Virus record (IMG/VR): IMGVR_UViG_2675903352_000005 | Reading direction: 5' to 3' (one strand) | DNA: 18,069 nt | DNA from: a virus | Lineage: Duplodnaviria; Heunggongvirae; Uroviricota; Caudoviricetes | Part shown: positions 1 through 18,069 of the stretch, one piece after another | How the letters are laid out: every line of letters begins with the position of its first letter | How positions within the stretch are numbered: the stretch's first letter is position 1 | Program-made: the position numbers and the translations under genes | Notes under the pieces: model-generated | What the model was told of the DNA's origin: nothing | What the model saw: only the letters and a program-made list of their open reading frames with translations | The model's database searches: none

Positions 1-45
1 TTAATGCACGCGAGAAATTCGGGTGTCCTGAAGTGGAAAGCATGA

Positions 46-411
46 ATGACTGAACGCATAGAATTTGTTTTGCCTTACCCGCCGACGGTGAACACCTACT
101 GGCGACGTCGTGGCAGCACATATTTTGTGTCAAAAGCCGGTGAGCGTTATCGCCGGGATGTGGCACTTATTGTTCGCCAGCAGCGGCTGAAATTAAACCT
201 GTCCGGAAGGCTGGCGATAAAGATTATTGCAGAGCCACCGGATAAGCGCCGCCGCGACCTGGACAATATCCTGAAGGCACCACTGGATGCGCTTACGCAT
301 GCCGGACTACTTATAGACGACGAGCAGTTTGATGAAATCAATATTGTGCGCGGTCAGCTCGTTTCTGGTGGGCGGCTGGGGATAAAAATCACAGAGCTGG
401 AGTGCGTATGA
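46..411 (+). CDS. rusA: RusA-like Holliday junction resolvase (121 aa)
   Basis: Complete ORF with GGAAAG 6-11 nt upstream of the ATG. Length and motifs (PPxxNxYW near the N-terminus, central RRRDLDN, C-terminal GGRL) match my recollection of E. coli RusA. It sits just upstream of the Q-like gene, as in lambdoid nin regions. Confidence 0.85.
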   Translation: MTERIEFVLPYPPTVNTYWRRRGSTYFVSKAGERYRRDVALIVRQQRLKLNLSGRLAIKIIAEPPDKRRRDLDNILKAPLDALTHAGLLIDDEQFDEINIVRGQLVSGGRLGIKITELECV

Positions 412-1097
412 ACAACCAGTATTTACAGTTTGTGCGTGAGCAGCTCATTATCGCCACTGCTGATTTGAGTGGGGCAACAAAAGGTCAGCTTGAGGCCTGG
501 CAGGAGAATGCCATATTTGATACAGGGCGTTACAGGCGTAAAAAAATCCGGTACCGTGATGAAGTGACCGGAAAAATGATAACGCGGGATAATCCACCAA
601 TCCCGGGGAAACAATCGCTGGCGAAGGTGACGTCAATTCCTCTGGTAAGTCAGGTTGAGTTTTCGACATCCTCATGGCGACGGGCTGTTCTGTCTCTTGA
701 AGAACATCATAAAGCCTGGTTGCTGTGGTGTTGCAGCGGCAGCATTTGCTGGGAACACCAGATTGCGATAACACAGTGGGCGTGGAATGGATTTAACGCG
801 CAATCTGGTACCAGAAAAATTGCGGAGAAAACACGGGAACGCCTGAAAAAATTAATCTGGCTGGCGGCGCAGGATGTCAGGGGATGGGTAACCGGGCATG
901 AGAACTACCAGCGACAGGAACTTGCCAGGCTGTGTGGAATTAAACCTGACAACTGGAGCCATAATTATGCGAACTACTGGCGTGAGATGTGCGATCTTTT
1001 TAAGGCTCTGGACACTGAATCTTTGATTTGCACTGTGAAAATGAGATCTAAACAAAAAGCGACCTTTTTGCGACGAGATGTTGCAAAAATCAATTAA
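408..1097 (+). CDS. Putative late-gene antiterminator (Q-like), about 229 aa
   Basis: The ORF track starts at GTG 402; ATG 408 overlaps the rusA stop (ATGA), so I prefer 408. It lies immediately upstream of a sigma70-like promoter plus terminator and the lysis cassette, which is the canonical Q position. The protein is not similar to lambda Q as I recall it, so family assignment rests on position and size only. Confidence 0.55.
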   Translation: MNNQYLQFVREQLIIATADLSGATKGQLEAWQENAIFDTGRYRRKKIRYRDEVTGKMITRDNPPIPGKQSLAKVTSIPLVSQVEFSTSSWRRAVLSLEEHHKAWLLWCCSGSICWEHQIAITQWAWNGFNAQSGTRKIAEKTRERLKKLIWLAAQDVRGWVTGHENYQRQELARLCGIKPDNWSHNYANYWREMCDLFKALDTESLICTVKMRSKQKATFLRRDVAKIN

Positions 1098-1109
1098 ATC
1101 GCGTATATT
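1081..1109 (+). promoter_or_regulatory. Candidate late promoter (pR'-like): TTGCAA, 17-nt spacer, TATATT
   Basis: Read directly: -35 TTGCAA at 1081-1086 and -10 TATATT at 1104-1109, overlapping the 3' end of the Q-like gene and about 55 nt upstream of a strong terminator. This matches the lambda pR'/qut/tR' layout. Confidence 0.35.
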
Positions 1110-1161
1110 TCGTGTAAATTTGATATTTTGCCGATTTTGTACGCGATGGCAAAGTAAGCAA

Positions 1162-1188
1162 GGCCCGCCGCTGAGCGGGTTTTTTTAT
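1162..1188 (+). terminator. Rho-independent terminator (tR'-like)
   Basis: GC-rich hairpin CCCGC-(cgctga)-GCGGG at about 1164-1179, followed by a run of seven T. Confidence 0.6.
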
Positions 1189-1308
1189 GCCTGAAAAACG
1201 GCACAGGACGTTAAACGCGCTGGTGGTTGCGAATACCGGTCTTTCAGCTTGCTGGCCTTTTCGACAAGAGTTATTGGTATGTCACGTTAACCAGAAAAGG
1301 GAAAAGGC

Positions 1309-1506
1309 ATGCTAAAACAGCAGGATATGACCGAAACTGCCAGAGTGGTGTTTAATGAATTAAGCGTCACCGAACCGGCGACCGTCGGGGAAATTGCGCA
1401 GAATACTTACCTTTCACGCGAACGTTGCCAGTTAATACTGACCCAGCTTGTTATGGCGGGTGTGGCTGATTATCAGTTCGGTTGTTACAGACGCCTTCCT
1501 CAGTGA
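1309..1506 (+). CDS. Small hypothetical protein (65 aa), possible winged-helix DNA-binding protein (FaeA/PapI-like pattern)
   Basis: ORF preceded by AAAGGGAAAAGG. The segment TVGEIAQNTYLSRERCQLILTQLVMAGV resembles the recognition-helix region of small FaeA/PapI-type regulators as I recall them. Short length makes this a tentative call. Confidence 0.4.
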   Translation: MLKQQDMTETARVVFNELSVTEPATVGEIAQNTYLSRERCQLILTQLVMAGVADYQFGCYRRLPQ

Positions 1507-1656
1507 AGACTTTTTAATTTGTGGTAATGGGCGGCTGGTGGGTGTTAGCGGCACCTGCCAGCCATTTGCTCATGCGTTGGGGTCACAAGCAAACCTCAGG
1601 CCCATCTGCTTTGCGCAAAAGCAGTATGAGCCTATCAGAGAAGCGCTTATTGATCT

Positions 1657-2709
1657 ATGGCTAATACTGTAAAAATATCCAGTTGTGAGTTAGTCAACGC
1701 TGATTGCCTGGAATTTATCCAGACCTTACCGGAAAACTCTGTCGATCTGATAGTCACAGACCCGCCATACTTTAAAGTGAAGCCCGAGAGCTGGGATAAC
1801 CAGTGGAAGGGGGACGATGATTACCTGAAATGGCTGGACCAGTGTCTGGCGCAGTTCTGGCGGGTACTGAAGCCCGCCGGAAGTCTTTACCTGTTCTGTG
1901 GTCATCGCCTGGCATCTGACACCGAAATTATGATGCGTGAACGCTTTAATGTGCTGAATCACATTATCTGGGCGAAGCCGTCAGGACGCTGGAACAGGTG
2001 CAACAAGGAAAGCCTGCGGGCGTATTTCCCGGCAACAGAGCGCATTCTGTTTGCCGAACATTATCAGGGGCCATATCGCGGCAAAAGTGACGGCTATGCG
2101 GCAAAAGAAAGTCAACTCAAACAGCACATAATGGCACCGCTGATTTCGTATTTCAGGGATGCTCGTGCCGAACTGGGTATAACGGCAAAACAAATTGCCG
2201 AAGCCACAGGTAAGAAAAATATGGTTTCCCACTAGTTTGGTGCCAGTCAGTGGCAGTTGCCGAATGAGGCTGACTATCGGAAGTTACAGGCACTGTTTTC
2301 CCGTATAGCGGCAGAGAAGTTTCAGGAACAACAACTGGAACAACCACACCACCAGCTGGTGGCATCTTATGATTCACTGAATCGCAAATATTCTGAATTG
2401 CTGGATGAGTTTAAATCTCTCCGGCGCTATTTCTCCGTATCAGTCTCCGTGCCTTATACCGATGTCTGGACGCATAAGCCCGTTCAGTTCTACCCGGGTA
2501 AACATCCGTGCGAGAAACCGGCGGATATGCTCCGGCAAATAATCAATGCCAGTAGTCGACCTGGTAATCTGGTCGCTGATTTCTTTATGGGATCCGGTTC
2601 CACAATAAAAGCAGCAATGGCGCTGGGGCGTCGGGCGTTAGGTGTTGAACTTGAGTCAGAGCGGTTTAATCAGACGGTGAAAGAGGTAAGTGAACTGGTG
2701 GGGAAATAA
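1657..2709 (+). pseudogene. DNA amino-methyltransferase (N6-adenine or N4-cytosine), split by an in-frame TAG at 2233-2235
   Basis: Two ORFs in the same frame (1657-2235 and 2257-2709) are separated only by one amber codon. The N-terminal part carries the catalytic motif DPPY (VTDPPYF); the C-terminal part carries the AdoMet-binding motif FxGxG (FFMGSGST). Both are needed in one polypeptide, so the intact gene would encode about 350 aa. Confidence 0.75.
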
Positions 2710-2716
2710 TTCTGGT

Positions 2717-2742
2717 GGCCACGTTGCGTGGCCTTTTTATTT
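2717..2742 (+). terminator. Rho-independent terminator-like hairpin between the methyltransferase and the holin
   Basis: Perfect 7-bp stem GGCCACG-(ttg)-CGTGGCC at 2717-2733, followed by TTTTTATTT. Confidence 0.5.
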
Positions 2743-2785
2743 CCAACACAGCACCCGCAAATATCGCGAGGTGAGAGATGACGAA

Positions 2786-3121
2786 ATGCCTCATAACCCA
2801 AATACCTGGCCGGACTGGCTGGAGTTGTTTCAGAGCTGGTGGCGTGGAGACACACCGCTGGGTGCAGTGATTATGTCGATCGTTATGGCTGGTTTGCGCA
2901 TCGCCTATTTTGGCGGTGGTGGTGGCTGGAAGCGAAAAACGCTCGAGATTTTGCTCTGTGGCGCTCTGACGCTGACCTTTGCATCCGCTCTTGAGTATGT
3001 CGGATGGCCTAAATCACTTTCTGTTGCCATTGGTGGCGGCGTGGGGCTGATCGGTGTCGATGCTATTCGTGGGGCTGCAATGCGAGTAATTGGTAACAAG
3101 TTTGGTGGCTCTAAGGAGTAA
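2786..3121 (+). CDS. Holin, three predicted transmembrane segments (111 aa)
   Basis: ATG 2786 follows GAGGTGAGAG. Three hydrophobic stretches (LGAVIMSIVMAGLRIAY, LEILLCGALTLTFASALEYVGW, LSVAIGGGVGLIGVDAI) and a charged C-terminus; it sits directly upstream of the endolysin. The longer track ORF from GTG 2690 would run through the terminator hairpin, so I reject that start. Confidence 0.8.
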   Translation: MPHNPNTWPDWLELFQSWWRGDTPLGAVIMSIVMAGLRIAYFGGGGGWKRKTLEILLCGALTLTFASALEYVGWPKSLSVAIGGGVGLIGVDAIRGAAMRVIGNKFGGSKE

Positions 3122-3124
3122 TTT

Positions 3125-3601
3125 ATGCAGGTACTAAATTCCCAGCGTAAAGCTTTCCTCGATATGTTGGCGTGGTCAGAAGGAACGGATAACGGGCGAC
3201 AGCCAACCCGCAATCACGGCTACGACGTTATTGTAGGTGGTGAGCTATTCACGGATTACTCCGATCATCCTCGCAAACTTGTCACGCTAAACCCGCAACT
3301 TAAATCAACCGCAGCTGGACGTTACCAGCTTCTTTCCCGTTGGTGGGATGCCTACCGCAAGCAGCTTGGCCTGAAAGACTTCTCTCCGAAAAGCCAGGAC
3401 GCTGTTGCACTGCAGCAGATTAAAGAGCGTGGCGCTTTACCAATGATTGATCGCGGTGATATTCGTCAGGCTATCGACCGTTGCAGCAATATCTGGGCTT
3501 CACTACCGGGCGCTGGTTATGGTCAGTTCGAGCATAAAGTTGGCAACCTGATTGCAAAATTCAAAGAAGCAGGCGGAACGGTCAGAGAGATTGAGGTATG
3601 A
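3125..3601 (+). CDS. R: Endolysin, lambda R-type lytic transglycosylase (158 aa)
   Basis: Near-identical over most of its length to lambda R as I recall it ([22 protein letters not shown]...[35 protein letters not shown]). Confidence 0.95.
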
Positions 3602-4035
3602 GCAGAGTCACCGCGATTATCTCCGCTCTGGTTATTTGTATCATCGCCTGCCTGTCATGGGCTGTTAATCATTACCGTGATAACGCCATTACCTATAAAG
3701 AACAGCGCGATAAAGCCACGTACATCATCGCTGACATGCAGAAGCGTCAACATGATGTAGCAGAACTCGATGCCAGATACACAAAGGAGCTTGCTGATGC
3801 TAACGCGACTATCGAAAGTCTCCGTGCTGATATTTCTGCTGGGCGTAAGCGCCTGCAAGTCGCCGCCACCTGTGCAAAGTCAACGACCGGAGCCAGCAGC
3901 ATGGGCGATGGAGAAAGTCCAAGACTTACAGCAGATGCTGAACTCAATTATTACCGTCTCCGAAGTGGAATCGACAGGATAACCGCGCAGGTTAACTATC
4001 TGCAGGAGTACATCAGGACGCAATGCCTGAATTAA
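3598..4035 (+). CDS. Rz: Rz inner-membrane spanin (145 aa)
   Basis: N-terminus [33 protein letters not shown] matches lambda Rz. Start overlaps the R stop (ATGA). Coiled-coil central region. Confidence 0.9.
3797..3982 (+). CDS. Rz1: Rz1 outer-membrane lipoprotein spanin, embedded in Rz in the +1 frame (61 aa)
   Basis: ORF lies entirely inside Rz. AAGGAG sits 8 nt upstream of ATG 3797. Signal peptide with lipobox (LLGVSAC) followed by a proline-rich mature part ([13 protein letters not shown]), as in lambda Rz1. The track start at 3770 is an alternative. Confidence 0.8.
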
Positions 4036-4076
4036 TTCCTCAGCATCAAAAACTAACTTAATTTGTTGGATAGTGA

Positions 4077-4388
4077 ATGAAAATTTATATTGCCGGACCA
4101 ATGACGGGATATGAGAATTTTAATCGTGACGCCTTTAATAAAGAGGCTGAGCGTTTGTCACGTCATGGTCATTCGGTCCTGAATCCAGCCACTTTACCCA
4201 ATGGCCTGACGCAATGTGAATACATGGATATTTGCTTTGCAATGCTTCGTTCTGCTGATGCTATTTTGATGCTTCCTGGCTGGAAAGCGTCAGCTGGAGC
4301 AACTGCTGAGTATTATTACGCATACAAGATGGAGATGCCGGTATTCACTACGCTGAATTACCCGCCAGCTTGTTCCTCTGTAGCATAA
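4077..4388 (+). CDS. Hypothetical protein (103 aa), nucleoside 2-deoxyribosyltransferase-like (DUF4406-type) N-terminus
   Basis: N-terminus MKIYIAGPMTG and the overall pattern resemble the small nucleoside 2-deoxyribosyltransferase-like family. Located just after the lysis cassette, where lambda carries bor. Family assignment is from memory only. Confidence 0.5.
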   Translation: MKIYIAGPMTGYENFNRDAFNKEAERLSRHGHSVLNPATLPNGLTQCEYMDICFAMLRSADAILMLPGWKASAGATAEYYYAYKMEMPVFTTLNYPPACSSVA

Positions 4389-4489
4389 AAATCTCTTTGT
4401 TTCTCGCGTGCGACCGTGGTCGCACGATATCGTTGTCTCTTGTGGTGATTTATTTGTTTGAGCCGGTTTACAACTAACAGGATATAAAT

Positions 4490-4939
4490 ATGCAAGAAGA
4501 AGCAAAGAAAATTCTTGTTGATTTATTGAAGAAGGCCAGCGATGGAATTGATTCCGCCATTGCATTCAGTCAGGCTCAGATTCCGGATGTTGTTCATCAG
4601 TTGCTGATATGGAATATGGTTAATAGCCTGATTAAAACATTAATAGCGATTTCAACAATCCCGCTGGTTTTCTGGTTTATGAAGAAACAGTACCAAAAAG
4701 TTGAAATTGGTAAGTTCGATGATGAAGGATGGTCATGGGATAAGGGAAAGCCTAAATACAAACCTACTCTGATTTGGGAAAGTAACGGTGAGATTAGTTT
4801 TCTTATCTTACCATTAGCAGCAGTTTTTGTTATGTGGGTAAGTTTTATTATTGCTGTAGTAACCAATATGACATGGTTAAAAATCTGGCTGGCACCTAAG
4901 TTATATCTAATCGAATACGCAGCATCACTAATTAAATAG
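4490..4939 (+). CDS. Hypothetical membrane protein (149 aa), AT-rich cargo gene
   Basis: AGGA sits 9 nt upstream of the ATG. Hydrophobic segments (LLIWNMVNSLIKTLIAISTIPLVFWFM, ISFLILPLAAVFVMWVSFIIAVVT, WLKIWLAPKLYLI). Base composition is clearly more AT-rich than the flanking phage genes. Followed by a hairpin. Confidence 0.55.
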   Translation: MQEEAKKILVDLLKKASDGIDSAIAFSQAQIPDVVHQLLIWNMVNSLIKTLIAISTIPLVFWFMKKQYQKVEIGKFDDEGWSWDKGKPKYKPTLIWESNGEISFLILPLAAVFVMWVSFIIAVVTNMTWLKIWLAPKLYLIEYAASLIK

Positions 4940-4948
4940 CCCATTACA

Positions 4949-4974
4949 AAAGCCACTCGCTACAGAGTGGCTTT
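4949..4974 (+). terminator. Terminator-like hairpin after the membrane-protein gene
   Basis: 10-bp stem AAAGCCACTC-(gctaca)-GAGTGGCTTT. The downstream T tract is weak, so this may be only a stabilising hairpin. Confidence 0.35.
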
Positions 4975-5280
4975 GATAATGGCTTATACCCTACACGGGA
5001 TAACTTAACTAATATCCCTTTTAACGGATAAAGGTATTTAAGCCTGACACATCATGCGCTGCACCGTCGCCGTATTCCCGCATTAACTATGACCGTAGCC
5101 TGACGGGGAACTCCTTCTGCGCGAGTGTGCGGGGGTGGAAGAAACAGGACACTTACACAGATTCTTGTGGGCACGATGCTATGTCTTTCTGGATTATCCA
5201 GATGCCATTCATGCAGGGCGCTGTATCAGATGTTCGTCAGAACTGTCAGGCTGACGGGTCCTCCCGGTGGGGTAGCCTGC

Positions 5281-5301
5281 CACGGGGCGGGAGCGTCGCG
5301 G
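5281..5301. other. Candidate cos site (cosN-like), putative 12-nt cohesive end GGGCGGGAGCGT at 5285-5296
   Basis: CACGGGGCGGGAGCGTCGCGG closely resembles lambda cosN (ACGGGGCGGCGACCTCGCGGG) as I recall it. It lies about 196 bp upstream of the small-terminase start, as in lambda (about 190 bp), and is followed by an AT-rich cosB-like region. Confidence 0.4.
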
Positions 5302-5480
5302 AAAAAGGCTAGTTTTTGCATTTCCATGGCGGCGGCAGCATGTTTAGTAATTTATTGATAATTAAAAGTTATTTCTCTTTTCACCTGTACAATATTTTTT
5401 TCTCCCTGTCATTAGACCAGTTTGCAATTAATTGAAATATATAAATAAACCTGATTTTCACCTGCCAGATGGAGTTGCTT

Positions 5481-6008
5481 ATGTCAAATGTGAGCGGGAT
5501 CGGTGATGCTTATTACTGGAGTGTTTTTAAAATCGCCGAGGCCTTTGGGCTTCACCGGGACACAGTAAAAAAACGGCTCCTCGCGGCCAACACTCCTGTG
5601 GCTGCGACTGTCAGGGGGAACCCCGTTTACGCCCTGCAGCATGTCGGGCCCGCCCTGTTTAGTGTGAAGCATGAGGCAGCAGACTCTGTTCATGATCCAT
5701 CCCGTATGGAGCCGAAAGAGAGAAAGGACTGGTACCAGTCTGAAAATGAAAGGATCAAGCTGGAAAAGGAGCAGCGAAAACTCATCCCAGTTGATGAAGT
5801 AGTCATCGTCTATTCGTCCATGAGAAAGGCTGTCGTCCAGGTTCTGGAGACAATTCCGGATGTTCTTGAACGCGATTGCGCCCTGACTCCTCAGGCCGTC
5901 GGCGTTGTACAGCAGGCCATTGATGACCTGCGATACACTCTTCAGGAAAAATCCTACGAGGCTTGTGCTGCTGAATTAATTCCTGATGAGGAAGGAGAGA
6001 GTCTCTAG
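5481..6008 (+). CDS. Terminase small subunit, Nu1-like (175 aa)
   Basis: GGAG sits 7 nt upstream of ATG 5481; the track start at 5469 has no ribosome-binding site. N-terminal helix-turn-helix region (YYWSVFKIAEAFGLHRDTVKKRL), acidic C-terminus, immediately upstream of the large terminase. Confidence 0.8.
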   Translation: MSNVSGIGDAYYWSVFKIAEAFGLHRDTVKKRLLAANTPVAATVRGNPVYALQHVGPALFSVKHEAADSVHDPSRMEPKERKDWYQSENERIKLEKEQRKLIPVDEVVIVYSSMRKAVVQVLETIPDVLERDCALTPQAVGVVQQAIDDLRYTLQEKSYEACAAELIPDEEGESL

Positions 6009-6016
6009 GAGGAATA

Positions 6017-8116
6017 ATGGGTTTTTCATCAGCCCGAAATTTGGGAAGGGACATATCGGCAGGATTTTCCCCACCACGTCGCATGCCGATTTCGGAGGCT
6101 GTTAAAAAATTCATGCGTGTTCCCAAGGGGGCTGGTAACTCGGTGCCATGGGATCCTGAACTGACACCCTACATCATTGAGCCCATGAACTGCCTGGCAT
6201 CGCGTGAATACGATGCGGTGATTTTTGTTGGTCCTGCGCGAACAGGGAAGACCATTGGTCTGATCGATGGATGGATTGTCTATACCATCGTTTGCGATCC
6301 TTCGGACATGCTCGTTGTGCAGATGACCGAAGATAAGGCCCGCGAGCATTCTAAAAAGCGCCTCGACAGAACGTTCAGAAGCAGTGCGGCGGTAAAGAAA
6401 AGAATGAGTCCACGTCGTAACGACAATAATGTTCATGATAAGACGTTCAGGGATGGCTCGTTCCTTAAAATTGGTTGGCCCTCGGTCAACATTATGTCGT
6501 CGTCGGATTACCGGTTTGTCGCCTTAACCGATTACGACCGTTTTCCGGAGAATATCGACAGCGAGGGTGATGGTTTCTCCCTGGCCTCAAAACGTACCAC
6601 CACATTTATGTCCGCCGGGATGACTCTGGTGGAGAGCTCGCCGGGACGTGACATCTGCGACAGCAAATGGCGACGTAAGTCGCCTCATGAAGCGCCACCG
6701 ACGACTGGTATTCTTTCCCTTTACAATCGTGGTGACCGCCGCCGCTGGTACTGGCCATGTCCGCACTGCGGTGAATATTTTCAGCCAGCCATGGATGCCA
6801 TGACCGGCTACCGTAATGAACCGGATCCCTTTAAAGCCAGTGAGGCGGCGTATCTACTTTGCCCGCACTGCAGCGGCATTATCACTGCGGAGAAAAAGCG
6901 TGAGCTCAATAGTGCAGGAGTCTGGTTGCGTGAAGGTCAGGTCATTGATCGTAACGGCAACGTTTCCGGTGAACCGCGCCGCTCCCGTATCGCCAGTTTC
7001 TGGATGGAAGGGCCAGCTGCTGCGTATCAGACCTGGGCGCAACTGGTTTACAAATTACTGACTGCAGAACAGGAATACGAGACAACCGGAAGTGAAGAAA
7101 CACTCAAGACGGTTATCAATACCGACTGGGGATTACCTTATCTTCCTCGTGCCAGCATGGAGCAACGAAAAAGTGAATTGCTTGAGCAGCGGGCAGAGCC
7201 AGTTCCTTCCCGCAGTGTGCCGGATGGCGTTAATTTCCTTGTGGCGACAGTGGATGTGCAGGCGGGACGTCATCGCCGTTTTGTGGTTCAGGTAACGGGC
7301 TATGGCAGCCGTGGCGAACGCTGGATTATTGATCGTTACAACATCACGCAGTCATTGCGCGGTGACAGCGACGGGGAGAGCCAGCGAATTGATCCGGCCA
7401 GCTATCCGGAAGACTGGGATGTCCTGCTGACGGATGTTTTTCATAAAAGCTGGCCGCTGGCCTCCGATCCTTCTCAACAAATGCGACTGATGGCAATGGC
7501 GGTGGACTCCGGCGGTGAAGACGGGGTCACTGATAATGCCTATAAATTCTGGCGTCGTTGCCGTCGTGATGGCCTTGGTAAACGTATTTACCTGTTTAAG
7601 GGCGACAGCATCCGGCGCGCAAAACTGATCAGCCGTACATTCCCTGATAACACCGGACGAACGGGCCGACGGGCGCAGGCCGCAGGTGATGTGCCGCTCT
7701 GGCTTCTTCAGACGGATGCCCTGAAAGACCGGGTGAATAACGCGTTATGGCGTGACTCGCCAGGTCCCGGCTATGTGCATTTCCCTGACTGGCTGGGGAG
7801 CTGGTTTTACGACGAACTGACGTATGAAGAGCGGAGCAGTGACGGGAAATGGAGTAAACCGGGTCGCGGTGCCAACGAAGCTTTTGACCTGATGGTGTAT
7901 GCCGAGGCTCTGGTCATTCTGCATGGATACGAAAAGATCCGCTGGCCGGATGCACCGGAGTGGGCGAGCCGGGAAACCTGGCTGGAGTGTGTCCCGGACA
8001 GTACCGAACCGTCACCCTCACCGGAACCGGTATCCACGCCTGTTAAAAAACAAAAACGGAAGAAAACAGTAACTGACGATGTTAACCCCTGGCTGACTTC
8101 CGGAGGATGGTTATGA
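6017..8116 (+). CDS. Terminase large subunit, lambda gpA family (699 aa)
   Basis: AGGAGG precedes the ATG. Walker A-like GPARTGKT, paired CPHCG/CPHCS motifs as in lambda gpA, and a C-terminal nuclease-like region. Size and position fit. Confidence 0.9.
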   Translation: MGFSSARNLGRDISAGFSPPRRMPISEAVKKFMRVPKGAGNSVPWDPELTPYIIEPMNCLASREYDAVIFVGPARTGKTIGLIDGWIVYTIVCDPSDMLVVQMTEDKAREHSKKRLDRTFRSSAAVKKRMSPRRNDNNVHDKTFRDGSFLKIGWPSVNIMSSSDYRFVALTDYDRFPENIDSEGDGFSLASKRTTTFMSAGMTLVESSPGRDICDSKWRRKSPHEAPPTTGILSLYNRGDRRRWYWPCPHCGEYFQPAMDAMTGYRNEPDPFKASEAAYLLCPHCSGIITAEKKRELNSAGVWLREGQVIDRNGNVSGEPRRSRIASFWMEGPAAAYQTWAQLVYKLLTAEQEYETTGSEETLKTVINTDWGLPYLPRASMEQRKSELLEQRAEPVPSRSVPDGVNFLVATVDVQAGRHRRFVVQVTGYGSRGERWIIDRYNITQSLRGDSDGESQRIDPASYPEDWDVLLTDVFHKSWPLASDPSQQMRLMAMAVDSGGEDGVTDNAYKFWRRCRRDGLGKRIYLFKGDSIRRAKLISRTFPDNTGRTGRRAQAAGDVPLWLLQTDALKDRVNNALWRDSPGPGYVHFPDWLGSWFYDELTYEERSSDGKWSKPGRGANEAFDLMVYAEALVILHGYEKIRWPDAPEWASRETWLECVPDSTEPSPSPEPVSTPVKKQKRKKTVTDDVNPWLTSGGWL

Positions 8117-8325
8117 ATCAGAATGATATTGAAGCCATGATTCAGCGTTATACGGAAGCTGAAATGGCGGTGCTGGACGGAAAATCCGTCACTTTTAATG
8201 GTCAGCAGATGACCATGGAAAACTTATCTGAGATCCGGCAGGGGCGGCAGGAGTGGGAGCGCCGCCTTGCGGCTCTGATTACACGACGACGGGGGCATCC
8301 CGGGTACCGGCTGGCGAGGTTCTGA
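8113..8325 (+). CDS. W: Head-tail joining protein, gpW-like (70 aa)
   Basis: ATG 8113 overlaps the terminase stop (ATGA), with GGAGG 6 nt upstream. The C-terminal RRRGHPGYRLARF resembles the lambda W C-terminus (QRRRGPAGFYV). Lies between terminase and portal, as in lambda. Confidence 0.6.
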   Translation: MNQNDIEAMIQRYTEAEMAVLDGKSVTFNGQQMTMENLSEIRQGRQEWERRLAALITRRRGHPGYRLARF

Positions 8326-9833
8326 TGGCAATTCTTGATGATGTGATTGGCGTTTTTTCACCAGGATGGAAAGCGGCAAGGCTGCGTTCCCGTGCGGTGA
8401 TCCAGGCTTATGAGGCCGTAAAAACGACGCGGACACACAAAGCCCGACGGGAGAACCGAACTGCCGACCAGTTAAGCCAGTACGGGGCCGTGTCGTTACG
8501 TGAGCAGGCCCGTTACCTTGATAACAACCACGATCTGGTCATTGGTGTATTTGACAAGCTGGAAGAACGGGTGGTGGGGAAAAACGGGATTATTGTCGAG
8601 CCACATCCGGTATTACGCAATGGGGCCATTGCCCGTGATCTGGCAGCGGAGATACGCACCCGATGGAGTGAATGGTCTGTCAGTCCGGAAGTCACCGGGC
8701 AGTTTACCCGTCCGATGCTGGAACGTCTGATGCTGCGTACCTGGCTGCGCGATGGTGAGGTGTTTGCCCAGATGGTTTCCGGGCGCATAAACAGCCTGAC
8801 GCCTTCTGCCGGTGTTCATTTCTGGCTGGAGGCGCTCGAGCCGGACTTTATTCCCATGACCAGTGATGAGAGCAACAGGCTGAATCAGGGCGTGTTTGTT
8901 GATGACTGGGGGCGTCCCGAAAAATATCTGGTGTATAAAAGCCGTCCCGTATCCGGACGGCAGATGGAAACCAAAGAAGTGGATGCAGAGCGAATGCTGC
9001 ATCTTAAATTTGTTCGCCGTCTGCACCAGATGCGCGGGACGTCTTTATTGTCCGGTGTGCTGATCCGCCTCAGCGCCCTGAAAGAGTATGAAGATTCTGA
9101 GCTGACTGCAGCAAGGATCGCCGCTGCTCTGGGGATGTACATCCGGAAAGGCGACGGACAGAGCTATGAAACGGATGGTAATGACAGCAAGGAGAATGAA
9201 CGCGAGCTTACCATTCAGCCAGGCATTATTTACGACGATCTGAAACCCGGCGAAGAAATCGGAATGGTGAAGTCGGATCGTCCCAATCCTAACCTTGAAA
9301 CTTTTCGTAATGGTCAGTTGCGTGCCGTGGCGGCGGGCAGTCGTCTGAGTTTTTCCAGTACGGCACGCAACTATAACGGCACTTACAGCGCCCAGCGTCA
9401 GGAACTGGTTGAGTCTACTGATGGCTACCTGATCCTGCAGGACTGGTTTATTGGTGCCGTCACCCGCCCGATGTATCGTGCCTGGCTGAAACAGGCTGTG
9501 GCATCCGGTGTTATCAGGCTACCCCGCGATCTTGACCGTTCTTCACTGTATACCGCGGTGTATTCCGGACCAGTGATGCCGTGGATTGACCCTGTTAAGG
9601 AGGCTGAGGCCTGGAAAATCCAGATTCGTGGTGGAGCGGCGACAGAATCAGACTGGGTACGTGCTGGTGGTCGTAATCCGGATGATGTCAAACGTCGGCG
9701 CAAGGCCGAAATTGATGAAAACCGCAAGCTGGATCTGGTATTTGATACCGATCCGGCCAGTGATAAAGGAGGCAGCAGTGCCGCAACGAAACGACAGGAG
9801 CCGCAGCACACCGACGACCAGTCCGAAGAATAA
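8325..9833 (+). CDS. Portal protein (502 aa)
   Basis: ATG 8325 overlaps the W stop (TGATG); the track extension from 8253 lacks a plausible start context. Size and position between W and the protease/capsid gene are typical of lambda-family portals. Confidence 0.85.
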   Translation: MAILDDVIGVFSPGWKAARLRSRAVIQAYEAVKTTRTHKARRENRTADQLSQYGAVSLREQARYLDNNHDLVIGVFDKLEERVVGKNGIIVEPHPVLRNGAIARDLAAEIRTRWSEWSVSPEVTGQFTRPMLERLMLRTWLRDGEVFAQMVSGRINSLTPSAGVHFWLEALEPDFIPMTSDESNRLNQGVFVDDWGRPEKYLVYKSRPVSGRQMETKEVDAERMLHLKFVRRLHQMRGTSLLSGVLIRLSALKEYEDSELTAARIAAALGMYIRKGDGQSYETDGNDSKENERELTIQPGIIYDDLKPGEEIGMVKSDRPNPNLETFRNGQLRAVAAGSRLSFSSTARNYNGTYSAQRQELVESTDGYLILQDWFIGAVTRPMYRAWLKQAVASGVIRLPRDLDRSSLYTAVYSGPVMPWIDPVKEAEAWKIQIRGGAATESDWVRAGGRNPDDVKRRRKAEIDENRKLDLVFDTDPASDKGGSSAATKRQEPQHTDDQSEE

Positions 9834-9846
9834 TTCCTGGTTCAGG

Positions 9847-11805
9847 ATGCAGGCTGGTCACCAGAGTGACGCGGATATTTATATTTATGACGAGATTGGT
9901 TTCTGGGGTGTTACAGCGAAGCAGTTTATCAGTGATCTGAATGCACTGGGCGATATCACCCACATTAATCTTCATATTAATTCACCGGGTGGCGATGTCT
10001 TTGAAGGCATCGCCATTTTTAATGCACTGAAAACACATGGTGCGTCCATTACCGTTTATGTCGACGGTGTGGCGGCGTCAATGGCGTCGGTCATTGCGAT
10101 GGTGGGAAACCCGGTCATTATGCCGGAAAACACTTTCATGATGATTCATAAACCATTTGGCTTTACGGGCGGTGATGCGGAGGACATGCGCACCTATGCC
10201 GACCTGCTCGATAAAGTTGAGGCGGTTCTGTTACCCGCTTATGCACAGAAAACCGGGAAAACCACCGATGAAATTGCTGCCATGCTGGCGGATGAGACCT
10301 GGATGTCCGGTGCCGAATGTCTGGCACATGGATTTGCTGATCAGGTAACGCCAGCCGTTAAGGCAATGGCATGTATTCAGTCAAAACGTACAGAGGAATT
10401 TAAAAAGATGCCGGAATCCATTCGAAACATGATTACTCCGCCACGCAACAGTGCTCCACGCGTACAGGATGATGAACCTGCAGCCTCCCGGACGCCAGTG
10501 CAGGCAGCAGCACCCGTGGTGGATGAAAACAGTATCCGTGCGCAGGTACTGGCAGAGCAAAAAGCGCGTGTAAACGGTATTAATGATCTGTTTGCCATGT
10601 TTGGCGGGCGTTATCAGACGCTGCAGGCTCAGTGTCTTGCCGATCCTGAATGTTCGCTGGAGCAGGCCCGCGAAAAGCTGTTGAACGAGATGGGGCGCGA
10701 GTCCACGCCATCCAATAAAAATACCCCGGCTCATATTTATGCCGGTAACGGTAATTTTGTGGGGGACGGGATCCGCCAGGCGCTGATGGCGCGTGCCGGA
10801 TTTGAAAAAACCGAACGTGATAATGTCTACAACGGGATGACCCTGCGTGAATATGCCCGTATGTCACTGACTGAACGGGGTATTGGGGTTTCCAGTTATA
10901 ACCCGATGCAGATGGTCGGTGCGGCGTTCACACACAGTACGTCTGACTTCGGTAATATTCTGCTGGATGTTGCGAACAAAGCCATTCTGCAGGGCTGGGA
11001 AGATGCCCCTGAAACCTATGAACAGTGGACGCGGAAAGGTCAGTTGTCTGATTTTAAAATTGCCCATCGTGTGGGTATGGGGGGCTTCAGTGCTCTGCGT
11101 CAGGTGCGTGAAGGGGCGGAATATAAATACGTCACCACCGGAGATAAACAGGCCACTATTGCACTGGCGACCTATGGCGAGCTGTTCAGTATCACCCGTC
11201 AGGCCATTATCAATGATGATCTGAATATGCTGACCGATGTCCCGATGAAGCTGGGCCGTGCGGCGAAATCCACTATTGCCGATCTGGTTTATGCCATTCT
11301 GACGTCTAACCCGAAAATCTCCACAGATAATGTAAGTCTGTTCGATAAAGCGAAACATGCAAACGTACTGGAGAGCGCTGCAATGGACGTGGCATCGCTG
11401 GATAAAGCCCGCCAGTTGATGCGCGTTCAGAAAGAGGGGGAGCGTCATCTGAATATTCGTCCTGCGTTCGTACTGGTACCGACGGCGATGGAGTCTGTTG
11501 CTAACCAGGTCATTCGCTCCTCAAGTGTCAAGGGGGCTGACATTAACGCCGGTATTATTAACCCGGTGAAAGATTTTGCGACCGTTATTGCAGAGCCTCG
11601 TCTTGATGATAACAGCCAGACCACCTTCTACCTGGCTGCGTCAAAAGGCTCCGATACGATTGAAGTGGCTTATCTCAACGGTGTGGATACGCCATATATT
11701 GATCAGATGGAGGGCTTCAGTGTGGATGGCGTGACAACGAAAGTGCGTATTGACGCCGGTGTCGCGCCAGTTGATCACCGCGGTCTGGTGAAATGTACGG
11801 CGTAA
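9847..11805 (+). CDS. Prohead protease (ClpP/S14-like), scaffold-like linker and major capsid protein fused in one ORF (about 652 aa)
   Basis: The N-terminal domain has ClpP-like motifs (NSPGGDV, catalytic-Ser context GVAASMASV, His context MIHKP). A charged, Pro/Ala/Gln-rich linker is followed by a roughly 400-aa capsid-like domain. The start is uncertain: ATG 9847 has a weak ribosome-binding site, and in-frame ATGs lie upstream inside the portal gene (e.g. 9715). Confidence 0.8.
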   Translation: MQAGHQSDADIYIYDEIGFWGVTAKQFISDLNALGDITHINLHINSPGGDVFEGIAIFNALKTHGASITVYVDGVAASMASVIAMVGNPVIMPENTFMMIHKPFGFTGGDAEDMRTYADLLDKVEAVLLPAYAQKTGKTTDEIAAMLADETWMSGAECLAHGFADQVTPAVKAMACIQSKRTEEFKKMPESIRNMITPPRNSAPRVQDDEPAASRTPVQAAAPVVDENSIRAQVLAEQKARVNGINDLFAMFGGRYQTLQAQCLADPECSLEQAREKLLNEMGRESTPSNKNTPAHIYAGNGNFVGDGIRQALMARAGFEKTERDNVYNGMTLREYARMSLTERGIGVSSYNPMQMVGAAFTHSTSDFGNILLDVANKAILQGWEDAPETYEQWTRKGQLSDFKIAHRVGMGGFSALRQVREGAEYKYVTTGDKQATIALATYGELFSITRQAIINDDLNMLTDVPMKLGRAAKSTIADLVYAILTSNPKISTDNVSLFDKAKHANVLESAAMDVASLDKARQLMRVQKEGERHLNIRPAFVLVPTAMESVANQVIRSSSVKGADINAGIINPVKDFATVIAEPRLDDNSQTTFYLAASKGSDTIEVAYLNGVDTPYIDQMEGFSVDGVTTKVRIDAGVAPVDHRGLVKCTA

Positions 11806-11828
11806 ACGTCGCAGACAACAACTCTGAT

Positions 11829-11848
11829 GGCCCGTAAGGGCTTTTTTT
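11829..11848 (+). terminator. Weak terminator or attenuator hairpin after the capsid gene
   Basis: Short stem GCCC-(gtaa)-GGGC followed by seven T. A second 7-bp hairpin CAGCCCC-(tgaac)-GGGGCTG at 11860-11878 abuts the ribosome-binding site of the next gene. Confidence 0.4.
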
Positions 11849-11891
11849 GTACCTGAAATCAGCCCCTGAACGGGGCTGTGCGGAGACAGTT

Positions 11892-12215
11892 ATGGCAAAG
11901 AATTTTGTAGAAGAAGGAAAAACGGTGGCGATTGTTGCCAGTGCAGCCATCAGCAGCGGAGATCTGGTGCAGGTGGGTGATGTTTTTGCGGTGGCGCTGA
12001 CCGATATTCCACAGGGTGAAACAGGCGACGGCATGACCGAAGGTGTGTTTATGCTGCCTAAGCTGAAAACGGATGATATGAAAACGGGTAAGAAGGTTTA
12101 TCTGAAGTCTGGAAAAGTTCAGCTGACTAACAGCGGCTCTGATCCGCTGGTCGGGGTTGTCTGGGCAGATGCCGGAACCAGTGCAGAAGAAGTGCCGGTA
12201 AAACTCAATGTCTGA
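11892..12215 (+). CDS. Small head-associated protein (107 aa), possible decoration / DUF2190-like protein
   Basis: GGAG sits 7 nt upstream of ATG 11892; the track start at 11847 is an unsupported extension. Lies directly after the capsid gene, with a Gly/Val-rich beta-type composition. Function inferred from position only. Confidence 0.55.
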   Translation: MAKNFVEEGKTVAIVASAAISSGDLVQVGDVFAVALTDIPQGETGDGMTEGVFMLPKLKTDDMKTGKKVYLKSGKVQLTNSGSDPLVGVVWADAGTSAEEVPVKLNV

Positions 12216-12483
12216 TCCCTTTTCCCGGCTGACAGCGCGTATGGATGCGATCACGGTCAGAAAGATGGGAAAGACAGCCTCGATTAATGATGTCGATATG
12301 ACTGTGATCCCGGGAGAAACACTGGCAGAACTGAATGCTCTGTCCGGACCTGCGGTCTCTCTGGTGGTGTTTTCTTCGGGATACCGCCCACGGCGCGGGG
12401 ATCGCGTTGTTTATGACGGACAACAATGGACGGTCACACGGCATGAACGCTTTAACGGTAAGCCAATGATCTTTATTGAGTAA
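12208..12483 (+). CDS. Head-tail connector / head completion protein (91 aa)
   Basis: ATG overlaps the preceding stop (ATGTCTGA). Size and position between head and tail genes fit small adaptor proteins. Function is inferred from synteny. Confidence 0.55.
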   Translation: MSDPFSRLTARMDAITVRKMGKTASINDVDMTVIPGETLAELNALSGPAVSLVVFSSGYRPRRGDRVVYDGQQWTVTRHERFNGKPMIFIE

Positions 12484-12494
12484 AGAGGTGTGGG

Positions 12495-13085
12495 ATGAAG
12501 GGGCTTGAGAATGCCATCCGCAATCTGAACAGCCTTGATACCCGTATGGTGCCACAGGCCAGCGCATGGGCGATAAACCGTGTGGCACAGAAAGCGGTCT
12601 CGGTTGCCACCCGGCAGGTTGCCGGGAATACCGTTGCGGGAGATAACCAGGTGAAAGGGATCCCCCTGAAACTGGTACGTCAGCGTGTCCGGGTGTTTAA
12701 AGCCAGTCCGTCAGGAAAAATGACGGCCAGGATCCGCGTTAACCGGGGCAATCTGCCCGCCATCAAACTGAACACAACACGGCGGCGTGCTGGTGAAGGA
12801 CTGAGAGTGGGAAAATACTTTTTCCGGGGGGCATTTGTTCAGCAACTGGCGAATGGCCGCTGGCATGTTCTGAGGCGTCTTCCTGAAGCGCGTTTTGCAA
12901 CAGGGCATGACCATCAGGGCAGGCCAAGGAAAAATCGTCTTCCTGTGGAGGTAGTGAAAATCCCGCTGTCCGGACCGCTGACACAGGCATTTGAAGATGC
13001 CCGCGACCGCATCATTGCTGCGGAAATGCCGAAACAACTGGGGTATGCACTGAAACAACAACTGAGATTATGGCTGACCCGATGA
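12495..13085 (+). CDS. Z: Minor tail protein, gpZ-like (196 aa)
   Basis: AGAGGTG precedes the ATG. Basic protein of gpZ size, located immediately upstream of a clear U homologue. Confidence 0.65.
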   Translation: MKGLENAIRNLNSLDTRMVPQASAWAINRVAQKAVSVATRQVAGNTVAGDNQVKGIPLKLVRQRVRVFKASPSGKMTARIRVNRGNLPAIKLNTTRRRAGEGLRVGKYFFRGAFVQQLANGRWHVLRRLPEARFATGHDHQGRPRKNRLPVEVVKIPLSGPLTQAFEDARDRIIAAEMPKQLGYALKQQLRLWLTR

Positions 13086-13483
13086 ACCGACATACACAAA
13101 TCCGCCAGGTCGTACTGGCACGCCTTCGGGAACAGTGTGGAGACAGCGCCACGTTTTTTGACGGGCTTCCGGCATTTATTGATGCGCAGGAACTGCCTGC
13201 CGTGGCGGTGTGGCTGAGTGATGCTCAGTACACCGGAAAAATGACGGATGAAGATGACTGGCAGGCTGTTCTGCATATTGCCGTTTTCATCCGGGCACAG
13301 GCACCGGATTCAGAGCTGGATATGTGGATGGAGAGCACCATTTTCCCGGCTCTGAATGATGTACCGGCACTTTCCGGACTCATTGACACCCTGATCCCAC
13401 TCGGTTTTAACTATCAACGTGATAATGAGATGGCCACCTGGGCGATGGCGGAAATCACGTACCAGATCACGTACACGAATTAA
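13082..13483 (+). CDS. U: Minor tail protein U, tail terminator (133 aa)
   Basis: Strong similarity to lambda U as recalled (ATFFDG.PA..D...FPAVAV.L..A.YTG...D.D.WQA.LHI.VF..AQ.PDSELD.WMES.I.P...D.PALS.LI). ATG 13082 overlaps the Z stop (ATGA); the track start at 13070 is an alternative. Confidence 0.85.
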   Translation: MNRHTQIRQVVLARLREQCGDSATFFDGLPAFIDAQELPAVAVWLSDAQYTGKMTDEDDWQAVLHIAVFIRAQAPDSELDMWMESTIFPALNDVPALSGLIDTLIPLGFNYQRDNEMATWAMAEITYQITYTN

Positions 13484-13493
13484 GGAGGTGGTA

Positions 13494-14237
13494 ATGACCA
13501 CACCAAATCCACTGGCAAAGACGAAAGGTGCGGGGACGACGTTCTGGATGTATACCGGCAACGGCGATGCGTTTGCGAACCCTTTGTCGGACACTGACTG
13601 GCTGCGTCTTGCGATGGTGAAGGATCTGCAACCTGGCGAAATGACCGCTGATGCAGAAGATGACACTTATCTCGATGATGAGGATGCAGACTGGAAAACG
13701 ACAACCCAGGGGCAGAAATCCGTTGGTGATACTTCGGCGACGCTGGCCTGGCGTCCGGGTGACAGCGGGCAGAAAAAACTGGTTCAGTTGTTCGACTCCG
13801 GTGAAGTCTGCGCGTTTCGTATCAAATATCCCAACGGTACTGTTGATGTTTTCCGCGGCTGGCTGAGCTCACTGGGTAAAACCATTGCCTCAAAAGACGT
13901 GATGACCCGCACTGTGAAAATCAGCGGTGTGGGGCGTCCGTATCTGGCAGAGGAAGGCACTGAAACCGTGAGCGTTACCGGGCTGACGGTGGCACCGGCA
14001 TCTGCCAGTGTAAAAGTGGGAGCAACCACCACGCTGACCTTTGCAGTAAAACCTGACGGAGCCAGTGACAAAGCGATCAGTGTGCATTCGACAGATCCAC
14101 AGACTGCCACGGTGACCCTGAACGGGCTTGTGGCCACGGTGAAAGGCGTGAAGCAGGGCAGTGTCAGCATTGTGGGCATGACTTCTGACGGCGATTTTGT
14201 GGCAGTGGCTACGGTGGCTGTCAGCGCCGCAGGTTAA
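13494..14237 (+). CDS. V: Major tail protein V with C-terminal Ig-like domain (247 aa)
   Basis: AAGGAGG sits 5 nt upstream of ATG 13494. Near-collinear similarity to lambda V (KGAGTT.W.Y.G.GD..ANPLSD.DW.RLA.VKDL.PGE.TA...DD.YLDDEDADW...QGQKS.GDTS.TLAW.PG). The C-terminal 90 aa or so is Thr/Val/Ser-rich, like lambda V's Ig-like domain. Confidence 0.9.
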   Translation: MTTPNPLAKTKGAGTTFWMYTGNGDAFANPLSDTDWLRLAMVKDLQPGEMTADAEDDTYLDDEDADWKTTTQGQKSVGDTSATLAWRPGDSGQKKLVQLFDSGEVCAFRIKYPNGTVDVFRGWLSSLGKTIASKDVMTRTVKISGVGRPYLAEEGTETVSVTGLTVAPASASVKVGATTTLTFAVKPDGASDKAISVHSTDPQTATVTLNGLVATVKGVKQGSVSIVGMTSDGDFVAVATVAVSAAG

Positions 14238-14257
14238 CAGGACGATACTCATCATTT

Positions 14258-14281
14258 GCCCCGGTTATCCGGGGCTTTTTT
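14258..14281 (+). terminator. Rho-independent terminator-like hairpin after V
   Basis: 7-bp stem GCCCCGG-(ttat)-CCGGGGC followed by six T, just upstream of the G ribosome-binding site. Probably partial termination that lowers expression of downstream tail genes. Confidence 0.5.
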
Positions 14282-14294
14282 GCAGGTGGAGAAC

Positions 14295-14684
14295 ATGATG
14301 TTTCTGAAACAGGGCACGTTTAATTATGAAAAGCAGTCCGTGGTGCTCAGTGAGCTGTCCGGGCTGCAGAGAATTGAATATCTGGCGTTTGTTCAGCAGC
14401 GAACGGCAAAGTTTGATGCCGAAGAGGGAGAACTGCCGGAGGCTGAACGACAGATTGCTTTTCTGCGGATGGGGATGGATATCAATGCCTGGCTGGTTTC
14501 CCGCTCACTGTGGAATGCGGAACAGTCTCAGGATGTTGAGACGCTTTGCGCATCCGTTATTACAACATGGTCGTATGATGCCCTGGGAGCGGGGGCGGAG
14601 ATGGTTCTGTCGCTGAGCGGTATGGGTGCCATTGAGAATGCCGGGGATCTGGAGCATGAGGTGCTGACGCCGGAAAAGTCCTGA
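14295..14684 (+). CDS. G: Tail assembly chaperone G (129 aa)
   Basis: GGTGGAG precedes ATG 14295. The N-terminus MFLKQGTFNYEKQSVVLSELSGLQRIEYLAF matches lambda G (MFLK...VTLSELSALQRIEHLA). Confidence 0.85.
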   Translation: MMFLKQGTFNYEKQSVVLSELSGLQRIEYLAFVQQRTAKFDAEEGELPEAERQIAFLRMGMDINAWLVSRSLWNAEQSQDVETLCASVITTWSYDALGAGAEMVLSLSGMGAIENAGDLEHEVLTPEKS

Positions 14685-15022
14685 CGCGGGAAATGCAGTT
14701 TGTCATGCGGCTTGCCCGGGAGTTCCGGCGGGCAGACTGGCGGCGGATGCTGTCGGAAATGTCGGCCACTGAGCTTGGTGAGTGGGGCGATTATTTCCGG
14801 ATGCAGAGCTTCAGTGATGTGTGGATGGATGCGCAGTTTGCCTCGCTGAAGGCATTGATCGTGAGAATGGTGTCCGGCAGCAGTGATGCTGCGGTGGCTG
14901 ATTTCAGCCTTTTACCGGAAGAGAACGGGATACCGGAGCGAACGGACGAAGAACTGATGCATCTTGGGGAAGGTATTTCCGGAGGTGTGCGTTATGGACC
15001 AGATAGCCAACCTGGTCATTGA
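14295..15022 (+). CDS. T: Tail assembly chaperone G-T fusion, made by a programmed -1 ribosomal frameshift near 14672-14678
   Basis: The -1 frame is open from 14636 to 15022 and encodes a lambda T-like sequence (LAREF.R.DWR.ML..MS.TE...W..YF...SF.D...D..F..L............D.A..DFSLL.......E.TDEE.M....G...GVRYGP). The only slip-prone heptamer in the overlap is G_GAA_AAG (14672-14678), one nucleotide away from lambda's G_GGA_AAG. Confidence 0.7.
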
Positions 15023-18000
15023 TTTGGGGATTGATGCGGCAGAGTTTAAAAATGAAATTCCCCGTATCAAAAACCTTCTGAATGGTGCAGCCAGCGATGC
15101 AGAACGGTCTTCTGCCCGTATGCAGCGTTTTATGGAGCGTCAGACTCAGGCCGCCCGGCAGACAACGCAGGCGGCGTCTTCGGCTGCAACAGCCGCATCC
15201 GTCCATGCGCAGACGGTGGAGAAGAACGCACAGGCTCATGAACGCATGGCCCGCGAGGTGGAGCAAACCCGCCAGCGTATGGAGGCACTGAGCCAGAAAA
15301 TGCGCGAGGAACAGGCGCAGGCCATGGCTCTGGCGGAGGCTCAGGATAAAGCGGCTGCTGCGTTTTATCGTCAGATTGACAGTGTGAAACAGGCCAGGGC
15401 GGGGCTGCAGGAATTACAGCGTATTCAGCAGCAGATCCGACAGGCCAGAAACAGTGGCGGGATTGGCCAGCAGGATTATCTGGCGCTGATTTCTGAGGTT
15501 ACTGCGAAAACCCGTGTTCTTACACAGGCTGAGGAAGAGGCTACCCGACAGAAAGTGGCGTTTATCCGTCAGCTTAAAGAGCAGGCAACCCGCCAGAATC
15601 TTTCATCTTCTGAGTTGCTTCGTGCTAAGGCAGCCCAGCTGGGGGTAAGCAGTGCTGCAGAAGTGTATATCCGCAAAATGGAGCAGGCAGGAAAAGCCAC
15701 GCATTCGCTGGGTCTGAAAAGTGCAGCAGCCCGCCAGGAGATAGGCGTTCTGATAGGTGAACTGGCCCGCGGCAATTTAGGGGCGCTGAGGGGATCCGGG
15801 ATAACGCTGGCTAACCGTGCCGGATGGATAGACACACTGATGTCACCGAAAGGCATGATGCCAGGAGCGGTTATTGGCGGTATTGCCGCGGCTGTCTATG
15901 GTCTGGGTAAAGCCTGGTATGACGGTCAGAAGGAGGGGGAAGAATTTAACCGCCAGCTGTCGCTGACGGGGCATTATGCCGGAGTCACTGCCGGGCAGCT
16001 GTGGACGCTCAGTCGTGCTATTTCCGGGAATGGTATCACGCAACATGCTGCAGCCGGTGCGCTTGCTCAGGTGGTGGGGAGTGGTGCATTTCGTGGAAAC
16101 GATATCGGTATGGTGGCGAGAGCTGCCGCACAGATGGAGCGATCGGTTGGCCAGTCGGTCAGCGATACCATAAATCAGTTTAAGCGGCTGAAGGATGATC
16201 CTGTAAATGCCGCGAAGTCTCTGGACAATGAGCTGCATTTTCTTACTGCCACTCAGCTTGAGCAGATACGCGTCCTTGGAGAGCAGGGGCGGTCCAGTGA
16301 TGCGGCACGGATAGCCATGTCTGCACTGGCAGAGGAAACCGGTCGGCGTACTGCGGATATTGATAATAACCTCAATGCGCTGGGTAGTACGCTGCAAACC
16401 TTGTCTGACTGGTGGAAGCAGTTCTGGGATGCGGCCATGAATATTGGTCGTGAAGACTCGCTGGATGCGCAGATTGCCACTTTGCAGGAGAAAGTGTCGC
16501 GGGCGAAAAGACTCCCCTGGACGGCATCATCTTCTCAGGTTGAATACGATCAGCAGCGTCTTAACGATCTTCAGGAGAAAAAACGCCAGAAAGATTTGCA
16601 GGATGCAAAAGAGCAGGCAGAGCGGAATTATCAGGAGCAACAGAAACGCCGTAATGCTGAAAATGCTGCACTGAACCGGATGAATGAAACGGAAGCAGCA
16701 CGACATCAGCGTGAAATTGCGCGTATTAATGCCATGCAGTACGCCGATCAGGCTGTCAGGGATGCAGCGATACAACGTGAAAATGAACGTTACGAGAAAG
16801 CCCTGGCATCCGGTAAGAAAAAAACACGCGAAACCCGTAATGATGAGGCCACCCGGTTATTGCTGCAGTACAGTCAGCAACAGGCACAGGTGGAAGGACA
16901 GATTGCTGCTGCAAGACAGTCAGCAGGCATTGCCACTGACAGGATGACAGAAGCGCATAAACAGCTTCTGGCTCTGCAGCAGCGCATCAGCGATCTGGAC
17001 GGGAAAAAACTGACGGCAGATGAAAAGAGTGTGCTGGCCCGTAAAGATGAACTGATTCAGGCACTGACGCTGCTGGATGTAAAACAGCAGGAGCTTCAGA
17101 AACAGACGGCACTCAACGATCTGAAGAAAAAAACAATTCAGCTGACCAGTCAACTGGCTGAAGAAGAGCGCGCTCAGCGTCAGCAACATGACCTGGATAT
17201 CGCCACGGTGGGTATGGGTGATCAGCAGCGGCAGCGATATCAGGTACAACTGAGTCTTCGCCAGAAATACCAGCAACAGCTGGAGCAGTTGAGGCGGGAT
17301 AGTGAGCAGAAAGGGACATATAACACGGATGACTACAGAAAGGCCGAGCAGGCGCTGACGGAGAGCCTGAACCGACAACTGAATGAGAATCGCCGTTACT
17401 GGCAACAGCTTGAAGTTGTGCAGGGTAACTGGAAAAACGGAGTCCTGCGTGCATTTCAGGATTTTACCGTGGATGCAGACAATACGGCAGGAACAGCAGA
17501 ACAGGTGTTCTCGTCAGCCTTCAGCAACATGGGAAATGGCCTGGCAACTTTTGTCACTACCGGCAAACTCAACTTCAAATCCTTCACCTCTTCGGTGCTG
17601 TCAGATATGGCGAAAATTCTGGCGCAGATGGCCATGATGCAGGCGGTGAAGGGGATTGGTTCGGCGTTTGGCTGGGGGAGTGCTGCCGCTGCCAGTGTGA
17701 CGCTCAATGCTGATGGTGGCGTTTATCAGTCGGCTGATTTGAGTCGCTACAGCGGCACGGTGGTTAACCGACCGACGTTTTTTGCTTTTGCAAAAGGCGC
17801 GGGTGTGATGGGGGAAGCGGGACCTGAAGCCATTCTGCCACTGCGCCGTGGTGCTGACGGTAAGCTGGGGGTTGTGGCAAATATTGGTGGTTCAGGTATG
17901 GCGATGTTTGAGCAGAATAACCATGTGGTGATTAACAACGACGGCACGAACGGGCAGATAGGTCCGGCTGCTCTGAAGGCGGTGTATGACATGGCCCGCA

Positions 18001-18068
18001 AGGGTGCCCGTGATGAAATTCAGACACAGATGCGTGATGGTGGCCTGTTCTCCGGAGGTGGACGATGA
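14994..18068 (+). CDS. H: Tail tape measure protein H (1024 aa)
   Basis: GGAGGTG precedes ATG 14994; the track start at 14964 lacks a ribosome-binding site. Long Gln/Ala/Arg/Glu-rich coiled-coil region with a central hydrophobic segment. The C-terminal roughly 50 aa (FEQNNHVVINNDGTNGQIGPAALKAVYDMARKGARDEIQTQMRDGGLFSGGGR) is identical to the lambda H C-terminus as I recall it. The stop overlaps the next gene's ATG (ATGA) at 18065. Confidence 0.9.
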   Translation: MDQIANLVIDLGIDAAEFKNEIPRIKNLLNGAASDAERSSARMQRFMERQTQAARQTTQAASSAATAASVHAQTVEKNAQAHERMAREVEQTRQRMEALSQKMREEQAQAMALAEAQDKAAAAFYRQIDSVKQARAGLQELQRIQQQIRQARNSGGIGQQDYLALISEVTAKTRVLTQAEEEATRQKVAFIRQLKEQATRQNLSSSELLRAKAAQLGVSSAAEVYIRKMEQAGKATHSLGLKSAAARQEIGVLIGELARGNLGALRGSGITLANRAGWIDTLMSPKGMMPGAVIGGIAAAVYGLGKAWYDGQKEGEEFNRQLSLTGHYAGVTAGQLWTLSRAISGNGITQHAAAGALAQVVGSGAFRGNDIGMVARAAAQMERSVGQSVSDTINQFKRLKDDPVNAAKSLDNELHFLTATQLEQIRVLGEQGRSSDAARIAMSALAEETGRRTADIDNNLNALGSTLQTLSDWWKQFWDAAMNIGREDSLDAQIATLQEKVSRAKRLPWTASSSQVEYDQQRLNDLQEKKRQKDLQDAKEQAERNYQEQQKRRNAENAALNRMNETEAARHQREIARINAMQYADQAVRDAAIQRENERYEKALASGKKKTRETRNDEATRLLLQYSQQQAQVEGQIAAARQSAGIATDRMTEAHKQLLALQQRISDLDGKKLTADEKSVLARKDELIQALTLLDVKQQELQKQTALNDLKKKTIQLTSQLAEEERAQRQQHDLDIATVGMGDQQRQRYQVQLSLRQKYQQQLEQLRRDSEQKGTYNTDDYRKAEQALTESLNRQLNENRRYWQQLEVVQGNWKNGVLRAFQDFTVDADNTAGTAEQVFSSAFSNMGNGLATFVTTGKLNFKSFTSSVLSDMAKILAQMAMMQAVKGIGSAFGWGSAAAASVTLNADGGVYQSADLSRYSGTVVNRPTFFAFAKGAGVMGEAGPEAILPLRRGADGKLGVVANIGGSGMAMFEQNNHVVINNDGTNGQIGPAALKAVYDMARKGARDEIQTQMRDGGLFSGGGR

Positions 18069-18069
18069 A

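Follow-up and report, generated by a model that had tools for sequence, protein, structure and literature searches.

A small open reading frame (ORF) lying immediately upstream of a phage DNA methyltransferase gene raises the question of whether the two genes work together and, if so, by what means. The pair considered here is located within an 18,069-nucleotide (nt) stretch of viral DNA (IMG/VR record IMGVR_UViG_2675903352_000005), which is referred to below as the window. The original prediction placed a 65-amino acid (aa) ORF at 1309-1506, a 150-nt spacer at 1507-1656 with a GATC at 1652-1655, and the ATG of the methyltransferase at 1657, all of which are borne out. It also proposed that the small protein resembles the FaeA/PapI regulators, which act together with adenine methylation to set the state of fimbrial operons, and that the GATC and the two genes form a coupled regulator-methyltransferase module.

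A cassette within the phage late operon

The window represents the late region of a lambdoid prophage, and many E. coli prophages are 92-96% identical to it. Its gene order is RusA (46-411), the Q antiterminator, a pR'-like promoter, a tR'-like terminator, the 65-aa ORF, the spacer, the methyltransferase, a terminator, and the holin/lysozyme/Rz genes; from Q onward, each feature described here lies on the + strand. Q (402-1097; Pfam Phage_antiter_Q, E 3e-81) defines the late operon. Just after it, as in lambdoid phages, a consensus scan finds a putative late promoter (1081-1109) of the sequence TTGCAA-17-TATATT, and this is followed by an intrinsic terminator (~1161-1186) that folds as a GC stem with a 7-U run. 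The equivalent site in phage SfV carries a terminator annotation. Nucleotide similarity to phages with different Q genes starts at this tR'-like terminator (query position ~65), which marks the 5' boundary of a mobile cassette. The cassette is closed by a second intrinsic terminator, identified by terminator scan at 2717-2743 just 5' of the holin and lysis genes, whose equivalent after the methylase is annotated in SfV, N15, and phiKO2. SfV has the same gene order with both terminators annotated (orf47/orf48), and this order is also found in phiP27, 1720a-02, and many Stx2 phages. Positions 1161-2743 are thus a conserved late-operon cassette set between tR', a terminator under Q control, and the lysis genes; it belongs to a phage late operon that depends on Q and not to a fimbrial switch. 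By consensus scan, no σ70 promoter is present between tR' and the 65-aa ORF or within the spacer.

The methyltransferase

The gene at 1657-2709 encodes a β-class N6-adenine methyltransferase, with matches to Pfam N6_N4_Mtase on both halves and the motifs TDPPYF and FFMGSGST (DPPY at the N-terminus and FxGxG at the C-terminus). Judged by its sequence, it is an orthologue of M.EcoGII, and homology suggests that such an enzyme would be non-specific; when a missing Trp is restored, identity to M.EcoGII is 82% over 349 aa, using an M.EcoGII sequence from the supplement of PMC11551740 that is machine-read text and may hold a few errors. Like M.EcoGI and M.EcoGII of E. coli O104:H4, it belongs to a prophage-borne, β-class DPPY/FxGxG family that is silent in lysogens. 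Unlike M.EcoGII, the window copy is inactivated by an amber codon: an in-frame TAG (2233-2235) replaces a Trp (W193 in the motif SHWFG) that is invariant in all 11 aligned homologues, and because of this the copy is a pseudogene. The cassette in the window is therefore a decaying one whose methylase is dead. The original prediction had passed over this TAG.

M.EcoGII accepts adenine in any context as a methylation target, in RNA as well as in DNA, and is fully active alone, both in vitro and in vivo. It is unexpressed in the lysogen, and its constitutive expression results in slow and unstable cell growth (PMC5778455). Homologues in prophages of O111 STEC are likewise silent (PMC6602927). Neither the upstream small gene nor a leader RNA is mentioned in PMC5778455 or in a review of the β-class enzymes (PMC7544214), both of which describe the enzyme only.

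A small winged-helix protein

The small ORF starts with an ATG, has the Shine-Dalgarno (SD)-like sequence AAGGGA 7 nt 5' of it, and encodes 65 aa before its stop, with TVGEIAQNTYLSRERCQLILTQLVMAGV at aa 25-52. Its product belongs to phrog_331 (function unknown; E 2.4e-37, residues 1-64 on profile positions 35-98). AlphaFold2 predicts, with a pLDDT of 90.2, a stand-alone winged helix composed of three helices (H1, H2, and H3) and a β-hairpin wing. The winged-helix fold had been anticipated in the original prediction. It is generic and not diagnostic of FaeA/PapI, and a Foldseek comparison with viral structures returned generic winged-helix matches only.

Conservation indicates that the protein is real. 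A third-helix sequence, RCQLILTQL-MAGL, is invariant in 37 loci of different species, with 4-6 codons used per Leu or Thr. Since these invariant residues are encoded by up to six synonymous codons, selection must be acting on the protein; an overlapping nucleotide signal behind the conservation is ruled out by synonymous sites that vary freely. H1, H2, and the wing, in turn, diverge to 41% identity across loci. Among 5.8 billion proteins there are 332 homologues, from Escherichia, Shigella, Salmonella, Klebsiella, Citrobacter, and Buttiauxella, which share the start MLKQQDMTE; longer gene calls add only unconserved N-terminal extensions. The family is narrow, because an exhaustive profile search yields only 85 clusters at 50% identity. 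Together, these findings indicate that the small ORF is a true gene and that its product is a winged-helix protein.

The proposed resemblance to FaeA/PapI (PF04703) finds no support at the level of sequence families. Searching the protein against Pfam with hmmscan at E<=1 gave TrmB, DUF7342, DprA_WH, and HTH_24, all below threshold, and no FaeA, and searching the family profile against PDB chains at E<=10 gave no PapI chain. Other assignments fare no better. RefSeq names the protein either 'hypothetical protein' or 'TrmB family transcriptional regulator'; the latter label, which is corrected here, rests on a sub-threshold score (PF01978, 16.8 bits vs a cut-off of 25.6, E 0.006), and no NCBIfam model matches. 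The signature of a Z-alpha domain, an Asn/Tyr in helix 3 together with Pro-Pro-x-Trp in the wing, is absent. PADLOC gives a single weak match to a defence-system component, and no known anti-defence protein matches. The protein also has neither a Cys4 motif nor a Pfam match to Zn_ribbon_Com (PF10122), the family of Mu Com.

The spacer is a structured RNA leader

The spacer does not have the character of a promoter-type switch region. It is instead a conserved RNA structure of ~130 nt, whose closing helix, P2, pairs the 12 nt directly 5' of the methylase AUG. The first helix, P1 (1527-1573), consists of P1a (AUGGGC at 1527-1532 with GCUCAU at 1568-1573) and P1b (1533-1546 with 1550-1563), which are separated by an internal loop, CAUU, at 1564-1567. 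P2 (within 1580-1656) is formed by GGGUCACAAGC at 1580-1590 with GCUUAUUGAUCU at 1645-1656, and it encloses the hairpin P3/P4 (1595-1612 with 1618-1640). The predicted minimum free energy (MFE) of the window leader is -61.3 kcal/mol (z = -3.8), and none of 200 shuffled sequences is as stable.

Multiple comparisons support this structure. The spacer is more conserved than the small ORF and contains compensatory substitutions, and single-sequence folds of distant species agree on the helices. A MAFFT alignment of 38 sequences was made independently of any structure; 87.8% of its cells are paired compared with <=45% when the partner strand is slid, and it contains 46 double-change cells vs an expected 15.7, a number reached in 0 of 500 shuffles. 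A larger alignment (A6) of 66 distinct sequences leans towards the structure, because it was fitted to a covariance model; in it, compensatory changes occur at 36 of the 40 pairs, including all 12 pairs of P1b, with 375 double-change cells vs 98±10 and 85.6% of cells paired vs <=41% when slid. G-U pairs favour the + strand as the strand of the leader RNA. Rfam 15 has no match to 1507-1656 at E<=1 in a 1.1-kb scan, and a 191-nt scan returned only two chance-level matches on the minus strand (E>4).

The 3' strand of P2 ends 1 nt before the methylase AUG. Across 119 loci the spacing between P2 and this start codon is constant, and the 12 nt before the AUG have a low predicted probability of being unpaired. 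No canonical SD is present within 5-9 nt of the AUG; the sole purine-rich stretch (GAG or AAGG) lies 13-19 nt 5' of it, in the loop that precedes the P2 3' strand.

The GATC proposed as a methylation switch site falls within this same P2 strand. About 0.6 occurrences of GATC are expected by chance in 150 nt, and this one is non-random, because it is kept in 36 of 38 related (lambdoid-type) leaders as part of the RNA helix. Its partner strand co-varies between GGUCA and GAUCA, and the GATC is absent from N15-type leaders. The RNA helix thus accounts for the site.

The leader may also adopt a second state. A candidate alternative hairpin, P-alt (1565-1593), would pair UUUGCUCAUG at 1565-1574 with CACAAGCAAA at 1584-1593; neither P1a nor the 5' strand of P2 can pair as usual when this hairpin forms, so that the start region would be freed. 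From 67 to 76% of the P-alt cells are paired vs ~34% in slid controls. One P-alt pair is C-G, U-A, or A-U depending on the enterobacterial lineage, and several others change on both sides. A fold constrained to contain P-alt lies ~4 kcal/mol above the MFE. Since RNAalifold returned no consensus for the isolated P-alt segment, the evidence consists of these explicit pair counts, and we consider P-alt a moderately supported alternative state of the leader.

The gene, the leader, and the methylase are inherited together

The co-occurrence of the gene pair across prophages was examined in three samples. A count in E. coli used 601 nt that run from tR' through the ORF and the spacer into the start of the methylase, at >=80% coverage; by this measure, at least 1,873 of 5,426 complete genomes contain the pair with the small protein of the window (allele I). 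A second form, allele II (mEp460 gp52), shares the N-terminus and helix 3 of allele I but differs from it in H1, H2, and the wing, and is present with its methylase in 1,147 further E. coli genomes. In a species-level sample anchored on the small protein, with one genome per species (34 loci, 33 of them informative), the methylase starts 134-153 nt after the stop of the small ORF in 32 of 33 loci, ranging from Escherichia via Proteus and Providencia to Plesiomonas. Finally, among IMG/VR loci anchored on the SfV-type methylase, which are near-identical and so speak to co-occurrence and not to covariation, the small ORF accompanies the methylase in 78 of the 79 that were informative, as allele II in 57 and as allele I in 21. 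The few exceptions to the pairing are deletion derivatives (phiSTEC1575-Stx2k, PhiR5_1, and L025). H1, H2, and the wing are swapped between alleles I and II on near-identical methylases.

The winged-helix gene, the leader, and the methylase are thus inherited together. Because the pair co-occurs far beyond chance, the coupled small-protein/methyltransferase module that had been proposed is real, while the PapI/Dam-type methylation coupling proposed with it is unsupported.

Relatives and the upstream element

A covariance model of the leader extends the family. It locates the leader 5' of M.EcoGII-family genes in N15, PY54, and phiKO2, in Serratia OS31, Vibrio VHML and Val-yong3, and Aeromonas phiARM81ld, and in about 147 of 203 further IMG/VR loci. 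These loci have four architectures. In the first, the lambdoid arrangement seen in the window, 0-15 nt separate the end of the winged-helix ORF from the modelled leader. In the second, exemplified by N15 gp51 and phiKO2 gp51 (annotated winged helix), a distant winged-helix gene lies 115-173 nt upstream, and a predicted late promoter and a terminator intervene before the leader; the winged-helix genes that precede the methylase in N15, PY54, and phiKO2 are related to the one in the window (hhalign E 6e-5). In the third (18 loci), there is no winged-helix gene, and the AUG at the 3' end of the leader belongs instead to a zinc-ribbon ORF of 38-90 aa, which adjoins the methylase or overlaps it. 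The version in phiARM81ld passes Pfam Zn_ribbon_Com (27.9 bits vs a cut-off of 22.9), and such Com-family/zinc-ribbon ORFs are found only in the Aeromonas and Vibrio relatives of the cassette. In the fourth (~30 loci), neither small gene is detected and, for example, the leader directly follows Q; Serratia OS31 likewise has the leader and methylase and no detectable winged-helix gene.

Some Vibrio-type methylases have an ordinary SD and no detectable leader. Upstream of these, on the far side of a terminator, is an ORF of 63-90 aa with similarity to the winged-helix protein (hhalign E 7e-4, 33% identity including FEQLTMFGYLSKLTNGCYVR), probably a distant relative of it. The winged-helix protein must be dispensable for the core mechanism, because the leader and the methylase occur without its gene in ~30 loci. 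Therefore, the core of the cassette is the leader plus the methylase; the winged-helix gene is often present as an accessory and is almost never found away from a methylase.

The winged-helix gene is itself preceded by a conserved non-coding element (1248-1284) of the form CTTGCTG, N13-14, CA(A/G)AGTTAT..GT(A/G)TG. The consensus is CTTGCTG-N13/14-CAGAGTTAYNTGTRTG, the window carries the E. coli variant CAAGAGTTATTGGTATGTCA, and the element is nearly invariant from Escherichia to Proteus and Plesiomonas. By pattern search, each of 64 loci has a single copy, which invariably lies 30-60 nt 5' of a winged-helix ORF adjacent to it; no copy was found elsewhere or where the adjacent ORF is missing. 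A consensus scan does not class the element as a σ70 promoter. Possible roles for the element are those of operator, atypical promoter, or 5'-UTR signal, and among DNA sites it is the leading candidate target of the winged-helix protein.

A model for control of the methylase

How might these parts function together? The reading that we favour, which we consider evenly balanced between right and wrong, is a three-part expression-control cassette in which translation of an M.EcoGII-type hypermethylase is gated and the winged-helix protein is a dedicated regulator. An enzyme of this type hypermethylates phage DNA against restriction, and its mistimed production harms the cell. The leader would keep translation of the methylase off by default, as does the translation-inhibition structure of Mu mom, and would open by switching to P-alt. 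The winged-helix protein would set the timing or the amount of methylase by binding either the leader RNA or the conserved DNA/RNA element 5' of its own gene; it would thus do the work of Mu Com with a fold unrelated to that of Com. The role of this protein within the cassette is one that we infer, and its mode of action may be RNA binding, DNA binding at 1248-1284, modulation of the methylase at the protein level, or anti-defence.

Several observations weigh against this model. The net charge of the small protein varies from about -4 to +4 between alleles and its helix 3 is largely hydrophobic, features that are atypical of a nucleic-acid binder. No obvious RNA site co-varies with the winged-helix protein, because the sequence of P1b varies freely in some loci that have the gene. 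In addition, P-alt is moderately supported and not called by RNAalifold, the leader and methylase lack a detectable winged-helix gene in the ~30 loci of the fourth architecture, and some Vibrio-type relatives manage with a normal SD. Finally, the winged-helix gene lies 5' of the leader and the Com-like genes lie 3' of it; being on opposite sides, they are not simple positional replacements for each other.

A bolder version of this model, which we think unlikely, is that the leader represents a new class of two-state riboregulator for temperate-phage m6A hypermethylases and that the winged-helix protein is an RNA-binding re-invention of Com, opening the start-codon helix only under sustained Q-antiterminated transcription. 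More speculative still is the idea that the methylase, which also methylates RNA, might feed back on its own A-rich leader.

Alternative explanations

Two other explanations, each rather doubtful, survive about equally well. One is that the winged-helix protein acts on the methylase itself, as an antitoxin-like restraint or a targeting factor, or that it is an anti-defence protein directed against m6A-dependent restriction (Mrr or DpnI-like). The one-way dependence noted above, in which the winged-helix gene is almost never without the methylase and the methylase does occur without the gene, would be expected of such a partner. Hypervariable, allele-swapped H1, H2, and wing regions are typical of arms-race surfaces, some alleles are acidic, and a small upstream gene followed by a toxic downstream gene resembles the order of toxin-antitoxin pairs. 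However, a protein of 63-67 aa such as this one contains no extra enzyme-binding domain, and its invariant part is helix 3, usually the helix that reads nucleic acid. M.EcoGII is fully active alone (PMC5778455), and the single weak PADLOC match with no known anti-defence match also argues against this idea.

The other explanation, held with similar reserve, is that the winged-helix protein binds DNA at 1248-1284 and simply autoregulates a moron-type transcription unit, and that the leader works independently of it by responding to SAM/SAH, to temperature, or to the folding kinetics set by the Q-modified polymerase. The element does travel strictly with an adjacent winged-helix ORF, the terminators bracket the cassette as they do morons, and the leader exists without the winged-helix gene; a ligand pocket could be built from invariant leader nucleotides, for example AAAUGGGCG and GAGCCUAUCA. 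On the other side, the element is not a recognisable σ70 promoter, and M.EcoGI and M.EcoGII are silent in lysogens. Moreover, no known riboswitch class matches the leader, and its conserved positions are mostly in helices and not in junctions.

Much less credible is the mechanism of the original prediction, in which a PapI/FaeA-type co-regulator and adenine methylation at GATC 1652-1655 would switch the methylase gene heritably on or off. Like PapI, the small protein is a winged helix, both being stand-alone proteins of ~65-77 aa tied to adenine methylation, and the GATC adjoining the start codon is kept in 36 of 38 lambdoid-type sequences. Nonetheless, the sequence-family match to FaeA or PapI is missing. 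The PapI/FaeA systems operate in the control region of a fimbrial operon with two GATCs in Lrp sites, whereas here a single GATC, with no Lrp-flanked pair, lies within the P2 helix and is missing from N15-type leaders. The gene is located 3' of pR'/tR', between Q and the lysis genes of a lytic late operon, and the partner methylase is a non-specific, phage-encoded enzyme of the M.EcoGII type, not Dam. A PapI/FaeA-type Dam-dependent epigenetic switch is therefore not supported.

It is equally improbable that the spacer is conserved as a DNA-level site or as a leader peptide translated from the nearly invariant AUGGGC at 1527: that frame has 45 codons in the window, with a stop (1662-1664) overlapping the methylase start, but it is rejected because neither its length nor its phase is conserved (3-66 codons with scattered stops and all three phases relative to the methylase AUG across 65 leaders), and the compensatory changes and G-U pairs point to RNA pairing.

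Relationship to known systems

For the expression-control model, the closest precedent is Mu com-mom, which by analogy is nearer than PapI/Dam. Mom is a host-toxic, anti-restriction DNA modification enzyme, and Com, made from the same late transcript, binds a hairpin beside the translation-inhibition structure that holds the mom start codon, thereby turning on mom translation (PMC6483171). Both systems comprise late phage genes for an anti-restriction, host-harming DNA-adenine modification, with a small regulator gene co-transcribed just upstream and the start codon of the modification gene at or in an RNA helix. The analogy is strengthened because true Com-family genes occur in some versions of the cassette, where relatives of the window methylase carry a Com-family zinc-ribbon gene. 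There are also clear differences. The small protein here is a winged helix and Com is a zinc finger, with no homology between them, and binding of RNA by the winged-helix protein is putative. The winged-helix gene lies 5' of a larger leader (four helices, ~130 nt), whereas com overlaps its target gene. The enzyme is an M.EcoGII-type methyltransferase and not Mom, and no Dam/OxyR-controlled promoter is evident in the cassette.

The C proteins of restriction-modification systems and the Aca proteins of anti-CRISPR loci offer a second comparison. These are also small (winged) helix-turn-helix proteins that are co-transcribed with a harmful gene of a mobile element and that time or damp its expression. 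Some Aca proteins bind RNA as well. They differ in having defined operators at their own promoters, while 1248-1284 is only a candidate operator.

The leader RNA is a well-supported addition to the candidate cis-regulatory RNAs of phages. Together with its candidate alternative fold, this conserved RNA, which occludes a start codon, provides testable parts for how a phage silences and then deploys a harmful enzyme; of M.EcoGI and M.EcoGII in lysogens, the papers cited above note only that they are "not expressed". M.EcoGII-type enzymes are widespread, and M.EcoGII is much used for non-specific m6A labelling. The small accessory proteins found in the cassette are of two unrelated kinds, a winged helix or a Com-like zinc ribbon. 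At least one in three complete E. coli genomes carries the cassette, as does Nissle 1917, and in many Stx2 phages it lies on the late transcript between Q and stx.

The winged-helix gene and its upstream element

Upstream of the winged-helix ORF, the window contains a conserved element (1248-1284) of the form CTTGCTG-N13/14-CA(A/G)AGTTAT..GTRTG. An element of this type is present as one copy per locus in 64 loci, always 30-60 nt 5' of the adjacent winged-helix ORF; the element is not a canonical σ70 promoter. The ORF itself occurs as two alleles, represented by L004 (2283-2486) and by the window (1309-1506). The N-terminus and helix 3 of the predicted fold are common to both, while H1, H2, and the wing are wholly different. 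Near-identical methylases accompany both alleles, and thus the sequence comparison indicates mosaic exchange within this 200-nt gene.

The methyltransferase gene and its start

The methyltransferase gene of the window is split into ORFs of 192 and 150 aa by an in-frame amber codon (2233-2235), which occupies the Trp site of the SHWFG motif, a position that is invariantly Trp in all of the aligned homologues. An internal stop is also present in the Providencia copy of the gene (L031). Because both copies are interrupted, these toxic methyltransferase genes seem to decay frequently in prophages.

In phage N15 (L124, NC_001901), the methyltransferase is encoded by gene 52, whose annotated start is at locus position 1735, as opposed to an ATG at position 1501. 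Two lines of evidence, family homology and the leader RNA's 3' end, point to the ATG at 1501; judged from these sequence features, the annotated start appears to be displaced downstream by about 234 nt. A zinc-ribbon ORF, Com-like or of another kind, begins at the leader-terminal AUG in relatives from Aeromonas and Vibrio and, on its 3' side, abuts or overlaps the methylase gene. Such ORFs are located at the leader end in L123 (1362-1577), L127 (1062-1178), and 16 further IMG/VR loci.

Genes and transcripts around the cassette

The surroundings of the cassette (winged-helix ORF, leader, and methylase gene) are a cargo hotspot. In some E. coli, a PemK/MazF toxin gene (L002, 3191-3592) is inserted between the terminator-like site tR' and the winged-helix ORF; in other E. 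coli, tRNA genes and stx2 are found 3' of the methylase. The cargo observations come from this segment of L002, from sequence downstream of the methylase in L001 and L003, and from L005.

In the window, the ORF called in the holin region (2690-3121) overlaps both the methylase end and the methylase terminator; the ORF therefore probably begins 3' of the called start. Two small ORFs follow Rz, one resembling a nucleoside deoxyribosyltransferase (4077-4388) and the other membrane protein-like (4490-4939).

The short transcript from the late promoter-like site pR' to tR' (1083-1188) could be an StxS-like RNA that the late promoter yields as a by-product. Its Rfam matches, the Salmonella prophage sRNAs isrK and isrJ and the trp and leu leaders, are all weak and sub-threshold (E 0.1-0.7).

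Follow-up and report, generated by a model that had tools for sequence, protein, structure and literature searches.

The 18,069-nt stretch of phage DNA analyzed here (the window) has, between its Q antiterminator gene and its lysis genes, a DNA methyltransferase gene whose reading frame is interrupted by an amber codon. The question that this locus raises is whether the gene is a recently inactivated copy, is expressed by read-through of the amber codon, encodes two polypeptides that act together, or appears interrupted as a result of an error at one base.

A single in-frame amber codon interrupts a methyltransferase gene

Translation of the plus strand from the ATG at 1657 to the TAA at 2707-2709 gave a single frame (1657-2709) of 350 sense codons with one internal stop, the premature TAG at codon 193 (2233-2235). 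In the read-through translation, DPPY, the catalytic motif IV, occupies residues 35-38 (1759-1770, plus strand), and FMGSG, an instance of the FxGxG of AdoMet-binding motif I, occupies residues 310-314 (2584-2598, plus strand). The one-frame translation agrees with the preliminary description of the locus, according to which DPPY and FxGxG lie in two ORFs of the same frame parted only by the TAG. The sequence upstream of the stop (1657-2232) comprises the N-terminal 192 codons of an M.EcoGII-type methyltransferase, with DPPY and the beginning of the helical middle region, as judged from translation, Pfam, alignment to M.EcoGII and the secondary structure of a homologue model. Translation, Pfam and comparison of alleles identify 2236-2709 as the remainder of the gene, predicted to be untranslated, with 157 sense codons that include FMGSG, followed by the TAA.

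Both parts of the gene match PF01555 (N6_N4_Mtase) with scores above the gathering cut-off of 26.7 bits: the N-terminal 192-aa piece at model positions 1-104 (63.9 bits) and the 157 codons past the TAG at positions 132-220 (82.7 bits). An intact E. coli homologue matches positions 1-220 of the same model unbroken (148.2 bits). Within the 91 bases around the stop, the sole difference from two intact alleles is one base, which makes the codon TAG here and TGG there. The split is real and comes down to a single base; it does not reflect two ORFs that happen to be adjacent.

Tryptophan 193 is invariant among homologues

The preliminary description had left it to alignment to show which residue the TAG replaces. 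Aligned intact homologues have Trp193 (TGG) at this position, and both alignments and k-mer searches indicated that base 2234, an A in the window, is a G in all homologues. All of the 119 aligned homologues (75-96% identity, from many Enterobacteriaceae) have Trp193, as do M.EcoGII and its reconstructed ancestors. The intact homologues are single proteins of 348-352 aa. In E. coli, the EC12 (WP_074448922.1) and 1008S13 alleles are both uninterrupted genes of 350 aa in which codon 193 is TGG, and the EC12 allele has 97.8% nucleotide identity to the copy in the window.

Searches with short sequences spanning the codon gave no second instance of the amber allele. Among viral contigs, a 36-mer with TGG was present in at least 120, and the corresponding 36-mer with TAG had no match. 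The TAG version, the only one searched among metagenome contigs, had no match there either, and a 61-mer centered on the stop had no exact match in the 1012 matching E. coli complete genomes, where the best hit covered 60 of the 61 bases. Since neither the TAG nor the TGG 36-mer matched in the genome-contig collection, that search is uninformative, and the pair of viral-contig searches together with the E. coli 61-mer search constitute the real test. Records of the exact 192-aa product are limited to the contig BBVQ01000073.1 of Escherichia albertii NIAH_Bird_8, from which the window comes, and a Logan assembly (see below). Across the collections searched, the amber allele is private to the NIAH_Bird_8 prophage lineage. 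A 90%-identity cluster of the 192-aa fragment with 671 members was considered as a source of further truncated alleles and set aside, as the members listed are mostly labelled partial and probably are cut at contig ends.

Disruption of the gene elsewhere in the family is sporadic. Whole-gene copies were found at 103 of the 120 viral loci listed; 101 of these 103 are open, and the other two have lesions elsewhere in the gene (a truncated 5´ end in the first, a deletion of 1 bp in the second), giving a background of roughly 2%. Likewise, the gene is in one full-length piece in 93 of 95 phage records, including those of SfV, cdtI, mEp460, phiP27, N15, PY54 and phiKO2. The preliminary description had raised the prospect that the homologues are genuinely two separate polypeptides; these phage records and the listed complete viral copies show single genes instead. 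The sole split copy among the 95 phage records is that of Vibrio phage VP585. Two half-length PHROG families (phrog_6025 and phrog_6952) had suggested that split homologues might be found, a candidate that we rejected given that VP585 stands alone among the phage records, and the VP585 split probably explains these families.

The gene belongs to the M.EcoGII family of beta-class methyltransferases

The read-through protein aligns with M.EcoGII over its full length, with 287 of 349 residues identical and 2 gap positions, corresponding to ~82% identity, an approximate value given that the M.EcoGII reference sequence was machine-read from the PDF supplement of PMC11551740 and probably contains a few reading errors. 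Judged by its sequence, the gene is an M.EcoGII orthologue and belongs to an already characterized, very common type of phage methyltransferase. Members of the M.EcoGII orthologous group are single polypeptides of ~350 aa, which the copy in the window, with TAG at codon 193, does not encode; we thus classify the locus as a pseudogene (nonsense allele) of the M.EcoGII family and not as a functional member.

The layout of the protein is that of the beta class, with motif IV (DPPY) N-terminal, motif I (FxGxG) C-terminal and a variable region between them. All sequence matches to solved structures were to beta-class amino-methyltransferases (M.BceJIV, RsrI, CcrM and MboIIA) and were obtained with both halves (E = 1e-23 to 1e-14). 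Foldseek, run with a model of the 93%-identical homologue P0002, matched MboIIA, M.BceJIV, CcrM and RsrI with probability 1.00. This AlphaFold model was built from a shallow alignment (76-93% identity) and has a mean pLDDT of 64, and it was used for secondary structure and fold class only. This modest-quality model places Trp193 within the helical middle region, in a short helix formed by residues 190-194. Two other residues of the read-through protein are specific to the window, an arginine in place of Gly114 (G114R, 1996-1998, plus strand; Gly in 118 of 120 homologues) and, past the stop and just before motif I, an asparagine in place of Asp304 (D304N, 2566-2568, plus strand; Asp in 111 of 120 homologues); two rare residues are too few for interpretation.

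M.EcoGII itself is a non-specific beta-class N6-adenine methyltransferase encoded by a prophage of E. coli O104:H4 (Murray et al. 2018, PMC5778455). It is silent in the normally growing lysogen, its constitutive expression is deleterious, and the authors propose that it is switched on at prophage excision (PMC5778455). A later review places M.EcoGII with the protective modifications made by temperate phages once they are induced (PMC12707154). The silence of M.EcoGII in lysogens (PMC5778455) suggests that genes of this type are late genes of benefit to the phage rather than lysogenic-conversion genes.

The amber codon is unlikely to be an artefact

The window corresponds to contig BBVQ01000073.1 of assembly GCA_001514805.1. 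A paper citing the accession series BBVQ01000001-167 assigns it to E. albertii NIAH_Bird_8 from Japan, with the bird named as Egretta garzetta, and the strain is one of 26 draft genomes sequenced by Illumina MiSeq and assembled with Platanus (PMC4700944). A single-base difference in a lone draft MiSeq assembly, absent elsewhere in the viral, metagenome and E. coli genome searches, might reflect a true prophage sequence of TGG, with the A at 2234 being a sequencing error or having arisen by mutation in the stock used for sequencing. However, the same base is present, within 1969 identical bases, in an independent Logan assembly of run DRR017191 (100% identity over 1969 bp), and the Logan contig with the TAG allele is reported for three samples. 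The identical Logan assembly argues against an assembler artefact at 2234, though the Logan and GenBank assemblies may share the same reads, such that their agreement excludes assembler error but leaves room for a mutation in the culture or an error in its sequencing. In addition, the site at 2234 is no homopolymer, and consensus errors in Illumina assemblies are rare at non-homopolymer sites. On balance, we consider it very unlikely that the amber codon is an artefact of sequencing or culture.

Translation signals around the stop do not favor read-through or restart

A second alternative, already put forward in the preliminary description, is that the gene is expressed by amber read-through only. 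A host or phage amber-suppressor tRNA, or near-cognate decoding, would then decode the TAG usefully, and full-length enzyme would be made under certain conditions or in small amounts. There are reports of amber suppressors in natural coliform isolates and, on general grounds, little protein might suffice if the enzyme is non-specific and very active. The sense codons also run on in frame to the normal TAA through an undamaged downstream half, but this is equally expected of any recent mutation. TAG is absent from the corresponding position of every homologue (119 proteins, at least 120 viral contigs and 1012 E. coli genomes), which speaks against a conserved recoding site, and ARAGORN detected no tRNA within the 18-kb window. 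Moreover, TAG terminates two other genes of the window, orf149 and the DUF1441 small terminase-like gene. The local context is not leaky either: the base after the premature TAG is U, which in E. coli makes for efficient termination, and the predicted fold of the 88 nt past the stop is no more stable than that of shuffled sequence (z = -0.82), giving no indication of a stimulatory RNA structure. As far as the window and the homologues show, the read-through proposal is not borne out, and we regard it as highly improbable.

It is barely conceivable that an active enzyme forms from the N-terminal fragment and a C-terminal one with a translation start of its own, in the manner of naturally split methyltransferases. 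The break does fall in the helical middle region that separates the two halves of the catalytic domain, and both the half-length families phrog_6025 and phrog_6952 and the VP585 gene annotated as two pieces could be read in this way. However, the protein is a single polypeptide in 93 of the 95 phage records and 101 of the 103 listed complete viral copies, and the residue lost at the break is an invariant Trp of a conserved helix. Nor did a search for restart sites past the stop give a credible one: none of the in-frame start codons near it has a usable Shine-Dalgarno sequence (the first of them, TTG at 2257, reaches -2.8 kcal/mol), and ATG does not occur in frame before codon 291.

The methyltransferase gene has the position of a late-operon gene

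The genes and signals around the methyltransferase are ordered as RusA, Q, a promoter-like site, a GC hairpin with U7, a 65-aa ORF, the methyltransferase, a terminator-like hairpin, holin, endolysin and Rz. The Q antiterminator gene (PF06323, Pfam E = 2.9e-81) occupies 408-1097 on the plus strand. Its end overlaps a sigma-70 promoter-like sequence (TTGCAA-17-TATATT, 1081-1109, plus strand), which was found by a consensus scan and which, being positioned as is lambda pR´, is a putative pR´-like promoter. A GC-rich hairpin followed by seven U (1160-1186, plus strand) was recognized from the sequence and RNA fold, though it was not flagged by the terminator scan, and likely is a tR´-like intrinsic terminator. 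Together, the promoter-like site and the U7 hairpin (1081-1186) resemble a compact pR´/tR´ pair with a short leader RNA of ~70 nt. No Rfam family matched in the window, this stretch included.

The 65-aa ORF (phrog_331 by PHROG match; 1309-1506, plus strand) is a conserved neighbor, found directly 5´ of the methyltransferase gene also in EC12, 1008S13, mEp460 (gp52) and Stx2_95. Its only Pfam matches are sub-threshold ones to winged-helix families (TrmB, E = 0.006; HTH_24, E = 0.07), and the encoded protein might regulate the methyltransferase or act together with it. On the 3´ side, a consensus scan detected a strong hairpin (GGCCACG-TTG-CGTGGCC, 2717-2733) followed by a T-run (2717-2743 in all, plus strand) between the stop codon of the methyltransferase gene and the holin start, which may act as a terminator. 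Genes for a lambda-family holin (2786-3121), an endolysin (3125-3601) and Rz (3598-4035), all on the plus strand, follow, as identified by Pfam and PHROG matches and by the RefSeq annotation of homologous loci.

Given the correspondence to the lambda pR´, tR´ and late operon layout, the methyltransferase gene likely is a Q-dependent late gene, and its placement in a lambdoid prophage suggests that it would be expressed only after prophage induction. The preliminary description had regarded the gene as cargo in the slot where lambdoid phages carry stx. The position after Q and before the lysis genes stands, but the cargo label is imprecise: the 65-aa ORF and the methyltransferase gene form a conserved module, and stx lies downstream of it in Stx2_95, where the order is Q, 65-aa ORF, methylase, three tRNAs, stx2AB, further genes and holin.

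Between Rz and the terminase genes, the window encodes a DUF4406 or nucleoside 2-deoxyribosyltransferase-like protein (4077-4388, plus strand; Pfam E = 3e-33, phrog_355) and the 149-aa protein of orf149 (4490-4939, plus strand; phrog_3054). The closest phage records cover only ~75% of the window. The head and tail region (5285-17990, plus strand), which encodes a ClpP-like protease/major capsid fusion protein, shares ~98% identity with Escherichia phage Tritos and with phage cdtI, which carries cdt-I, and the contig ends one base past the stop codon of the tape-measure gene.

The amber allele most likely is a recent loss-of-function mutation

Considering the locus as a whole, we think it highly probable that it is a recent, lineage-private W193amber loss-of-function allele of an M.EcoGII-type anti-restriction late gene in an E. 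albertii lambdoid prophage. In intact phages, the methyltransferase gene and the small upstream ORF, lying right after Q and its promoter and terminator, would be transcribed only upon Q antitermination following induction, as their position suggests. One G-to-A transition at 2234 has changed the Trp193 codon from TGG to TAG, and translation would end after residue 192, giving a fragment that would keep DPPY and be without both the second half of the catalytic domain and FxGxG. Going by the motif and domain layout of beta-class enzymes, a fragment with neither motif I nor the C-terminal half should not bind AdoMet and should be inactive, and the NIAH_Bird_8 prophage is predicted to have lost methyltransferase activity. 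In lambda, Q-modified RNA polymerase resists terminators, and thus the lysis, head and tail genes should still be expressed, with no polarity expected.

The state of the sequence downstream of the TAG bears on the age of the mutation. Compared with the closest intact alleles, the 157 codons past the stop have 2-4 substitutions (13-17 compared with two more distant alleles) and no further stop or indel. A dN/dS ratio for the downstream half would rest on these 2-4 substitutions, too few to test for relaxed selection. The other late genes of the window, which encode the small terminase-like protein, the gpA-type large terminase, the portal, the ClpP/capsid fusion, tail proteins and the tape measure, all match their counterparts of the E. 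coli EM06-18-14 prophage in length. With neither the downstream half nor the neighboring late genes decayed, the TAG mutation appears to be recent. The first alternative in the preliminary description, a recently inactivated orphan methyltransferase, is upheld by the private G-to-A change at an invariant Trp in a gene that otherwise is nearly unchanged. Most likely, the locus is an ordinary, recently broken copy of a known type of gene.

The methyltransferase gene also is mosaic. Compared with 1008S13, dS is about 0.7 in the first 192 codons and about 0.01 in the last 157, and the contrast is weaker for mEp460 and EM06-18-14, with dS of about 0.12-0.13 in the last 157 codons. This uneven dS along the gene suggests recombination within it.

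We doubt strongly that the amber allele was selected, with the loss being adaptive rather than accidental. Were this so, pervasive m6A might be a liability: leaky late transcription could poison the lysogen, and progeny DNA marked with m6A would be open to m6A-dependent type IV restriction (Mrr-like and winged-helix fusion nucleases) in the hosts that it meets, with residual near-cognate read-through perhaps giving a low, tolerable level of methylation. Adaptive loss is without positive support, as the allele is private and the family background of disruption is only ~2%.

The significance of the locus is small, in that one E. albertii prophage has a presumably dead copy of a common, characterized methyltransferase. 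For annotation, the ORFs at 1657-2235 and 2257-2709 are best treated as one M.EcoGII-family pseudogene. Virions of the NIAH_Bird_8 prophage are predicted to be without broad m6A protection against restriction, and the strain, as a natural knock-out, could serve as a control in studies of the use of M.EcoGII-type enzymes to lambdoid phages.

Comparison with known methyltransferase genes

The enzymes of known structure to which the protein is related (M.BceJIV, M.RsrI, M.MboIIA, CcrM and the EcoP15I Mod subunit) share with it the family PF01555, matches on both halves and the Foldseek agreement, but they are only ~15-21% identical, are sequence-specific and have shorter or different middle regions. 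The gp53/gp54 genes of phage VP585 resemble the locus in form, being a same-family member in two adjacent pieces. However, this homologue is distant (~51% identity), and its recovery by tblastn in two pieces is more suggestive of an indel or frameshift than of an amber codon in frame.

The closest characterized relatives are M.EcoGII and M.EcoGI of the E. coli O104:H4 C227-11 prophages, of which M.EcoGII has ~82% identity to the read-through protein, the same order of DPPY, helical middle region and FxGxG, and a length of 349-350 aa. M.EcoGII is prophage-borne, and the prophage here is lambdoid. The copy described here differs in having TAG in place of Trp193, with an inactive 192-aa fragment as the predicted product, and in being hosted by E. 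albertii, not E. coli. Adenine methylation in any context is a demonstrated feature of M.EcoGII and, by analogy, is only predicted for the intact form of its 82%-identical orthologue.

In sequence and setting, the nearest counterparts are the alleles of EC12, of the phages cdtI, mEp460, SfV and phiP27, and of Stx2 phages, with nucleotide identity of up to 97.8% (for the closest E. coli alleles). As in the window, the gene follows Q and the 65-aa ORF in EC12, 1008S13, mEp460 and Stx2_95, and a lambda-family holin gene lies 3´ of it in EC12 and 1008S13; Stx2_95 differs in having tRNAs and stx2AB between the methyltransferase and holin genes. What sets the NIAH_Bird_8 copy apart from the EC12, cdtI, mEp460, SfV, phiP27 and Stx2-phage alleles is that all of these are open genes of 350-352 aa with TGG at codon 193.

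Follow-up and report, generated by a model that had tools for sequence, protein, structure and literature searches.

Two probably independent accessory genes, for an N-glycosidase-like protein and a two-pass membrane protein, in one cargo slot of an Escherichia albertii prophage

Introduction

The slot between the lysis and packaging genes of an Escherichia albertii prophage holds two real small genes, and these are very probably independent accessory genes that were acquired separately. The window, that is, the whole stretch of 18,069 nucleotides analysed here, had been described in an earlier note that took the two genes for a cargo module, perhaps one of defence, exclusion or abortive infection. 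With moderate confidence, we explain them instead as one gene for an N-glycosidase-like protein and one for a stand-alone membrane protein. Both belong to already catalogued phage accessory families.

The slot between the lysis and packaging genes

Both genes lie on the + strand, at 4077-4388 (103 aa, N-terminus MKIYIAGPMTG) and 4490-4939 (149 aa), and the listing of open reading frames agrees with the positions first reported for them. Upstream of the slot are found a holin gene (listed as an ORF at 2690-3121, and called as a 111-aa gene at about 2786-3121 in sibling copies), an endolysin gene (3125-3601) and, as the upstream border, the Rz spanin gene (3598-4035, + strand; Pfam Phage_lysis, E=1e-35). 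An ORF overlapping Rz in another frame (3770-3982) is probably Rz1, with a lipobox (...LLGVSAC...) in its translation. The downstream border is the gene of the small terminase subunit, of the DUF1441 type (5469-6008, + strand; PF07278, E=2e-44; PHROG 141), followed by that of the large terminase subunit (6017-8116).

The GC content is 44.6% in the first gene, which is mildly low, and 36.4% in the second, against 51.9% in the window. Of all 450-nt segments, the one lowest in GC lies within the second gene, and just 0.7% of the segments are at 37% or less. The earlier statement that this gene is AT-richer than its surroundings, with a foreign base composition, is therefore borne out. So is the description of the site as variable, since related phages carry differing genes here (a KilA-N gene, a C5 methylase, an HNH gene or a gene for a 286-aa protein) or none. 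The slot is an ordinary cargo hotspot.

A scan for promoters and terminators found no promoter-like site on the + (coding) strand and called no formal terminator. The promoter scan was a simple one which weak promoters could escape, so that expression in a lysogen is conceivable. In other phages, both genes lie within operons transcribed during lytic growth, and both are also found in virulent phages. An RNA gene was suspected at a GC-rich stretch (5050-5310) and at a repeated 220-bp element of relatives; the suspicion was dropped, as Rfam at gathering thresholds has no match anywhere in the window.

The DUF4406 protein

The 103-aa protein matches Pfam DUF4406 (PF14359) with 114.4 bits for a cut-off of 22 (E=3e-33), over residues 1-90 and model positions 1-90 of 91. 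The Nuc_deoxyrib_tr family (PF05014) scores 21.9 bits, below its gathering cut-off of 28.8, and kinship to nucleoside deoxyribosyltransferases (NDT) proper is thus at the level of the clan or fold only. Taken together, the two matches uphold the earlier call of an NDT-like protein. The predicted structure (pLDDT 90) has NDT, MilB, DNPH1 and 1T1J as its top structural matches. The model confidently assigns the protein an NDT/DNPH1/MilB-like flavodoxin-like alpha/beta fold, of which it would be a minimal member. Remote-homology and structure searches, suggested earlier for both proteins, were fruitful in this case and gave no significant match for the 149-aa protein; no characterised homologue that would fix the function was found for either. 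One of the matched structures, PDB 1T1J (Pfam DUF1937), is a structural-genomics protein of 20% identity and is likewise uncharacterised, so that this match brings no functional information on DUF4406.

Tyr4, Asp51, Ser72 and Glu78 are invariant in 29 DUF4406 homologues. In a profile alignment to trypanosomatid NDTs (6QAI, 2A0K), Tyr4 falls on the tyrosine of IYIAGP and Glu78 on the glutamate of GTAFE. The profile hits of DUF4406 to NDTs among PDB sequences are weak, and a phmmer search of the protein against PDB sequences gave no match. Human DNPH1 has the triad Y24/D80/E104 and a phosphate-binding serine, S98 (PMC10603095). The order Y4/D51/S72/E78 is that of Y24/D80/S98/E104, with a serine six positions before the glutamate in both proteins (PMC10603095), the mapping resting on order and spacing and not on a residue-level structural superposition. 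An alignment by hhalign of the DUF4406 profile with an approximate human DNPH1 sequence was not meaningful. At D61, which corresponds to the conserved acid ahead of strand 3, 3 of the 29 homologues carry Asn.

The differences from the characterised enzymes of this fold are also clear. Identity to DNPH1/Rcl (a 2'-deoxynucleoside 5'-phosphate N-hydrolase) and to MilB/BcmB (CMP and hydroxymethyl-CMP N-glycosidases) is only about 20%, and compared with DNPH1 and MilB the DUF4406 protein is some 30-50 residues shorter and has invariant motifs particular to its own family (N16, NPAxLPxG, YMD and R58). The folded part of the model ends near residue 90, followed by a disordered and non-conserved tail, while the target structures have 119-165 residues. 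Missing is the C-terminal helix that, in the DNPH1/MilB group, gives a phosphate-binding residue to the partner subunit. In NDT and DNPH1, it is a C-terminal extension of this kind that makes the adjoining active site complete, so that DUF4406 might bind its ligand instead of cleaving it.

The family is widespread. Phage records with a homologue number 555, and in some the gene neighbours replication or nucleotide-metabolism genes (exonuclease, SSB, DnaN); DUF4406-like DNA is present in 1343 of 5426 complete E. coli genomes, about a quarter. Mycobacteriophage Thibault gp147 combines the domain with a MazG-like pyrophosphohydrolase in one protein. A search of the literature on DUF4406/PF14359, and on NDT in connection with defence or anti-defence, yielded annotation mentions and no functional study.

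From the NDT-like fold and the invariant Tyr/Asp/Ser/Glu set, the protein would probably be a nucleotide N-glycosidase; we give a glycosidase-type enzyme an even chance. In the mechanism that we propose, the substrate would be a nucleotide, in the likeliest case a (possibly modified) nucleoside 5'-monophosphate, and its N-glycosidic bond would be cleaved. Glu78 would be the covalent nucleophile, assisted by Tyr4 and Asp51, and Ser72 would hold the phosphate. The enzyme would then serve the handling of the phage's nucleotide pool in lytic growth.

Synteny with phage N15 and a SopB-type site

Over residues 1-97, the 103-aa protein is 79% identical to the product of gene 57 of phage N15 (NP_046953, “DUF4406 domain-containing protein”). 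On this identity and on the N15-like gene order, 4077-4388 is assigned as the orthologue of gene 57. Indeed, N15 has the same arrangement as the window, with an adenine methylase, a holin, a lysozyme, an Rz-like gene, gene 57, an IR-type SopB site and the packaging end beyond. However, N15 has gene 56 ahead of gene 57 and, on the way from gene 57 to IR4, gene 58 (a C5 cytosine methylase with a 20-nt overlap with gene 57); both are missing from the window. Conversely, the window carries a cassette with the membrane-protein gene after the IR site, and N15, which has gene 57, has no homologue of the membrane gene. We propose that 4077-4388 would be the resident gene that closes a late block of the N15 type (DNA methylase, holin, endolysin, Rz, gene 57), and that this block would end, in the window, at an N15-type SopB centromere site.

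The candidate site is an 18-nt near-palindrome, GTGCGACCGTGGTCGCAC, at 4408-4425, within the 101-bp spacer between the two genes. It fits the sequence of N15-type SopB centromere sites, GTGCGACC-NN-GGTCGCAC, and it is the exact reverse complement of the 18-nt core of IR1/IR4 as given in Table 4 of PMC7205306. One flank (GATATC) also matches the flank of N15 IR3. N15 has copies of the 18-nt site at 35930, 41124 and 45561; the window has one copy of the near-palindrome, where 0.04 would be expected by chance. The earlier note had overlooked this element. An operator or a late-operon terminator was considered as its identity and dropped once the exact match to the N15 IR sequence was found.

No partition genes (sopA/sopB) are present among the annotated ORFs of the window, and one sibling copy, found where a 264-kb contig ends, suggests that the prophage is integrated. 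The predicted SopB site may thus have been inherited as a relic and not work as a centromere.

The membrane-protein gene and its cassette

The gene at 4490-4939 encodes a membrane protein whose two hydrophobic helices (about 43-61 and 106-124) recur in 41 of 42 family members. Of the two or three transmembrane helices first suggested, two are thus retained and the third is not. The N- and C-terminal amphipathic helices are conserved in the family. The predicted structure is of moderate quality (pLDDT 70), with an ambiguous topology. The protein matches PHROG 3054 (E=1e-57), labelled as of unknown function, and some sources call it a “phage transmembrane protein”. Searches for a better-defined relative were negative: Pfam has no family at E<=0.1, holins and Bor included; among 42 distant relatives scanned against Pfam, the matches were scattered, each limited to a single member, and to unrelated families; Foldseek found nothing significant for the model in the PDB; and a profile search of the family against PDB sequences returned just designed coiled coils and GPCR helices. 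NCBIfam has no match for this protein, for the DUF4406 protein or for the 286-aa protein of relatives.

The family is large, with 2,446 clusters at E<=0.001, and the gene is present in 216 of 5426 complete E. coli genomes. Most lambdoid copies stand alone directly after gene N, in the early-left operon, and those inspected end in a canonical intrinsic terminator at the place where the window has a hairpin. In virulent phages, copies are found in early regions, and in a Vibrio phage the gene is an antisense insertion within the structural module. The early-left location recalls the SieB-type proteins of lambda- and P22-like phages, and in a P22-like phage the homologue adjoins sieB itself. However, SieB differs in size and in number of helices, and hhalign against the SieB-region protein of a P22-like phage gave a probability of 0.2%, indicating no relation. 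With this value and no Pfam match, identity with SieB was rejected.

The limits of the cassette (4426-5055, + strand, 630 bp, 36% GC) come from blastn segment mapping of the window against five related phages (L087, L016, L022, L083 and L001). It is missing in L087, where homology with the window stops at 4425, the end of the palindrome, and where the palindrome joins the equivalent of window position 5056 about 10 bp later. On the packaging side of the cassette, a conserved 78-bp non-coding segment (5056-5133) is defined by a blastn match of 5056-5132 to L001 2937-3012, besides the main collinear match. The palindrome motif also borders extra segments of relatives, in which a second copy of the 5056-5133 segment lies about 10 bp after the first palindrome; this arrangement points to the original junction before cassettes were inserted. 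Compared with L001, the window has exactly 1,170 bp fewer, corresponding to a second copy of the palindrome, a duplicate of 5056-5132 and the gene for the 286-aa protein.

Ten nucleotides past the stop of the membrane gene starts a terminator-like hairpin (4949-4974, + strand), AAAGCCACTC-GCTACA-GAGTGGCTTT, with a 10-bp stem and a weak T tail, TTTGATAAT. It was found by an inverted-repeat search and by reading of the sequence and was not called by the formal terminator scan. In L026, a terminator also lies directly upstream of the membrane gene. A discrete 630-bp insertion relative to L087, a deviant GC content and a hairpin 3' of the gene recall the morons of lambdoid phages, which are single genes placed between conserved neighbours, lambda bor in this slot among them. 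Neither Bor nor another named moron product shows homology to the 149-aa protein, and no promoter of the cassette's own was detected. In lambda, bor is opposite in strand to the late operon, whereas the membrane gene here shares the strand of the late operon.

We propose that this AT-rich cassette was inserted just past the SopB site and that its product would be a stand-alone two-pass inner-membrane protein, acting alone at the membrane. Read-through of the late transcript would probably lead to its synthesis in lytic growth. A role in the exclusion of superinfecting phages, or in another membrane-level takeover of the host, is possible but rather doubtful.

Distribution of the two genes and alternative explanations

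The distribution of the genes carries the main conclusion. A search with 29 diverse queries, covering up to 10 kb of DNA to either side (8 kb or more upstream at 46 of the 75 loci), finds no DUF4406 at 65 of 75 IMG/VR loci of the membrane gene. The remaining 10 do have DUF4406, always with the 286-aa gene in between. Reciprocally, 76 of 80 DUF4406 loci are without the membrane gene. Conservation of the pair as a unit, whose absence the earlier note had named as counting against its reading, thus fails from both sides. The same slot also shows each gene alone: Rz and the palindrome are present in both L087 and L016, accompanied by DUF4406 but no membrane gene in the former and by the membrane gene but no DUF4406 in the latter. 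This lack of co-occurrence, together with the single-gene variants, leaves a two-gene module unsupported, and N15, with gene 57 only, and the unequal GC contents of the two genes point the same way.

What made a joint defence, exclusion or abortive-infection system attractive, with a nucleotide-sensing or nucleotide-cleaving part and a membrane effector, is that two neighbouring genes of one strand share a variable cargo slot, that the base composition of the membrane gene is foreign, and that the literature mentions NDT-like domains in the effector role in some defence systems, for example those of the retron Eco1 type. The distribution largely refutes this reading, a centromere-type site and a cassette boundary separate the genes, and the absence of a coding-strand promoter and the occurrence of both families in lytic-phase operons and virulent phages are further points against it. 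At E<=1, PADLOC defence models match neither protein, nor the 286-aa protein of relatives. We regard such a cooperating pair as extremely improbable. An ancestral system of three genes (DUF4406, the 286-aa protein of PHROG 2571 and the membrane protein), of which the window would be a remnant without the middle gene, fits the 1,170 bp missing relative to L001, which include the 286-aa gene, and a triple of constant spacing at 16 of 82 loci (15 of 80 in IMG/VR; 10 of 75 in the wider set) within one E. coli phage clade. Yet the triple is found only in closely related phages (94-96% DNA identity), so that shared descent explains it. Other combinations occupy the slot elsewhere: L022 has only the 286-aa and membrane genes, without DUF4406; L083 has DUF4406 and most of the 286-aa gene, without the membrane gene; L016 and L087 each lack one of the two; and N15 has gene 57 alone. 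As most copies of the membrane gene stand alone after gene N and the 286-aa protein matches no defence family, a three-gene origin is very unlikely too.

Two further alternatives bear on the single proteins. DUF4406 could be a counter-defence protein that binds or cleaves an immune signalling nucleotide of the host or a NAD-derived molecule, its resemblance to TIR/SLOG-type domains reflecting this role. However, its best structural matches are NDT, MilB and 1T1J and not TIR, its fusion to a nucleotide pyrophosphohydrolase speaks for chemistry on the nucleotide pool, and no literature was found that ties the family to counter-defence; this role appears unlikely. As for the membrane protein, its gene lies downstream of holin, endolysin and Rz/Rz1 on the same strand, and two transmembrane helices are also a feature of class II holins, as would suit a lysis component such as an antiholin-like timing regulator or a holin accessory. 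But in most phages the gene is far from the lysis genes (after N, in the structural module or in an early region), no holin family of Pfam or PHROG is matched, and L087 has the same lysis cassette without it. Holins typically have a charged C-terminal tail, in place of which the 149-aa protein ends in its conserved amphipathic helix. A part in lysis is accordingly quite improbable, and two independent accessory genes remain the preferred explanation.

Significance

A bolder view, which we consider a long shot, is that both genes are single-gene weapons in phage-host or phage-phage conflict. DUF4406/N15 gp57 would then be a new minimal class of N-glycosidase that destroys one particular nucleotide, be it a pyrimidine nucleotide with a 5-modification, in connection with the DNA methylases nearby, or a NAD-derived or host immune-signalling molecule. 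With about 2,400 clusters, the family of the 149-aa protein would be a large new one of stand-alone superinfection-exclusion or membrane-takeover proteins. SopB of a co-resident plasmid prophage might silence the membrane cassette via the N15 site.

For the window itself, the result is mainly a correction: what appeared to be a defence module is two unrelated genes split by what may be a relic plasmid-partition site. It shows how little the adjacency of genes in a cargo hotspot of a phage says about whether they form a system. More widely, DUF4406 (N15 gp57) stands out as a very widespread, enzyme-like phage family with an intact, catalytic-looking Tyr/Asp/Ser/Glu set. Both this family and the large family of two-pass membrane proteins are tractable single-gene targets.

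Layout and Expression of the Two Genes

The ORF listing confirms, at exactly the same positions, the two genes named in an earlier note on this DNA. Both are on the + strand, one (4077-4388) encoding a 103-aa protein of the DUF4406 family with an MKIYIAGPMTG... N-terminus, and the other (4490-4939) encoding a 149-aa membrane protein. They are preceded by genes for a lambda-type holin, a GH104 endolysin, and Rz, and followed by the terminase genes, the small subunit being of DUF1441 type and the large one of GpA type. Rz probably also houses Rz1: a different reading frame within it (3770-3982) encodes a peptide with the lipobox (LLGVSAC) and proline-rich stretch that Rz1 would be expected to show. 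The membrane gene was also described as AT-rich, and clearly is (36.4% GC, GC3 36%, vs. 51.9% for the whole window); the lowest-GC 450-nt window of the entire sequence lies inside it. The DUF4406 gene is only mildly low, at 44.6% GC. An Escherichia albertii protein matches the 103-aa product at 100% identity, and about 17 contigs, one of them with the prophage at the end of its 264 kb, carry sibling copies with the same arrangement. Identical sequences of both proteins can already be found in public databases, and their families are catalogued as well; the novelty here is one of interpretation only.

A promoter scan, which weak promoters may escape, gave no sigma-70-like site for positions 3900 to 5500 of the coding strand. 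An AGGA Shine-Dalgarno-like sequence precedes the membrane gene, and downstream of the gene comes a hairpin with a 10-bp stem and a weak T tail (4949-4974). In the simplest reading, both genes would be made via read-through of the Q-antiterminated late transcript.

Further upstream, an N6/N4 DNA methylase gene (1657-2709) carries an in-frame amber codon at 2233-2235 (TGG to TAG, G2234A). The gene is intact (350 aa) in three sibling prophage copies that are otherwise 99.8% identical. Relative to the sibling L166, the window has 16 differences over 8.3 kb, 14 of them inside the methylase gene and 13 within 2416-2613, a clustering that suggests a recombination patch.

Independent Occurrence of the Two Genes

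The two genes had been described as one module, with conservation of the pair in other prophages as a check. The module is not supported. Membrane-gene loci (75) were read up to 10 kb on each side, 46 of them reaching at least 8 kb upstream, and DUF4406 was sought with 29 diverse queries; it was not detected within this range at 65 of the 75. Conversely, the membrane gene is missing from 76 of 80 DUF4406 loci. Both counts were drawn from the 80 best loci of each search, many of them near-identical prophages, and are uncorrected for phylogeny. DUF4406-like DNA is found in 1,343 of 5,426 complete E. coli genomes and the membrane gene in 216.

The slot between Rz and the terminase genes can be occupied by either gene alone. 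In the related locus L087, Rz is followed by DUF4406, a palindrome, about 10 bp and then the equivalent of window position 5056, with no membrane gene; in L016, DUF4406 is missing and Rz leads to the palindrome and then the membrane gene. The sequence comparisons thus indicate that the 103-aa and 149-aa genes do not belong together.

At the remaining 10 membrane-gene loci, DUF4406 is present and a 286-aa gene (PHROG 2571) always lies in between; this three-gene arrangement is known from one E. coli clade, where the genes could still function as a unit. The additional gene is seen in E. coli relatives at 3170-4030 of L001 and also in L002, L003-L006, L015, and L017-L023. With its flanks, it makes up the 1,170 bp missing from the window. 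Its product contains a VVIIDD stretch and has no match in Pfam, NCBIfam, or PADLOC. The slot of L022 holds only the 286-aa and membrane genes, in that of L083, DUF4406 and most of the 286-aa gene are present along with merely the last few bases of the membrane gene, and phage N15 has its DUF4406 gene (gene 57) and neither of the other two.

A Centromere-Like Palindrome at the Cassette Boundary

The spacer between the two genes contains an 18-nt near-palindrome, GTGCGACCGTGGTCGCAC (4408-4425), present once in the window vs. 0.04 copies expected by chance. Other copies lie next to the extra segments of relatives, and genomes of this phage group have several sites each. It matches exactly, as the reverse complement, the centromere sites IR1/IR4 to which SopB binds in N15, a linear plasmid prophage (PMC7205306, Table 4). 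In the N15 record, such sites occur at 35930, at 41124, a short way before the late promoter annotated there, and at 45561, after gene 58, where the record calls a putative terminator. Two such sites therefore bracket the block running from methylase through lysis genes to gene 57. No sopAB or other partition genes are seen among the annotated ORFs of the window and the prophage appears integrated; hence, the putative SopB site may be a relic.

Homology between the window and L087 stops at the palindrome and resumes at 5056. The membrane-gene cassette therefore begins directly after the site and, by comparison with slot relatives, is a discrete 630-bp segment (4426-5055). The position of this boundary between the two genes supports separate origins for them. 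On the packaging side of the cassette lies a 78-bp non-coding segment (5056-5133), of which E. coli relatives have two copies, one about 10 bp after the first palindrome (L001 2937-3012) and the other downstream of the membrane gene. Such a duplication is the pattern expected if the cassettes had inserted at an older palindrome-to-segment junction.

The DUF4406 Protein, a Putative Nucleotide N-Glycosidase

The 103-aa protein had been called nucleoside deoxyribosyltransferase (NDT)-like, and this description holds. It is a full-length Pfam DUF4406 match (114 bits, cut-off 22), in agreement with its PHROG 355 label, and falls just under the threshold of the NDT family. The AlphaFold2 model, for which 29 homologues were used, has high confidence (pLDDT 90.3), and NDT, MilB, DNPH1, and 1T1J are its top structural matches. 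Down to 51% identity, 26 positions are invariant among homologues, including Y4 (in YIAGPMT), D51 (in YMD), S72, and E78. In a profile alignment to solved NDTs, Y4 aligns with the first-strand tyrosine and E78 with the glutamate of the GTAFE motif, the covalent nucleophile in the NDT superfamily. In human DNPH1, Y24/D80/E104 form the triad and the phosphate is bound by S98, six residues ahead of the nucleophile (PMC10603095); residue order and Ser-to-Glu spacing are identical in DUF4406. From this evidence, we infer that the protein is a retaining N-glycosidase acting on a nucleotide. The fold and catalytic residues are common to NDT, DNPH1, and MilB, but DUF4406 is shorter, below the family threshold, and lacks the C-terminal helix that in NDT and DNPH1 completes the partner's active site. 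1T1J/DUF1937 is also among the closest known items. No report of an activity for the DUF4406 family was found in the literature, and the N15 orthologue, gp57, is itself without assigned function.

N15 gene 57 is 79% identical and lies in the same gene order. The N15 series starts with an adenine methylase (gene 52) and runs through holin, lysozyme, and an Rz-like gene to genes 56 and 57; gene 58, which encodes a C5 cytosine methylase, comes next, and a hairpin and gene 59 lead to the genome end. Gene 57 overlaps the start of gene 58 by 20 nt (L373 4234-5542; N15 44233-45541). This methylase also comes after DUF4406 in at least five related loci. This adjacency hints at a link with 5-modified cytosine nucleotides; MilB, the best characterised structural match, hydrolyses hydroxymethyl-CMP.

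In closer relatives (74-96% identity), the gene stays after the lysis genes. In distant ones (57-67%), it directly follows replication genes (DnaC-like loader or DnaB, DUF1627, DUF977/Ren-like), in prophages with Stx-like-looking replication neighbours. The family occurs in 555 phage records (Vibrio, Mycobacterium, Gordonia, Arthrobacter, Pseudomonas, and others), in some of which it adjoins exonuclease, SSB, or DnaN genes. The gp147 protein of mycobacteriophage Thibault combines DUF4406 and a MazG-like (PRA-PH) pyrophosphohydrolase domain in a true fusion. Two Arthrobacter phage proteins labelled "deoxycytidylate deaminase" and "MazG-like pyrophosphatase" match DUF4406, one also lying just below the NDT-family threshold, and neither has a deaminase or MazG-type family match, so the labels look like annotation errors. 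The homologues examined for fusion and labels are L174 1486-2217, L175 1477-1848, and L176 1501-1869.

The Membrane Protein, Product of an Apparently Stand-Alone Mobile Gene

The 149-aa protein has no match in Pfam, NCBIfam, or PADLOC. It belongs to PHROG 3054, a family without assigned function, and is elsewhere labelled only "phage transmembrane protein". Two or three transmembrane helices had been suggested; two are found (about 43-61 and 106-124), a pair shared by 41 of 42 family members, and the third is not. Conservation is strongest in N-terminal (1-40) and C-terminal (125-149) amphipathic helices, and the intervening hairpin and loop differ among members in both sequence and length; the charge distribution does not decide topology. 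No solved structure resembles the model. SieB was considered as a relative and rejected as unrelated on comparison.

An exhaustive profile search yields 2,446 clusters at E<=0.001. Most lambdoid prophages carry the gene directly after the N antiterminator, ahead of recombination genes, and the inspected post-N copies end in a canonical terminator. The early-left copy of L026 has intrinsic terminators directly upstream (3940-4011) and downstream (4450-4490), the latter shared by other aligned early-left copies, and about 35 nt before its start codon, without room for a promoter. Homologues in virulent phages (L178 2501-2905; L179 2501-2896; L164 2977-3414) include one in a run of same-strand early genes of a Justusliebigvirus and one that follows the RNA polymerase in an N4-like Salmonella phage. 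Vibrio phage 455E52-1 carries the gene in antisense orientation, between tail-completion and head-closure genes. By these contexts, it behaves as a stand-alone mobile gene; in slot and behaviour the cassette is like lambdoid morons such as bor, without homology to them.

Concluding Remarks

The functional readings given here are inferences that draw on the fold, the conserved residues, a single domain fusion, and the neighbouring genes. The distribution of DUF4406 fits a nucleotide-pool enzyme working for the phage and is at odds with a role as half of a membrane-coupled defence pair. The residual interest comes from the families themselves, both large and phage-wide.

Follow-up and report, generated by a model that had tools for sequence, protein, structure and literature searches.

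A lambdoid gene for a ClpP-like prohead protease/major capsid protein fusion that most likely starts within the portal gene

In phage lambda the protease is SppA-type (S49), the scaffold gene is nested, and the capsid protein has its own gene and belongs to another sequence family; the ratio of protease to scaffold is set by nested translation of C and Nu3. In HK97, an N-terminal helical delta domain is cut off the capsid protein inside the prohead by a phage protease, which has its own gene, belongs to a protease family other than ClpP and enters the prohead sub-stoichiometrically. ClpP itself normally acts as heptameric rings. The joining of protease, scaffold and capsid in one polypeptide is also known already, as a named, curated and very common head family of lambdoid phages and prophages, described by the protein family model NF045540 ('ClpP-like prohead protease/major capsid protein fusion protein'). 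Proteins uniting protease, scaffold and capsid have been reported for the actinobacteriophage clusters AU, AM, BI, DJ and CC (bioRxiv 10.1101/2020.01.10.891226), and an actinobacteriophage capsid/protease/scaffold fusion is also described in PMC6606914. These belong to different hosts and lineages from the gene studied here, which gave only weak tblastn matches to Arthrobacter phage capsid genes. In the searchable full-text literature, no experimental work on processing in the NF045540 family came up, whether virion mass spectrometry, N-terminal sequencing or a structure; mentions of the family there are at the annotation level, alongside the actinobacteriophage 'capsid and protease fusion' descriptions.

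The window analyzed here is a stretch of 18,069 nucleotides from a tailed virus (IMG/VR record IMGVR_UViG_2675903352_000005). One plus-strand frame is open from 9586 to a TAA at 11803-11805, which amounts to 739 codons with no internal stop, and from the ATG at 9847 it encodes 652 amino acids. An earlier note made from the sequence had read this frame as a ClpP-like serine protease, a low-complexity linker and a capsid-sized domain in a single uninterrupted ORF, and the frame is indeed intact. The alignment to related prophage fusion genes suggested there was carried out, and the protein follows NF045540 from end to end: the 652-amino-acid form scores 985.2 bits against a cut-off of 475 and covers profile positions 2-651 of 652. 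It also exceeds the cut-off of NF045542 'head maturation protease, ClpP-related' (215.8 bits, cut-off 120), and the PHROG 133 profile aligns to residues 15-675 when the longer, 675-amino-acid form discussed below is used. All testable defining features of NF045540 were found in the protein, which is a member of that family.

The same gene is found in isolated coliphages and in a large share of its hosts. DNA identity is 99.1-99.7% to the coliphages mEp460, cdtI, Ayreon, phi458, HannyBb and Tritos, and about 77% to several Stx2-converting phages. Of 5426 complete E. coli genomes, 2017 have matches over at least 80% of the gene, and a genome may have as many as six copies, so that a head module of the fusion type is present in about 37% of them; PGAP assigns the NF045540 name in all 15 of the best-matching E. 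coli genomes listed. In mEp460, cdtI, Ayreon and Tritos and in many E. coli, Shigella and Salmonella prophages, the gene, its place after the portal gene and the cement protein gene that follows it are the same as in the window and nothing of substance differs. Among 1.84 billion representative proteins searched, well over 100 clusters (at 50% identity) have full-length alignments to the fusion protein at 35-60% identity. The fusion is thus old, stable and widespread rather than an accident of this copy. The earlier note had set the arrangement against the separate or nested genes of lambda; as a named and very widespread family, it is not unusual.

A sister family, NF045541 (PHROG 4523), is represented by gp8 of Stenotrophomonas phage S1 and by Pseudomonas phage LPPA33. 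Its members are of the same size (660-662 amino acids), overlap the end of the portal gene and are followed by the same decoration gene, and their scaffold-like and capsid parts are homologous to those of the window's protein. Their N-terminal domain, in contrast, is not ClpP-like and has no CLP_protease match. The fusion protein scores 400 bits with NF045541, for which the cut-off is 525, and aligns only over residues 197-649 of the 652-amino-acid form; it is not a member of that family.

The surroundings of the fusion gene are those of a standard lambdoid late operon (Table 1). The gene lies in the head cluster directly after the portal gene, as it does in mEp213 and in Pseudomonas phage CF145a, and the order continues from terminase, small gene, portal and fusion to the cement protein and to Z-, U-, V-, G-, T- and H-like tail genes. 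The portal protein has a Phage_portal_2 match in Pfam with an E-value of 6e-82 and scores 457 bits with TIGR01539, and PGAP calls the portal at 7553-9061 of a near-identical locus (L001). The counterpart of the cement gene in Stenotrophomonas phage S1 is annotated as 'head decoration'. A rho-independent terminator is annotated in mEp213 at the position equivalent to the hairpin that follows the fusion gene, GGCCCGTAAGGGC with its run of seven T. In the region of the tail chaperone (G/T) at 14256-15022, the lambda GGGAAAG heptamer had no match.

Table 1. Features of the fusion gene and its neighborhood in the window (residues are numbered in the 675-amino-acid form).
Feature	Position	Strand	Description	Basis
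Large terminase gene, gpA-type	6017-8116		upstream of portal	
Small W-like gene	8107-8325		between terminase and portal	
Lambda-family portal gene	8325..9833	+	502 aa from ATG 8325	Phage_portal_2, TIGR01539, PGAP
Shine-Dalgarno AAGGAGG	9766..9772	+	5 nt upstream of GTG 9778	read from sequence
Fusion gene (most likely start)	9778..11805	+	675 codons + stop, 73.5 kDa	NF045540, PHROG 133, PGAP 675-aa form
N-terminal basic extension	9778..9843	+	residues 1-22, pI about 12, predicted disordered, ends Trp21-Phe22	
ClpP-fold serine protease domain	9844..10350	+	residues 23-191	Pfam, NF045542, Foldseek
Ser101	10078-10080		catalytic	kept in 121/122 relatives
His124	10147-10149		catalytic	kept in 122/122 relatives
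Asp188	10339-10341		triad residue	kept in 88/122 relatives
Tether	10351..10524	+	residues 192-249; two short helices, then disordered Pro/Ala-rich 222-247	
Three-helix domain	10525..10701	+	residues 250-308	AlphaFold2, conservation
Gly-rich variable linker	10702..10755	+	residues 309-326	pLDDT 56-69, conservation profile
HK97-fold major capsid domain	10756..11802	+	residues 327-675, about 38 kDa	
Terminator-like hairpin	11826..11848	+	directly after fusion gene stop	
Cement/decoration protein gene	11892..12215	+	107 aa	Pfam Phage_cement_2 E 9e-21

Database versions of this gene differ in length, with 652 amino acids in phage records (ATG start), 675 in PGAP (GTG start) and 707 in some older records. 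The ATG at 9847, which is codon 24 of the 675-amino-acid form and lies 13 nt past the portal stop, has no usable Shine-Dalgarno sequence; it is preceded by ttcctggttcaggATG. Of the in-frame start codons further upstream, GTG 9778 alone has a strong ribosome-binding site. Exactly the same combination, AAGGAGG with 5 nt to a GTG, is present in mEp213 (L002; 74% protein identity), and Pseudomonas phage CF145a (56% identity) has GGAGG with 5 nt to an ATG, likewise within its portal gene.

The alignment of 121 diverse full-length relatives is decisive here. It contains a conserved motif near the N-terminus, Trp-Tyr/Phe-x-Ile/Met-Lys/Arg-Ala, with Trp at position 21 in 54 of the 73 relatives that have a residue there and Tyr or Phe at position 22 in 62 of 83. 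At the position of Met24, 53 relatives have Ile and 15 have Met, and residues 23-26 form a beta-strand of the protease domain in the AlphaFold2 model. The codons of Trp21 and Phe22 (9838-9843) lie between the portal stop (9831-9833) and ATG 9847. Portal coding cannot explain their conservation, because they follow the portal stop, and with a conserved motif located before ATG 9847 translation must begin upstream of 9838. ATG 9847 is thus probably not the start codon, although reinitiation there alongside GTG 9778 could occur. GTG 9778 is most likely the best start, judged from sequence and comparison, and would give a protein of 675 amino acids and 73.5 kDa whose gene shares its first 56 nt, in a different frame, with the end of the portal gene. 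The comparative evidence resolves the 652/675/707 inconsistency in favor of 675 amino acids. The suggestion in the earlier note that the start may lie inside the portal gene is thereby strengthened, by the Shine-Dalgarno sequence, by the motif and by the upstream extension of PGAP and PHROG 133, while the left boundary of 9847 that the note had used gives way to the more likely GTG.

An AlphaFold2 model of the whole protein, built with 70 diverse relatives in the alignment (mean pLDDT 85), has three folded parts connected by disordered linkers, and the structure-based domain boundaries proposed as a check could be drawn from it: protease 23-191, helical domain 250-308 and capsid 327-675. Residues 1-18 and 222-247 have pLDDT values below 50. 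The helices of the tether carry a conserved Phe208-x3-Pro212, with Pro212 present in 117 of 122 relatives, and the tether also contains an in-frame ATG at 10408 (Met211). The domain at 250-308, which precedes the HK97 fold, is made of helices 250-273, 280-288 and 294-308 with pLDDT values of 86-95; Arg264 is invariant in the alignment of relatives, and NF045541, the sister family, has this region too. These residues are likely a scaffolding domain resembling delta. The linker that follows (309-326) is Gly-rich and variable after the nearly invariant Pro311, and we predict the maturation cleavage zone to lie in it. The 'low-complexity linker' of the earlier note is therefore correct only in part: it describes the disordered, Pro/Ala-rich residues 222-247 well, whereas residues 250-308 are a conserved three-helix domain.

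Identification of the two flanking domains held up, with matches far beyond chance. Pfam places CLP_protease at residues 23-168 of the 652-amino-acid form (E-value 4e-36), and Foldseek matches the N-terminal part to ClpP structures with E-values of about 1e-13 and TM scores to target of 0.75-0.84. Since ClpP matches dominate the Foldseek list of the whole protein, the capsid part was given a model (pLDDT 85.6, pTM 0.80) and a Foldseek search of its own. This C-terminal model matched HK97-fold capsids and encapsulins with probability 1.00 and E-values from 5e-9 over alignments of about 280-320 columns; targets include HK97, T5, D3 and the Haloferax virus HFTV1. Identity to these solved structures is 9-14% (12% for HK97). 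In Pfam, Phage_capsid_4 matches at residues 352-649 of the 652-amino-acid form with an E-value of 7e-55, and Mu-like_gpT matches more weakly (4e-8). A sequence search of solved structures found no close homolog of the capsid part, with only weak matches to Mu GpT-type capsids (E-value 2e-4).

In its predicted mode of action the protein resembles HK97 gp4 plus gp5 and lambda C/Nu3/E, yet it differs from both. As with HK97 gp4 and gp5, the capsid protein has the HK97 fold and there is no separate scaffolding gene, and the helical domain in front of the capsid domain may serve in assembly and be removed inside the prohead; the difference is that every capsid subunit here has a ClpP-type protease joined to it covalently, as part of the same ORF. 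The likeness to lambda gpC, gpNu3, gpE and gpD is one of position, since the gene order is the same from the gpA-type terminase to the Z-U-V-G-T-H tail genes, whereas protease and capsid are here in one ORF. The SppA domain model scores only 22.3 against a cut-off of 155, and with Pfam the lambda capsid family (gpE) has no match.

Could the long ORF itself be an artefact or a product of decay, in which an error or mutation joined separate protease and capsid genes? Databases do hold rare ORFs of 1080-1159 amino acids in which the portal is fused as well, and one frameshift-split copy, but these merged and split forms are singletons, independent indels with junctions at differing places. The same unbroken ORF is present in plaque-forming phages at 99.1-99.7% identity, in the 2017 complete E. 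coli genomes and in diverged clusters from other hosts, which number more than 100, and conserved motifs and a domain predicted with confidence lie in the linker region. We give this explanation next to no chance, and the comparative data effectively refute it. A programmed frameshift from portal into fusion was also considered and was rejected, as the merged ORFs of 1080-1159 amino acids have their junctions at different positions. Two unfused relatives were noted. One of them (P0166) lies in a degraded prophage in which the linker residues can still be read in another frame; it is not evidence for separate genes because a frameshift splits an ancestral fusion. The other (P0230) is on a 1.5-kb contig without context. 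Another possibility is that the N-terminal domain is a cellular-type ClpP serving host proteolysis, or an inactive fold retained as scaffold mass. The fold is clearly that of ClpP, its identity to cellular ClpP structures is 23-30%, and Asp188 is not universal. Yet the models of cellular ClpP stay far below their cut-offs (TIGR00493 59.7 against 308.6, NF001368 79.6 against 249) while the phage-specific NF045542 passes with 216 against 120, the invariant catalytic Ser and His speak against an inactive fold, and the domain is covalently joined to a capsid protein within a head-gene cluster. We regard both versions of this idea as highly improbable.

It is also conceivable, if unlikely, that the ORF yields two products, with an extra start at ATG 10408 giving a scaffold-capsid protein of about 51 kDa that lacks the protease. 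Only a fraction of the shell subunits would then bear the protease, as in the C/Nu3 arrangement of lambda. GAGGAA and an A-rich spacer stand before this ATG. Met211 and GAGGAA are both kept in enterobacterial relatives, mEp213 among them, a relative of 52% identity shares the Met, and in a degraded prophage with a frameshift-split fusion the gene caller begins the second part exactly at Met211. Against this, GAGGAA is weak as a Shine-Dalgarno sequence, and its distance to the ATG is 11 nt. The same six letters encode a conserved Glu-Glu, so that their conservation requires no role in ribosome binding, and most members of the wider family have Ala, Val or Ile at position 211.

We consider it very likely that the gene is a lambdoid ClpP-like protease/capsid fusion that starts at GTG 9778 and encodes a 73.5-kDa polyprotein which would process itself in the procapsid. 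Its intact reading frame, three domains, conserved catalytic residues, family membership and start position come directly from the analyses above. The order in which the head assembles, whether and where the protein cleaves itself, and what the cement protein does are inferred from the analogy with HK97 and lambda. Given the invariance of the catalytic Ser and His, delivery of protease and scaffold in cis followed by autoproteolytic removal would be the natural reading, and it is also the one implied by the curated family name. Translation would begin at GTG 9778, within the end of the portal gene, and produce the polyprotein. The HK97-fold C-terminal domains would form the shell of the procapsid on the portal, and with every subunit a scaffold-like helical domain and a tethered ClpP-like protease would enter the interior. 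Once enclosed and concentrated, the proteases (Ser101/His124) would cleave the linkers and degrade the N-terminal part of about 34 kDa, leaving a capsid protein of about 38-40 kDa whose N-terminus would lie around residues 309-327. The head would then package DNA and expand, and the cement protein would bind the expanded shell. Against this reading, Asp188 of the triad is retained in only 88 of the 122 relatives, and the protease domains would be tethered to hexamers and pentamers, although ClpP normally acts in rings of seven.

The internal cargo of such a head would be about 14 MDa if, as we assume for the copy number, a T=7 head contains about 415 subunits. If every subunit does bring a protease of its own, activation could follow neither the pattern of free heptameric ClpP nor that of the sub-stoichiometric, separately targeted HK97 and lambda proteases; either rings would form across a symmetry mismatch, or the nested start at ATG 10408 would tune the ratio. 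We hold this idea to be speculative and rather doubtful. If it were true, tethered rings spanning the mismatch between hexamers or pentamers and heptameric protease would be helped by the tether of about 58 residues, or enterobacterial members would tune the ratio by way of the nested start.

As a discovery the locus is of small value, since its architecture has a curated model of exactly the same name, and what is added to the known family is limited to a better-supported start codon and a finer domain map. The maturation mechanism of this very common type of E. coli prophage head, on the other hand, may hold something new.

In a mechanical list of open reading frames the portal frame begins at GTG 8253. 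According to PGAP and the family models, the portal gene begins at ATG 8325, where it adjoins the end of the 72-aa gene upstream (8107-8325). Open reading frames of 1080-1159 aa, in which portal, ClpP and capsid domains are joined, were rare in public databases (database proteins P0006-P0017, P0043 and P0070). Their junction sites differ from one another within the overlap region (window 9586-9833). For this reason the merged frames are better seen as the outcome of separate indels or of sequencing errors than of a programmed frameshift.

Within the fusion gene, an in-frame ATG encodes Met211 of the 675-aa protein. This codon is kept in enterobacterial relatives and in phage mEp213, but not in the wider family. 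It is a weak candidate for a nested start similar to that of lambda Nu3. A frameshift divides the fusion into two genes in a degraded prophage (GCA_000755365.1, BBMQ01000056.1), which is without a recognizable portal gene upstream. The first encodes a ClpP-like protein of 201 aa and the second a scaffold-capsid protein of 443 aa, with the start of the second called at the counterpart of Met211.

Positions of features in the window and in comparison loci
Feature	Sequence	Position	Remarks
In-frame ATG (Met211)	window	10408-10410	just past protease domain; GAGGAA and A-rich spacer upstream
Hairpin 1	window	11826-11848	between fusion and cement-protein genes
Hairpin 2	window	11860-11878	between fusion and cement-protein genes
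Small gene	window	12208-12483	next after cement-protein gene; counterpart in near-identical E. coli locus
G- and T-like tail assembly chaperone genes	window	14256-15022	adjacent
Split fusion	L007, degraded prophage	2411-4386	
NF045541 member	L004, Stenotrophomonas phage S1 gp8	2502-4484	
NF045541 member	L005, Pseudomonas phage LPPA33	2407-4395	

Hairpin 1 is followed by a run of seven T and looks like an intrinsic terminator; a rho-independent terminator is annotated at the equivalent place in mEp213. Further downstream, the E. coli counterpart of the small gene carries the PGAP product name "DNA breaking-rejoining protein". Given the gene's place in the head-tail joining region, that name was probably inherited and is misleading. 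The G and T genes of lambda are likewise adjacent to each other. The lambda slippery heptamer GGGAAAG, searched for in the window's G- and T-like genes, is absent at their junction, and no frameshift site was found.

The NCBIfam sister family NF045541, "prohead protease/major capsid protein fusion protein", has its scaffold and capsid parts and its size in common with the window's fusion. No Pfam match was found for the N-terminal ~200 residues of S1 gp8 and LPPA33, and the only match of this region was a weak one to a PHROG head-maturation-protease family. NF045541 appears to represent the same capsid module fused to a different protease.

What the first reader, a model, noticed from the sequence alone, without database searches (positions are those of the whole stretch)
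14636..14684. G-T frameshift window with a non-canonical slippery heptamer
The lambda T-like frame is -1 relative to G and opens at 14636, so the shift must occur within the last 16 codons of G. The only candidate heptamer is G_GAA_AAG, one nucleotide away from lambda's G_GGA_AAG. The P-site re-pairing would be imperfect (GAA to GGA), so frameshift efficiency, and hence the G to G-T ratio, may differ from lambda.
Basis: partly seen in the sequence, partly recalled or inferred. Interest (0 to 1): 0.4.

Follow-up and report, generated by a model that had tools for sequence, protein, structure and literature searches.

The report
Phage tail G-T frameshift site GGAAAAG
This is the ordinary programmed -1 ribosomal frameshift site that fuses the two tail-assembly chaperone genes (G and T) of a lambda-like E. 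coli phage; its GGAAAAG sequence differs from lambda's by one base but is the commonest version in this gene family.

Summary
The heptamer G_GAA_AAG is real (14672-14678) and in the G reading frame. It sits at exactly the position of lambda's G_GGA_AAG. One detail of the finding is wrong. The -1 (T) frame has a second stop, TGA 14657-14659, so it opens at 14660 and not at 14636. The shift must therefore occur in the last 7 sense codons of G, not 16, and A_AAG is the only slippery tetramer there.

In 363 related loci, anchored on the T domain, G_GAA_AAG occupies this position in 17 distinct codon contexts; G_GGA_AAG does so in 3. Position 1 stays G across four different preceding codons (CCG, GCG, GTG, CTG). 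The -1 frame peptide is conserved from the heptamer onward, whereas the annotated start ATG 14693 is not. Of 48 representatives of the gpG family, 37 end in x-Glu-Lys and only 4 in lambda's x-Gly-Lys.

The site is not new. Phage LLS (GenBank) annotates GGAAAAG as its -1 frameshift site, and Gifsy-1, with identical local sequence, annotates T as a frameshift product.

I found no conserved downstream RNA structure. An upstream Shine-Dalgarno-like GAGGUG is only a candidate stimulator. Efficiency is unmeasured; in vitro work calls this heptamer poorly slippery.

The parts
13494..14237 (+). Major tail protein V homologue, upstream neighbour of G
   Evidence: Matches PF16461 (E = 1.5e-66) plus a Big_2 domain. 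The start coordinate is taken from the Ayreon annotation, offset 5505.
14258..14282 (+). Intrinsic terminator-like hairpin plus T-run between V and G
   Evidence: Seven G-C pairs, a 4-nt loop, then TTTTTT. The same site is annotated as a terminator in Ayreon and mEp460.
14298..14684 (+). Gene G, tail assembly chaperone, 128 aa. An alternative ATG lies at 14295.
   Evidence: Matches PF06894 (E = 1.8e-39) and phrog_42 (E = 1e-51). Homologues start MFLK. PGAP calls a 387-nt gpG.
14657..14659 (+). TGA stop in the -1 (T) frame, the upstream limit of the shift window
   Evidence: Frame-by-frame translation.
14658..14663 (+). Shine-Dalgarno-like GAGGUG, 8 nt upstream of the heptamer. Candidate stimulator only.
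   Evidence: Duplex with the 16S 3' end is -9.3 kcal/mol. A site this strong falls in a 12-position span at 3.4% of positions in this window. Weaker equivalents occur throughout the PEK clade, but none in the mEp043/LLS clade.
14660..14684 (+). Overlap in which both the G frame and the T frame are open. The shift must occur here.
14672..14678 (+). Slippery heptamer G_GAA_AAG (P-site GAA, A-site AAG)
   Evidence: It is the positional homologue of lambda's G_GGA_AAG. It recurs in 17 codon contexts across relatives. The same string is annotated as the -1 PRF site in phage LLS.
14678..15022 (+). T segment read in the -1 frame after the slip: 114 codons plus stop. Predicted G-T fusion is 241 aa.
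   Evidence: Matches PF06223 (E = 5e-15), phrog_39 and the fused profile phrog_32165. The reconstructed fusion aligns as one segment across the junction with lambda gpGT (E = 7e-42) and LLS GT (E = 1e-44).
14682..14684 (+). G-frame stop TGA, one codon after the heptamer
14693..14695 (+). ATG used by database annotations as an independent T start. Probably an internal Met of G-T.
   Evidence: Annotated as the T start in mEp460, Tritos and PGAP. The Met is not conserved; relatives have CTG, ATT, CTT or CGT. The GGGA lies only 2 nt upstream of the ATG (sequence).
14994..18069 (+). Tape measure protein H homologue. It runs off the end of the window.
   Evidence: Matches PF06791, PF09718 and PF24622. 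The start coordinate is taken from the Ayreon annotation.

Best explanation
A small fraction of ribosomes translating gene G slip back one nucleotide on G_GAA_AAG (14672-14678). They then continue in the T frame from GUC at 14678. This yields a 241-aa G-T fusion (...TPEK-VLTREMQF...) alongside the abundant 128-aa G, as in phage lambda.

The main driver is E. coli's single tRNA-Lys (anticodon mnm5s2UUU), which moves from AAG to AAA. The tRNA-Glu on GAA re-pairs with GGA through G-C, G.U and A-U pairs. That is a near-cognate match with a wobble pair in the middle position.

Shown here:
- gene order and the two homologies;
- the frame relationship and the narrow shift window;
- positional homology with lambda's site;
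- strong conservation of the heptamer, including its first G;
- -1 frame coding that starts right after the heptamer.

Inferred, not shown:
- that slippage actually occurs;
- its efficiency;
- the contribution of the P-site tRNA;
- any role for the upstream GAGGUG.
For: Architecture:
- Gene order is V, G (PF06894), T (PF06223, -1 frame), H.

Shift window:
- It is 22 nt and contains one slippery tetramer.
- It is only 16 nt in some Salmonella relatives that carry the same heptamer.

Family alignment:
- A gapless 22-sequence alignment has A_AAG invariant. Position 1 equals position 2 in 22 of 22 rows.
- In 363 loci anchored on the T-domain LAREF motif, G_GAA_AAG appears in 17 distinct contexts. 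The preceding codon is CCG, GCG, GTG or CTG, while the codon before that varies freely.
- The C-terminal x-E-K is kept although the preceding ~20 residues are hypervariable.
- 37 of 48 family representatives end in xEK.

Fusion product:
- The junction peptide [VA][LF]xxE[LMIV]xF..LAREF is conserved in the -1 frame immediately after the heptamer.
- The reconstructed fusion aligns across the junction with lambda gpGT and with the annotated LLS fusion.

Existing annotation:
- LLS annotates GGAAAAG as its -1 PRF site.
- Gifsy-1, with an identical ACG CCG GAA AAG TCC TGA, annotates T as a frameshift product.

Precedent in the literature:
- A_AAG is the most shift-prone tetramer in E. coli (PMC4066793).
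- Non-canonical NNA_AAG sites are used by IS1222 and occur in B. subtilis cdd (PMC5009743).
- GAA-to-GGA re-pairing through G:U is proposed for mycobacteriophage GGGGGAA sites (PMC10885494).

Viability:
- Isolated phages that carry this module (Ayreon, phi458, mEp460, cdtI) have complete genome records with named E. coli hosts.
Against: - I found no direct measurement for this heptamer in a phage context.
- In a reconstituted E. coli system, AUG GAA AAG gave mainly 0-frame product and was described as unfavourable for slippage (PMC6924986).
- A_AAG without a stimulator is barely above background in vivo, about 0.15% (PMC4066793).
- No conserved downstream structure was found. The consensus fold is -2.5 kcal/mol. 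The local fold has z = -0.97.
- In a few distant relatives position 1 is A or C. P-site re-pairing is therefore not strictly required in this family.
Confidence: 0.85

Rival explanations
1. T is made as a separate protein from ATG 14693. This would happen either by termination-reinitiation after the G stop 8 nt upstream or from its own ribosome-binding site, as most database records annotate it.
For: mEp460, Tritos and NCBI PGAP annotate T as 14693-15022. The ATG lies 8 nt after the G stop codon, a distance at which translational coupling is possible.
Against: - The Met is found in only 4 of 22 aligned relatives. Gifsy-1 has CTG, the Salmonella group ATT, and the others CTG, CTT or CGT.
- The 5 codons between the heptamer and the ATG are conserved as -1 frame peptide.
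- They match the fused G-T profile phrog_32165 from T-frame residue 4.
- The only SD-like GGGA lies 2 nt from the ATG.
- Ayreon's annotators chose a different start and still called the product GpGT-like.
- From general knowledge: in lambda the functional species is the fusion, not free T (Xu, Hendrix and Duda 2013/2014, as summarised in PMC5009743).
Confidence: 0.07
2. Slippage involves tRNA-Lys alone on A_AAG, either in the A site or in the P site with TCC waiting. tRNA-Glu makes no useful -1 pairing. The heptamer would then be functionally a tetramer, as at IS1222 (G_CGA_AAG).
For: - A_AAG is the only invariant part across the family.
- Relatives exist with A_GAA_AAG, C_GAA_AAG, G_GCA_AAA and A_GTA_AAG at the same position.
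- Single-tRNA slippage on NNA_AAG is documented (PMC5009743).
- The protein product would be identical, so sequence alone cannot separate the two models.
Against: - Position 1 is G in all 17 G_GAA_AAG contexts, and in every case where a sense codon follows AAG. This holds although it is a synonymous third position of Pro, Ala, Val or Leu codons and the neighbouring third positions vary.
- LLS changed the amino acid (Ala to Val, GCG to GTG) but kept the G.
- The exceptions with A or C at position 1 all have a stop codon directly after AAG, a different context.
Confidence: 0.2
3. The upstream GAGGUG (14658-14663) pairs with the 16S rRNA 3' end of the translating ribosome and stimulates the shift, as the SD-like element does in dnaX. 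This would compensate for the weaker heptamer.
For: - It has 6 nt of perfect complementarity (-9.3 kcal/mol) 8 nt upstream. That is inside the 6-17 nt range used for such stimulators (PMC4066793).
- Chance occurrence in this window is about 3%.
- Every PEK-clade variant has some SD-like element at 8-13 nt, with energies of -5.6 to -9.5 kcal/mol.
- One metagenomic variant has AAGGAGGUG at the same place.
Against: - The mEp043, Eeyore, LLS and Phi06_2987 clade uses the same heptamer with no SD-like sequence (-0.3 to -1.0 kcal/mol).
- Some G_GGA_AAG loci do have one, for example L097 at -10.3 kcal/mol. There is therefore no clean association.
- The Glu/Gly/Asp-rich linker produces GAGG and GGAG easily by composition.
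- Close relatives (mEp460, cdtI) have the weaker GAGGCG, for which the chance level is 27%.
Confidence: 0.25
4. The site is a decayed lambda-type heptamer (GGA mutated to GAA) in a defective prophage, and no G-T is made.
For: It is one transition away from the canonical site. The heptamer performs poorly in vitro.
Against: - The same heptamer occurs in phages with complete genome records and named E. coli hosts: Ayreon, phi458, mEp460, cdtI, and mEp043 and LLS.
- The module is present in 1848 of 5426 complete E. coli genomes.
- It is found in several deep clades and in most of the family.
Confidence: 0.02

Closest known systems
Phage lambda G / G-T programmed -1 frameshift (G_GGA_AAG; Levin, Hendrix and Casjens 1993; Xu, Hendrix and Duda 2004)
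   Same: - Gene order V-G-T-H, with the same Pfam families for G and T.
- T lies in the -1 frame.
- The heptamer is at the same register relative to the T domain.
- A-site codon AAG and first base G are the same.
- No conserved downstream structure was found.

   Different: - The P-site codon is GAA (Glu) instead of GGA (Gly). Re-pairing therefore has a G.U pair in the middle position rather than at the wobble position.
- The G stop lies 1 codon after the heptamer instead of 5.
- The frame overlap is 22 nt rather than 61 nt.
Phage LLS (PQ299149.1) and Salmonella prophage Gifsy-1 (NC_010392.1) G-T annotations
   Same: - LLS has the same heptamer GGAAAAG at the same position. It is explicitly annotated as the 'minus-one programmed translational frameshift site', with a joined CDS.
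- Gifsy-1 has the identical ACG CCG GAA AAG TCC TGA, and its T is annotated as made by frameshifting.
   Different: These are annotations, not experiments. The LLS G protein is only ~35% identical to the window's and is preceded by GTG. Gifsy-1 G is 55% identical.
Single-tRNA or hexanucleotide -1 frameshift sites NNA_AAG (IS1222 G_CGA_AAG; B. subtilis cdd A_CGA_AAG; Licznar et al. 2003)
   Same: The P-site codon is non-canonical, ahead of the highly shifty A_AAG read by E. coli tRNA-Lys (PMC5009743).
   Different: - According to the literature, shifting on the A_AAG tetramer rises well above background only with a strong downstream structure: about 0.15% without and 5.6% with the IS3 pseudoknot (PMC4066793). 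No such structure is detectable here.
- Here the P-site tRNA can still form two Watson-Crick pairs plus one G.U.
E. coli dnaX -1 frameshift (A_AAA_AAG with an upstream SD-like element and a downstream hairpin)
   Same: The A-site codon is AAG. The window has an SD-like sequence at a compatible distance upstream.
   Different: There is no downstream hairpin. The SD-like element is not conserved across the family. The expected efficiency is a few percent or less, against ~50% or more for dnaX.

Membership tests
Lambda-type G / G-T tail assembly chaperone frameshift | Two overlapping ORFs lie between the major tail protein gene and the tape measure gene | tested here: met
   V 13494-14237, G 14298-14684, T frame 14660-15022, H from 14994.
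Lambda-type G / G-T tail assembly chaperone frameshift | The upstream ORF is homologous to gpG and the downstream ORF to gpT | tested here: met
   PF06894 at 1.8e-39 and PF06223 at 5.1e-15. Also phrog_42, phrog_39 and the fused profile phrog_32165.
Lambda-type G / G-T tail assembly chaperone frameshift | The downstream ORF is in the -1 frame, lacks a conserved start of its own, and codes from the slip site onward | tested here: met
   Frames were checked. Met 14693 is present in 4 of 22 relatives, and the -1 peptide is conserved from the heptamer. The fusion aligns across the junction with lambda gpGT.
Lambda-type G / G-T tail assembly chaperone frameshift | A slippery sequence lies in the overlap at the conserved position | tested here: met
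   G_GAA_AAG at 14672-14678, in the same alignment columns as lambda's G_GGA_AAG. It recurs in 17 codon contexts.
Lambda-type G / G-T tail assembly chaperone frameshift | The G-T fusion protein is actually produced at a low fixed ratio and is needed for tail assembly | not testable with these tools
   Needs a reporter assay, immunoblot or mass spectrometry. I found no published measurement for this heptamer in phage.
Canonical X_XXY_YYZ tandem-slippage heptamer | Positions 1-3 are identical and positions 4-6 are identical, so both tRNAs keep two non-wobble pairs after the shift | tested here: not met
   Positions 1-3 are G, G, A, so the P-site -1 codon GGA mismatches tRNA-Glu at the middle base (G.U). 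Positions 4-7 (A_AAG) are canonical.
Z_ZZN tetramer / NNA_AAG single-tRNA slippage sites | A_AAG is in frame, with AAG as the 0-frame codon | tested here: met
   AAG at 14676-14678 is preceded by A 14675.
dnaX-like stimulated -1 frameshift | An SD-like sequence lies 6-17 nt upstream of the shift site | tested here: inconclusive
   GAGGUG sits 8 nt upstream at -9.3 kcal/mol, about 3% by chance. It is not associated with the GAA-type heptamer across clades.
dnaX-like stimulated -1 frameshift | A stable, conserved hairpin or pseudoknot lies 5-9 nt downstream | tested here: not met
   The local fold has z = -0.97. The consensus structure of 22 relatives is -2.5 kcal/mol, with 7 pairs far downstream. 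There was no significant Rfam match.

The most novel reading that the evidence does not exclude
G_GAA_AAG may reach a lambda-like efficiency of a few percent in vivo despite the middle-position G.U in P-site re-pairing. This heptamer is used as the 'poorly slippery' control in reconstituted translation, yet it is the majority slip site of the gpG family. It shows no conserved RNA structure. If efficiency is high, either second-position G.U pairing by tRNA-Glu(mnm5s2UUC) is well tolerated in the P site, or an unrecognised stimulator is at work. Candidates are the SD-like GAGGUG, the acidic nascent linker ending in Pro-Glu-Lys, or the nearby stop codon.
Probability: 0.25. Interest if true: 0.45.

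Novelty: already known. Interest (0 to 1): 0.22.

Why it matters
Practically, this G-T module is present in about a third of complete E. coli genomes (1848 of 5426). It is routinely annotated as two separate genes, with T starting at a non-conserved ATG. The real product is most likely a 241-aa fusion.

Scientifically there is a modest point. Lambda's textbook heptamer is the minority form in its own family. The common form is one that biochemists treat as nearly non-slippery. A simple reporter comparison of GGA against GAA, with and without the first G and the upstream GAGGUG, would show how much P-site pairing matters in vivo. It would also show whether these phages run on a lower G-T:G ratio than lambda.

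Tried and rejected
1. Downstream stimulatory structure.
- The fold of 14679-14770 is no better than shuffled sequence (z = -0.97).
- RNAalifold on 22 relatives gives -2.5 kcal/mol.
- The apparent stem UCCUG/CGGGA is broken without compensation in Gifsy-1, L116 and L130.

2. SD-like compensation specific to GAA-type sites. There is no clean association across clades.

3. Rfam. There was no meaningful match.

4. Phage tRNAs that might alter decoding. None are encoded in the window.

5. Transcriptional slippage. I judge a run of four A too short (general knowledge); this was not tested further.

6. Natural fused G-T ORFs (P0032, P0046) as evidence of the junction. They are internal deletions, not slippage products.

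7. Searches that gave little.
- Viral-contig scans with the window's G and with lambda G returned only near-identical copies.
- Scans with the Serratia G and with P0163 found nothing.
- The genome scan gave only 13 loci.
- The 47-sequence alignment was too divergent to scan with.

8. Literature.
- Xu et al. 2004 and Licznar et al. 2003 are not held.
- String searches for GGAAAAG mostly returned primer sequences.

Full report
WHAT THE WINDOW IS

The region is the tail-gene block of a lambdoid E. coli phage. It is 99.5% identical to phage Ayreon and about 98% identical to mEp460 and cdtI. The gene order is as follows:
- V, the major tail protein, with PF16461 plus a Big_2 domain (13494-14237);
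- a terminator-like hairpin;
- G (14298-14684; PF06894, E = 1.8e-39);
- a T-like ORF in the -1 frame (PF06223, E = 5e-15);
- the tape measure gene, from 14994.

CHECKING THE OBSERVATION

The heptamer GGAAAAG is at 14672-14678, with GAA and AAG as G-frame codons. The G stop is TGA at 14682.

The -1 frame has TGA at 14633 and a second TGA at 14657-14659. It therefore opens at 14660, and the shift must happen within GAG GTG CTG ACG CCG GAA AAG TCC. That is 7 sense codons rather than 16.

In that stretch A_AAG is the only Z_ZZN tetramer. G_GAA_AAG is the only sequence in which a P-site tRNA could also re-pair.

The heptamer string is expected about 3 times in both strands of the window. With about 6 allowed in-frame positions, a chance placement is roughly 5e-4 (my arithmetic).

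POSITIONAL HOMOLOGY WITH LAMBDA

Lambda reads TCT GCG GGA AAG TGT and then, after the slip, GKVFDGELSFALKLAREMGRPDWRAML. The window reads ACG CCG GAA AAG TCC and then GKVLTREMQFVMRLAREFRRADWRRML.

Twenty-two diverse relatives align without a single gap over 140 nt. The heptamer sits in the same columns in all of them.

A reconstructed 241-aa fusion aligns as one segment across the junction with lambda gpGT (E = 7e-42). It also aligns with the annotated fusion of phage LLS (E = 1e-44), whose annotated length my reconstruction reproduces exactly.

IS THE HEPTAMER FUNCTIONAL? COMPARATIVE EVIDENCE

1. C-terminal motif. G proteins down to 54% identity keep a C-terminal (T/S)PEK(S/P), although the preceding ~20 residues are hypervariable in sequence and length.

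2. Codon contexts. I anchored 363 loci on the T-domain LAREF motif.
- The homologous position holds G_GAA_AAG in 17 distinct codon contexts. The preceding codon is CCG, GCG, GTG or CTG, and the codon before that takes more than ten forms.
- It holds G_GGA_AAG in 3 contexts, and A_AAA_AAG in phage CP-1639.
- A few other forms occur: G_GCA_AAA, G_GAA_AAA, A_GAA_AAG, C_GAA_AAG and A_GTA_AAG.
- Locus counts are biased by my queries, so I rely on distinct contexts.

3. First base. The first G is a synonymous third position, yet it is invariant wherever a sense codon follows AAG. LLS even changed Ala to Val (GCG to GTG) and kept the G. The only A or C at position 1 occurs where a stop codon follows AAG directly.

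4. Shift window in relatives. In some Salmonella relatives the frame overlap is only 16 nt and still contains the same heptamer.

5. Junction peptide. The -1 frame peptide immediately after the heptamer is conserved as [VA][LF]xxE[LMIV]xF..LAREF. The Met at 14693 is present in only 4 of 22 aligned rows. The T frame also matches a PHROG profile of fused G-T proteins from residue 4, upstream of that Met.

6. Family census. An exhaustive search of 50%-identity cluster representatives returned 78 family members. Of 48 near-full-length ones:
- 37 end in x-E-K plus 0, 1, 5 or 8 residues, with x being A, P, L or V;
- 4 end in x-G-K, the lambda type;
- 3 end in x-K-K;
- 3 end in x-A-K.

The heptamer called 'non-canonical' is therefore the family norm, and lambda is the exception.

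IS IT ALREADY KNOWN?

Yes, at the level of annotation.
- GenBank PQ299149.1 (phage LLS) carries a misc_feature 'minus-one programmed translational frameshift site GGAAAAG' and a joined CDS.
- RefSeq Gifsy-1 has the identical ACG CCG GAA AAG TCC TGA. It describes its T as 'part of bacteriophage tail assembly chaperone gpG by translational frameshifting'.
- Ayreon's annotators call T 'GpGT-like'.
- The PRFect paper lists a two-plus-four-base motif class among recurring phage slip sites. It also notes GAA-to-GGA re-pairing through G:U in mycobacteriophage GGGGGAA sites (PMC10885494).
- In contrast, mEp460, Tritos and NCBI's PGAP annotate G and T as separate genes with T starting at ATG 14693.
- The module occurs in 1848 of 5426 complete E. 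coli genomes.

HOW IT LIKELY WORKS

In E. coli, A_AAG is the most shift-prone tetramer, because the single tRNA-Lys pairs better with AAA than with AAG (PMC5009743; PMC4066793).

After the slip, tRNA-Glu (anticodon mnm5s2UUC; general knowledge) faces GGA. It can form G-C, G.U and A-U pairs. The conserved first G argues that this partial re-pairing matters.

Experimental context from the literature:
- In a reconstituted system, AUG GAA AAG gave mainly 0-frame product at all EF-G concentrations, whereas AUG GGA AAG shifted readily (PMC6924986).
- A_AAG alone is about 0.15% in vivo but 5.6% with a pseudoknot.
- In dnaX, with its stimulators, a mismatch at position 1 lowers shifting from 80% to 30-40% but does not abolish it (PMC6787027).

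The expected efficiency here is therefore at or below lambda's. Lambda's G to G-T molar ratio is about 30:1 (PMC5009743).

STIMULATORS

I looked for stimulators and found little.
- No downstream structure is supported. The local fold has z = -0.97. The consensus fold of 22 relatives is -2.5 kcal/mol. Rfam gave nothing.
- An SD-like GAGGUG lies 8 nt upstream, at -9.3 kcal/mol, with about a 3% chance of occurring in this window. Every PEK-clade variant has something similar.
- However, the mEp043/LLS clade uses the same heptamer without any SD-like element, and some GGA-type loci have one.
- I therefore rate the SD-like element as a candidate only.

RIVALS
- Independent translation of T from ATG 14693 is unlikely, for the reasons given above.
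- Lys-only slippage gives the same protein and cannot be excluded. It is disfavoured by the conserved first G.
- A decayed, non-functional site is excluded by its presence in isolated phages with complete genome records and named hosts and by its wide distribution.

VERDICT

The finding is real and correctly interpreted in its essentials, with one coordinate error that narrows the shift window. It is an ordinary, already-annotated kind of phage G-T frameshift site, not a novelty.

The residual interest is that the family's usual heptamer is one regarded as poorly slippery, and its in vivo efficiency has apparently not been measured.

Noticed in passing
window 14258-14282: A strong intrinsic-terminator-like hairpin (7 G-C pairs, 4-nt loop, TTTTTT) sits between the major tail gene V and G. 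It is also annotated as a terminator in Ayreon and mEp460. It could lower G, T and H expression relative to V.
   Followed up: partly
window 5762-5768, 4744-4750, 12267-12273: Other in-frame shifty heptamers occur: G_GAA_AAG in ORF 5469-6008, and G_GGA_AAG in ORFs 4490-4939 and 12208-12483. Their -1 extensions are only 8, 1 and 4 codons, so they are probably incidental.
   Followed up: partly
L293, L296, L299 (metagenome contigs), about 10 nt before the G stop: These relatives have A_GAA_AAG_TAA or C_GAA_AAG_TAA at the homologous position. The first base is not G, and in each case the G-frame stop follows AAG directly. This suggests a stop-codon-assisted Lys-only slip as an alternative solution.
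   Followed up: partly
L093, L110-L113, L291, L312; L289, L297; L301: Further non-canonical sites occur at the same position: CTG GCA AAA TAG (G_GCA_AAA plus stop), CTG GAA AAA TAG (G_GAA_AAA plus stop) and GCA GTA AAG (A_GTA_AAG). L301 also has a canonical A_AAA_AAG 9 codons upstream.
   Followed up: no
proteins P0046 (212 aa) and P0032 (215 aa): These are natural single-ORF G-T fusions in E. coli assemblies. Each was created by an internal deletion joining mid or late G to the T frame. In P0046 the join reads ...SYDA|GKVLTREMQ.... They are not slippage products.
   Followed up: partly
L085 (JAEWTL010000010.1); hit H68 (MW057783.1): A contig labelled 'MAG: Bacillota bacterium' carries a G gene 99% identical to the window's. 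A record named 'Campylobacter phage CJLB-4' carries a lambda-type G. Both look like mis-binning or contamination by E. coli phage DNA.
   Followed up: no
window 14295-14300: There is a tandem ATG ATG at the start of G. Homologues begin MFLK and PGAP uses the second ATG, so 14298 is the likely start and 14295 an alternative.
   Followed up: partly
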